This document shows positions 1-48,070 of a DNA stretch of 48,070 nt, piece by piece. This DNA comes from a virus (lineage: Duplodnaviria; Caudoviricetes), in the IMG/VR virus record IMGVR_UViG_3300006129_000002, positions 1-48,070 of that record; one strand, given 5' to 3'. The position numbers were made by a program, and so were the translations under genes. The notes under the pieces were generated by a model. That model searched no databases, was not told the DNA's origin, and saw only the letters and a program-made list of their open reading frames with translations. The first letter of the stretch is position 1; each line of letters starts with the position of its first letter.

Positions 1-100
1 TATCGGGAGGCGCGGCGGCAATCTCCGCAGCGTCTCTTCCGCTCCCCTCGGGCGCGGCTACGTCGGCTTTGCAGACCACGGGCAATTCCTATCTTTCGAC
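1..100. repeat. Terminal 100-bp direct repeat (identical to 47971-48070); circular assembly overlap
   Basis: tatcgggagg...atctttcgac occurs exactly at both ends, and the reading frame is continuous across the junction. Confidence 0.93.
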
Positions 101-1436
101 TCTGGCCGGCGTTGTATCGGGAGGCGCAGCGGCAATCTCCGCAGCGTCCCTCCCGCTCCCCGCAGGCGCGGCGACGTCAGCCAATCAGGCGACTATGATC
201 ACCGCCATCAATCAGTTGCATACCGACTTGATTGCGCCGCTTCCTTCGGGAACCAATTTGATCGGGGCGGTCAACCTCGACATTGCCGGCGCGGCGGTCT
301 CACAAACCAATCCGGCATATACGTCGCCTTCGACGGCTCAAGGTTCGACCACGGCCGGCCAATATGGCAACTTGACGCTTGCCGCCGTCACCACCGCCGC
401 CCCGTCCTACACGACCGCTCAAAGTTCACCCTTGTCGCTCACCGTAGCGGGCGCGCTTCGTGGCGACATGTCGTCCTACGCGGGAACGGCCCTTACCGGC
501 ACCGTGACCGCCTATGGGACGGCTCCGTCCGGAAACGTGTTCGGCGTCAATGCGGCGATCACGCAGGGCACGCTGACGACCGTCAGCACAGTCACTTCGT
601 TGTCGCAAATTGCGGGCTCCGTCCCGCAAATGAACATCGCCAACGGCTCGACCAACAAAGAAGTCGGCGTTTCGGTGGCGACCGCCATTTCGCAGACCGA
701 CGTGAGCGCGGGCGCTTTTGCTGGCGCGGGCAGGGTCAACGGTACGATCATCGCTTCGGCGGCCGGCTCGGGCGCGTGGGTATCGGCCGAAATTAACGTT
801 TCGACCTTGACGCTCGGGACTGCGACAGCGGTCTTTGCGATTCTTCAGGAAAGCCGCGGCGGTTCCAATTTCTCGGACATTTGGACTTCTGATCCGATCA
901 CCACCACGAGCACTGTCTCCATGCCGGCGCTCCCTGTCGGCGGCCGGCGACGGTGGTCTTTCTTCTCTTGTGGCGGAACGTCCACCACCGTTACGGCCAC
1001 AATCACCGCTCTCGAATTGCCCCCAATGGCCGCGCCTTTGGTGCGCCAGGCGCGCGACTTCTATGCGGCCACCAACCCGCTTGCCTCGATGTTCAATTCG
1101 ACGGCGCTCACCGCCTCAAACTTTGTGCTCTCGACCCTCAACAGCGCGACGACGCCGCTTTATGTCGAAGGCACGAAACTCGTCACGGCTTTCATGATCC
1201 TAGCCGGCAGCCCGACCGTTACCACACAGCCCGTCGTGACGATGCAAGGTTCTATGGACGGGACTAACTGGTTTACGATCTCGGGTTCGACAATGACCGC
1301 GGCGGGGAATGGCATGTATGCCGCATCGGTAGCGAATACCGCTTTCAAGTGGGTCCGTCTTGCGGTCACGACGGCGGCGGCCTACTCCGCCGGCTCTTAT
1401 ACCATCTCGAATATTGGCGTAAACGCGGTGAACTGA
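1..1436 (+). CDS. 3' part of the wrap-around A/T/S/G-rich structural protein (putative fibre/appendage)
   Basis: Open frame from position 3 to TGA 1436. Beta-rich C-terminus (VTMQGSMDGTNWFTI...FKWVRLAV). Lies between the tail terminator and sheath genes. Confidence 0.75.
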   Translation, partial: SGGAAAISAASLPLPSGAATSALQTTGNSYLSTLAGVVSGGAAAISAASLPLPAGAATSANQATMITAINQLHTDLIAPLPSGTNLIGAVNLDIAGAAVSQTNPAYTSPSTAQGSTTAGQYGNLTLAAVTTAAPSYTTAQSSPLSLTVAGALRGDMSSYAGTALTGTVTAYGTAPSGNVFGVNAAITQGTLTTVSTVTSLSQIAGSVPQMNIANGSTNKEVGVSVATAISQTDVSAGAFAGAGRVNGTIIASAAGSGAWVSAEINVSTLTLGTATAVFAILQESRGGSNFSDIWTSDPITTTSTVSMPALPVGGRRRWSFFSCGGTSTTVTATITALELPPMAAPLVRQARDFYAATNPLASMFNSTALTASNFVLSTLNSATTPLYVEGTKLVTAFMILAGSPTVTTQPVVTMQGSMDGTNWFTISGSTMTAAGNGMYAASVANTAFKWVRLAVTTAAAYSAGSYTISNIGVNAVN

Positions 1437-1444
1437 CAGCCGTA

Positions 1445-1473
1445 TCGACAAGGCGGAAACTTCCCGCTAGTAT
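1445..1473 (+). promoter_or_regulatory. Putative sigma70-type promoter for the tail operon
   Basis: TCGACA-N17-TAGTAT (GCTAGTAT) in the intergenic gap before the sheath gene. Confidence 0.45.
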
Positions 1474-1509
1474 GGCGCAAAGGTCTATCCGGCTCGAAGG
1501 CTCTGAACG

Positions 1510-3000
1510 ATGACGCAAGCGATTCCCGCCTCCCTATTCGTCAGCGTTTCGCCCGGCGTGATCTCCGCCGGCGGATCGGCGCTCGACGTCGTCGGTCTCT
1601 TTCTCACCAACTCGACGCAAGTCCCCATCGGAACTGTGATCAGCTTCGCGTCGGCCGCCGCCGTCGGGACTTACTTCGGGCTGGCATCGGCGGAATACGC
1701 CGCGGCGGTGGTCTATTTCAACGGGTTCGACAATTCGCCCAAAAAGCCCGGCGCGGTCAAATTCGCCCAATACAACACTGTCGCGACATCCGGGTATGTG
1801 CGCGGCGGGGCGATCACCCTGGCGCAAGTCCAAGCGATCACCAGCGGCACGCTCTCGATCACGCCCGACGGTGGCGCGGTCAAAACGTCGAGCTCGCTGA
1901 ACCTGTCAAGCGCGGTTTCGCTTTCGGCCGCGGCGGCGACAATCACGGCGGCCTTCACGTCTCCCGGCTTTGTCGTCACCTACGACAGCCTTTCCGGCGC
2001 ATTCGTCGTTACGTCCAATTCAACCGGCTCGACAAGCTCCATCGTCGTCAGCGCGGGCGCGGTGGCCACCGCTCTTAACCTCACCGCGGCGACCGGCGCG
2101 GTCACTTCGCCAGGGGCGGCCGCAGCGACGCCGGGCGCATTCATGTCGGCGTTGACGACCATTTCGCAAGATTGGGTCAGCTTCAGCACGCTTTGGGAGC
2201 CGGTCACTTCAGACGGCCTGGCTTTCGCTAATTGGACAAGCGGGCAGAATAACCGATACGCGTTCGTCGCGTGGGATACCGACGCGCAAGCCTACGTCAA
2301 TAACTCGACAACGTCTCTCGCCTATCTGGTCAAGGCGGCCAACGACTCGGGCACGATCCTCGTTTACAGCCCGACCAACCTCGCGCTCATGGCCGCGTTC
2401 ATCATGGGCGCAATCGCAAGCCAAGACTTCACGGCGCTAAATGGCCGCGTGACTTTGGCTTTCCGTTCGCAATCCGGTCTCCCGGCCGACGTGTCGAGCC
2501 AGACCATCGCCGCGCAATTGACGCTCAACGGCTACAATTGGTATGGCGCTGTCGCCACCGCGAACCAGGGTTTTACGTTCCTGTCGAATGGCCAGATCAG
2601 CGGGGTCTTCCTGTGGGTCGATAGCTTCATCAACCAAATCTGGATGAATTCGGCTTTCCAATTGGCGTTGCTGTCTTTGATGACGGCCGTCGGAAATATC
2701 CCCTTCAACCCCGCCGGCCGCAATTTGATCGCTTCGGCGCTCAATGATCCGATCAACGCCGCGGTGCGCTTTGGCGCAATTCGGCCGGGGGTCACGCTGT
2801 CGGCTCTGCAAGTCGCGGAGGTGAACAACGCCGCTGGCTTTGACATCGCGACCACGATTCAAGCGCGCGGGTGGTATTTGCTGATCCCGGACGTCTCGGC
2901 TCAAGTGCGCGCGTCGCGCGGCCCGCAACCCATCACCTTCTGGTACACCGATGGCCAGTCGGTGCAGTCCATCGCCCTCGGATCGTTGGAGATTCAATAG
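1510..3000 (+). CDS. Tail sheath protein (DUF3383 family)
   Basis: 496 aa. N-term IPASLFVSVSPGVISAGG, C-term FWYTDGQSVQSI typical of DUF3383 sheaths. Precedes tube gene. Confidence 0.88.
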   Translation: MTQAIPASLFVSVSPGVISAGGSALDVVGLFLTNSTQVPIGTVISFASAAAVGTYFGLASAEYAAAVVYFNGFDNSPKKPGAVKFAQYNTVATSGYVRGGAITLAQVQAITSGTLSITPDGGAVKTSSSLNLSSAVSLSAAAATITAAFTSPGFVVTYDSLSGAFVVTSNSTGSTSSIVVSAGAVATALNLTAATGAVTSPGAAAATPGAFMSALTTISQDWVSFSTLWEPVTSDGLAFANWTSGQNNRYAFVAWDTDAQAYVNNSTTSLAYLVKAANDSGTILVYSPTNLALMAAFIMGAIASQDFTALNGRVTLAFRSQSGLPADVSSQTIAAQLTLNGYNWYGAVATANQGFTFLSNGQISGVFLWVDSFINQIWMNSAFQLALLSLMTAVGNIPFNPAGRNLIASALNDPINAAVRFGAIRPGVTLSALQVAEVNNAAGFDIATTIQARGWYLLIPDVSAQVRASRGPQPITFWYTDGQSVQSIALGSLEIQ

Positions 3001-3437
3001 TGGCCACCAATACGATCACAAGCGCCGACTGCACTTTCCTGATCACCATTGCGGGGCTGTTCACTTCGCCCGTGCAGCTTCAAGGCTTCGCCGCGGACCG
3101 GGCTTTCGAAACGGCGGCGGTGGACGTCGCAGAGCTTGTTATGGGCGTCGATGGCAACCTTTCCGCCGGATGGGTTCCCTACATTTGCCCCATGACCGTC
3201 TCAGTCATGCCTGACAGCTTGTCTTCGACGGTTTTCGAGTCGTGGGCGGAAGCGGAGGTTTCGGGCCGCGTCAAGCTTCGTGCGGATGGCGTTATCGACA
3301 TCCCCGGCACGGGTCGGCGATACACGCTCACCAAGGGCTTCATGACCAATTACACGCCGATTCCGCCGGCCGCCCGCGTGCTGCAAGCCCGAAGCTTCGG
3401 CCTGTCGTGGAACCGCGTTTCGGCGGCCCCGCGCTGA
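3000..3437 (+). CDS. Tail tube protein
   Basis: GTG at 3000 overlaps the sheath stop. TITSAD...QLQGFAAD...MGVDGNLSAGWV pattern; synteny. Confidence 0.8.
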   Translation: MATNTITSADCTFLITIAGLFTSPVQLQGFAADRAFETAAVDVAELVMGVDGNLSAGWVPYICPMTVSVMPDSLSSTVFESWAEAEVSGRVKLRADGVIDIPGTGRRYTLTKGFMTNYTPIPPAARVLQARSFGLSWNRVSAAPR

Positions 3438-3438
3438 C

Positions 3439-3879
3439 GTGCGAAACAGTAAGGAAATAGTGATCCCGCTCGACGGGCGCGATCTCGGCAAACGGTTCAA
3501 GATTACCGAAATGCCGGCGAGCCAGGGCGAAGCGTGGGCGATCCGCGCGCTCACCGCAATGTGTCGCAGCAACGTGGAAATCCCCGAGAGCGTGATCTCC
3601 GCCGGATGGGGCGCAATAGCGTTCATGGGCCTTCGCGCCTTTCTGTCGGCTCCCTACGAAGACGTGGGGCCATTGCTGGCGGAAATGATGTCGTGCGTGC
3701 AATCGATCCAAGATGCGGGGGTTCGGCCCTTGATCGAAGACGACATCGAAGAGATTGCGACGCGGGCTTTTTTGCGTGACGAGGTGTTCAAGTTACACGC
3801 AAATTTTTCCTTGATCGACAGTCTGTTGACTGCCGCCGCAGCGATACCGGACACCGCCCCCGCTACGCCCGAGTCTTGA
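3439..3879 (+). CDS. Tail assembly chaperone (gpG-like)
   Basis: GRDLGKRFKITEMPASQGEAWAIRA; position between tube and tape measure. Confidence 0.8.
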   Translation: MRNSKEIVIPLDGRDLGKRFKITEMPASQGEAWAIRALTAMCRSNVEIPESVISAGWGAIAFMGLRAFLSAPYEDVGPLLAEMMSCVQSIQDAGVRPLIEDDIEEIATRAFLRDEVFKLHANFSLIDSLLTAAAAIPDTAPATPES

Positions 3880-4037
3880 ACGTCCCGGCGTCAATTGCCG
3901 CCGTGATCACCGCAAACCTCGCGACGCTCCATGAACTTGACACGGTCTATGGGGTAGCCGATCTTTACCGCCTGGTGGAGATTGCCACCGTCAACGCCTT
4001 CAACGAGTGGGTTGCGAGCAATGCCGACCGTCATTGA
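3801..4037 (+). CDS. -1 frameshift extension of the tail chaperone (gpGT-like); slippery heptamer A AAT TTT at 3801-3807
   Basis: In-frame X XXY YYZ heptamer. The -1 frame is open to TGA 4037 and encodes NVPASIAAVITANLATLHELDTVYGVADLYRLVEI. Confidence 0.75.
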   Translation, partial: KFFLDRQSVDCRRSDTGHRPRYARVLNVPASIAAVITANLATLHELDTVYGVADLYRLVEIATVNAFNEWVASNADRH

Positions 4038-5625
4038 CGCTTTCCTAGTCAAGCTCACGCTTGACGGTTCCGGCTTTGAAAAGGGTCGGAAGGAAAACGA
4101 CAAATCGCGCAAAGAGCTCAAGGACGGATGGGACAAGACCGGGAAAGACCTGGCAAAGAGCAACCGTGAAATAGCCGACAGCTTCACCAAGATCAGCCGA
4201 AGCGCCGCCGGCGTGGTGGCCACGGTGGTGGGCGCTAATGGCCTGGCCGAATACATCGGCAAGACCGTCGTCCAGTTTTCCAACCTCGACCGGGCGGCCA
4301 AAGCGGCGGGGCTTAGCGTTTCGCAATTCCGGGCCTTCGGCGACGTCATCGCCAAAAACGGAGGCGACGCCAACGTGGCGCGCGGAAGTGTCGCCGGGCT
4401 CGCGTCGCAGCTTTACCAGTGGCGCACCTTTGGGACCGCCTCGACGGGGCTGATCACGGCGGCGCAACAGACGGGCATTCAGTCGGGCGACAACGCGCTA
4501 GGGGCCATCGACAAATTCGCCAAATGGGCACAGGGCCGCAATCCGCAAGAAGTCAGCGCGTTCGGCCAAATGCTCGGGCTGGACGAAGCGACTATCGATC
4601 AGGCGATGAAAGGCCAGGGCGCGTTGCGCGGGGCCATGTCGGACGCCATGAAAAACCAGCCGTCGCAAGACGCCGTGACCAAGGTTCGCGACCTGCAAAA
4701 ATCGTGGGCGGACTTGACGCAGGCGGTAGTGGGCGACGCGAATGCGCTCCTAGCCGACTGGTCGCCGGCCATGTCTGGCGTGCTCAAGTTGGTCACGGAG
4801 GGCATTCAGAAATTCCCGGAGCTCACCAAAGCGATCCTCTTGGCCGGCGTCGCCGCGACGGGGCTAAGCGGCTTGGGAATGGTGCGTGGGCTTCTCGGGC
4901 TAGGCGGCGGTGCGGCCGCGGCCGGCGCGGGGGCGGCAACGGCTGGCGGAGGCATTGGATCGGCGCTTTTGGGCGCGGCGCTGTCTCCGCTCGGCGTGAC
5001 GGCCGCGGCTGGCGCGATCATCGCCACGCCGACGCAGCTTGCAAACAGCGACCGACCGAACAACCTGGCCGCCCGGAAAGCGGCAATCCGCAATTACCTT
5101 TTGTCGCACAATGTCCCCGGATATGCCGTTGACGGCATCGTCGCCGGCATGATGGCGGAAAATGGCGGCCTCGATCCCGGAGCGACCAACCCCACGGCGG
5201 CCGGCGATGGATCGCACGCCCATGGGCTGCTGCAACTTACCGGCGCTCGACAGGCGGCATATCGCAAGGCGACCGGCAAAGACTGGGGGTCTTCGTCCAT
5301 GACGGATCAACTCGCCTGGATGATCCAAGAATTCAACGGCCCGGAAAAACGCGCCTACGGTCGCATTCTCGGGGCCGGCAATGCGCAAGGGTCGATGGCC
5401 GCTTACGTCAAAGATTATATGCGTCCGGGCGAAGGCGAAGTCGCGGGCGACCTTATGCGGGGCAATCGCGCGCTCGGGGCCGGGTCGGCCGACGTCACGG
5501 TCAACACCGGCCCCGTGACCATCAACACGCAAGCGACCGACGCCGCGGGCATCGCCGCGGACTTCAACGCTGAAATGCTTCGACAGTCCATGGCCGCGCA
5601 AGCGAACACGGGGCAGACCCCGTGA
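4021..5625 (+). CDS. Tape measure protein with C-terminal phage tail lysozyme-like domain
   Basis: ATG 4021 MPTVIDAFLVKLTLD. Ala/Gly-rich helical body. C-term GIVAGMMAENGGLDP...GLLQLTGARQ...QLAWMIQEF. Confidence 0.85.
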   Translation: MPTVIDAFLVKLTLDGSGFEKGRKENDKSRKELKDGWDKTGKDLAKSNREIADSFTKISRSAAGVVATVVGANGLAEYIGKTVVQFSNLDRAAKAAGLSVSQFRAFGDVIAKNGGDANVARGSVAGLASQLYQWRTFGTASTGLITAAQQTGIQSGDNALGAIDKFAKWAQGRNPQEVSAFGQMLGLDEATIDQAMKGQGALRGAMSDAMKNQPSQDAVTKVRDLQKSWADLTQAVVGDANALLADWSPAMSGVLKLVTEGIQKFPELTKAILLAGVAATGLSGLGMVRGLLGLGGGAAAAGAGAATAGGGIGSALLGAALSPLGVTAAAGAIIATPTQLANSDRPNNLAARKAAIRNYLLSHNVPGYAVDGIVAGMMAENGGLDPGATNPTAAGDGSHAHGLLQLTGARQAAYRKATGKDWGSSSMTDQLAWMIQEFNGPEKRAYGRILGAGNAQGSMAAYVKDYMRPGEGEVAGDLMRGNRALGAGSADVTVNTGPVTINTQATDAAGIAADFNAEMLRQSMAAQANTGQTP

Positions 5626-6524
5626 CCACATTCCCTAACATTCCGGACGTTCCTGGCGTTCCTCCGATTGCTCGCCAGGCTGGCGCGGCGCTCGACACGC
5701 TGTCGGGCCTTTTTACCGGCCAGGCGAACCTTTCCAACGGGAACCTCGCCGGCCTGGTGGTCGGCACGCTCAGCCAAGCTTCTGGCGTCGTCCAGACCAT
5801 CACAGGCGCGCTTCGTGGCGTCGTGGACCTGAATACCTTCCAATTCTCTGGAAGCCTGTCGGGGCCGCTCTCTGGCACAATCAAGGGCATCCTGACGGCC
5901 ACGTCTCTGGACGGGACCACCGGGACGCTTTCCGGAGCGCTTTCGGCATCGATCTCCAATATTGCGGGCAAGCTGACAAATGGCGTTTTGACGAGTGACG
6001 CGCCAAGCGCCATCAAATCGGCCGGCCCGCAATATTGGGGAATTTACGATCATGACGGTGCGCCGGTCATTGTCGTCGATTCGGTGGTTGAGCTCGACTT
6101 CCGCAAAGAAAGCGACATTCCCGAATACCCCGTCGAGAAAGGCGCGTTCGAAAGCTACAACAAGGTCGAGCGTCCCTACGAGGCGACAATCTCGATGAAC
6201 AAGGGCGGATCGTCGGCAGAGCGCAAGGCGTTCCTCGACACGCTGGAAACGCTTCGCGCCTCGACCGACACTTACCAAGTCGTCATGCCCGAGAAGTCCT
6301 ATCACCAAGCCTCGGTGGTGGACTATGATTTTGACCGGGCGTCGGACAAAGGCGCGGGGCTGATCACGGCGCGCGTGCGGCTCAAGGAAGTCCGGTCGGC
6401 CGCGCGTGCGGCCTTTACCCTAGTCAAGAGCGCAAGCGCGGCGGCCACGCAAGACACGGGCCAGGTGCAAACCCAAACGCCTACGAAAAGCCAGGCGGCC
6501 GCCATGGGGACGGGGCCACAATGA
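5622..6524 (+). CDS. Baseplate/tail initiator (Dit-like) protein
   Basis: YPVEKGAFESYNKVERPY motif; directly follows the tape measure gene. Confidence 0.7.
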   Translation: MTTFPNIPDVPGVPPIARQAGAALDTLSGLFTGQANLSNGNLAGLVVGTLSQASGVVQTITGALRGVVDLNTFQFSGSLSGPLSGTIKGILTATSLDGTTGTLSGALSASISNIAGKLTNGVLTSDAPSAIKSAGPQYWGIYDHDGAPVIVVDSVVELDFRKESDIPEYPVEKGAFESYNKVERPYEATISMNKGGSSAERKAFLDTLETLRASTDTYQVVMPEKSYHQASVVDYDFDRASDKGAGLITARVRLKEVRSAARAAFTLVKSASAAATQDTGQVQTQTPTKSQAAAMGTGPQ

Positions 6525-6820
6525 CCGCTCAAATCATTCCCCTTGCCGCAACGCCCAATCAGACGCTCACCGTGCAGCTTGCCGGCCAGCAGACCCGAAT
6601 TAACATTTATCAGAAGGGCGCAAGCCTTTTTGTTGATGTCTTCGTCAATGACGCGCCGATCACGCAGGGGCGCATCGCGCGCAATTCCTGCAAGCTCATT
6701 CGCGACGCGTATCTTGGTTTCATTGGCGACCTGTCTTTTTTCGACACTCAAGGCGTTGACGATCCCGCTTACACGGGCCTCGGAGCGCGGTGGATTCTGG
6801 CGTATCTGCCCCCGTCATGA
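6521..6820 (+). CDS. Small baseplate protein
   Basis: IPLAATPNQTLTVQL...YLGFIGDLSFFDTQGVDDPAYTGLGARW; ATGA overlaps with neighbours. Confidence 0.7.
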   Translation: MTAQIIPLAATPNQTLTVQLAGQQTRINIYQKGASLFVDVFVNDAPITQGRIARNSCKLIRDAYLGFIGDLSFFDTQGVDDPAYTGLGARWILAYLPPS

Positions 6821-7695
6821 GCCTGATCAAACGCAAAATCGACGTCACCATCACGCTTGGGACCGGCAGCTTCGGCGAAGACCCGGCCGGATCGGCAAAC
6901 ACCGTGACCCTTACCGGGCTCAAGGTCGCCGCATCGATCTCAAAAGGTTCGCTTCCGACGTTGGACCGGGCCAATATCCGCGTTTGGGGAATGTCGCTTT
7001 CCCTGCTCAACCAGTTGACCCGGCTCGGCAAGCCCTTGGCCGCCATCCGCGACAATACGATCAGCCTTTCCGCCGGCGACGACGTGTCGGGAATGTCGCA
7101 AGTTTTCACCGGCACGATCTACAGCGCATATGCCGATTTTGAAAACATGCCCAACGTCGCCTTGACTGTGTCGGCGCTCAACGGCCTGGTTGATCTCACA
7201 AAGCCCGTCGCGCCGGCGTCATTTCCCCAAGGCGGCGACGTGGCGACCATATGCGCTCAGATCGCCGCGGCCATGGGAAAGCCCTTTGTTAACCACGGGG
7301 TCACGGTGCGACTCGGGCCTAGCTATTTCCCCGGCACGTCAATTGACCAGCTTCGCAAGGTTTGCCGGGACGCCAATATCTTCGCGCTCACCAATGGCGG
7401 CCCTAATGGCGACGCGGTGGAAATCTGGCCGAAGGGTTCGGCTCGCGGCGGCCTGATCCCGGTCATTTCGCCCGAGACGGGCTTAGTGAAATATCCGCGC
7501 TTCAGTGATCAGGGCGTCGCCGTGACGACGCTCTACAATCCGGGACTGTCATTCAACGGCCAGTTTGAATTGCGATCATCCGTCACGCCGGCGAATAAGG
7601 TTTGGACCATATACGACCTGACCTATGAGCTTGAAAGCGAAACGCCGGGCGGCAAATGGTTCTGCAACATCGGTGGGAGGCTTGAAGCCCTATGA
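6817..7695 (+). CDS. Baseplate hub protein
   Basis: ATG 6817. KRKIDVTITL...ISPETGLVKYP...LESETPGGKW; synteny. Confidence 0.72.
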   Translation: MSLIKRKIDVTITLGTGSFGEDPAGSANTVTLTGLKVAASISKGSLPTLDRANIRVWGMSLSLLNQLTRLGKPLAAIRDNTISLSAGDDVSGMSQVFTGTIYSAYADFENMPNVALTVSALNGLVDLTKPVAPASFPQGGDVATICAQIAAAMGKPFVNHGVTVRLGPSYFPGTSIDQLRKVCRDANIFALTNGGPNGDAVEIWPKGSARGGLIPVISPETGLVKYPRFSDQGVAVTTLYNPGLSFNGQFELRSSVTPANKVWTIYDLTYELESETPGGKWFCNIGGRLEAL

Positions 7696-8312
7696 GCAAT
7701 CAAGGCTACATCGGCCAGCAGCGTCCCGAATCGACGACGTCAGATTACGGCGTGCAAGAATTCATCATCTCGCAAATCATCAACCGGCTTGCGACGGCAA
7801 CCCTGGCGGTGGTGAAAGAGGCGACGGCGACCCGCGTCGCGGTGCAACCGCTTGTCGCTCAAATCGACGGGCAGGGCAACACGACCGCGCACGGGACAAT
7901 ATACGACCTCCCGTTTTTTCGGCTTCAGGCCGGCGCGTCCGCCGTGATCATTGACCCGCAAGTCGGCGACATTGGTCTATGCCTGTTTTGTCATAACGAC
8001 ATTTCCGCCGTGAAGGCGACAAAAGCGCCAGGGCCGCCCGGATCGTTTCGTCGCTATGATTGGGCCGACGGCATCTATTTAGGCGGTTTGCTCAACGGTG
8101 CGGCGACACAATTTTTGCATCTGGCCGCGGATGGGGCATATTTGACCTCGACAGCCAAGGTCACGCTGACCGCTCCGGAGATTGACATTGTGGGACATCT
8201 TAAGGTGACGGGCGATCTCGACGTGTCGGGTTCGAGCGCGCTAGGCGGGGCCGGCGGCCTGGCGCTCAAACGTAGCGACGGGAGCAACGCCACCAAGGTC
8301 ACGGGGGTTTGA
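7692..8312 (+). CDS. Baseplate central spike (Gp138/gpV-like)
   Basis: VQPLVAQIDG...IIDPQVGDIGL...PGSFRRYDWADGIYLGG. Confidence 0.8.
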   Translation: MSNQGYIGQQRPESTTSDYGVQEFIISQIINRLATATLAVVKEATATRVAVQPLVAQIDGQGNTTAHGTIYDLPFFRLQAGASAVIIDPQVGDIGLCLFCHNDISAVKATKAPGPPGSFRRYDWADGIYLGGLLNGAATQFLHLAADGAYLTSTAKVTLTAPEIDIVGHLKVTGDLDVSGSSALGGAGGLALKRSDGSNATKVTGV

Positions 8313-8771
8313 ATGCAAACGCTTCTGCTGGATCGCAATACGTGGGACTTGGTTCTCGACGTGCAAGGCAATATCGCTTTGGCGTCGGACCCTTACAGTG
8401 TCGCGCAAGACGTCGCGAGCGCGGTGCGCCTGTTCCTTGGCGAACTCTGGTATGACGCTGGCGAGGGCGTCCCCTATTTCGCGCAAGTGCTCGGGCAAAA
8501 CACGCCGCTCGAATTGATCAAGCAACTGTTTGTCACGGCGGCGCTCACGGTTCCGGAAGTCATTTCGGCGCAAGTCTATTTCAATGCGATCAACAATCGC
8601 GGGCTGACCGGCCAAATTCAATTCTCGTACATGACCCCAAGCGCCGCCGCGTCGTCTCGCTTCGGTGGCGAAGTCGTGTGGGGCGTGCTAACTTTCGTTG
8701 GCACGCCCGAAGGCGTCATCACTTTCGTGGGTAGCAGCGGCCTACCCGTCATTTTCGTGGGCACAACATGA
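8313..8771 (+). CDS. Baseplate wedge protein (gp25/W-like)
   Basis: TLLLDRNTWDLVLD...AQDVASAVRLFLGELWYD...GVPYF. Confidence 0.72.
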   Translation: MQTLLLDRNTWDLVLDVQGNIALASDPYSVAQDVASAVRLFLGELWYDAGEGVPYFAQVLGQNTPLELIKQLFVTAALTVPEVISAQVYFNAINNRGLTGQIQFSYMTPSAAASSRFGGEVVWGVLTFVGTPEGVITFVGSSGLPVIFVGTT

Positions 8772-9976
8772 CAACCAGCGTCCCCACAATCACTTTCGGA
8801 GCCAGCGGCTTCGTCGCGCCGGCGGAGTCGGCGATTCTGGCGGGCGTCCTGGCCGACTACAACACGGCCTTCGGGGGCAACCTCAACACTCAGCTAGACA
8901 CGCCTCAAGGACAATTGGCGAGCTCGACGGCGGCCATCATTGCCGACGCAAACGACGCTTTCCTGACCATCGCCAACGGGATTGACCCGGCCTATGCGGA
9001 CGGTCGCTTTCAGGACGCCATTGGCCGCATCTACTTTCTGACGCGCAACCCGGCAAGCTCGACCGTCGTCATCGGCACTTGCACCGGACTGCCTGGCGTC
9101 GTGATCCCCACGGGCGCGCTGGCCGTCGATACGGGCGGCAATCGCTATGCCGCGTCGGGGCCGGGAACGATAGGGGCCGGCGGCTCGGTCGATATTCAAT
9201 TTGTCTGCACGGCCACCGGCGCGATCCCGTGCGCCGTCGGGGCGCTCTCGACGATCTATCAAGCCATTCCCGGATGGGACAGCGTTACCAATGCGACGGA
9301 AGGCGTGCTCGGTTCCGACGTGGAGGGGCGTGCGGCCTTCGAAGCGCGTCGAGAGCAAAGCGTAGCGGCCAATGCGCTAGGCTCCCTCCCGTCCATTCTC
9401 GGGGCCATACTGGCCGTCCCTGGCGTCCTCGACGCCTATGTCACGGAAAACGTGACGGCGGGTTCAATCTCCATTGGCGGGGTGAGCGTGGCGGCCCATT
9501 CCCTCTATGCGTCGGTGGCCGGCGGAACCGACCTCGACGTGGCAACGGCGATATGGTCGCGCAAGTCCGTCGGGTGCGCCTACAATGGCAACACCACCGT
9601 GACGGTCACGGACAGTCGGAGCGGCTATGCCGTCCCATACCCGACATATTCCGTCACTTTTGAGCGTCCGACGTCGCTCCCCATCAAATTCGGTTTGACG
9701 ATCCGCAACAGCCCGGCGGTTCCCGGCGACTATCTCGACCAAATTCAGGACGCGATCATTGCCGCTTTTGCGGGCGATGACGGCGGCCCGCGGGCGCGAA
9801 TTGGCTCAGAGATTTTGGCGCTTCGCTTTTTTCAACCCGTCGCAGCGCTCGGGGCCTGGGCTCAAATCATTAGCCTTCAGATCGGCACAAGCACTCCGTC
9901 AAGCACATACGTCGATGTTCCGATCAATCAAGTCCCCACAATCTCCGCAAGCGATATTGTTGTGGCGCTAGTCTGA
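8768..9976 (+). CDS. Baseplate J-like protein
   Basis: FGGNLNTQLDTPQGQLASS...QDAIGRIYFLTR...EGRAAFEARR. Confidence 0.85.
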   Translation: MTTSVPTITFGASGFVAPAESAILAGVLADYNTAFGGNLNTQLDTPQGQLASSTAAIIADANDAFLTIANGIDPAYADGRFQDAIGRIYFLTRNPASSTVVIGTCTGLPGVVIPTGALAVDTGGNRYAASGPGTIGAGGSVDIQFVCTATGAIPCAVGALSTIYQAIPGWDSVTNATEGVLGSDVEGRAAFEARREQSVAANALGSLPSILGAILAVPGVLDAYVTENVTAGSISIGGVSVAAHSLYASVAGGTDLDVATAIWSRKSVGCAYNGNTTVTVTDSRSGYAVPYPTYSVTFERPTSLPIKFGLTIRNSPAVPGDYLDQIQDAIIAAFAGDDGGPRARIGSEILALRFFQPVAALGAWAQIISLQIGTSTPSSTYVDVPINQVPTISASDIVVALV

Positions 9977-9978
9977 TC

Positions 9979-10545
9979 ATGATTGACGTCGAGCAAACAA
10001 TCATTTCGCAATACGGCGCAAGCCCTATTCTGAATCAATTGATCCAGAATATGAATGCTTACATAGACCCGTCCGCGAACATAAATAGTTTCTACAACAT
10101 GGCGTGGAATGTGGACACGGCGGAAGGATGGGGCCTTGACGTATGGGGTCGCATCGTCGGCGTGTCGCGTGTCGTGCAAATCAGCCAGGTCTATCTAGGT
10201 TTCGGCGAGGCGGGGCGGTGGAACGCCTACGATTTTGGGGAAGGCATTTTCTACACGCCCGGCGCGGCGACGACCATCCCGCTTACGCTGGACGATTCGG
10301 CGTTCCGTCTGCTGATCCTAGCCAAAGCGCTGGCCAATATCTGCGTCGTGTCCGCGCCGTCGATTAATCAAATCTTGTTGAACCTGTTTCCCGGCCGGGG
10401 CAATTGCTACGTCGTGGACAACCTCGACATGACCTTCACTTTCAAATTTTTGTTCACGCTGTCGCTTGTTGAGCTCTTCATCGTGCAGAGCTCGGGAGCC
10501 CTTCCGCAACCCGCCGGCGTTTCGTTTAACGTCGTGACCCCATAG
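9979..10545 (+). CDS. Baseplate wedge protein (DUF2612)
   Basis: TIISQYGASP...WNVDTAEGWGLDVWGRIVGVSR...LPQPAGV. Confidence 0.85.
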   Translation: MIDVEQTIISQYGASPILNQLIQNMNAYIDPSANINSFYNMAWNVDTAEGWGLDVWGRIVGVSRVVQISQVYLGFGEAGRWNAYDFGEGIFYTPGAATTIPLTLDDSAFRLLILAKALANICVVSAPSINQILLNLFPGRGNCYVVDNLDMTFTFKFLFTLSLVELFIVQSSGALPQPAGVSFNVVTP

Positions 10546-10552
10546 GTGAACC

Positions 10553-11440
10553 ATGCAGTCCTCGGGCATTCCGGTCAAATTTGCTGCACCGTTCGCGCAT
10601 AGCGCCGGCGGCGGATACATATCGACACCCGTCCCGGCCACAACGGGCGCTTCCGGGCGCGCGGCGCTGGACACAGGCTTTCCGCCCGTCTGCTTCACGC
10701 CAGCGGCCAGCGGGGGCATTCCGCCGGCCGGCAAGGACTTCAACGGGCTATTCTATCAAATCACGTCATGGGACCAATGGTTTGCGGCCGGCGGCCCGGT
10801 TCCCTTTGACTCGACCTTTGCCACGACCATCGGGGGCTACCCGAAGGGCGCGATCCTAATCGACAACAGCTATTCCTTCCTCTACCTCAACACGTCAGAG
10901 AACAACACGACGGACCCCAACGCCTCGGGCGCGGGCTGGACGGTGCTTAACGCGGTGGCGGATGGCAGCGTGACCACGGCCAAGCTTGCGGCGCACGCGG
11001 TCTCCAACGCCAAGCTCGCGCAAATGGCCGCGGCGACCCTCAAGGGCAACAATACCGGCGGCACGGCGGACGCGGCGGACCTCACCGTTTCGCAAGTCCT
11101 GGCGCTTCTCAACATTTCCGGAACGATCCCGAACCTCAATTCAGCAGGGCATATTCGGATTGGCGCTTTCTTGATCAATTTCGGAACGCTGCACGTCGGC
11201 AATATCACGGGGGCCGCAGGCAATGGCGGCTCGGTATCCTTTGACCAGGCATTCGGTTCTGGCACGCCGTATGTCTTTCCCATCGGTCGCAACCAGCCCC
11301 TCAATAGCACGAATGGCGCTTTTGCCGTCTATGTGCTCGACGGCAGCATAAGCACATCCGGATGCACTCTGTGGGCGCAGGAGTGGGGCACGCTGGTCCA
11401 AGACCTTTATATTGACTACATCGCCTTCGGTATGGCTTGA
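10553..11440 (+). CDS. Short tail fibre protein
   Basis: GFPPVCFTPAASGGIPPAGKDFNG...IGGYPKGA N-terminal anchor, DGSVTTAKLA repeats and a small C-terminal beta domain. Confidence 0.75.
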   Translation: MQSSGIPVKFAAPFAHSAGGGYISTPVPATTGASGRAALDTGFPPVCFTPAASGGIPPAGKDFNGLFYQITSWDQWFAAGGPVPFDSTFATTIGGYPKGAILIDNSYSFLYLNTSENNTTDPNASGAGWTVLNAVADGSVTTAKLAAHAVSNAKLAQMAAATLKGNNTGGTADAADLTVSQVLALLNISGTIPNLNSAGHIRIGAFLINFGTLHVGNITGAAGNGGSVSFDQAFGSGTPYVFPIGRNQPLNSTNGAFAVYVLDGSISTSGCTLWAQEWGTLVQDLYIDYIAFGMA

Positions 11441-11474
11441 CGGCGGTGCGTATAATACGATAGACGCTTTGGGC

Positions 11475-11780
11475 ATGGAAAACACATGCCCCGAGTGTGG
11501 CGCTTCGTTCGCCCGCAAACACCATCGCCAGGTCTTTTGCACGCCCGCGCACAAGACACGCTTCTACAACGTCCAGTGCAAGCGGGGCGTCGTGATGGGG
11601 CCGCTTCTGGCCGTGTGGGCGCGCGGCCGTCGCAAGCCGACCGAACAGACCCGCTATGCCTTTGCGCAAATGTGCGCGCTCGAAAGCGAATGGGCGCGGG
11701 AAGACAAGGCGGCCGGCCGCAATCCGGCGCTTGTCGTGGCGATCAAACAAGAGCTCGGATGGATCGCGGCGGACCTTTAG
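11475..11780 (+). CDS. Small zinc-finger protein
   Basis: CPECG...FCTPAH Cys/His pattern; ATG 11475 is preceded by an intergenic TTGACG. Confidence 0.6.
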   Translation: MENTCPECGASFARKHHRQVFCTPAHKTRFYNVQCKRGVVMGPLLAVWARGRRKPTEQTRYAFAQMCALESEWAREDKAAGRNPALVVAIKQELGWIAADL

Positions 11781-13981
11781 TCCACCTTGCGATAGCGCCG
11801 ACCGCGCCAACCCCCGGCGGCGCGAATCGGCCAATCGTGCGCCCACTCGGGCATGACCATCATGAGCCTTTCGAATTCCTCGATGCTCCCCGCGCCAATC
11901 GGCACCTCGCCGACGTTTTCGTCATAGACGTGCAGAACCATCGGATACCCGGCGAGACGCAATAGCTTGATGCTATGGCGCTGAATGTCATGTGCGGTGG
12001 CCTGGACGATATTTTCTGTCAGCCGGCCCCCATAGGTCTGCATCGTGACCCAACCCATGGGACCATATTGCGGGTTGCTGTTCCACGTGTTGTAGGTGAT
12101 CGCATATTCGCTCGGATCACGTTGCGACGGGCTTAGGCGCGGATTGTGATAGGTAAGTTCGCGCCCCGACAAGAGCCGGATGATCAGCGCGTCGCCTCGC
12201 ATATAGAATTTGATCCCGCGATAATCGAACGTCGCGCCAGGGTGCAGAATGGCTAGGATCGCCATGCCTTCGACGCCATAATACTCTTGCCGACGGTCAC
12301 GATCCCACGGACGTCCGCGGTGCTGGCCGCCCCACATCTCGACAATTGCCGGCGACGCCTCGCGCCACGCCAGAATGTGGCCCTTGATCTCGTCTTCGGT
12401 GAACGTCCCGGAGTCATCGAACCGGAGCCAGGCGGCCAGCCAACCCCCAAAACCAAGCCCGAGCTCTGCCACCTTGCCGATCTTTTGCCGGTCAGGGTGA
12501 TGCGCGCCGGTCCGCGCCTTGTGCTCAAGATACACATCGAGCGGTGTGCCCGTGATCTTGGACGCGCTCAAATAATAGATCGGGAGGTTGTCCCGGAATG
12601 CATCGATGCGCCATTGCTCGCCGGCCATCATGGCGATAACCACCGCCTCAATGGCGCTATAGTCCGACGCGATGAGCTCATAACCGTCGCGCGCCACGAA
12701 GAGTCCGCGGAGCACGCCCGAAATGCACAAGAGCGCATCGCCGAAATAGTGCTCGACTAGCTGAAGGTTCCGGCACGACATGACGTCAAGCACGGACTGG
12801 ACATACTCCGGAGCCCATTTGCCCGGCTTGTTCTCGGCAATCGTCCCGCACCAGGGGCAAACTATGTGCCGTTCCGCAAAAGGGGCCTCACAGGCGACGC
12901 ACAGACGCAGCGGAGGGCCTGCCTTGGGCAAGTTGAGGGGTTGAGGGCCTTCACCCGTCGGGCGGCCTGTACGGGCTCCGTGATGCTGGAGAAGGTCACG
13001 CAGGCGATCATCTCGACACGCCTGATTCTCCATCGCATAGAGCTTTTTGACGCTCGCCGATCCAAGTAGCTGGCGCACCTCAAGGACGCGCCTGGCGTCC
13101 GCCGGCATGAACGGATCGAGAAGGGCCGCATCCACCGCATCGGCGTCCATCGAGCGCATATGGACGCCTCGCGAACGCAACCAGCCCTGCAACTGCTGAA
13201 GTTGAGTCGGCTCGATCCCGCCGGTCAGGTCGCGAAGCTCCTGGCCATATTGCGCGTGCGCCTGTTCCAACACGGCGATACAGTCGCGCACGGCAGCGCG
13301 GTCGATTCCTAGCCCGCGGTGATTGATCTCCTGATCGATCCACCAGAACAGCAGTTCGTCGGGCGTCATTTCGGGCATACGGGTCGCGGCGCCGTCTTCG
13401 GCAATCACGTCCGTGTCGCAGTAGGCACAAAGCCGCTCGAAGTCGGCCGGATCGTCTTGCGGCCGGATGCGCGTCCGGGGGTCTTTCTTGGTCGGATCGC
13501 GCGGCATTGAGAATTTATCCAGTAGCCGCTTGCCGTCCTTGTCCTTGGGCACGGGAAGGCGCAACACCTCGGACAGATCGCCCAATGCGCCAGGGTATTG
13601 GTTGACGCGCGCCGTGGCCATGCTGCAGCGCTGTTGATAGGGATTGAGGGCCGGCCAGCCATGCCGGGGCGTAAGCACGTTCTCCCATATCAAGCGCTCA
13701 AACATGGCCTTATGCGATTCAATCGCTCCGCCCTGTTCGAGCCAGCGCATCAAGTCCGCCGGCGGCGGCTCGCCTGGACGCCAGCGCTTCACCTCTTGAC
13801 CGGGCAGCATATACGAGGCGGTCAACACCTCCGTCGTCGGGTGCTCGCAATAGGCGGCGGTTCCTACCGCCCTGATCCCCTTATTGCGTGCGCCAGGGGG
13901 CGCGCCCCATTTGCCGCGCTCTTCGTCCCATATGAAACCAGCTTCGCTATAGGTCTCGACGTCAAAACGCGCGGCTAACAT
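11777..13981 (-). CDS. Family A DNA polymerase with 3'-5' exonuclease
   Basis: ExoI DVETYS, ExoIII YCDTDV, motif A SDYSAIE, motif B RQKIGKVAELGLGFGG, motif C HVYDE. Confidence 0.93.
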   Translation of the reverse strand: MLAARFDVETYSEAGFIWDEERGKWGAPPGARNKGIRAVGTAAYCEHPTTEVLTASYMLPGQEVKRWRPGEPPPADLMRWLEQGGAIESHKAMFERLIWENVLTPRHGWPALNPYQQRCSMATARVNQYPGALGDLSEVLRLPVPKDKDGKRLLDKFSMPRDPTKKDPRTRIRPQDDPADFERLCAYCDTDVIAEDGAATRMPEMTPDELLFWWIDQEINHRGLGIDRAAVRDCIAVLEQAHAQYGQELRDLTGGIEPTQLQQLQGWLRSRGVHMRSMDADAVDAALLDPFMPADARRVLEVRQLLGSASVKKLYAMENQACRDDRLRDLLQHHGARTGRPTGEGPQPLNLPKAGPPLRLCVACEAPFAERHIVCPWCGTIAENKPGKWAPEYVQSVLDVMSCRNLQLVEHYFGDALLCISGVLRGLFVARDGYELIASDYSAIEAVVIAMMAGEQWRIDAFRDNLPIYYLSASKITGTPLDVYLEHKARTGAHHPDRQKIGKVAELGLGFGGWLAAWLRFDDSGTFTEDEIKGHILAWREASPAIVEMWGGQHRGRPWDRDRRQEYYGVEGMAILAILHPGATFDYRGIKFYMRGDALIIRLLSGRELTYHNPRLSPSQRDPSEYAITYNTWNSNPQYGPMGWVTMQTYGGRLTENIVQATAHDIQRHSIKLLRLAGYPMVLHVYDENVGEVPIGAGSIEEFERLMMVMPEWAHDWPIRAAGGWRGRRYRKVD

Positions 13982-14994
13982 TCCATGTATGCCTCTATGA
14001 ACCCCTGAGCTTGCGCGATGTTGATCGCGTTACCATAGCCGCGCAATCGTCCCACTCGGGCGGGAGCCCCATGAGCCAGCGGGAATGTGCCGGGTTCAAC
14101 TGGCCGCCATTTTCCATCCCGGCAGAAGAGCCAGTCAGCATCTCGCCAGAGACCGTTAGTCGGGCCGAAGTTGCAAGGTTCGCCTGCCGCGGTAACTGGT
14201 CGAACCGTTCCGAACCGTCCGCTCTCGGCCTGATGTCCACCCCGCTGTCCTTCCAGTCTCTGGTGGTGGTGGTGACCCATCCCGCCAACGCCGCATCCGC
14301 CGGCAGCGCCCCGCCCGCTTGGTTCGGTCCCCCGTGCGACCCGTCCGTCGCCCTCGGCGTGTTCCACCCGGCCAGATGACAAGCCTGTCCTAGGGGAAGC
14401 CCCGCCCCGTTGCCATTCCCGTGCTTCGCCTTCAGCCGCTCCAGCCGCTGCATGTGCTTCTCGGGGTCCGCGAAAACGTTCATCGCCTGCGCGTCCGGCG
14501 TCGGCCACCCAATACAGTCGCTGTCGGATGTGCGGCGCGCCGAAGCCCGCAGCGCAGGTATCGACCGCCCCGAAGGCGTAACCCGCGCCTTCCATGTCAG
14601 CCGATACAAGGTCGAGCCAACCGAGGCCGTCCTTGCTCGCAACCTGTTCGCCAAACACGACTGGAGGACGGCACTCTCCGATGAGATGGAAGAACGCGGG
14701 CCAAAGGTGCCGCTCGTCATCAAACCCGCCGCCTTTGCCTGCCGCGCTGAAAGGTTGACAGGGGCAAGACCCGGTCCAGAGGGGCCTTTCGTCAGGCCAG
14801 CCAGCAAGACGCGCAGCAAGCGGCCATCCTCCGATTCCGGCGAAGAAATGGCATTGAGTGTAACCTTCAAGGTCATTGGGCTGAACGTCCACTATCGAGC
14901 GGCGATCCACGACGCCGAGCGGAAGGTGGCCGCAGCGGATCAGCGACTCAAGCCAATCCGCCGCGGCGTTGTCGAATTCATTGTAGTAGATCAT
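13975..14994 (-). CDS. DNA cytosine-C5 methyltransferase, large (alpha) polypeptide
   Basis: Start MIYYNEFD. Motif I FFAGIGG, IV GSCPCQPFS, VI GEQV, VIII HIRQRLYWVA, X RLRGYGNAI. Confidence 0.9.
   Translation of the reverse strand: MIYYNEFDNAAADWLESLIRCGHLPLGVVDRRSIVDVQPNDLEGYTQCHFFAGIGGWPLAARLAGWPDERPLWTGSCPCQPFSAAGKGGGFDDERHLWPAFFHLIGECRPPVVFGEQVASKDGLGWLDLVSADMEGAGYAFGAVDTCAAGFGAPHIRQRLYWVADAGRAGDERFRGPREAHAAAGAAEGEAREWQRGGASPRTGLSSGRVEHAEGDGRVARGTEPSGRGAAGGCGVGGMGHHHHQRLEGQRGGHQAESGRFGTVRPVTAAGEPCNFGPTNGLWRDADWLFCRDGKWRPVEPGTFPLAHGAPARVGRLRGYGNAINIAQAQGFIEAYMEC
13995..14876 (-). CDS. C5-MTase second (beta) polypeptide in an overlapping +1 frame (TRD-like repeats + motif IX)
   Basis: WPTPDA / WNTPRATD / WVTTTTRDWKD repeats and GQLNPAHSRWLMGLPPEW. 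Exact start uncertain. Confidence 0.72.
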   Translation of the reverse strand: MTLKVTLNAISSPESEDGRLLRVLLAGLTKGPSGPGLAPVNLSARQAKAAGLMTSGTFGPRSSISSESAVLQSCLANRLRARTASVGSTLYRLTWKARVTPSGRSIPALRASARRTSDSDCIGWPTPDAQAMNVFADPEKHMQRLERLKAKHGNGNGAGLPLGQACHLAGWNTPRATDGSHGGPNQAGGALPADAALAGWVTTTTRDWKDSGVDIRPRADGSERFDQLPRQANLATSARLTVSGEMLTGSSAGMENGGQLNPAHSRWLMGLPPEWDDCAAMVTRSTSRKLRGS

Positions 14995-15095
14995 GACGAC
15001 GCGTAGGCCATCCCAATTGCGCACGCATAGATGATCAGGCCTAGAACGGCGGTGATCAGGGCGGCATCGACCGCCATCCAGAAAAACCGATTCAT
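14991..15095 (-). CDS. 34-aa membrane peptide
   Basis: MNRFFWMAVDAALITAVLGLIIYACAIGMAYASS; exactly fills the gap with ATGA overlaps on both sides. Confidence 0.6.
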   Translation of the reverse strand: MNRFFWMAVDAALITAVLGLIIYACAIGMAYASS

Positions 15096-15793
15096 GCCTT
15101 GGGCCTCGCAATAAGGGTTTGCGCCACGCCGTCGCGCATTTCGTGCGCCTTGATCGTGGCTTTGACGGTGATGGCTCCGCGATCCCAACCTTTGGAGCCC
15201 TTGTAGACGATCACGTTGCCGTCGGCGTCGTGGCAAATGTTGACATAAAGGTTGCCGAACTCGCTGGCGAAAGTGAGGACGTTTTTGACCGTCAACGAGA
15301 AGTCCCGCCGCTCGCCCACAGAGCCCACGTGGCGGCTTGTCGCGGAGTCGTGAGCCTTTTGCTCGGCCCGGCGCGCATCGCGCTCCACGGCGTAGCCCTC
15401 GGCCTTGGCGAGCGCTTCCCGGAGCAATTGGGTAATGCGTTGCGACGGTGCGCCCCAATGCCCAAAACCCCGCTCGCATTCACGCCACAAGAAATTGCCG
15501 TAATCGCCTGTCGGCCAACGGACTTTGGCGGGGGCAGTCGTGCACGTGCAATGCGGCCGACCGTCAAGGCAGGCTTCGGAGTGATCAGGATAACCGTCGT
15601 CGCCCATGATGCATTGCGGCCCAAGAACCGATTGCGCGGCAAACTCGCCCTCCTGGCGATAATATGCAATGAGGCGCTTGCCGTCCGGATTGTCGGCCAG
15701 CCATTGCTTTGCGCGCTTGGCATTGGCTCGCATGTGAATGGAGTGCTTGACGGCGTTATCGTAGGCGTCGGGATACTCAATGTCGGCTCGCAT
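15092..15793 (-). CDS. Hypothetical protein with C-terminal OB-fold-like domain
   Basis: SD TAGGAG upstream. C-term HVGSVGERRDF...DADGNVIVYKG...VKATIKAH...QTLIARP. Confidence 0.7.
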   Translation of the reverse strand: MRADIEYPDAYDNAVKHSIHMRANAKRAKQWLADNPDGKRLIAYYRQEGEFAAQSVLGPQCIMGDDGYPDHSEACLDGRPHCTCTTAPAKVRWPTGDYGNFLWRECERGFGHWGAPSQRITQLLREALAKAEGYAVERDARRAEQKAHDSATSRHVGSVGERRDFSLTVKNVLTFASEFGNLYVNICHDADGNVIVYKGSKGWDRGAITVKATIKAHEMRDGVAQTLIARPKA

Positions 15794-15810
15794 TGCCCTG
15801 ATCTCCTAAG

Positions 15811-15849
15811 TTGACGGGGCCATCATATTGACTTTGACGGCCCCGTCAA
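15811..15849 (-). promoter_or_regulatory. Promoter with tandem palindromic operators
   Basis: Perfect TTGACG-GCCC-CGTCAA (15834-15849) plus a degenerate copy (15811-15826). Minus strand reads TTGACG-N16-TATGAT, then SD and ATG 15793. Confidence 0.7.
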
Positions 15850-15856
15850 TCTCATT

Positions 15857-16774
15857 CTAGCCCACGACGTAACCTTGCTCCACCAATTGCGCATGGGTCC
15901 AGCCTTGCGCGATGAACGCATCGTAAGTCGCGCCGGCGGCCTTGGCGGTCATTTGCGGACCAGCCGGCGGCGCGGGAGGGGCGACGGGCGGGATGTATCC
16001 GCCGTAGGGTTGCGGTGGTGCGACGGGTGGCCCTTGAACCGATATGACGAGCGGCTGATGCGGGATAGGCGGTGCGGCAATGGGCGGCGCAATAGCTACT
16101 TGCGGGGCATTAAGGTGCGCGACCGGCGATGGCATCGGACCCGACGCCACAGGGATATGCGATGCGCCAGGGGGAAGGGCCGCCGGCGCTCCGAAGGCTT
16201 CGTTGGCGTCTGGGCCGCTCACGATCTCCGGGCCATAGCCCGAGAGCTCCAAGAGCGACAGGTTGACATACAGCCCCGGCTTCTGGACGTCGCCATTGGG
16301 CTGAACGTTGCCATTGACCCGCACGTAATATCCGGTCTTGATCGCCTTCGCGTCATAAATTTGATCGGCCGGGTCATAGCGGCCAGCGTGAAAGCACTTG
16401 GGCGCGAAACCCGAGGTGAACCGCACGACCCAATGGCCCGCAAAGCCCTCGCGCGACGACCAGGGCTTGCCCGTCGTGTCGAACCCGTCGCCATCGATGA
16501 TCTTCCACGCGAACGAAGGAAGGATGCACGGACCGCCGCCGGGGAACAGGTTGGGAAAGCCAGCCCGCGCCTCCGCGTCGAGAATCGCATAGAACGCCGG
16601 CCAGGCCGGATCGGTCTTGGCGAAGGCCACGGCCACGAACCATTGCGGCGACGGCTGGCCGGCGTTCGGCCCGGACTTGACGACGCGGAGATTACCCTTC
16701 TGATCCTTGGTTTGCGGCTCGAAGGGGGAGCCCTGGACCAATCGGCCCACGGGCGTGGTAAAGATGCTCGCCAT
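15857..16774 (-). CDS. Putative ssDNA-binding protein with Pro-rich C-terminal tail
   Basis: TPVGRLVQGS...FAWKIIDGD...IKTGYYVRV...PGLYVNL; located next to the Cas4-like nuclease and polymerase. Confidence 0.65.
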   Translation of the reverse strand: MASIFTTPVGRLVQGSPFEPQTKDQKGNLRVVKSGPNAGQPSPQWFVAVAFAKTDPAWPAFYAILDAEARAGFPNLFPGGGPCILPSFAWKIIDGDGFDTTGKPWSSREGFAGHWVVRFTSGFAPKCFHAGRYDPADQIYDAKAIKTGYYVRVNGNVQPNGDVQKPGLYVNLSLLELSGYGPEIVSGPDANEAFGAPAALPPGASHIPVASGPMPSPVAHLNAPQVAIAPPIAAPPIPHQPLVISVQGPPVAPPQPYGGYIPPVAPPAPPAGPQMTAKAAGATYDAFIAQGWTHAQLVEQGYVVG

Positions 16775-17889
16775 TAGCTAAAAGCCTTCCTTGCTGAATT
16801 TGCATCGACCGGAACCAACGTTGTCCCCGCCGGCGGGCGTTCCGAAAAACCCTCCGTCGATACCCCGAGTTTGCGAGCTTGCGCCGGCGTGATCGGGACT
16901 TTCTTGATCAACTCGACGTCATAGGCTTGCGCGAGGAATTCCACCTCTGCAACTGACGCCGTCCATTTCTCCCGCCCCTGGCCGCCCGGACCCATGCCCC
17001 AAAAAGGGATGGATTGACCTTGGCGCAACAGCGCTTCGACCGTCGCCGACAACCCGGTTTCGAGCGCTTCGAGGCGCTTGATCGCGCCCCGGACGTGACG
17101 AAGCATGAGCCCCATCGCCGCCGGCGAGAGCTCCGCCGGAATGCTGTCCCCGCTCTGATCGAGCAAGACGTTCCCGACCCGCAACAGCGTCGGGCAATAG
17201 ACCGCCGCACTGCAATCCGCGCATTGATCGCCCGTCCGCGTCGGCGCGTTGTGAACCTTGGCAATGTGCGCTGCTTCCTGCAACTGCTCAATCAGCGTCC
17301 ATGCCTCATGGCCTAGCAGACGCCAAGTCTTGAGCGGACCGCCGGGCCGGAAGCAACGGGGCTGGAAAACGTTGAGGCTGATCTCCCAACCCTTCACGTC
17401 CGCCCGCGTCAACTCGCATCGCTCGACGATCCCGGCGACGTAAGCCAGGAGCACGGGGTTCCCCTCCGCCAGCACTTCACGGTGGCCGTATTTGTATTCA
17501 AACACCGTGATTTTATGGCGAGTGAAGTCCACGGAATAAAGATCGGGCCGCCCATCACAGTCCGGGTGAATGAGCCCCGGAGCGCTGATCGGCTGTTCGA
17601 TGTTCCATTCGACGCCATCGGGCAAGACGCCGATGAGCTCGCATCCGTGCTCGATCATATCCGCGTCGATGGGCACGCCATTGGGCGCAATGTGACCCTC
17701 TGGCCAGTATGTCCCCTTGACGGCTTCCAGCGCCCAAAAATGCCCGGCCGTCCCCTCCCGTCGCGCCTCGCTGTCTCCCGTGCGAGGATAGGTTTTGCCC
17801 AACGCAAAACTACCCGCGCACCGCGACCATAGCCCGGCGTCGCTCATGGCGAGCGTGCCGGGCACAGGGAGATCGTAAACCGGCGTCAC
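16774..17889 (-). CDS. Cas4-like / DUF2800 PD-(D/E)xK exonuclease
   Basis: WSRCAGS, EGTAGH, GRPDL, EYKYG, CADCSAAVYCP. Confidence 0.8.
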   Translation of the reverse strand: MTPVYDLPVPGTLAMSDAGLWSRCAGSFALGKTYPRTGDSEARREGTAGHFWALEAVKGTYWPEGHIAPNGVPIDADMIEHGCELIGVLPDGVEWNIEQPISAPGLIHPDCDGRPDLYSVDFTRHKITVFEYKYGHREVLAEGNPVLLAYVAGIVERCELTRADVKGWEISLNVFQPRCFRPGGPLKTWRLLGHEAWTLIEQLQEAAHIAKVHNAPTRTGDQCADCSAAVYCPTLLRVGNVLLDQSGDSIPAELSPAAMGLMLRHVRGAIKRLEALETGLSATVEALLRQGQSIPFWGMGPGGQGREKWTASVAEVEFLAQAYDVELIKKVPITPAQARKLGVSTEGFSERPPAGTTLVPVDANSARKAFS

Positions 17890-18623
17890 GATGCGTATGC
17901 GTCAATGACGGCGTTAAAGTCGGCGATCAGGTCCGTGCGCTGGATCAGGTCCGCAATTTTCTTGATCCCGACCGCGTCGCACGCTTGTGCCGTCTCGACC
18001 ACAGTAAGCTTGCCCGAAGTCTGCAACGCGTTGACCTTTTTCATGATCTCCGGGAACGTCATGGGCGCGACGTCAGCGGGCGGCGGCGGCGGAGCAACCG
18101 GAGCCATCGGCGCAGGTGGAGGCGTAACCGGCAACTCGCCGGCCAGGGCTTCACGATCAATGAGCGGCTCGGGCTCGACCGGGGGCGCGGGCGGGTCGGA
18201 CATGAGCGGCCCGGCATTGCCTTGAATTGCCCGAAGCTCCGCCTCGACCTTCACCTTCAGGCTCTCTTGGATATTCCGGCGAGCGCGCCACGTTCCGTCC
18301 GCATTGAGCGCGCGGCTCGATGAGTGAATGCGTTCGTCCCACGGAAAACCCGCGCTATCAACAGATGGGGCAGCGCCAGGGGTCACGGCAGGCGCGACAG
18401 GAATAGGAGCCAAAGGGGGCGACGATCCAAAGGCTTCGGCCGGGCTGACTTCGCGCACCGGTTCGACAGTGGCAACGATGCGCTCGGGCTCAAAAGTCTC
18501 GCCGCTATATCGATTCAGCCCCGTCTGCACGGCGTCAAGCGATACCGACGAAAGCAGGTAAGACAGCCCTTCGACATCGTCCGCCGTGAGCGACGCCGTG
18601 TCGAATTCAATTTTGATCCCCAT
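17886..18623 (-). CDS. Conserved phage hypothetical protein (Pro-rich)
   Basis: DSAGFPWDERIHSSSRALNADGTWRARR; GGAG SD; first gene of the leftward operon. Confidence 0.7.
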   Translation of the reverse strand: MGIKIEFDTASLTADDVEGLSYLLSSVSLDAVQTGLNRYSGETFEPERIVATVEPVREVSPAEAFGSSPPLAPIPVAPAVTPGAAPSVDSAGFPWDERIHSSSRALNADGTWRARRNIQESLKVKVEAELRAIQGNAGPLMSDPPAPPVEPEPLIDREALAGELPVTPPPAPMAPVAPPPPPADVAPMTFPEIMKKVNALQTSGKLTVVETAQACDAVGIKKIADLIQRTDLIADFNAVIDAYAS

Positions 18624-18641
18624 GGGGTGATGCTCCAGATT

Positions 18642-18689
18642 AAGATTGACGCGACACGGTTAGAATGGAATGACGGACCCGTCAATCTA
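18642..18689. promoter_or_regulatory. Divergent promoter region with palindromic operator
   Basis: ATGACG-GACC-CGTCAA (18670-18685) and AGATTGACG...CGTCAATCT inverted arms between divergent genes. Confidence 0.65.
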
Positions 18690-18705
18690 AATCATTCGGT
18701 GGTTC

Positions 18706-20343
18706 ATGGCGCTTCGTCCCTACCAACTGACGCTGAAAAATGACGTTTATCAGGCGTGGAACCAGGGCGCGAAAAATGTCCTGATGCGTCTCGATACGGG
18801 CGGCGGGAAGACCGTGATCTTGTCCGAAATAGCGACGGAAGTCCCCGGCCCGTGGGCGATCATCGCTCACCGTCATGAGCTTGTCGGACAATTGTCCATC
18901 GCGCTTGCCCGTAACGGCGTCCATCACGACCTGATCGCCAGCGAGACGACCATTCGCGCTATCGTGGCCGACCATGTGGCGCTCTTCGGGCGCTCATTCT
19001 ACCGGCCAGGTGCGCCGGCGCGGGTGGCGTCGGTCGATACCTTGGTCAAACGCAAAGACCTCGGGCCATGGGCGAGCCAGGTGCGCGGCTGGATCACGGA
19101 CGAAGGGCATCACGTCGTGGACGGCAACAAATGGCATACCGCTTTGCAGATGTTCACGCATCAGGATTGTCGCGGGCTCTTGCCGACCGCCACGCCAGGC
19201 CGGGCCGATGGGAAGGGCCTTGGGCGTCACGCGGACGGTGTGGCGGATGTCATGGTCCAAGGGCCGCCGATGCGCTGGCTTATCGAACAGGGCTTCCTGA
19301 CCGACTACCGGATCATTTGCGCGACTACCGACATGCAATTGCTTGAGGAACAGGCGAGTGCGTCGGGAGACTGGTCAACGGCCACGCTTCGCAAAGCGGC
19401 TCGGGAAAGCTCTATCGTGGGCGACGTGGTCAAGTCCTATTTGCGATGGGGCGCGGGGCGGCTTGGCGTGACCTTTGCGCCCGACACGGAGACGGCGGCG
19501 GAGATAACGCAAGCCTACCAGGCGGCGGGCGTGGCGGCGGGCCTTGTGACCGGCAAGACCGATCCGACATTCCGGCGGCAGATCATCCGCAACTTCTCCG
19601 AACGGCGCATCAATCAGCTAGTCGTGGTGGACATCGTCAGCGAGGGCTTCGACCTTCCGGCTATCGAGGTGGCCAGCTTCGCGCGCAAGACGCTGTCGCT
19701 CGCAACCTACATGCAGCAATTCGGCCGCGCATTGCGCATCCTTGAAGGCAAAGATCGTGCAACCATCATCGACCACGTCGGAAATTTCCTCTTCCACGGA
19801 CCGCCCGACCGGGAACGGCCATGGACCCTGGACGCCCGCGCCGGGCGCTCAGAGCGACCTGATGACGAAATTCCGCTATCCGTATGCCTACACTGTTACG
19901 CTCCCTATGAGCGCTTTTATCGGTCCTGTCCTCATTGTGGGTTGTCTCCCCCGCCTCCCGTGGGTCGCTCCGCCCCGGCCATGGTAGACGGCGACCTGAT
20001 GGAGCTCGACGCCGAAACCCTGGCCGCACTCCGCGGCGCGGTGGTCGAAGCCAATTTGTCGGTTGACGAATACCGGCACAAGATCGCCGCGACCGGGCTG
20101 CACACAATAGGCGTCATGACCAACGTCAAGCGCCATGCCGAAAAGCTCGAATTGCGCGACCGGCTTCGGGACGCGATGGAGCGACGCGGCGGCGTGCTCA
20201 AGGCGCGCGGGCTCACCGATGCGGAGATGCAGCGCGAATTTTACCTACGGTTCGGGGTCACGGTGCTCGAAGCTTTCACCCTCAACCGGGCGGATACGGA
20301 AAAGCTATTGACTAAGGTTGACGGCGCGGTCAATCTCACATGA
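18706..20343 (+). CDS. Superfamily 2 (DEAD/DEAH-like) helicase with C-terminal Zn ribbon
   Basis: LRPYQ, TGGGKT, DEGHH, TATP, EGFDLP, QQFGRALR, CLHC...CPHC. Confidence 0.92.
   Translation: MALRPYQLTLKNDVYQAWNQGAKNVLMRLDTGGGKTVILSEIATEVPGPWAIIAHRHELVGQLSIALARNGVHHDLIASETTIRAIVADHVALFGRSFYRPGAPARVASVDTLVKRKDLGPWASQVRGWITDEGHHVVDGNKWHTALQMFTHQDCRGLLPTATPGRADGKGLGRHADGVADVMVQGPPMRWLIEQGFLTDYRIICATTDMQLLEEQASASGDWSTATLRKAARESSIVGDVVKSYLRWGAGRLGVTFAPDTETAAEITQAYQAAGVAAGLVTGKTDPTFRRQIIRNFSERRINQLVVVDIVSEGFDLPAIEVASFARKTLSLATYMQQFGRALRILEGKDRATIIDHVGNFLFHGPPDRERPWTLDARAGRSERPDDEIPLSVCLHCYAPYERFYRSCPHCGLSPPPPVGRSAPAMVDGDLMELDAETLAALRGAVVEANLSVDEYRHKIAATGLHTIGVMTNVKRHAEKLELRDRLRDAMERRGGVLKARGLTDAEMQREFYLRFGVTVLEAFTLNRADTEKLLTKVDGAVNLT
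20318..20333. promoter_or_regulatory. Palindromic operator copy
   Basis: TTGACG-GCGC-GGTCAA just upstream of the wHTH gene. Confidence 0.55.
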
Positions 20344-20753
20344 TGACACGCGAAGACGCCCTATTAGCCCGGATCGCAGAGCTCGAAGCGGAGCTCGCCG
20401 AATGGCGCGCTTATGACGCCCAAGAGCGGCGCGAGCGTGACGACGTGGACCTGCTCCACCGTTTGAAAAAACGCCTCGGGTTGCGTCCGACGCCGGCCAG
20501 GATTGCGCTGATGCTCTATGAGGCGAATGGCCAGCCGGTTCATTCGGAGAAACTTCGGATCAACCGACTCAAGCCCGGCAAAAATATGCCCGACGATACG
20601 CGGATGAGCGAAGACAAGAATGTTTCGGTGGCAATTGTCCACACTCGCCGGGTTTTGGGCAGCTCCGCGATAGAAACCGTATGGGGCTATGGATACAAAA
20701 TGTCGCCCCTGGGGCTGGAAAAGATGAAAGGGGCGCTTGGGGATGAACGCTAA
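20340..20753 (+). CDS. OmpR/CtrA-like winged-helix DNA-binding protein lacking a receiver domain
   Basis: N-term coiled coil; C-term NVSVAIVHTRRVLG...IETVWGYGY. Confidence 0.75.
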   Translation: MMTREDALLARIAELEAELAEWRAYDAQERRERDDVDLLHRLKKRLGLRPTPARIALMLYEANGQPVHSEKLRINRLKPGKNMPDDTRMSEDKNVSVAIVHTRRVLGSSAIETVWGYGYKMSPLGLEKMKGALGDER

Positions 20754-21153
20754 ACAGCATTGGGACAAGATAGAGCGACAAGCGCTTCAATCTTTCCATA
20801 GCGGCAAAGAGGGCATCCGGGACGGAGGCTTTCTCTACGCCTATCACCGTGAGCGGCTTTACGACACGAACACTTCGCTACATTGGGTCACGTGCGCCCG
20901 CGTGATCATGTGGCACGCGCTGATTGAAGAGGACCGCACCGATCCGAAATTGGCGTTGCGCATCGGCCGGATATGGGCGCGGTGCAATGACCGGGTATTG
21001 CCGAAGCTGACGCGGGAAGGATATGAGCATTATCAAATTTATGACGCGGAAGAATTGCCGGGCTCTTTTACTTTTCGCACACGAAATCAATCCGGACTTG
21101 AATACATTTATTGTCAAGGCATTGTCGTATGGAGTCGGCTATGCGTCGGCTGA
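20743..21153 (+). CDS. Hypothetical protein
   Basis: ORF overlapping both neighbours in the operon. Confidence 0.6.
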   Translation: MNAKQHWDKIERQALQSFHSGKEGIRDGGFLYAYHRERLYDTNTSLHWVTCARVIMWHALIEEDRTDPKLALRIGRIWARCNDRVLPKLTREGYEHYQIYDAEELPGSFTFRTRNQSGLEYIYCQGIVVWSRLCVG

Positions 21154-21491
21154 TTGTTTGCGGTGGTCGGGCTTTCTTTCAACGCGACATTGTTGACGAA
21201 GCTCTGGATTATTTCCTTCGCGCCTACGGGGTCTTTGAGATCGTGGAGGGCGGTGCGACGGGAGCCGACACGCTGGCGCGGCAATGGGCGCGACGCAACG
21301 GCATATCCGTCATGACGATCCCGGCGCAATGGGCCAAATATGGCCGCGCCGCCGGCCCGTTGCGCAATGAGGCGATGGCCAAGCTCCCCGGCGTGACCGA
21401 CGTCCTGGCGTTTCCCGGCGGCACGGGCACGCAGAACATGATTGAAGTGGCCACCGTTGCGGGGCTGCATGTGTGGAGGGCCAGGGCATGA
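21141..21491 (+). CDS. YspA/DUF2493-like SLOG family protein
   Basis: RLIVCGGR, IVEGGATGADTLARQWA, GRAAGPLRNEAM, AFPGGTGTQNM. Confidence 0.85.
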   Translation: MRRLIVCGGRAFFQRDIVDEALDYFLRAYGVFEIVEGGATGADTLARQWARRNGISVMTIPAQWAKYGRAAGPLRNEAMAKLPGVTDVLAFPGGTGTQNMIEVATVAGLHVWRARA

Positions 21492-21799
21492 CCCGGCGAG
21501 AACAAATTGCGCGGATATTGGCCGAACACTATTTCGAATTGCTAGAGATGACGATCAGGGCCGGGTCAACGTGGGCTCAACTCTGCAAATTTTGGTCCGT
21601 AAATATGCGCATGGTGCAAGACGCTTATGACAAGGCGGACGAAATCCTTGCCGTTGCTTGTTCGCCTGTCGATAACAACGAAATCGATACTGTCTGCGAT
21701 ATTCTCAACGCTCGCGACTGGTATATTGACGCGCCCGACGTAGTCACCGATCTATCGGAAGCCGTTGACGACTTATTGAAGCGGAGGGCCACGACGTGA
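21488..21799 (+). CDS. Hypothetical protein
   Basis: ATGA overlap with the upstream gene; GGAGGG SD. Confidence 0.6.
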   Translation: MTRREQIARILAEHYFELLEMTIRAGSTWAQLCKFWSVNMRMVQDAYDKADEILAVACSPVDNNEIDTVCDILNARDWYIDAPDVVTDLSEAVDDLLKRRATT

Positions 21800-22263
21800 A
21801 CCTGACTGAATGGGCGATACGCCACGGCGTGAGCGCGGCGGCCCTGGCTGATCTCCGCGCCGGCCTCGGGCTCGATGCGTTGCCCGTCGATACCGGGCAC
21901 TCGGAAAGCTATGTGCAAACGTCGGTGCGGCTGGAGGCTGTCGGCAAAGGCGTGACCCTCTGGCGCAACAATGTGGGCGTGCTCGAAGACGTGACCGGGC
22001 GGCCCGTGCGCTACGGCCTGGCCAATGACTCCAAGGCGCTCAACATGCGGCTTAAGTCCGCGGACCTGATCGGTTGGCGGCCCATCGTGATCACGCCCAA
22101 GCTGATCGGCGTCACCATCGCGCAATTCGTCTCCCGCGAGTGCAAGCCGGCTGGCTGGCGCTACTCAGGCACGGACCGCGAGCGCGCACAGTTGGCCTGG
22201 GCTTCACTGGTTGCCGCATCGGGCGGCGACGCTAGGTTTGCAACTAGACCCGGAACGTTATAA
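21796..22263 (+). CDS. VRR-NUC-like nuclease (putative resolvase)
   Basis: SESYVQ, LWRNNVG, KSADLIG, SRECK, Q..WASLV..SGG. Confidence 0.8.
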   Translation: MNLTEWAIRHGVSAAALADLRAGLGLDALPVDTGHSESYVQTSVRLEAVGKGVTLWRNNVGVLEDVTGRPVRYGLANDSKALNMRLKSADLIGWRPIVITPKLIGVTIAQFVSRECKPAGWRYSGTDRERAQLAWASLVAASGGDARFATRPGTL

Positions 22264-22281
22264 CTATGACGACCCCGTCAA
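22238..22281 (+). promoter_or_regulatory. Promoter and operator of the TetR-like gene
   Basis: TTGCAA...TATAACT followed by ATGACG-ACCC-CGTCAA (22266-22281), then the AGGAGG SD. Confidence 0.55.
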
Positions 22282-22298
22282 AGCCAGGAGGGCGAAAG

Positions 22299-22604
22299 TT
22301 GACACGCGAAGAGATGCTTAAGGCGAACCGGGCGGCGCGAGATAGGCGCGTGCTGGCCGCCGCGGTGACATGCGCGCAAAGATGCGGGCTGTTCGGAATG
22401 ACCAGGGCCGACATTGCAGTGGAAGCCGGCGTATCCGTCGGCACTGTCTCCGGGGCCTTTGACGGCATGGAGGCGCTTCGCGAGCGGGTCTTGCGTCATG
22501 CGATCACTCATGAGACGCTTCCGATCCTGGCCGACGCGCTGGCCAATCGCCACCCCGTCGCCCAAGCCCTTCCCCCGGAGCTCAAGGCTCGCGCCGTAGC
22601 CTAA
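22299..22604 (+). CDS. TetR-like HTH transcriptional regulator
   Basis: TTG start 7 nt after AGGAGG (the ORF track starts at 22266). GMTRADIAVEAGVSVGTVSGAFDGMEAL. Confidence 0.75.
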   Translation: MTREEMLKANRAARDRRVLAAAVTCAQRCGLFGMTRADIAVEAGVSVGTVSGAFDGMEALRERVLRHAITHETLPILADALANRHPVAQALPPELKARAVA

Positions 22605-22616
22605 AGGGCTCACCGC

Positions 22617-25013
22617 ATGGATGCGTTACCGCCAGCACTCCGCGCCATCGCGGGGAGTGAACAATTCGTCACGTGGGTAGCTCTGCCCAACCCGGAACAG
22701 CCGGGCAAATTCTCTAAATTCCCCTGCAACTGGCAGACGGGGGACATCGTCAACGCGCACGACCCGGCCAATTGGACGAATGCCGGCGTTGCTTGCGCCA
22801 CGCACGCGCTGCACTCGCGCGGCTATGGGACCGGCGTCGGCTTTGTGCTCACCGAGGCGGACCCATTCTTTTTCCTCGACATCGACGGCGCGCTTCGATC
22901 CGACAACCAATGGAGCGCGCTCGCGACGCAGCTTTGCGCTTCGTTCCCTGGCGCATATGTCGAAGTGAGCCATAGCGGCAAGGGGCTGCACATCATGGGC
23001 CGCGGCGTGATCCCCGCCGGCCTGTCCACGCGCAACAAGGAGCTTGGTTTAGAATTATACGATAAGCTCCGTTTTGTGGCGCTGACCGGATACGCGGCGC
23101 AAGGCGACATAGGACTAGACTTCCAGCCTCAACTTGACGCCCTGGCTCCCCACTATTTCACCCCCGCCGTCTCCGTCCAGCGCGGCGAGTGGACCACGGA
23201 GCCCGTGGCGGAATGGGCCGGCCCGGAAGACGATGGCGATCTAGTGCGCCTGGCGCTCATGGCGAGCGACAAGAGCGCGGCGGGGGCCTTCGGCGGCAAG
23301 ATGACATTCCGCCAGCTATGGCAAGGCGACGTTCCCGAGGACATGCGCTCCGAAGCCGACCAGACGCTTGCCAACCACCTCGCATTCTGGACCGGCAAGA
23401 ATTGTGAGCGCATGGAGCGGCTGATGCGCGGCTCGGGCCTGTTGCGGGCCAAATGGGACGCGCCTGGCCACCGTGATTATCTTGAGCGGACCATCCGCAA
23501 CGCCATCGGCTTCGTCGCTCAAGTGGCCACGGGGTCACGCAAGCAGGTTGCGGCGGTGGTGACTGGCGATCCAACCGACCCTGACGATAAGAGCGCGGCG
23601 ACGCTTCGGCCCCTGGCGCTGGAGTTTCTGGACCCGGTCGCACAGATTAAGCATTTCGAAGGATGCGCGTTCGTCATTGACGAGACGGAAATCTACTCGA
23701 CGCAGCACAACCAGCTTTTCAACAAGGCGCAATTCGACGTGGTCTTCGGCGGCCATATGTTCCTGATGGACCCCAACGGGCAAAAGAAGGTCGACAGCGC
23801 GTTCGACGCTTTCACCAAGTCCCGCGTCAACGTCCCGACCATAGCCGACAGCACGTGCTTCCGGCCCGAACATCCGCCCGGCGCGATCATCCGCGAGGGC
23901 AAATGGAAACTGGTCAATACCTACAGCCCGCATGAATACGAGACGGCAGAGGGCGATGTCTCGCGCATCTTTGGGCCTGACGGGCTCATGGCTCGCCAAC
24001 TGCCTGACCCTAGAGATCGCGCGATCCTGACCAATTACCTGGCGTATTGCGCTCAGAACATAGGGCACAAAGCGCAATGGTGGCCCGTGCTGCAAGGCAC
24101 CAAGGGCAACGGTAAGACCTTCTGGGCGAGAGCTCTGCGACACATCCACGGCCCGGTCTATACTCACGTCCCCAACGTGGCCGCGCTCGCCAAAGACGGC
24201 ATGAAGTTCAATTCGTGGGTCGAGCGTCACACGCTCCTGATTTTCGAGGAAGTCGCCCTGTCACATCGGCGGGAATTCATGGAAGAGATGAAACCGCTAA
24301 TCACAAACGAAATGCTGGCCATCGAGCGCAAGGGCGTCGATCAGAAGACCACCGACAACCGATGCAATGGATTCATCTGCACCAATTTCCGCGACGGCGT
24401 CCCGGTCGATGATGATGAGCGACGCTATGCGGTCTTTTTCACCGCGCAACAAATGTCGAGCGATATTCTCCATTGGCGGATGGACGGCAATTATTTCCCC
24501 GATCTCTATGACTGGTTTCGCGGGCATGGGGCCTATCACGGGCAAACGCCAGGGGCGCACATGATCGCCCATTTCCTACGACACTTCGCGATGGATGACG
24601 CTCTGAACCCCGCCAAGGGCGCGGCCCGTGCGCCGGCCACCAGCAGCACGCGCGCCGCCGTAGAAGCTTCCCTCGGGCGTGCAGAGCAAGAGGTGCTGGA
24701 AGCCATAGGGGAGGGCCGGCCGGGCTTCTGTGGCGGATGGGTATCGTCACGCTATCTAGACACGCTCATGGACGTGATCCGCGCGCCTGTGCCGCGCAAC
24801 AAACGCCGCGAGATGATGCAGCGCCTCGGATACGATTGGCATCCGGCGCTCGACCAGGGCCGCACAATCCGGCCCGTCATGCCCGACAACGCCAAGCCGC
24901 GGCTCTACATCAAAACCGGCCATCTGGCGCTAAATCTCCAAGGGGCGAAGGCTGTCGAGGACGCATACACGAAGGCGAACACGGTTGACCGTGCCGTCAA
25001 TCTCAATCTATAA
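22617..25013 (+). CDS. Primase-helicase (AEP-like N-term, SF3-type helicase C-term)
   Basis: FFFLDID, EVSHSGKGLH, RSEAD..LA..LAFW, Walker A GTKGNGKT, LIFEE, CTN, DERRY. Confidence 0.88.
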   Translation: MDALPPALRAIAGSEQFVTWVALPNPEQPGKFSKFPCNWQTGDIVNAHDPANWTNAGVACATHALHSRGYGTGVGFVLTEADPFFFLDIDGALRSDNQWSALATQLCASFPGAYVEVSHSGKGLHIMGRGVIPAGLSTRNKELGLELYDKLRFVALTGYAAQGDIGLDFQPQLDALAPHYFTPAVSVQRGEWTTEPVAEWAGPEDDGDLVRLALMASDKSAAGAFGGKMTFRQLWQGDVPEDMRSEADQTLANHLAFWTGKNCERMERLMRGSGLLRAKWDAPGHRDYLERTIRNAIGFVAQVATGSRKQVAAVVTGDPTDPDDKSAATLRPLALEFLDPVAQIKHFEGCAFVIDETEIYSTQHNQLFNKAQFDVVFGGHMFLMDPNGQKKVDSAFDAFTKSRVNVPTIADSTCFRPEHPPGAIIREGKWKLVNTYSPHEYETAEGDVSRIFGPDGLMARQLPDPRDRAILTNYLAYCAQNIGHKAQWWPVLQGTKGNGKTFWARALRHIHGPVYTHVPNVAALAKDGMKFNSWVERHTLLIFEEVALSHRREFMEEMKPLITNEMLAIERKGVDQKTTDNRCNGFICTNFRDGVPVDDDERRYAVFFTAQQMSSDILHWRMDGNYFPDLYDWFRGHGAYHGQTPGAHMIAHFLRHFAMDDALNPAKGAARAPATSSTRAAVEASLGRAEQEVLEAIGEGRPGFCGGWVSSRYLDTLMDVIRAPVPRNKRREMMQRLGYDWHPALDQGRTIRPVMPDNAKPRLYIKTGHLALNLQGAKAVEDAYTKANTVDRAVNLNL

Positions 25014-25014
25014 T
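24985..25014 (+). promoter_or_regulatory. Operator/promoter at the end of the primase gene
   Basis: TTGACC-GTGC-CGTCAA; TTGACC-N18-TATAAT. Confidence 0.55.
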
Positions 25015-25046
25015 TATGGGGAAATTACAGCAAGGGAGCTATAATT

Positions 25047-25151
25047 ATGGAATATCGCTCGGAATACCGAATTTGGCGCGACGAAATTATGGAAGGGCCG
25101 AAACGATTATCTATAATTCGTAAGCTATTGAATTGGTTGATGAAAATATAA
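25047..25151 (+). CDS. 34-aa small ORF (MEYRSEYRIWRDEIMEGPKRLSIIRKLLNWLMKI)
   Basis: GGGAG SD and an upstream promoter-like element; too short for the ORF track. Confidence 0.45.
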   Translation: MEYRSEYRIWRDEIMEGPKRLSIIRKLLNWLMKI

Positions 25152-25152
25152 T

Positions 25153-25484
25153 CCCCGTATCTCCCCGTATGGCCAACCATACGGGGATTTTTATTGTTCA
25201 ATGTTTTCAATGTGATATGCGTATATTTTCCCCGTATGAATCGTCAGGGGTATTATACGGGGAAACGTTGCCGCATAAGGGTTTGCGGCCCCTCAAAATG
25301 GCTCGACCGTCAGAATTACACAGGCACATGCAGGCGTGCGTGCGCGCGTGTGCGCACATACACCCGCCCGTGAGATACACCCTGACGGAATCAGGTTGTA
25401 TTTTCTCGCAAAGCCTTGTGGAATAACGTTTCCCCGTATTTTACCCCGTATCGATTCCCGTATCGATTCTGACGTGGCCCGTAT
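25153..25484. repeat. Iteron-like (C)CCCGTAT repeat cluster: putative replication origin or pac region
   Basis: Direct copies at 25153, 25163, 25230, 25432, 25444, 25457, 25478; inverted at 25179 and 25255. AT-rich non-coding region between primase and terS. Confidence 0.65.
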
Positions 25485-25527
25485 GAATCGTTCGGGCAAT
25501 TGTGGCAAACATGATTCAGGGTTGTAT

Positions 25528-25556
25528 TTGACCGTGACCCCTTTGAGGGCTATTGT
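25528..25556 (+). promoter_or_regulatory. Putative promoter for a leaderless terS transcript
   Basis: TTGACC-N17-TATTGT ending 6 nt before ATG 25563; no SD. Confidence 0.55.
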
Positions 25557-25562
25557 CAAGCC

Positions 25563-26303
25563 ATGGCCCTGACACATGCCCGTGAGAAATTTGCGCAGCA
25601 CTACGCCGCCAATCAGAATTTGAGCGGGGCCTATCGCTATGCCTACCGCGTGACCCCCGGCACGAAATCCGCGTCGATTCAGAACCAGGCGCGCAAGCTG
25701 TTAAACGATCCGGACATCAAAGCTCGGGTCGAGGAATTGGTTCAAGCCGCGGCTATCGAGTTTTCGCCTGACGTCCCGTTCGCCCGCATCTGCAATTTTC
25801 TGGAACAGCGCATCTTTGCCGATCCGGCGGAGCTCACCGCGGTGCGCGTCGGCTGTTGCCGATACTGCTGGGGTGAGGATCATAAATTCCAGTGGCGCGA
25901 GCGTGAATTTATTCAGCGCTGCGATGAAGCCGAACGCCTCTCCGTGCCGCTTCCCGATTTTGGCGGCGGCTTCGGTTTCGAGGCGCATCGGGAGCCAAAC
26001 GAGGATTGCCCGGAATGTGGCGGCGAGGGTCAGCCCCGCACGCACCTTGCGCCGACGGATGGATTGTCGCCGCAGGGCCGCGCGCTCTTTGCCGGCGTCA
26101 AGCAGACGCAACACGGCATCGAGGTCCAGACGCACGACCAGCTAAAGGCGCTCGACCTGTATTGCCAAATTCGGGGGCTGAAGGACGGCAAGCTGTCTGT
26201 CTCGGGCGTGCTCGACGTCGTGTCGCGCCAGGTGACGTTGCCGGCTAACGATCCGGCCGAAGCCGAACGCATCTACCGCGAAATGGCCACGGGGCGGGCT
26301 TGA
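25563..26303 (+). CDS. terS: Terminase small subunit
   Basis: N-term HTH (EKFAQHY...AYRYAY...ARKLL), CCRYCWG...CPECGGEG Zn module, GVKQTQHGIEV. Confidence 0.8.
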   Translation: MALTHAREKFAQHYAANQNLSGAYRYAYRVTPGTKSASIQNQARKLLNDPDIKARVEELVQAAAIEFSPDVPFARICNFLEQRIFADPAELTAVRVGCCRYCWGEDHKFQWREREFIQRCDEAERLSVPLPDFGGGFGFEAHREPNEDCPECGGEGQPRTHLAPTDGLSPQGRALFAGVKQTQHGIEVQTHDQLKALDLYCQIRGLKDGKLSVSGVLDVVSRQVTLPANDPAEAERIYREMATGRA

Positions 26304-26454
26304 CGCAAGTGCGGGCTTGTGTGCGTATATCCCGACCCTTTTGCGCTGGACCTGTCGCCCCATGAACGCCGCCACGCCTCGCATCGACGCCCTTTGCAAC
26401 TCGCAAGAAAATACTCCATATTCGGGGCACTTGAAGGTTGTGGGGGGTATCGAC

Positions 26455-26793
26455 GTGTCTGACGTGCCATCTGTTCGGGCGAATGACGCGGCCCTCGAAT
26501 TGCTTCGAGAAATGGCCGGCGAGCTTCGTGTTGTTCGGGCGGACATCACTGAAGCCAAGATCAAACTTGCGCGCATTGACGGTCAGGATCACGCTAAGCA
26601 GATCGAGGACGTGCGCGACCGGCTGGACGAGATGGGACGGCACGTTGACGACATTCGGGGGCGCATCGCCGTGCTCGAAACCGAACGCAAGCCCGGTCGC
26701 TGGCTCGCTGGCGAGAGCGTCAAGTTTCTTCTGCAACTCGCCGCCGGCGCTGGCGTCCTGGCCGTCGGCGTCGCTTTGGGGCATTCGAAATGA
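26455..26793 (+). CDS. Coiled-coil protein with C-terminal TM helix (lysis cassette)
   Basis: GTG after GGGGG SD; heptad repeats and a hydrophobic C-terminus. Confidence 0.55.
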   Translation: MSDVPSVRANDAALELLREMAGELRVVRADITEAKIKLARIDGQDHAKQIEDVRDRLDEMGRHVDDIRGRIAVLETERKPGRWLAGESVKFLLQLAAGAGVLAVGVALGHSK

Positions 26794-27071
26794 CCGACTT
26801 CACGCCACCGTCGCCGCCCCCTGTCCCGGACATCGTCGAACAAATTTTGGGCGCTGTCGCTCGCCACGGGCTTACTACCGTCGCGGGCTTCCTTGCGTCA
26901 AACGGGCTGTTGACCAAGGATCAGACCGGCGAGTTTATCCAACTCGGGCTGGCCCTGACGCTTGGGCTTTCCGGGCTCGCATGGTCCTGGCTCCAAAAAG
27001 GTCACGCGCACCTTGCGCTTCTTCAGGCGATTCATTGCGAACCGCCCGGCAAGATCACCAATGGACAATGA
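26790..27071 (+). CDS. Putative holin (2 TM)
   Basis: ILGAVARHGLTTVAGFLASNG...LGLALTLGLSGLAWSW; directly upstream of the hydrolase. Confidence 0.65.
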   Translation: MTDFTPPSPPPVPDIVEQILGAVARHGLTTVAGFLASNGLLTKDQTGEFIQLGLALTLGLSGLAWSWLQKGHAHLALLQAIHCEPPGKITNGQ

Positions 27072-27534
27072 GACGGCCCTTGCCGCCGTCATTGCGGACG
27101 AGGCGAGCAATCAGCCCCACGTCGGCAAAGTAGCTGTCGGGCGCGTGATCCAGAACCGGACGCGCCTTCACTTCATGAGCGACGGCACGATCATGGGGAC
27201 GATCCTTCAACCCATGCAATTCTCGGGCCTGTGGTGCGACTTCACAAATGGCCATTATGGCCGGGTCATTTTCACGCACGACGCCGCAGCGGCTCGCCTG
27301 GCGTCCAAGGCGACCAACTACGCCAAGTCTCCGGGCAACTGGATGGACTGCCTCCTAGCCGCACGCCAGGCGCTTGGCGAAGCGTCCTTCGTCACCAACG
27401 AGCCGGGCTATGCGTCCCTCACTGACGAGACGGTCAATTATCTCAATCCGAAGGTGGTTCACCCCTTGCCAGCGTGGGCCAGCGCGGACAAGCTCGACGC
27501 GGTCATCTATGACCATAGCTTCTATCATCGATAG
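27061..27534 (+). CDS. Endolysin, SleB/Hydrolase_2 cell wall hydrolase
   Basis: LAAVIADEASNQ..GKVAVGRVIQNR, ILQPMQFS, YLNP, W, IYDHSFY. Confidence 0.82.
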   Translation: MDNETALAAVIADEASNQPHVGKVAVGRVIQNRTRLHFMSDGTIMGTILQPMQFSGLWCDFTNGHYGRVIFTHDAAAARLASKATNYAKSPGNWMDCLLAARQALGEASFVTNEPGYASLTDETVNYLNPKVVHPLPAWASADKLDAVIYDHSFYHR

Positions 27535-27544
27535 GATCGTCAAC

Positions 27545-27865
27545 ATGAAACGGATGCTAGTCGCCCTCGCCATGTGCGGGGCGCTCGCGTCATGCGCCAC
27601 GGAGCCAACCACCGTGACCATCGCGCGGGCCGAATATGCTTACGAGCTCACCTACAACACCGCGGCGACCAGCTATCTGGCCGCCGTCAAGAACGGGGCG
27701 CTCACCGGAACGAGGAAAGACCAATGCCGGCAACTTCTGACCCAAGCGTATCAAACCGTTCTGGCCGCACGCGCCGCGGAAGCAGTGGGGGACAGTCCGA
27801 CGGTGGCGACCAAGGCGGCGGCCCTGGCGTCGCTTCTGTCGCAGATCGCGGAGCTATCCAAGTGA
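27545..27865 (+). CDS. Lipoprotein (spanin candidate)
   Basis: MKRMLVALAMCGALAS-C lipobox directly after the endolysin. Confidence 0.65.
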   Translation: MKRMLVALAMCGALASCATEPTTVTIARAEYAYELTYNTAATSYLAAVKNGALTGTRKDQCRQLLTQAYQTVLAARAAEAVGDSPTVATKAAALASLLSQIAELSK

Positions 27866-28116
27866 CGGCCGCGCAAGCCATCCAGGCGCTTCAAACGGGC
27901 GTCGCCCTGCTGGACGCTCTCGCCCCGCTCGCCGGCGTGTCGTCGGTCAAGATCGCCGATGAGCTCGCATCTATCGGAACGGCGCTGTTGACCAGTCTGG
28001 ACAGCGCGGACGCAGCGACCGCCATCGCAACGCACGACCTGGCCGTCATTCGCGATCTTGCTGCACATTTGCAGTCACGCAACGACGCGCTTGCGCAAGA
28101 GATCGCCGCAAGCTAG
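27862..28116 (+). CDS. Small Ala/Leu-rich helical protein of the lysis cassette
   Basis: GTGA overlap with the lipoprotein stop; GGAG SD. Confidence 0.55.
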   Translation: MTAAQAIQALQTGVALLDALAPLAGVSSVKIADELASIGTALLTSLDSADAATAIATHDLAVIRDLAAHLQSRNDALAQEIAAS

Positions 28117-28157
28117 TCTTTCCGGGCTACGCGTTCGCCAGGAGCCTTGTTGACCTT

Positions 28158-28197
28158 AACGCCCTCGCATCATCGCCCCGATGCGGGGGCGTTTTGT
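28158..28197 (+). terminator. Rho-independent terminator after the lysis genes
   Basis: AACGCCCTCGCATC-loop-GATGCGGGGGCGTT followed by TTGT. Confidence 0.65.
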
Positions 28198-28198
28198 A

Positions 28199-28214
28199 TT
28201 GACGGCCCCGTCAT
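28199..28214. promoter_or_regulatory. Palindromic operator copy
   Basis: TTGACG-GCCC-CGTCAT upstream of a small-gene cluster. Confidence 0.6.
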
Positions 28215-28254
28215 TGTTGCGGCAAGGTGCGCCGGTCAACAAGAGGGCGACGAT

Positions 28255-28629
28255 ATGAAACGCATTCCGGTCACCATCAAGATCAAGGTGCGCGCCCGTC
28301 GCGCTGGCTCGCACTCGATCACTCCCGAGGTCGCCTACGTTTGGCGCGAAGGGTCACGCTTCGCCGTGGGAAAAGCACGCAAGTCGGACGACGGATATTC
28401 GGCCTGGCATATCGGCTCGGGTCTGCACGTCAATTCGGTTTTCCCGCCGCGCGGCATTCACACGCTTGCGCCGGCGCTCGAAACGTTCAAGGCGTGGGAG
28501 ACGGAAATTCCCGAAGAGGATTGGGCACCGTTCGATAAGGTCGCCTTTGGGGACTATCTTGTCCCCGGCCCGGACACGACCCGCGTCGCCAACCTGATGC
28601 GTCAGATCGCCGCGAGGGTCGCGCCATGA
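28255..28629 (+). CDS. Hypothetical protein
   Basis: ATG after GAGGG SD. Confidence 0.6.
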   Translation: MKRIPVTIKIKVRARRAGSHSITPEVAYVWREGSRFAVGKARKSDDGYSAWHIGSGLHVNSVFPPRGIHTLAPALETFKAWETEIPEEDWAPFDKVAFGDYLVPGPDTTRVANLMRQIAARVAP

Positions 28630-28919
28630 TCGAATGCGAATATTGCACCGGGTCGCGCTGGCTCGCCGACAACCCCGGCATGGGGGAATGCGCGTGCGTC
28701 AACCGCGACAATGTGGTCAAAATGACGAACGACTATGCGTGCCTCGAACACCAGATCGACGCGCAAACCAGCGAGCTCGAAGAGCTCACCACCGCCATGC
28801 AAGACGCGCTCGACGCTCTCCGCGCTTACTTCGTCTCCATCGGCTGGCCGTCTCACCCCGTCCGGATCAACGATCAGAACCTTTCGGACGCCTACACCAA
28901 ATTGGACATTTTTGAATGA
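28626..28919 (+). CDS. Hypothetical protein (CxxC...CxC N-term, coiled coil)
   Basis: ATGA-coupled ORF. Confidence 0.6.
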   Translation: MIECEYCTGSRWLADNPGMGECACVNRDNVVKMTNDYACLEHQIDAQTSELEELTTAMQDALDALRAYFVSIGWPSHPVRINDQNLSDAYTKLDIFE

Positions 28920-29203
28920 GCTTCGACCAAGCCTATTACGAACGGATGCGCCTGGCGATCATGCGGGCCATTGCGGACACCAGCGAAACCGAGATTAATG
29001 GCGAACCCGTGCGCTTCATGCAGACCGCAGAGATCGGAGCGGCATGTCTCGACGTCGCGGCATTTTTCACCAGCCAAGGGGCCAGCGTCGAAACAGAGCG
29101 CGGCTTGCGCCAGACCGTTGACGCAATGGGCAACAGGCTCAAAAGCAACATTCGGGCTTTCCGCGACAACGATACGATGATGGCGTTAGGGGGCAGGGCA
29201 TGA
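28916..29203 (+). CDS. Hypothetical protein
   Basis: ATGA-coupled ORF. Confidence 0.6.
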   Translation: MSFDQAYYERMRLAIMRAIADTSETEINGEPVRFMQTAEIGAACLDVAAFFTSQGASVETERGLRQTVDAMGNRLKSNIRAFRDNDTMMALGGRA

Positions 29204-29451
29204 AGGTAGACACGACAGCCGCGCATCGAGCGCTTATGGACGATCTCAAAACCGCGTTGGGCAAACACTCGCATTTAAGCCCGCCGGAAATGCTGGCAAT
29301 TACGGCTCAGCTAGTGGGCAACCTGATCGCTCTTCAAGACCAGACGAAACACACGTCCGAAGCCTGTATGCGTCTGGTGGAGAAGAATATCGAAATCGGC
29401 AACGCCGCCTGCATTGAAACGCTTTTGGGTAAAACGGAGGGCAAGGCATGA
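29200..29451 (+). CDS. Hypothetical protein
   Basis: ATGA-coupled ORF; EMLAITAQLVGNLIALQDQ. Confidence 0.62.
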   Translation: MKVDTTAAHRALMDDLKTALGKHSHLSPPEMLAITAQLVGNLIALQDQTKHTSEACMRLVEKNIEIGNAACIETLLGKTEGKA

Positions 29452-29615
29452 GCGCGAACATGGACGAAACCAAATTCGAGCCCGGCACGTTTGACGTGAT
29501 CCGAATGCATTCTCCGGAAATTGGGTTGCTTTCGTCTATCGCGGTGAGCCTGAAGCGCATCGCCGACGCGACCGAGCGCGAGGAAGTGACCGGCGAGCCT
29601 CACGCCGACGAATGA
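29448..29615 (+). CDS. 55-aa hypothetical protein
   Basis: GGAGG SD and ATGA overlaps at both ends; contains SIAVSLKRIADA. Confidence 0.55.
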   Translation: MSANMDETKFEPGTFDVIRMHSPEIGLLSSIAVSLKRIADATEREEVTGEPHADE

Positions 29616-31195
29616 CCTTCGATTGGCTAAATCCCGACTATGTGCCGATCTTTCAGGAACGGGCCGACCGGCTGGCCTGGCTCCGGGCCGACAAGTCGCG
29701 CGTTGACGCGCTGAAGCGCTACTACCGTGACCATCCCGCGGACTTCATCAACGATTGGGGCATGACGTTCGACCCCCGCAACCCCGAGATCGGATTGCCT
29801 GCGACGATCCCCTTTCTCTTGTTCGACAAGCAGCGGGAATGGGTCGAAGAGACGATTTACCTTTGGAAACATCGCGAACGGGGCATAAGCGAGAAGAGTC
29901 GGGATTGCGGGCTTTCCTGGCTGGCCGTCGCCACGGGCTGCACGCTCTGCCTGTTCAATGACGGGCTGAATATCGGCTACGGGTCACGCAAGGAAGAGTA
30001 TGTCGATAAGCTCGACAGCCCGAAAAGCCTCTTCTGGAAACTGCGAATGTTTCGACGCCTGTTGCCCATCGAATTCAACGGCGGTTTCGACCTGAAAGCC
30101 GACGCGCCCCATATGCGCATGAATTTCCGGGAGACGGGCAGTTACATCACGGGGGAAGCCGGCGACGGCGTGGGGCGAGGCGACCGGGCATCAATCTATT
30201 TCGTGGACGAATTTGCGTTTTTCGAGCGGCCGCAACTGGTCGAAGCGTCGCTCTCGATGACGACCAATTGCCGTATCGACATATCGTCGGTGAACGGCCG
30301 GGCCAATCCTTTCGCGGAAAACCGCCATAGCGGCAAACATCGCGTCTTTATTTTCGATTGGCGCGACGATCCCCGCAAAACCCAAGAATGGTATGACCGC
30401 CAGAAAGAGACGCTCGATCCCGTCGTGCTGGCCCAAGAGGTGGACCGGGACTATAGCGCGTCCGTCGAGGGCGTCTTGATCCCAAGCGCGTGGGTCGAAG
30501 CGGCCATCGACGCGCACGCCAAGCTAGGCATCGCGCCGGCGGGGCGCTTCGTGGGCGGCTTCGACGTGGCGGACGAGGGCCGGGATATGTGCGCCTATGC
30601 GGTGCGCCAGGGCGTTGAGCTCCTGCATCTGGACGAATGGAGCGGCAAAGGCTCCGATACGCTGGGCAGCACTCAGCGCGTCGCGGAGACGCATGAAGCG
30701 ATGGGCGTCGAGGAAACCCGGTTCGACGCGGACGGCGTGGGCGCGAGCGTGCGGAGCGACGCCAGGGTGATCAACGAACGGCGCGTCGAGACGGGCCGGG
30801 CGGGCTTGCACTTCATGCCTTACCGCGGGAGTGCGGGCGTTTATCGCCCCCGCGCGCAAGATGAGCCTGGCCGCTTCAACGAGGATTTTTTCAAGAATCG
30901 CAAGGCGCAAGACTGGTGGAATTTGCGCCGTCGGTTCCGGGCGACTTATCGCGCCGTCAACGGCGTGGCCGGGTGGGAGCCCGACGAGATAATCTCGATC
31001 AGCCCGACCCTTCCGCTTTTGTCGCGCCTCAAGGGGGAGCTCTCTCAACCGACATGGGACCGCGACACCGCGGGCCGGATCGTCATCGACAAAGTTCCCG
31101 ATGGCACGCGAAGCCCTAATCTAGCGGACGCAGTCAACATCGCATACAGTGTGGGCCGATCCCCGATGCAAATAGCGGATGACGCGTTGAAATGA
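29612..31195 (+). CDS. terL: Terminase large subunit
   Basis: EKSRDCGLSW (Walker A variant), YFVDEFAF (Walker B), nuclease GFDVADEGRD, SPNLADA. Confidence 0.93.
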   Translation: MTFDWLNPDYVPIFQERADRLAWLRADKSRVDALKRYYRDHPADFINDWGMTFDPRNPEIGLPATIPFLLFDKQREWVEETIYLWKHRERGISEKSRDCGLSWLAVATGCTLCLFNDGLNIGYGSRKEEYVDKLDSPKSLFWKLRMFRRLLPIEFNGGFDLKADAPHMRMNFRETGSYITGEAGDGVGRGDRASIYFVDEFAFFERPQLVEASLSMTTNCRIDISSVNGRANPFAENRHSGKHRVFIFDWRDDPRKTQEWYDRQKETLDPVVLAQEVDRDYSASVEGVLIPSAWVEAAIDAHAKLGIAPAGRFVGGFDVADEGRDMCAYAVRQGVELLHLDEWSGKGSDTLGSTQRVAETHEAMGVEETRFDADGVGASVRSDARVINERRVETGRAGLHFMPYRGSAGVYRPRAQDEPGRFNEDFFKNRKAQDWWNLRRRFRATYRAVNGVAGWEPDEIISISPTLPLLSRLKGELSQPTWDRDTAGRIVIDKVPDGTRSPNLADAVNIAYSVGRSPMQIADDALK

Positions 31196-33045
31196 GAACA
31201 TGGCTTCGCAACTGGCTCATGGGCGGAACGGCCCCCGAAGCCGTGACCACGGCCCCCGCGTCCCGGCCAGCGCTTAAGGTCTCGCACGAAGCCGAAGCGC
31301 TCTCGCGCGTCCCGGAGCGAACCCTAGACGAATGGCGCTCGATCCTTGAGCCCGCCGCCCCGACGCCTGGAACCGTGCCGCCAGACTTCAGGCCGCAGCC
31401 CGTCACGGTGGCCATGGACGACATCGGCGGCCTTAACGCATGGGGCTCGGGCGCGTTCTATGACACGGGCATATCGTTCCTCGGCTATCCCTACCTCGCT
31501 GAATTGTCGCAGCGCCCGGAATATCGGCGCGCGGCGGAGGTGGTCGCGAAGGAAATGACTCGCAAGTGGATCGAATTCACGACGACCGGGGACAAGGATA
31601 AGGCGGATCGGATCGCGAAGCTCGAAGAGGGCTTCAAAGCTTTTAAGGTGCAGAAGCTCTTTCAGAAAGCCGCGGAGCTCGACGGGTATTTCGGGCGCTG
31701 TCACCTGTTCATCGACGTCGGCAACCGGGACGCCCAAGGCGAGCTCGAAACCATCCTAGTGCGCCGCAAGAGCAAAATTTCCGTCGGCTCGCTCAAGGGT
31801 CTTCGGATCGTCGAACCGCTCTGGACCTACCCGGCGACATACAACAGCAGCGATCCGCTCTCACCCGCCTACTACAAGCCCGACGCCTGGTTTGTCATGG
31901 CGAGGAAGGTCCACGTCTCGCGCTTGCTGACATTCGTGGGTCGCGAGGTTCCCGACCTGCTGAAGCCGTCCTATATGTTCGGCGGTCTGTCGCTGACGCA
32001 AATGGCCATGGACTATGTCAACAATTGGCTTCGGACGCAGCGGAGCGTGGGCGACACGATCCATAGTTTCTCGAAATCGATCCTCGCCACCAACATGGAT
32101 AGCGTCCTTTCCGGCGGATCGGCCGACAGCCTGTTCAAGCGCGCGGCCCTGTTCAACAATGCGCGCGACAACAAAGGGCTGATGCTTCTCGACAAAGAGA
32201 CAGAGGAATTCATCGACGTATCGACGCCACTCGGGACGCTCGACCATCTGCAAGCCCAAGCGCAAGAGCAAGTGTGCAGCGTGAACGGCATTCCCTTGGT
32301 GATCTATACGGGCATCACGCCCTCGGGCCTCAACGCCACCAGCGAGGGGGAATTGACCGTCTGGCATGATTGGGTCGCCGCGCAACAGGAACACCTGTTC
32401 CGGGACAATCTCGAATATATCTTGGACGTCATGCAGCTTCATTTGTTCGGCGAGGTTGATCCCGACATCGGCTTCAAATTCGTGCCGCTCGGGGAGACGG
32501 ACGAGGCGCTAGAGGCGAACGTCCGCAAGACCCAGGCTGACACCGATCAGGTCTATATCGACGCCGGCGTGATCTCCCCCGAGGAAGTGCGCGCCAGGAT
32601 CGCCAAGGACGGCGACAGCGTGTATCGAGGGCTCGACCTGTCTGTCATGCCCGAACCGCCGGATGACGGTATCGAATTAGACGATAACGGCGATCCGGCT
32701 ATGGACGGCGACGATCAGCCTCGGGATGAAGACGGCAAGTTTTCCGTCGAGCGGATGAATTCGAACACAGGCGAATTCGAGAAACACCATTTCCAACGCG
32801 GCGACTATGTGCGCGCAAGTTTTGGCGGGTCAAAACCGCATTTTGGTAAGATCACGGGGGTTTCGCACGCGAAAAAGACCTTCAATATCGGAAGCGTGTC
32901 CTATCCGCACGGGTCGGCGTATCATGCCGAAGAGCCCAAAGCTCCGCCGCGAAAGACCGAAAAACTGTCAAAGACCATTGAGCGCTCGAACGCCAAGCAC
33001 GGGGAAGGGCTGACGGATGCGGACCGCGTCCCCGAAAACTACTAG
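31192..33045 (+). CDS. Portal protein (DUF1073 family) with C-terminal extension
   Basis: FLGYPYLAELSQRPEYRR, HVSRLLTF, GITPSGLNATSEGE, GVISPEEVR; directly follows terL. Confidence 0.88.
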   Translation: MRTWLRNWLMGGTAPEAVTTAPASRPALKVSHEAEALSRVPERTLDEWRSILEPAAPTPGTVPPDFRPQPVTVAMDDIGGLNAWGSGAFYDTGISFLGYPYLAELSQRPEYRRAAEVVAKEMTRKWIEFTTTGDKDKADRIAKLEEGFKAFKVQKLFQKAAELDGYFGRCHLFIDVGNRDAQGELETILVRRKSKISVGSLKGLRIVEPLWTYPATYNSSDPLSPAYYKPDAWFVMARKVHVSRLLTFVGREVPDLLKPSYMFGGLSLTQMAMDYVNNWLRTQRSVGDTIHSFSKSILATNMDSVLSGGSADSLFKRAALFNNARDNKGLMLLDKETEEFIDVSTPLGTLDHLQAQAQEQVCSVNGIPLVIYTGITPSGLNATSEGELTVWHDWVAAQQEHLFRDNLEYILDVMQLHLFGEVDPDIGFKFVPLGETDEALEANVRKTQADTDQVYIDAGVISPEEVRARIAKDGDSVYRGLDLSVMPEPPDDGIELDDNGDPAMDGDDQPRDEDGKFSVERMNSNTGEFEKHHFQRGDYVRASFGGSKPHFGKITGVSHAKKTFNIGSVSYPHGSAYHAEEPKAPPRKTEKLSKTIERSNAKHGEGLTDADRVPENY

Positions 33046-34744
33046 TCCCGTCCGCCCCAACGTCGGGCTTCGGATCGCATATCAAAAGCGGCTCGATAAG
33101 CTGATTGCGGAGATGCACAACAGCGTGGACTATTGGCTGTCAGCAACATACCGCGCCAATCCGCCAGAAATGGCCGCTGACGCCTCTCCCGCCATGATGC
33201 TACGTGCAGCCCTGCGACGGCTCGGACGCCGCTGGCTGCGACGCTTTGACGCCCTGGCGCCGGAATTGGCGCGCTACTTCGCGACGGACGTAAGCGAGCG
33301 TTCCGATGCGGCTTTCCGGTCCTCATTGCGCCGGGCCGGCTTCACCGTGAAATTCAAGGCGACGGCCGCGCAAAACGACGCATTGCAAGCGATCATCGGC
33401 GAGAATGTCGCGCTGATCCGGTCGATCCCCCGCAACTATCTGACGCAGGTCGAAGGATCGGTCATGCGCTCCGTGCAGACGGGCCGCGACCTTGGGACGT
33501 TGACGAAAGAGCTCCAGGGCCATTACGGGGTCACGAAGCGCCGGGCCGCTTTCATCGCGCGCGACCAGAACAACAAGGCGACGGCGGTCCTCACGCGCAC
33601 GCGGCAACAGGAGCTTGGAATCACCAAGGCCAAATGGTTGCACAGTGCGGGCGGCAAAACGCCCCGGCCGGAACACGTAGCTTTCTCGGGGAAAACCTAC
33701 GACGTCGCGACCGGGGCGTATCTAGAGGGCAAATGGACATGGCCCGGCGTCGAAATCAATTGCTTTCCGCCGGAAACCCTTGTGACGCTAAAAGATTTGC
33801 CCCGGAAAATCTGGAAAACGCCTTTCGATGGAAAAATGATCGACGTTGACCTTGGCGGCTGTTCGATCAAGGGAACATTGAATCACCCAATACTCACCGC
33901 GCGGGGGTGGGTCGCTATGGGCGAGCTTGATTGCGGCGATCAAGTCGTTTGCGTGGCGCAACAAGGTGGGGACGTGATTGGCCACAACGAAAACCAAAGA
34001 ATAACCACATTTGGCGAGCTTTTCGTAACGTGCGCGAGTGTGTTTGGAGATGTTCGCAGAGACGCGAGCCGATTTAACTTCTATGGCGAGCGGCCACAAA
34101 ACCACGTCGATGAAGTAATTATTATCGACGATGACTTGCGTATCGATGGGCAAACCTCCGCCGCGCAAAATCTCCGCAACTTCATGTTCGGCAAAACCGA
34201 CCCCGTGGTAATCGACGCCTTTGAGGGCCGCTTCGGCCATGTTTCGAACGCGCCGACGACGCGCGGGGGCTACGATCTTTCGCCTTTCGTCGTCGCTGGC
34301 ACGCGCAAACCGATGGACGTTTCCGCCGCTGCGATCACGCATGACGCCGCGACGGATGAGAACATTGCGAATGCTGGACGCAGCATGTCGCGGAAAGCCC
34401 AAGGCGGCGGCAATAGCTGTCGTCCCCAAGCCTTCCGCATACATCTGCACGATGGCGTCGCCAAGTTCGTCCCAATTGGTCCGCCGCTCGATGGCGACGT
34501 TTTGCGCTTTGAGCTTTTTGCTCAATTCGTCCACATTGCAGCCAACAGCGGTTGCCGCGTCCTGGAGTTTGACGCCGTCCGCTATCAATTTCGCAGCGTG
34601 GTCAATAAGGTCATCTCGGATTATTCGGGGCATGTTTTCACCATGGAAACGCAAGACGGATACTATACCGTAGGCGATGCGTTTGCACAGGCTAAAAATT
34701 GCCGATGCGTGTCCGTTCCGATCATTCCGGGCTTCGAAGAGTAG
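33017..34744 (+). CDS. Head morphogenesis protein (MuF/SPP1 gp7-like) containing an intein
   Basis: RAAFIARDQNNK, KWLHS, PRPEH. Removing the insert restores WPGVEIN-CRCVSVP. Confidence 0.9.
   Translation: MRTASPKTTSPVRPNVGLRIAYQKRLDKLIAEMHNSVDYWLSATYRANPPEMAADASPAMMLRAALRRLGRRWLRRFDALAPELARYFATDVSERSDAAFRSSLRRAGFTVKFKATAAQNDALQAIIGENVALIRSIPRNYLTQVEGSVMRSVQTGRDLGTLTKELQGHYGVTKRRAAFIARDQNNKATAVLTRTRQQELGITKAKWLHSAGGKTPRPEHVAFSGKTYDVATGAYLEGKWTWPGVEINCFPPETLVTLKDLPRKIWKTPFDGKMIDVDLGGCSIKGTLNHPILTARGWVAMGELDCGDQVVCVAQQGGDVIGHNENQRITTFGELFVTCASVFGDVRRDASRFNFYGERPQNHVDEVIIIDDDLRIDGQTSAAQNLRNFMFGKTDPVVIDAFEGRFGHVSNAPTTRGGYDLSPFVVAGTRKPMDVSAAAITHDAATDENIANAGRSMSRKAQGGGNSCRPQAFRIHLHDGVAKFVPIGPPLDGDVLRFELFAQFVHIAANSGCRVLEFDAVRYQFRSVVNKVISDYSGHVFTMETQDGYYTVGDAFAQAKNCRCVSVPIIPGFEE
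33761..34699 (+). mobile_element. Intein (313 aa) in MuF
   Basis: Block A CFPPETLV, block B GTLNHPILTARGW..GEL..GD.V, block F YSGHVFTMET..GYY, terminal KN followed by +1 Cys. Confidence 0.9.
33788..34633 (-). CDS. Antisense HTH + Vsr/DUF559-like PD-(D/E)xK endonuclease nested in the intein (candidate homing endonuclease)
   Basis: Two HTH-like segments (LQDAATAVGCNVDELSKKLK; YAEGLGTTAIAAALG), then E..VAEIL...TQ..VDNNYFIDVVL..LAIEVK...RYEKLAKCGY. GGTGA SD before ATG 34633 (alternative ATG 34654). Confidence 0.8.
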   Translation of the reverse strand: MPRIIRDDLIDHAAKLIADGVKLQDAATAVGCNVDELSKKLKAQNVAIERRTNWDELGDAIVQMYAEGLGTTAIAAALGFPRHAASSIRNVLIRRGVMRDRSGGNVHRFARASDDERRKIVAPARRRRVRNMAEAALKGVDYHGVGFAEHEVAEILRGGGLPIDTQVIVDNNYFIDVVLWPLAIEVKSARVSANISKHTRARYEKLAKCGYSLVFVVANHVPTLLRHANDLIAAIKLAHSDPPPRGEYWVIQCSLDRTAAKVNVDHFSIERRFPDFPGQIF

Positions 34745-34931
34745 CTAGGAAGTCGCGCCGCGGATCGGGCTCCATGTTGAGAATGGCCCGGATCGCCACG
34801 GCGGCCGGCGGGCTTGGGCCTTTGCTGGCGAAGGTCCGCCCCGTGCGCTCACTGACGCCAAGGACGCGAGCCGCGCCGACAATGGACAGATCGAGGGCGG
34901 CCAGGTGCGCCCGATACTCCGCGCCGGTCAT
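34722..34931 (-). CDS. Small HTH DNA-binding protein
   Basis: MTGAEYRAHLAALDLSIVGAARVLGVSERTGR. Confidence 0.7.
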   Translation of the reverse strand: MTGAEYRAHLAALDLSIVGAARVLGVSERTGRTFASKGPSPPAAVAIRAILNMEPDPRRDFLATLRSPE

Positions 34932-35236
34932 TGGGTCGCCTTTTCAATTACGCGCCGGGCGTCATAAACGCGCCGGATCGCGTCGGCGTGCGATTCGCAC
35001 CGGATGACGATATTCGGCCCGTCGTAATACAGATCGTCGGCCACCAGCATGGACAGAGCGGCCAGCAACGCCCCGGACCAATTGGGCGCGGCCTTCGGCT
35101 TCGGATCGACCAGCGCCGCGCGGGCTTCAAGACGTCGAAGCCCGTAATTGTTGAGCGTGTCGGGGTTTTTGCGCGCCGAAGCTTCCGCCGCCGCCAAAAG
35201 CCACGTTTCGAGAATTTGAAATTGTTCGTCGGTCAT
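34928..35236 (-). CDS. Hypothetical protein
   Basis: ATG 35236 after GGAGGGG SD; ATGA-coupled to the HTH gene. Confidence 0.6.
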   Translation of the reverse strand: MTDEQFQILETWLLAAAEASARKNPDTLNNYGLRRLEARAALVDPKPKAAPNWSGALLAALSMLVADDLYYDGPNIVIRCESHADAIRRVYDARRVIEKATQ

Positions 35237-35266
35237 TTGCGCCCCTCCGCCCGAAGCCTCCGTTTG

Positions 35267-35306
35267 TTGACCGTGCAGTAATTGCACGGATTGACGGGAC
35301 GGTCAA
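35267..35306. promoter_or_regulatory. Operator pair upstream of the inverted two-gene cassette
   Basis: TTGACG-GGAC-GGTCAA (35291-35306) and a degenerate TTGACC-GTGC-AGTAAT (35267-35282). Confidence 0.55.
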
Positions 35307-35346
35307 GCACGAATAACGATGCACTTCCCCTCGGAGACGCGCCACC

Positions 35347-35709
35347 GTGACCATCGCCCTCGCCGCTCTGGCTATCGTGCTGCTTCTCATAATCAACCGG
35401 AGAATTTACCGCATGTCGCTCGACATTGATCGCCTGTCCGCCAGCGTTGCAGCGCTCACCACCGCCGCTGATTCGCTGATCGCCCTTCTCGTTTCTACCG
35501 TGGCCGAATTGAAATCCGCCGCTTCGAACAGCGCCGATCCGGACATTCAAATTCAACTGAACGCGCTCGCCGACAAGGCGGACGCCGAAACCGCCAAGAT
35601 CGCCGCCGCCCTGGCCGAAACGCAACCCGCGGCCACTCCCGCGCCCGACCCGGCTCCATTCGAGCCGTCACCGGCCCCGGAGCTCACCACCGAAACGCCT
35701 GTCGCCTAA
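35347..35709 (+). CDS. Hypothetical coiled-coil protein (possible N-terminal TM; alternative start ATG 35413)
   Basis: GGAG SD before GTG; Ala-rich heptads and a Pro-rich tail. Confidence 0.55.
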   Translation: MTIALAALAIVLLLIINRRIYRMSLDIDRLSASVAALTTAADSLIALLVSTVAELKSAASNSADPDIQIQLNALADKADAETAKIAAALAETQPAATPAPDPAPFEPSPAPELTTETPVA

Positions 35710-35737
35710 ATTCTGCCTGTCCTCCCCGGACGCACTT

Positions 35738-35770
35738 GCGCCCCGCACTCGTTGCGGGGCGTTTCTTTTT
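35738..35770 (+). terminator. Rho-independent terminator
   Basis: GCGCCCCGCA-ctcgt-TGCGGGGCGT followed by TTCTTTTT. Confidence 0.8.
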
Positions 35771-35808
35771 GGGCTACCCTCTGGCCGAACGTTGGCAAGG
35801 GTCACGCA

Positions 35809-36303
35809 ATGCGCAATTTCGTCACGTGGGCGCTTGTCGCCCTCACTCTGGCTTTCGCAGCCCTCACCGCCGAAGCGCAAACCGCGCTCACCGCTCCGTC
35901 AATCAAATGGGCTGGCGTGTGGGGAACCACCACGCCTAACAGCCTCATAGGCTACGACAGCGGCACGGGCGCACCATGCGTCATCGGATCGTCGGCGACG
36001 TGCTCCCTGGCGATTTTCACGCCTTCAGGGGCGCTCCCGACGACGGGCTACAGCGCCCAATTCACCGTGACCGCCAGCGCGCAACAATTGCCGTCGCAGG
36101 TTTTCAGCGCCGGGCCAATCATCACGGCCTTCACGACCAATTCCGCGAGCATTTGTTTCGGGTGGTCTAACGCCATCACGCTCACGTCCGGGAGCTACTG
36201 CATCGTTCCCGGCCAATCAATCGCCTATGCGCTCGGGAACATTTCCGCGCTTTGGTACATCGGCGGAAACACAACCGACAAATTCGAAGTGACGGGAACC
36301 TAA
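35809..36303 (+). CDS. Secreted beta-rich protein with signal peptide
   Basis: MRNFVTWALVALTLAFAALTAEA-Q Sec-type signal with AxA cleavage site. Confidence 0.7.
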   Translation: MRNFVTWALVALTLAFAALTAEAQTALTAPSIKWAGVWGTTTPNSLIGYDSGTGAPCVIGSSATCSLAIFTPSGALPTTGYSAQFTVTASAQQLPSQVFSAGPIITAFTTNSASICFGWSNAITLTSGSYCIVPGQSIAYALGNISALWYIGGNTTDKFEVTGT

Positions 36304-36306
36304 CAC

Positions 36307-38373
36307 ATGCGCCGTTTTCTTTCCGCGCTTTGCGCGCTCCTGATCGCCGCGCCGGCGTTCGCCGCAACCGCGCCGGCTATTCCGCCGCCCGCCCCCTCGA
36401 CGCCGCCGGCGATCATCTACCCGCAAGCCTTGGCGCGCGCGACGGCGTTGAACCAGGCGAACGCAAGCCCGGCAGTGATGGCGTCGCCTCCGACGATCAC
36501 GATCAGCGCGAGCTACAACAATGGGGCGGCCGCGCAACGAGCCGGCAATCAGTTTGCCCAAGTGTTTGTGCCGGGAACGAGCACAATTAACTCTAAGTAT
36601 TTTACATATTACGGCATTCCGCCTGTTCCAGCAAATAAGTATAACGCTAGTTGGTCGGCCACATTTGCTCGGCAATTAAACAATTTAGTTTTCAATGCGG
36701 GCGTTTACACTGCTTCTTACGAGTTTATGTATTCTTGCGCGGCCAACGCTTCGGGAAGCTGCTCTTTCGAAGCCGCGTTTTTTAATAAAGACGCCTTCAG
36801 CCAATACAGCCAAGACGTTTACCAAATATTTGTGGACAATGTCCCGGCGACGGCAACGGGGCAATGGTACACGGCGACGGCGGGAAATAACTACAACGTC
36901 AACGTCGGCGGCATAACTCCCGGCACGCATCTTATCCGCATTCGAACCGCTCAACCCTTTGGCGGCATCGGTTACGGGCCGAATGACAGCATATTTGCTT
37001 CCCCGAAAGCCGCGCCGTCGGCTCTAATTTTCTGTGACTCGTACTGCGATGGCGCTTGGACTTCCTACACATACACGAATGGTCAGACTGGCTTCGGCGC
37101 GTTTGAGGGCTGGGCCACGCGGCTTTGCGACGTCCTAAGCATCAAAGATTGCTGGCAGGAGGTAGAGCCTGGCACGGGCGTAATGAACACGGGTTCGCTT
37201 GCCGCGCCGTTGCAATTCACAGCGCCTTTCGCGGTGAATGCGGTGGGCGGCAATCTCAATGCCGTTTGGACGGGTTCGACGGCGACGCTTTTCGCGATGT
37301 TCTCGACTGGTGAACAGCGGACAATTAGCGTCACGAACGGGTCAGCGGCAGTTACGTGGACCGGGGGCCTCACTCAAGCGGCAACGAATCAAGTCACGAC
37401 CCTTGCGACCGGCACTCTTGTAGCTTTTGCCTCATTCACAGACTCGACGCACGGCGTTCTGTCGGCAACTTGGGGCGGCTCAACGTGCACAAACTGCACG
37501 CTTGTTCTTGCCGAACCGAACGGGATTGGCGAGACGGTCTCGGCGACATTTACGAACGGGAGCGCGAATGTCAGTTGGACGACACCGTTGACCGGGTCAC
37601 CTTGGTTGGTTGCGACCCTATTCACCGGATCGTCGTCCACTACCGGGAAAGGTAATTTCCTTCAGCGCGCCAAGTCTCTCGCGCTACAGTATCCTACTTT
37701 TAGCCCGGCGATCATCGTCGTCCAAGGGTCGGTGAATGACACCGTCGCCCTCGGATACAGTCATGCGCAAGTCCAAGCGACTTACACTGAAATGCTTAAC
37801 TTCGTAAAAAGCACTTGGCCCAACGCTAAAGTCTTCTTCACAGGCAATCTATATATCCGCCAGCATAACCAAGTGACCAACTACCCGGCTTTGGACACGG
37901 ACCTTCAAACGGTGGCGGCGGCTTTCCCCTCGATACCGTTCTATGACCCGTATGCTTTGGGCCTGTTTGGCGGCCTCGGGGCAGCTTGCGTTCCCTATTC
38001 CGGGACGATCACTTTTAGCCCCACGCCTAGCAATGGCGCGACTAGCGGAACGCTCACCGCTAACTGGTATGGTACGACCGGCACTAACTTCACTCTCAAA
38101 TTCTGGAACGGAACCAGCTACGACACGAAGACCAACGTGACCTTGACTAACAACACAAACACCGTTTCGTTTTCGGCTTTGTCGCAAGCCCCCTCGACGG
38201 GCGTTGTGGAATATTATTCCGGCACGACCGCGAACAATGGCCCCGCGGACGTCGGCCAATCGTGTTCGTCGTCAAATTCCGGGCCGGATATTCACCCGAC
38301 CTCGCGCGGCAACCAGTTGGTTGCGCAAGGGCTTGCCGGGTTCATTCAAACCTGGCTGGCGGCAAATCCGTAA
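36307..38373 (+). CDS. Secreted SGNH/GDSL-type esterase with inserted beta domains
   Basis: Signal MRRFLSALCALLIAAPAFA. Block I IFCDSY, block III VQGSVND, block V DIHP. Confidence 0.72.
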   Translation: MRRFLSALCALLIAAPAFAATAPAIPPPAPSTPPAIIYPQALARATALNQANASPAVMASPPTITISASYNNGAAAQRAGNQFAQVFVPGTSTINSKYFTYYGIPPVPANKYNASWSATFARQLNNLVFNAGVYTASYEFMYSCAANASGSCSFEAAFFNKDAFSQYSQDVYQIFVDNVPATATGQWYTATAGNNYNVNVGGITPGTHLIRIRTAQPFGGIGYGPNDSIFASPKAAPSALIFCDSYCDGAWTSYTYTNGQTGFGAFEGWATRLCDVLSIKDCWQEVEPGTGVMNTGSLAAPLQFTAPFAVNAVGGNLNAVWTGSTATLFAMFSTGEQRTISVTNGSAAVTWTGGLTQAATNQVTTLATGTLVAFASFTDSTHGVLSATWGGSTCTNCTLVLAEPNGIGETVSATFTNGSANVSWTTPLTGSPWLVATLFTGSSSTTGKGNFLQRAKSLALQYPTFSPAIIVVQGSVNDTVALGYSHAQVQATYTEMLNFVKSTWPNAKVFFTGNLYIRQHNQVTNYPALDTDLQTVAAAFPSIPFYDPYALGLFGGLGAACVPYSGTITFSPTPSNGATSGTLTANWYGTTGTNFTLKFWNGTSYDTKTNVTLTNNTNTVSFSALSQAPSTGVVEYYSGTTANNGPADVGQSCSSSNSGPDIHPTSRGNQLVAQGLAGFIQTWLAANP

Positions 38374-41075
38374 TGAGCATTCCCTATACGTTTGCCGACC
38401 AGGGCGACAAGCAGGTACCGGCGGAACACCTTGACGCCAACTTCGCATATCTGCTCGGGCTCGCGGCGGGGGTCGAATGGGCGGCAGTCCTAAGCCGTCC
38501 TTCGAACCTTTCCGCGCTCTCCGGATCGGAGGTCATTCAAAACGCCATCCTGCAAGCGGCCCTGCTTGGCGGAAGCGTGATCCCCCAAATCTCGACGCAA
38601 GTCCAAGGCCAGGGCACGCAAGCGACGCTCAATTTCACCGCCGGGACTAGCGCGCCGACTTCCCCGCAAACCAAAGACCAATGGTTAGACACCAATACCA
38701 CGCCGGCGGTTTTGAAAGTGTGGAACGGGGCGGCGTGGGTTATCGCCACGCCCACTAACACGAACCAATTGACCGACGGCGCATACCTTGGGCAAACGGC
38801 GCTCTGGAATTCCGTGAGCTCCCGGCCGAACAACCTCACGACGCTGACCGGCTCCGAAGCAATCCAAAACACGATTCTGCAATATGCGTTGCTTGGCGGC
38901 AGCGTTGTCCCCTACGTTTCGTCGTATATCACCGGCCAGGGGACGCAAGCCGTCCTCAACTTCACGGTGGGGACGTCCGCACCTCCAAGCCCGCAAGTCA
39001 AGGACCAGTGGCTAGACACCAACTACAGCCCGCCCTTGTTCAAGACATGGAACGGGTCGGCCTGGGTCAGCGCGACGCCGAACAACACGAACCAACTCAC
39101 CGACGGCGCGGCGCTCGGGCAAACGGCTGTCTGGAACTCCGTGGGTTCTCGACCGAGCAACCTCACGACCCTGACAGGCGCGGAAGCGATTCAAAACACG
39201 ATCCTGCAAGCGGCCTTGCTTGGCGGAACGGTGGTTCCCCACATAGCGTCTTACGTCAACGGCCAGGGCACGCAAGCGACGCTCAATTTTACCGTCGGCA
39301 ATTCGGCCCCGTCATCGCCGCAAGTCAGTGACCAATGGTTAGACACCAATTACAGCCCGCCTCTGTCGAAAACGTGGACCGGGTCAACGTGGATCGTTTC
39401 GACGCCTACCGACACGACCCAACTTCACGACGGGGCCAATCTCGGGCTAACGGCGCTCTGGAATTCCGTGAGCTCCCGGCCGAACAATCTCACGACGCTG
39501 ACCGGCTCCGAAGCGATTCAAAACGCGATCCTGCAATCCCTGCTGACGGGCGGCAGCGTTGTCCCCTACCTGTCGTCGTATATTAGCGGCCAAGGCACGC
39601 AAGCTGTCCTCAACTTCACGGTCAGCACGTCGCCGCCTTCAAGCCCGCAAGTCAAAGACCAATGGTTAGACACCAATTACAACCCGGCGCTCTTTCGGTT
39701 TTGGAACGGGTCTGCCTGGGTGGTGGCGACACCCACGAACACGAACCAGCTTGCCGACGGGGCGAACCTTGGCCAAACGGCGACATGGAGTCTCATAGGT
39801 TCGCGCCCCTACAACCTCACGCAACTCGGGGGCGGCGAAGCGATTCAAAACGCTATCCTGCAAGGCAACCTGACATCCGGCAGCGTGATCCCCTACCTGT
39901 CGTCGTATATCAGCGGCCAGGGCACGCAAGCCGTTCTAAACTTCACGACGGGTTCGACCGCGCCTTCAAGCCCGCAGGTCAAAGACCAATGGTTAGACAC
40001 CAACTACAGCCCGGCGCTTTTCAAATTCTGGAACGGTTTCAATTGGGTGGTGGCGACACCCACGAACACGAACCAGCTTGCCGACGGGGCGAACCTTGGC
40101 CAAACGGCAAGTTGGACCTTGGTCGGCTCGCGCCCCTACAACCTCACGCAACTCGGGGGCGGCGAAGCGATTCAAAACGCTATCCTGCAATCCCTGCTGA
40201 CGGGCGGCAACGTCATTCCCTACATCGCTGGCCAAATCCAATATCAAGGCGCGTTGGCGACGCTCAACAAGGCGACGCAGCTAACCTATCTCTCGGGCAG
40301 CGTTTGCATTCAGGGCGTCATTCAAATTCGATTGGGGGCCGCTGGCGGGGTATCGACGGCCCCTGGCGATACGCTCACGATCACAGTAGGGTCATATTCT
40401 GAAACATATACCGCTGTTTCGAGTGCTCCGGGCGCGTTCCAATTTGTTGCAAGTAACAGCAACACCGCATCGGCCGCAAACCTAAGCTCGGCAATCGCGG
40501 CATATAGCTCGATACTGACAAATGTTTCGTCTTCGGGCTTTTATGTTTCAGGGACTGTGCTCGGGCAAAATATCGGCGGAACGGATACTTTCGGCGCGCA
40601 TTATACGAACGTTTCTTTTACGCTGAATTTTTCCGGGCTAGGCGCGGCGACGTGGACCACCGCGGGGACGAACACGGCGACGTGGACAAATACCTCGGGA
40701 CCAATCCAAGTTGCGTTGCAGGGCCTCAACACCATTGCCACGCATGGCGGCAATATGCGTATCACGTTGACGCTCACGATGACGTGGAACCAAGCTAACG
40801 GAATGTATTTCGGCCCTAGCCTTTCGCGGGCGGCGGGCTCGCCAAGCGGATCAAGCGCCTTCAGTCAGACGCGTAATTTGCTTTACGCTTCCGGGCCGGC
40901 GGGCAATGGGCCGCTCACTATCGAAATGAGTTGGACAGACACCGGCTTAGCCGGCCACGCCGGGAACGCAAAATATAATTTCCAGCTTGGCGGCGCGAAT
41001 TACAATCCGGGCGCGGGATACGGCACGGTCACAGTGTCGGGCTATGAAATAGTCTTTGAGGAATTCATCTCATAG
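38373..41075 (+). CDS. Long repeat-containing fibre-like virion protein (~900 aa)
   Basis: ATG 38373 overlaps the upstream TAA. N-term IPYTFADQ...LDANF, 109-aa repeats, beta-rich C-terminus. Confidence 0.75.
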   Translation: MSIPYTFADQGDKQVPAEHLDANFAYLLGLAAGVEWAAVLSRPSNLSALSGSEVIQNAILQAALLGGSVIPQISTQVQGQGTQATLNFTAGTSAPTSPQTKDQWLDTNTTPAVLKVWNGAAWVIATPTNTNQLTDGAYLGQTALWNSVSSRPNNLTTLTGSEAIQNTILQYALLGGSVVPYVSSYITGQGTQAVLNFTVGTSAPPSPQVKDQWLDTNYSPPLFKTWNGSAWVSATPNNTNQLTDGAALGQTAVWNSVGSRPSNLTTLTGAEAIQNTILQAALLGGTVVPHIASYVNGQGTQATLNFTVGNSAPSSPQVSDQWLDTNYSPPLSKTWTGSTWIVSTPTDTTQLHDGANLGLTALWNSVSSRPNNLTTLTGSEAIQNAILQSLLTGGSVVPYLSSYISGQGTQAVLNFTVSTSPPSSPQVKDQWLDTNYNPALFRFWNGSAWVVATPTNTNQLADGANLGQTATWSLIGSRPYNLTQLGGGEAIQNAILQGNLTSGSVIPYLSSYISGQGTQAVLNFTTGSTAPSSPQVKDQWLDTNYSPALFKFWNGFNWVVATPTNTNQLADGANLGQTASWTLVGSRPYNLTQLGGGEAIQNAILQSLLTGGNVIPYIAGQIQYQGALATLNKATQLTYLSGSVCIQGVIQIRLGAAGGVSTAPGDTLTITVGSYSETYTAVSSAPGAFQFVASNSNTASAANLSSAIAAYSSILTNVSSSGFYVSGTVLGQNIGGTDTFGAHYTNVSFTLNFSGLGAATWTTAGTNTATWTNTSGPIQVALQGLNTIATHGGNMRITLTLTMTWNQANGMYFGPSLSRAAGSPSGSSAFSQTRNLLYASGPAGNGPLTIEMSWTDTGLAGHAGNAKYNFQLGGANYNPGAGYGTVTVSGYEIVFEEFIS
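38440..40270 (+). repeat. 327-bp (109-aa) coding tandem repeat, ~5.5 units
   Basis: DQWLDTN anchor at 38676, 39003, 39330, 39657 and 39984 (spacing 327). Confidence 0.92.
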
Positions 41076-41136
41076 ACGGGCCGCGCGCTTTGCGCTACCT
41101 TTCCGACAAGGTTTCGAATTACCCGGAGACAACCCC

Positions 41137-41544
41137 GTGACCATCTCTGTTAGCCCTGACGGTTTTGCGACCCTTAACGGCATTTCCGACGTGCGCAATG
41201 TTCTCTCGGAACCGCACAAGAGCGCGTTTATCGAGGGCCTGGCCTATGGCCGCCCGACGCTCGAAATGATCAACGACAGCTTCGAAACACTCTACGCCGC
41301 CGTGAAGCAGGACAAGAGCCTGTCTGGGCCTGATCTTGTCGCTGTCGCCACCGCTTGCGCACAAGTGGGCTACCTGTTTGTTGCGCATGGGTTCATGGGC
41401 AAGAGCCAGCGAGCTTCTGAAGTCGGCGCGGCCATGGAAAAGATCGTCGCCGGCACGGACCCGGCGTCGGCTGGCGGCCCCGAAATCGACGGCCGTTTCA
41501 CCGCCCCTCCCCCGCCGTCCGAAGAAACGCCCCCGGCGGCCTGA
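41137..41544 (+). CDS. Hypothetical protein
   Basis: GTG after GGAG SD; ends 2 nt before the protease gene. Confidence 0.6.
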   Translation: MTISVSPDGFATLNGISDVRNVLSEPHKSAFIEGLAYGRPTLEMINDSFETLYAAVKQDKSLSGPDLVAVATACAQVGYLFVAHGFMGKSQRASEVGAAMEKIVAGTDPASAGGPEIDGRFTAPPPPSEETPPAA

Positions 41545-41546
41545 TC

Positions 41547-42881
41547 ATGCGGTTTGCGTTCGACAAGTCTGCCCGAAGCTACGACGCCGACGGTCGCTTG
41601 CACGTTCGCGTGTCGAACATCTCCAAAGCCATGGTTTCGCCCTACTACGGGCGAGAGATTCCTGACGCGGACAAGCTCGGGCTAGAGCCTGCCAAGGTGT
41701 ATCATTTGCTCCGCGACCCGGATGAGCTCGCAAAAGCCGCGCCGACGTTCAACAATCTCCCGCTGCTCTCGCGCCATGTTCCGGTCAGCGCGGAGGAGCA
41801 CATGCCCGACTTGGTGGTTGGCTCGCTCGGGACCGATGCGCAGTTTGCCGCGCCGTATTTACGCAACAGCCTGGTAGTGTGGGCGCAACCCGCCATCGAC
41901 GGCATCGAGACGCAAGAGCAACAAGAATTGTCGGCAAGCTACCGATATGTGGCGGATATGACGCCTGGCACATACGAGGGCTTGCATTTCGACGGCGTCA
42001 TGCGCAATATTGTCGGAAATCACGTCGCTCTTGTGACCGAAGGTCGCGCCGGGTCCGACGTCGTCGTTAGCGACGCAATGCCAGAGGGGTTCTCTATGCT
42101 GAAGTCACGTCGCGCGCTGATGCTCCAGGGGGCTCTTACCGCGCTGATCGCCCCGAAACTGGCGGCCGACGCCAAGTTCTCGCCGGCTCCGTATCTTGTC
42201 GGCGTCAACGCCCGAAATTACGGCGTGACCACGAAGCGGCTTCCCCAACGCATTCTTGACGCCGTCGCGCCCAAGCTGGCCGCGGACGAAGGTCTTGACG
42301 TTGACGACATCATCAAAGTGATCGGCGCGGTCTCGGGCAACGGCATGGAGCCCGACGGCGACGAAATGGACGAACCGCCAGCCGTGGACGCCGAAGGCGA
42401 CAAAATGGCTCAGGTCATGGCCTGGCTCAAGGGCAAGCTGTCCGACGAAGACATGGCCGAATTGGCCAAGATGACCTCGGGCGAGGAACCGGCGAAGGAC
42501 GCCGACCCGGCCATGGAGCCCGAAAAGAAGGGCGACGTCGTGGGCCTTACCAAGCAGAAGGACGATCAACCCGCCATGGACGCCAAGGCAGTCATGCGGC
42601 ACATGAATGAAATCCGCCAAGCGGAAATCGCCGTGCGCCCCTACGTCGGCGAAATCGCCGTAGCGATGGACAGTGCGGCCGACTATTACCGGCTCGCTCT
42701 TGACGCCGTCGGCGTCGAGCACGCCACGGCCCCGGACAGTGCGCTTCCGCACATGCTGGCGCTCTGCCCCAAGCCTGGCTCGACGCCCGCCGCCGCCGCG
42801 CCCCGTGTCGCCCTGGACGCCGCTTCGGCCACGTCCTACCGCAAGCGCTTCCCCGAAGCGCGCCCCCTCAAGACCGCATAA
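41547..42881 (+). CDS. Capsid maturation protease/scaffold (DUF2213)
   Basis: DGRLHV..SNISKA.V.PYYGREIP, ELSASY, NHVALVTEGRAGSDV; acidic scaffold-like C-term. Confidence 0.88.
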   Translation: MRFAFDKSARSYDADGRLHVRVSNISKAMVSPYYGREIPDADKLGLEPAKVYHLLRDPDELAKAAPTFNNLPLLSRHVPVSAEEHMPDLVVGSLGTDAQFAAPYLRNSLVVWAQPAIDGIETQEQQELSASYRYVADMTPGTYEGLHFDGVMRNIVGNHVALVTEGRAGSDVVVSDAMPEGFSMLKSRRALMLQGALTALIAPKLAADAKFSPAPYLVGVNARNYGVTTKRLPQRILDAVAPKLAADEGLDVDDIIKVIGAVSGNGMEPDGDEMDEPPAVDAEGDKMAQVMAWLKGKLSDEDMAELAKMTSGEEPAKDADPAMEPEKKGDVVGLTKQKDDQPAMDAKAVMRHMNEIRQAEIAVRPYVGEIAVAMDSAADYYRLALDAVGVEHATAPDSALPHMLALCPKPGSTPAAAAPRVALDAASATSYRKRFPEARPLKTA

Positions 42882-42893
42882 GGGCCGCTTCCG

Positions 42894-43814
42894 ATGAGCT
42901 TTCAAACGCAAGTCAACGTCAACCCGGCCTTCGCTGTCGCGGGTGACTTCGCTTCCGCCAATCCTCGCGCCGTTGCGCCGGCGGGCGGGGGTCAATTCGT
43001 CACCGCGACGGGCGGCCTTACCGTGGGCCGCTTCGCTTGGTCGGACCCGACCGGCACGACCGCGTCAAATGCCGGGTATGGTCTTCCGACGGGCTTCGTG
43101 CCGCGCATTCCGGGCAACGCGCTGATCACCACCTTCCTTGCCGAAGGGTCGAGCGTCATTCCGGCGGGCTTCCCCTGCACGATCTTCGACACCGGCGATT
43201 TTTGGGTTACCAATTCGGGCTCGACCCCGGTCACTATCGGCATGAAGGCATACGCCAATTATGTCACCGGGGCGGTCACGTTCGCCGCCGCAGGCTCGCC
43301 GCCGACCGGCGCAAGCACGACAGGCTCTATCGCGGCCTCGACCTTCTCCGTCACCGGCTCCATCGCGGGCAACGTCCTATCGGTCACGGCGGTTGGCTCG
43401 GGCACTGTCGTCAACGGTGCGACCATCTCGGGCACCGGCGTCGTGTCGGGCACCAAGGTCTCGGCGCAGCTTACCGGCACCGCCGGGGGCGTCGGCACCT
43501 ATCAGGTGGACACGCCGCAGACCGTGGCCAGCACGACCGTCAGCGGCGCGTATGGCACGCTCACCGTCACGGCGGTAAGCTCCGGAGCCCTGGCCGTGGG
43601 CGACGTCCTGTCGGGTTCCGGCGTGACCGCCGGCACTTACATCTCGCAATTCTTGACCGGCGCAGGCCAGACCGGCACTTACGCCGTCTCCGTCTCGCAA
43701 ACGGCCAGTAGCACGACCATTTCGGCCACCTCGGCAATCGAGACGAAATGGTATGCGCGGAGCTCCGCCCTTGCTGGCGAGCTTGTCAAGATGTCGTCTC
43801 GCGCTCTCGGCTGA
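42894..43814 (+). CDS. Capsid decoration/cement protein
   Basis: [38 protein letters not shown]; between protease and capsid; internal G/T-rich duplicated insert. Confidence 0.75.
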
Positions 43815-43826
43815 TAAGGAAAACCC

Positions 43827-44882
43827 ATGCGCCGCAATCCTGAATTTGCCGCTCTCGCCCGAGACTACGGCATTCACTTCCCGCCCGAGACGTTCGACTA
43901 CATCCCGGAGGGCTTCGCCAACGACTCGGCCTTTGCGTTCGACGCGCAACCGACGCTTGTCACCACGTCCAACGCGGGCATTCCGAATTGGCTCACCGTC
44001 TACACCGATCCGGAGATCATTCGGGTTCTGGTGACGCCAAACAAGGCGGCGGAGATTTTCGGCGAAGCCAAAAAGGGCGATTGGCTGACCGACACCGCAG
44101 CCTTCCCCGTCGTGGAAAACACCGGCGAAACGTCGTCCTATGGCGACTATTCGACCAACGGTTCAAGCGGCGCGAACGTGAACTTCCCGCAACGCCAAAG
44201 CTACCATTACCAGACGGTAACTCAGTGGGGCGAACGCGAAGTCGAACGCATGGGTCTCGCCAAGATCGGATGGGCCGCGCAAAAGTCCATCGCTTCGGCT
44301 ATGGTTTTGGACAAATTCCAAAACAACAGCTATTTCTTCGGCGTCGCCGGCCTGGCCAACTATGGCATCCTCAACGATCCGAACCTGACCGCCTCGCTTC
44401 AGCCCGGTCCGAAGGTTTATGGGTCGAATGCGCATGGCCCATGGATCACCGCCGGCGTGGTCACGGCGACCGCGAATGAAGTCTTCACCGACATTCAATC
44501 GCTGTTCTCGCAACTGCAAGTGCAGGCTCCGGACATTGCGTCGCTCGACGCGCAAATGACGCTGGCGCTGTCGCCGGCTTCGCAAGTTGCGCTGACGGCC
44601 ACCAATAGCTTCAACGTCAACGTTGCCGACCTGCTCAAAAAGAATTTCCCGAATATCAAAGTTAAGACCGCGACGCATTACGCGACGGCCGCCGGCAACG
44701 TGGTGCAACTGATCCTTGACAGCGCGGAGGGCCAAGACACCGGCGTGTGCGCTTTCACGGAAAAGATGCGCGCCCACGCCGTGATTCCCGACCTTTCCGC
44801 CTGGGCTCAAAAGAAGTCTCAAGGGACGTGGGGTTTCATCCTGAAGCAGCCTTTCGGCATCGCTTCCATGCTCGGAGTCTGA
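43827..44882 (+). CDS. Major capsid protein (DUF2184 family)
   Basis: DAQPTLVTTSNAGIP, KKGDW, YGDYS, RQSYHYQT, YGILNDPNL, FTEKMRAH. Confidence 0.9.
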   Translation: MRRNPEFAALARDYGIHFPPETFDYIPEGFANDSAFAFDAQPTLVTTSNAGIPNWLTVYTDPEIIRVLVTPNKAAEIFGEAKKGDWLTDTAAFPVVENTGETSSYGDYSTNGSSGANVNFPQRQSYHYQTVTQWGEREVERMGLAKIGWAAQKSIASAMVLDKFQNNSYFFGVAGLANYGILNDPNLTASLQPGPKVYGSNAHGPWITAGVVTATANEVFTDIQSLFSQLQVQAPDIASLDAQMTLALSPASQVALTATNSFNVNVADLLKKNFPNIKVKTATHYATAAGNVVQLILDSAEGQDTGVCAFTEKMRAHAVIPDLSAWAQKKSQGTWGFILKQPFGIASMLGV

Positions 44883-44890
44883 TCGACCAC

Positions 44891-45280
44891 ATGCAAACCG
44901 TCACCGTCGCTTGCAAACTCCCGAACGGTCTTCATATGGAGATCGCTCGGGAAGGTCAGCCCAAGGTCCGCTTTACGCTCAACGGCGCGCGTCGCCGCGT
45001 GGACGCGAACAACCGCGAGCTCAACGTTGAAGCTCACGACGTGGCTTTCACCTACGGTCTGACGCACGGCATTCCCAAGGACTTCTGGGACGCCTGGATT
45101 GCGGAGAATGAGCATTACGGCCCCGTTGCCAATGGGCTTATTTTTGCCCAAGCCAAGGAAGCCGATTCCAAGGCGATGGCTCGCGAGCGGAAAGACCTCA
45201 AGTCGGGGCTGGAACCGATCAATCCGGAAAAGCCCGACCCGACCGGCAAGGTGGTTCCGCTCGACGTTCCGCGCAACTGA
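44891..45280 (+). CDS. Conserved phage protein downstream of the capsid gene
   Basis: VTVACKLPNGL...YGLTHGIPKDFWDAW...SGLEPINP. Confidence 0.72.
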   Translation: MQTVTVACKLPNGLHMEIAREGQPKVRFTLNGARRRVDANNRELNVEAHDVAFTYGLTHGIPKDFWDAWIAENEHYGPVANGLIFAQAKEADSKAMARERKDLKSGLEPINPEKPDPTGKVVPLDVPRN

Positions 45281-45284
45281 CGTC

Positions 45285-45716
45285 ATGACTGTCGCGGTCT
45301 TCGTCGTCGCGGACTGGCGCGTTCGGTTCCCTGAATTCTCGAATGTGTCTGACGACGAAGTGAACGACTGTTTCACCGACGCGACTATGATCCTCGACAA
45401 TACGGACGCATCGCTTGCGCCCTGCGATCCGGCGACCTATCTCCCCCGCCTTCGGTATCTCTGGCATTTGACGGCGCACCTGGCGCAACTCTATTTCGGC
45501 TCGACTGTGCAAGCGCAATCGCGCGTCGTCGGGCGCATTTCGTCGGCCGGGCAAGGTTCCGTCAATATGTCGGCGGAATACAACGGCCCGCAAGCGGCGG
45601 CCTGGTATAATCAAACCCAATACGGTGCGACTTACTGGAACATGACGCGGCAACTTCGCACCTTCCAGTATGTGCCGGGAATGTCTGGCCCCGCATGTCC
45701 GCCGCGACGTTGGTAG
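45285..45716 (+). CDS. Head-tail adaptor (DUF4054)
   Basis: RFPEFS, LTAHLAQL, VGRISSAGQGSV, WYNQTQYGATYW. Confidence 0.82.
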   Translation: MTVAVFVVADWRVRFPEFSNVSDDEVNDCFTDATMILDNTDASLAPCDPATYLPRLRYLWHLTAHLAQLYFGSTVQAQSRVVGRISSAGQGSVNMSAEYNGPQAAAWYNQTQYGATYWNMTRQLRTFQYVPGMSGPACPPRRW

Positions 45717-46207
45717 GTGGCGACGCGCTCGCTAAGGCGCTGGCGGAGCTCGGGGCTCGCCTGGCGCAACCGGGTGAACTTCGCGTCGGCTTTCTGGAAG
45801 ACGCCACCTACCCGGACGGGACAAGCGTCGCCATGGTGGCCGCCGTCCAGAACTTCGGTGCGCCGGCACGCGGCATTCCGCCACGCCCATTCTTTTCGAA
45901 CATGGTGGCCGCCAAATCGCCGAAGTGGGGCGATAGCCTGGCGAACATTTTGAAGCTTCAGGATTACAACATCGGCAAGAGCTTGGAGCTCATGGGCGAA
46001 GGCATCGCCGGCCAGCTTCGGCAATCGATCCGCGACACCAACGCGCCGCCCCTGTCGCCTATCACCATCGAGCGCAAAGGGTTCGAAAAGCCGCTGATCG
46101 ACACCGCCGTTATGTGGAACAGCATTTCCTATGAGGTCACGACCGGAGGCGCTATAGTGGCCAAGGGCGGCAAGACCGCCAACGCCCCGGCGGAGGTGGT
46201 CGGATGA
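45695..46207 (+). CDS. Neck/tail-completion protein
   Basis: LRVGFLEDATYPDG, IPPRPFF, PPLSPITIERKGFEKPLIDT. Confidence 0.78.
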   Translation: MSAATLVGGDALAKALAELGARLAQPGELRVGFLEDATYPDGTSVAMVAAVQNFGAPARGIPPRPFFSNMVAAKSPKWGDSLANILKLQDYNIGKSLELMGEGIAGQLRQSIRDTNAPPLSPITIERKGFEKPLIDTAVMWNSISYEVTTGGAIVAKGGKTANAPAEVVG

Positions 46208-46614
46208 ACCTAAGCGCCATCGTCGGCCCCCTGATGGACCCCATCAACGCGCCCTTCGTCGGTTCGATTGTTTCGAATACGGGCTACGCCACGGACGCCG
46301 CCGGCCACCGCGTCGAGACGACAACCACGACCGCCAGCGTGACTTTCCGGGTGCAAGCTCTGTCGAGCGACGACCTTAAGCAAATGGACAGCCTCAACGT
46401 CCAAGGCATTTCGCGCGCGGTCTACATCAATCAGCGCGTCCAAGGGCTCAACCGGCCGGCCATGAAGGGCGGCGATTGGCTCTTGATCCCGACCGGCCTC
46501 ACGTCGGCCAGCGAGGGCGATACCTGGCTTGTGACGCAAGTTTTGGAGGGGTGGGATTCGTCGGGGTGGTGTAAGGTAGCGGTCACGTTGCAGAATCCGC
46601 CACAAACCCAATGA
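46204..46614 (+). CDS. Head-tail joining (stopper) protein
   Basis: VQALSSDDL...GGD...WLVTQVLEGW...WCKVAVTLQ. Confidence 0.72.
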   Translation: MNLSAIVGPLMDPINAPFVGSIVSNTGYATDAAGHRVETTTTTASVTFRVQALSSDDLKQMDSLNVQGISRAVYINQRVQGLNRPAMKGGDWLLIPTGLTSASEGDTWLVTQVLEGWDSSGWCKVAVTLQNPPQTQ

Positions 46615-46919
46615 ACGCTATGCAAATTTCGCGCAAATTCAGGGAAAGCGACGCCGGCTATCATCATTGGTGTGCCGGATGCAACCGGCTGCACACGTTA
46701 CCCAAAGGGCGGGGCTGGACATATTTCTCGCCGGGTGACGGTATGTCCGCAATACCTAGTTTTCATCTGTCGTGGCAAAATGAACGCGTGTGTCACTATT
46801 TTCTGACGAATGGTCAAATCGATTATCTTGCGGATTGCCATCACGCTTTGCGCGGGCCTCAGCCTGTCCCTGACCTTCCGGAAGACTATCGCGATTTCGA
46901 GCGCGAGGTTCCCGCGTGA
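46611..46919 (+). CDS. Small Cys/His-rich protein (DUF6527-like)
   Basis: HWCAGCNRLH...CHYFLTNGQIDYLADCHHAL. Confidence 0.65.
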   Translation: MNAMQISRKFRESDAGYHHWCAGCNRLHTLPKGRGWTYFSPGDGMSAIPSFHLSWQNERVCHYFLTNGQIDYLADCHHALRGPQPVPDLPEDYRDFEREVPA

Positions 46920-47533
46920 CCAATTTCGTCCCCTCGATCACGCAAGACGATTGCCTCACGGCGCTTCGGGCCTTCCTCCTGGCCGTGCTCCCCTCGGGGA
47001 CCGAAGCTTTCGTCAATCAAGGCAACCGCGTTCCGGAGCCCAAGGCGGCCGACTTTGTCGTCATGACCGAAGCGCGCCGGGACCGTCTCCGCACCACCGT
47101 TGCGGATTGGGACCGGACGCATTCGACCGATACGACGATGACCTATGAGGAAGGCACGCAGTTGACCTTTCAACTCGACGTTCACGGGTCGATGGGGTCG
47201 GACAATTCGCAGATCATTTCGACGCTTTGGCGGTCTTCTTTCGCGACCGAATTCATGCGGTCAAATGGCTATGCCGTTGCGCCGCTTTGGTGCGACGAAG
47301 GCAATCAAATCCCTTTCATCAACGGCGAAAAGCAATGGGAGGACCGATGGATTATGAGCCTCACCATGCAAGCAAATCCTGTTGTATCGACACCACAAGA
47401 TTTTGCGGCTACATTGACCCTCGGATTGATCGAGATTGACTCCACGTATGTGCCTAACCCCCCGGTAGGCAACGGGAAGCTCGACTTTTCCAATGCAGAC
47501 GATAGCGCACTGATCTCCGTCATCTCTTTCTAG
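46916..47533 (+). CDS. Tail terminator/neck protein
   Basis: QGNRVPEP, FQLDVHG, TLWRS, INGEKQWEDRW, QANPVVSTPQDFA. Confidence 0.75.
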   Translation: MTNFVPSITQDDCLTALRAFLLAVLPSGTEAFVNQGNRVPEPKAADFVVMTEARRDRLRTTVADWDRTHSTDTTMTYEEGTQLTFQLDVHGSMGSDNSQIISTLWRSSFATEFMRSNGYAVAPLWCDEGNQIPFINGEKQWEDRWIMSLTMQANPVVSTPQDFAATLTLGLIEIDSTYVPNPPVGNGKLDFSNADDSALISVISF

Positions 47534-47543
47534 GGTTCGCAAA

Positions 47544-48070
47544 ATGCCGTTTCCGACGATTCAGGTCACACAGGGAACCGGCACGACGATCAACACGCTC
47601 CCCCCTGCTGGCCAGAACAGCGCGGCGGAAAGCCTTCCGGTAGTCCTAGCTTCGGATCAAACGCTTCCGCTCCCCTCGGGCGCGGCTACGTCGGCTTTGC
47701 AGACTACGGGCAACAATGCGCTCGCCGTCATCGCCGGGGCCATCACGGGGGGCGTCCTTGCCGTCTCGACTTCCGCCCTCCCGCTTCCCTCGGGCGCGGC
47801 AACGGCGGCTTTGCAAGTCACCGGGAACAATGCGCTAACGACCCTGGCCGGAATTGTGACGGGCGGCGTGGCGGCTGTTTCCGTGGCGACGCTTCCGCTC
47901 CCCTCGGGCGCGGCTACGTCGGCTTTGCAGACCACGGGCAATTCCTATCTTTCGACCTTAGCCGGCGTTGTATCGGGAGGCGCGGCGGCAATCTCCGCAG
48001 CGTCTCTTCCGCTCCCCTCGGGCGCGGCTACGTCGGCTTTGCAGACCACGGGCAATTCCTATCTTTCGAC
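47544..48070 (+). CDS. 5' part of a wrap-around virion fibre/appendage-like protein (continues at 101-1436; ~620 aa in total)
   Basis: ATG 47544 (MPFPTIQVTQGTG...), open to the window end and in frame with ORF 69..1436 after removing the 100-bp overlap. Confidence 0.8.
   Translation, partial: MPFPTIQVTQGTGTTINTLPPAGQNSAAESLPVVLASDQTLPLPSGAATSALQTTGNNALAVIAGAITGGVLAVSTSALPLPSGAATAALQVTGNNALTTLAGIVTGGVAAVSVATLPLPSGAATSALQTTGNSYLSTLAGVVSGGAAAISAASLPLPSGAATSALQTTGNSYLS
47664..48070 (+). repeat. 114-bp (38-aa) coding tandem repeat LPLPSGAATSALQTTGN...; units at 47664, 47778, 47892, 48006 (=36) and a partial at 150
   Basis: Exact 114-bp periodicity is visible in both DNA and protein. Confidence 0.9.
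47971..48070. repeat. Second copy of the terminal 100-bp overlap
   Basis: Exact match to 1-100. Confidence 0.93.

Follow-up and report, generated by a model that had tools for sequence, protein, structure and literature searches.

The window analysed here, a stretch of 48,070 nucleotides, belongs to a tailed-phage genome with a GC content of 61%. Its MuF gene is split at an IN|CRC motif by a 313-aa insert that carries intein-like blocks A, B and F/G, with the coordinates and motifs that the first-pass annotation had given, and the opposite strand of this insert contains a codon-aligned ORF of 281 aa (34633..33788), as had also been described. The features that bear on the locus are these:

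29612-31195, terminase, upstream of MuF
31192-33045, portal, upstream of MuF
33017..34744, + strand, MuF ORF including the insert, 575 codons
33017..33760, + strand, MuF N-extein, 248 aa, C-terminus ...PGVEIN; phage head morphogenesis, SPP1 gp7-like
33761..34699, + strand, putative class 1-type intein, 313 aa (Cys1 ... Asn313, Cys+1); 939 bp = 313 codons
33761..33787, + strand, block A, CFPPETLVT; the sole N-terminal part outside the overlap with the antisense ORF
33875..33889, + strand, block B, T-x-N-H-P; its opposite strand encodes the conserved W-V-I-x-C motif of the putative nuclease
34001..34120, + strand, sense codons 81-120, constrained on both strands (T-F, F-x-G-D); opposite the predicted catalytic strands of the nuclease
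34121..34600, + strand, sense codons 121-280, stop-free linker, largely an antisense shadow to judge from low pLDDT and selection bins
34622..34699, + strand, blocks F and G (YSGHVFTM...AQAKN), with G290, H291 and N313 conserved
34700..34744, + strand, MuF C-extein CRCVSVPIIPGFEE, in agreement with the ends of intein-free MuF relatives
33788..34633, - strand, antisense gene for a putative homing endonuclease, 281 aa, ATG at 34633, in exact codon register
34343..34633, - strand, two predicted helix-turn-helix (HTH) domains (residues ~1-46 and 55-97), Pfam HTH_23 E 1.6e-6
33815..34216, - strand, predicted Vsr-like nuclease domain, residues 140-273, with E149, Q166, D176, E185 and K187
34631..34633, - strand, start ATG, the reverse complement of the block F His291 codon CAT; supported by codon conservation
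34642-34638, - strand, Shine-Dalgarno-like GGTGA; many relatives have GGAG(G) at the same position
34667-34662 and 34689-34684, - strand, promoter-like element: -10 TATAGT and degenerate -35 TGTGCA, respectively, with a 16-nt spacer

The N-extein matches Pfam Phage_Mu_F (E 1.1e-9) and PHROG 324, head morphogenesis (E 3e-75), and other genes of the window encode head protease, major head, sheath and baseplate proteins. Among cultured phages, the nearest MuF relatives occur in Klebsiella, Pseudomonas, Aeromonas and Burkholderia phages. The public runs that contain this phage's DNA are freshwater metagenomes; none of the 24 public runs listed for this DNA is an RNA run, and there is no Rfam match within the window. 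Two large plus-strand ORFs lie downstream of MuF. One (36307-38373), within the head gene cluster, encodes a 688-aa protein with a signal-peptide-like N-terminus and an SGNH/GDSL hydrolase-like domain (E 4.9e-7, under the curated cut-off). The other (38262-41075), between MuF and the head protease, is a 937-aa ORF that probably begins at a later ATG; it contains about five imperfect repeats of ~110 aa, each with the unit 'DQWLDTN...F/LKxWNGSAW', and its weak matches are to virion structural PHROGs and DUF2510.

Read on the sense strand, the insert (33761-34699) begins with CFPPETLV and closes with ...AQAKN just before CRC; TLNH occupies codons 39-42. The residues by which class 1 inteins are recognised in sequence (Cys/Ser1, TxxH, a terminal Asn and Cys/Ser/Thr+1) are all present, and Cys1, Thr39, His42, Asn313 and Cys+1 are kept in all 28 distinct inteins of a set drawn from 41 loci (minus 7 duplicates and 6 that were incomplete or could not be parsed). 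Pfam Intein_splicing is matched by 18 of 25 family members, this phage's copy reaching only a non-significant E of 0.1. An AF2 model of the sense insert, built from 25 sequences, has confident ends and drops below pLDDT 50 at residues 124-247. Its best structural match is 2cw8, a HINT fold (Z 12.5, rmsd 1.5 Å over 108 residues), and the top 32 matches are HINT domains without exception; the model is thus a HINT fold with a disordered middle, much as the first-pass annotation, which had expected Hint halves only, foresaw. As for an in-frame endonuclease, Pfam returned only HINT-type families for the 25 intein members, bar one weak DUF7609 row. This outcome, the low pLDDT of the middle and a sense pN/pS near 1 in that region agree with the earlier statement that no LAGLIDADG or HNH motif is recognisable in the insert's own frame. 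From its motifs and modelled fold, the insert is likely to be a self-splicing intein.

Intein-less MuF alleles, which had been named as something to look for, exist: Among the closest MuF loci (the best 80 of 393 in viral contigs), 72 lack the insert, and in these the equivalent of Asn248 is followed directly by Cys-x-Cys, the protein ending ~14 residues on. The same site is occupied in the other eight, which represent four distinct loci, one of them this phage, with inserts of 313-323 codons. Natural empty alleles such as those of L047 and L075 agree with the intein-free MuF junction at 35 of 42 bases. In an extein tree of 75 rows, obtained by a quick search and with 7 of its 11 intein-bearing rows coming from the nuclease search, those 11 rows need 9 label changes, at least 5 of which are forced by well-supported branches; since the mean after shuffling is 10.4, the intein rows are not clustered. 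One intein-bearing locus (L053) and one intein-free locus (L057) share 88-97% identity per 100 bp over the 700 bp before the junction. Exteins and nucleases disagree in their relationships: Loci L013 and L092 have exteins 84% identical and nucleases 33% identical, and the L013 nuclease shares 49-60% identity with the nucleases of five loci whose exteins are only 48-62% identical. As read from these sequences, the patchy distribution and the incongruence would fit repeated invasion of a single site, and losses could have contributed to the patchiness. No joint skipping the intein was found in contigs of four runs; with coverage partial in three of these, the result has no bearing on empty alleles in that population.

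The antisense protein has six close relatives at 48-54% identity and 329 cluster representatives among its relatives at E<=0.001. The ORF list gives an upstream TTG start (34654, 288 aa), and Met stands at the position of 34633 in 121 of 130 family members. Its AF2 model has a mean pLDDT of 93.5. The HTH part resembles the GcrA DNA-binding domain (DBD; Z 7.0) and the Tc3 HTH (Z 6.5), and the best match of the nuclease part (116 residues, 140-273) is Vsr, 1CW0 (Z 10.7, rmsd 3.3 Å), followed by 3HRL (Z 8.9) and I-Bth0305I, 3R3P (Z 8.6, rmsd 3.7 Å over 92 residues). Foldseek ranked 3R3P first with an E of 0.004, which misses the 0.001 significance line, and the family profile retrieved 3HRL at E 1e-5 and 3R3P at E 0.034. 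Over 130 family members, Pfam assigned HTH_23 to 65, REase_MTES_1575 to 31 and DUF559 to 8. Searches with the single sequence gave only chance matches in the PDB and only the HTH in Pfam, the nuclease being visible only by profiles and folds. Both parts that had been expected of this protein, an HTH region and a Vsr/DUF559-like nuclease, were thus obtained in fold and profile checks, and homologs and selection agree with them. Scans of metagenome contigs and genome contigs with the close alignment, which depend on two short patterns, gave no relative among 597 and 535 candidate stretches, respectively, counts that imply no absence.

The arrangement of the two frames recurs. An antisense, codon-aligned gene inside an intein-motif frame occurs at all 40 loci found via the antisense protein (36 viral contigs, four of which are copies of this phage, and four GenBank phages). 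When loci were instead picked by their sense splicing motifs, 79 of 80 had an in-register antisense ORF matching the nuclease profile; because these 80 were the ones most similar to this intein out of at least 474, the sample is biased to its family (26 of the 80 were re-examined one by one after the first parse). Measured in 30 inteins, the antisense ORF starts at the block F His and reaches its stop at intein codon 2-14. The 80th locus (L205:1501-2000) is a mini-intein of 166 aa that occupies the same CRC-type site and keeps FHGD in its sense frame. Its antisense frame is broken, its block F His is replaced by Asp, and it is likely a derivative that lost the nuclease. Among the cultured carriers are Gordonia phages Vivi2 and Affeca, Aaphi23, Klebsiella phage KpTDp1 and the Salmonella phages STP-1, BPS11Q3 and sidste. 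A related intein with an ...ITHN|CAKR end and a different C-extein sits in the head morphogenesis gene of Virus Rctr197k (L123).

The signature of selection changes along the insert. In 56 pairs at 60-99.5% identity, and with the same result whichever strand guided the alignment, variability at sense codon positions 1/2/3 is 0.18/0.10/0.50 in block A, 0.31/0.14/0.32 in the overlapped block B, 0.46/0.20/0.33 in the middle and 0.16/0.11/0.38 in blocks F-G: Position 3 exceeds position 1 in blocks A and F/G, and position 1 exceeds position 3 in the middle. Uncorrected pN/pS in the middle is 0.26-0.57 for the antisense and 0.62-0.98 for the sense frame in 44 of the 45 pairs listed, which are not independent of one another; the closest pair of the 45, with 15 changes, has a sense pN/pS of 1.99. 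Pairs at 84-88% nucleotide identity give 0.26-0.30 (antisense) and 0.88-0.97 (sense), and this phage against its five closest relatives gives 0.48-0.56 and 0.86-0.97. The proposed strand-by-strand comparison thus places purifying selection in the middle on the antisense protein. The shadow-stop codons TTA, CTA and TCA are entirely missing from 28 nuclease genes, against ~150 expected from extein codon usage; because sense stops face these antisense Leu and Ser codons, which can be avoided synonymously, maintaining the register costs little.

At a finer scale (69 pairs, 20-codon bins), both strands are constrained at sense codons 21-60 and 81-120. The antisense ORF does overlap block B, as had been noted, and there the codons are nearly fixed (His is CAC in 28/28, Pro is CCA in 26/28). 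Within codons 81-120, Gly109 is GGC in 28/28, though the antisense Ala would permit four codons; with nuclease Ala183 encoded by GCC in all 28, sense Gly109 is fixed. T83, F84 and F88 of the sense frame are kept where the antisense residues vary, the model reaches pLDDT 70-85 at codons 81-120, and FHGD recurs in the 166-aa mini-intein. Across codons 121-280, changes synonymous only on the antisense strand outnumber those synonymous only on the sense strand in every 20-codon bin. The earlier view of the sense middle as an antisense shadow therefore holds for codons ~61-80 and 121-280, but not for codons 81-120.

The block F His codon, whose reverse complement is the start, is CAT in 27 and CAC (a GTG start) in one of the 28 inteins, a count that, like those for the promoter below, is inflated by related clades; among extein His codons, 43 of 108 are CAT, and at block B all 28 are CAC. 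In 45 distinct sense-motif loci the block F His is encoded 43 times by CAT and twice by CAC, and four relatives in which this His is replaced (L165, L167, L183 and L193) have a His codon 3-8 codons earlier in the sense frame. The GGTGA and TATAGT boxes lie where the first-pass annotation had put them (34642-34638 and 34667-34662). Across the family, the 80 nt upstream of the start contain a sigma-70 consensus match of at least 10/12 in 16 of 28 inteins, 7 of them perfect, and in none of the 28 does an interior control window reach this level. In 17 of 28 inteins, the top-scoring site ends 28 nt ahead of the start, the distance at which this phage has its -10. This phage's own element has 8 of 12 consensus bases and its interior controls reach 9; a consensus promoter scan did not list the element and returned two other 9/12 sites against 0.7 expected. 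The one of these at 34649-34620 was rejected because it would start transcription inside the antisense ORF. Conservation of codon and promoter across the family supports an antisense gene with expression signals of its own. Directly past MuF, on the minus strand, are two small ORFs, one of 69 aa with a weak HTH match (34722-34931, E 0.1) and one of 119 aa without such a match (34928-35287); since they face the nuclease gene, read-through could transcribe it too.

At a probability of roughly 85%, we consider that the intein-like insert in MuF self-splices and that the codon-register antisense protein, with its HTH and Vsr-like parts, is its homing endonuclease. Late head-gene mRNA would be translated into a 575-aa precursor, from which class 1 splicing through Cys1, the block B Thr and His, Asn313 and Cys+1 would release a 262-aa MuF. 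The nuclease would be produced independently of MuF, from a sigma-70-type promoter, ribosome site and start codon embedded in the antisense strand of blocks F/G. During co-infection, it would cut the intein-free IN|CRC region, and repair would copy the intein in.

A possible objection is that the antisense protein is made and selected for some other role, either as a DNA-binding regulator or as a nuclease directed against co-infecting phages. Its strongest profile matches are, after all, HTH domains, and the catalytic chemistry is uncertain, because Lys occupies position 187 in just 57 of the 130 family members and, past E185, neither His nor Asp is conserved in these 130 (His occurs in at most 11 in any listed column from 186 to 200). 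The core appears from its sequence to be D...E-x-K-like and not EDxHD: The Vsr fold and an I-Bth0305I-like architecture do not establish EDxHD membership when the His-Asp pair is not conserved. Another role is nevertheless improbable, since D176 and E185 are invariant in the 130-sequence alignment (with E149, Q166 and Y173 nearly so), the protein is always found inside this intein, and unrelated intein lineages occupy the site in close exteins.

Less probable still is that the HINT domain lacks efficient ligation, such that it only cleaves, or that MuF is functional or dispensable when unspliced, the insert being a passenger spread by the nuclease. Many inteins have Asp at F4 and a penultimate His, both of which assist splicing; this phage's copy has Thr and Lys at these positions, which vary across the family. 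The C-extein is just 14 residues long, and in the fold search of the sense model the HINT domains of BIL and hedgehog proteins reach the same scores as inteins. These points are outweighed by the splicing residues kept in 28/28 inteins, by a sense frame that is open at 40/40 loci, and by the placement of the insert directly before the conserved CRC motif.

Both open strands reported at first are present, and they are weak evidence taken alone: From the codon usage of the window, the probability that 281 in-register antisense codons stay open is ~0.025, and a longer such frame (306 codons) occurs in one of 22 further genes or gene parts of the window. Although several genes of the window have antisense frames of 230-306 codons in register, the notion that the ORF arose by chance as the shadow of a GC-rich gene, or survives as a dead remnant, can be dismissed on conservation: the 329 relatives, the 40/40 layout, the confident nuclease fold, the purifying selection on the antisense strand and the conserved start and stop positions. 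The genes at 15857-16774 and 15092-15793 (-), with fully open in-register antisense frames of 306 and 234 codons, are taken to carry GC-rich shadows.

Returning to the homing-endonuclease reading, we lean, at slightly better than even odds, towards a broader proposal. The MuF intein family may be an ancient fused two-strand gene, in which two folded proteins are encoded codon against codon. A structured portion of the intein would face the catalytic strands of the nuclease, block B would face its C-terminal motif, and blocks F/G would supply its start codon, ribosome site and promoter. The nuclease would then represent a non-EDxHD, Vsr-fold homing lineage spread over hundreds of phage lineages with enterobacterial to actinobacterial hosts, unannotated in the GenBank records checked, and the family would stand as a very common example in nature of sense and antisense coding in register.

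It had been suspected that non-canonical phage inteins were already published, and the architecture is indeed in print: Gosselin, Arsenault and Gogarten (bioRxiv 10.1101/2025.01.02.630785) describe anti-sense VSR-like nucleases in full inteins of actinobacteriophages, and minor capsid (MuF-type) genes are among the hosts. Their inteins, like this one, are contiguous, with an antisense Vsr-like ORF and a sense middle without recognisable fold. The match to Vsr is nearly equal (their model against 1CW0, Z 10.6 over residues 144-267, with 3R3P retrieved by HHpred; here Z 10.7 over 140-273). The Gordonia phages Vivi2 and Affeca have apparently homologous antisense ORFs in their own MuF inteins, that of Vivi2 being 28% identical to this phage's over 266 aa (E 0.2 against the phage collection and 8e-11 against a small local set). 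Unlike the actinobacteriophages of the preprint, this phage comes from freshwater and its MuF relatives are of proteobacterial type. The preprint's main text contains neither 'start codon' nor 'promoter', and its phages, which may include members of this family, are named in its supplementary tables. In searches of the literature on MuF, antisense-nuclease or non-canonical inteins, the layout was found only in that preprint.

More distant parallels exist. Dassa et al. (2009, PMC2677866) described Vsr-like homing endonuclease genes between split-intein halves (fractured genes), and Taylor et al. (2011, PMC3239194) demonstrated cleavage by I-Bth0305I, the prototype of the EDxHD group, which is defined by a catalytic His general base and a neighbouring Asp. 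As described there, these nucleases share with the present one N-terminal HTH-type repeats, a C-terminal Vsr-fold nuclease, a similar size, and separate encoding beside or within self-splicing elements. They differ in having the EDxHD motif and in their location, which is between the halves of split inteins or inside group I introns, whereas this phage's nuclease overlaps a contiguous intein and is without the EDxHD His-Asp pair. In a different nuclease family, an out-of-frame LAGLIDADG in the cyanobacterial dnaX intein was reportedly recognised by Gorbalenya in 1998. Phillips et al. (bioRxiv 10.64898/2026.09.14.751524) report purifying selection on it; the dnaX case resembles ours in having an overlapping-frame nuclease with its own Shine-Dalgarno motif, under purifying selection, and a relaxed sense frame, and differs in its LAGLIDADG family, its +2 ORF and its cellular host gene. 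An out-of-frame HNH insert is also on record (PMC11855218).

No assay of any antisense intein nuclease was found in the literature compared, and none of 10 GenBank records annotates a CDS antisense to the insert, so that annotation hides a probable mobility gene. An anti-sense VSR-like nuclease in a full intein having been published, this locus is a further example; the details added here are breadth beyond actinobacteriophages, a fixed codon register, the overlap of the nuclease gene with block B, a second stretch constrained on both strands and the lack of EDxHD. Because the architecture is known, the value of the locus is as a clean test case from a family with defined start signals, numerous empty alleles and carriers in culture among Salmonella jerseyviruses and Klebsiella, Aggregatibacter and Gordonia phages, and as a natural model of two opposite-strand proteins constrained in one register.
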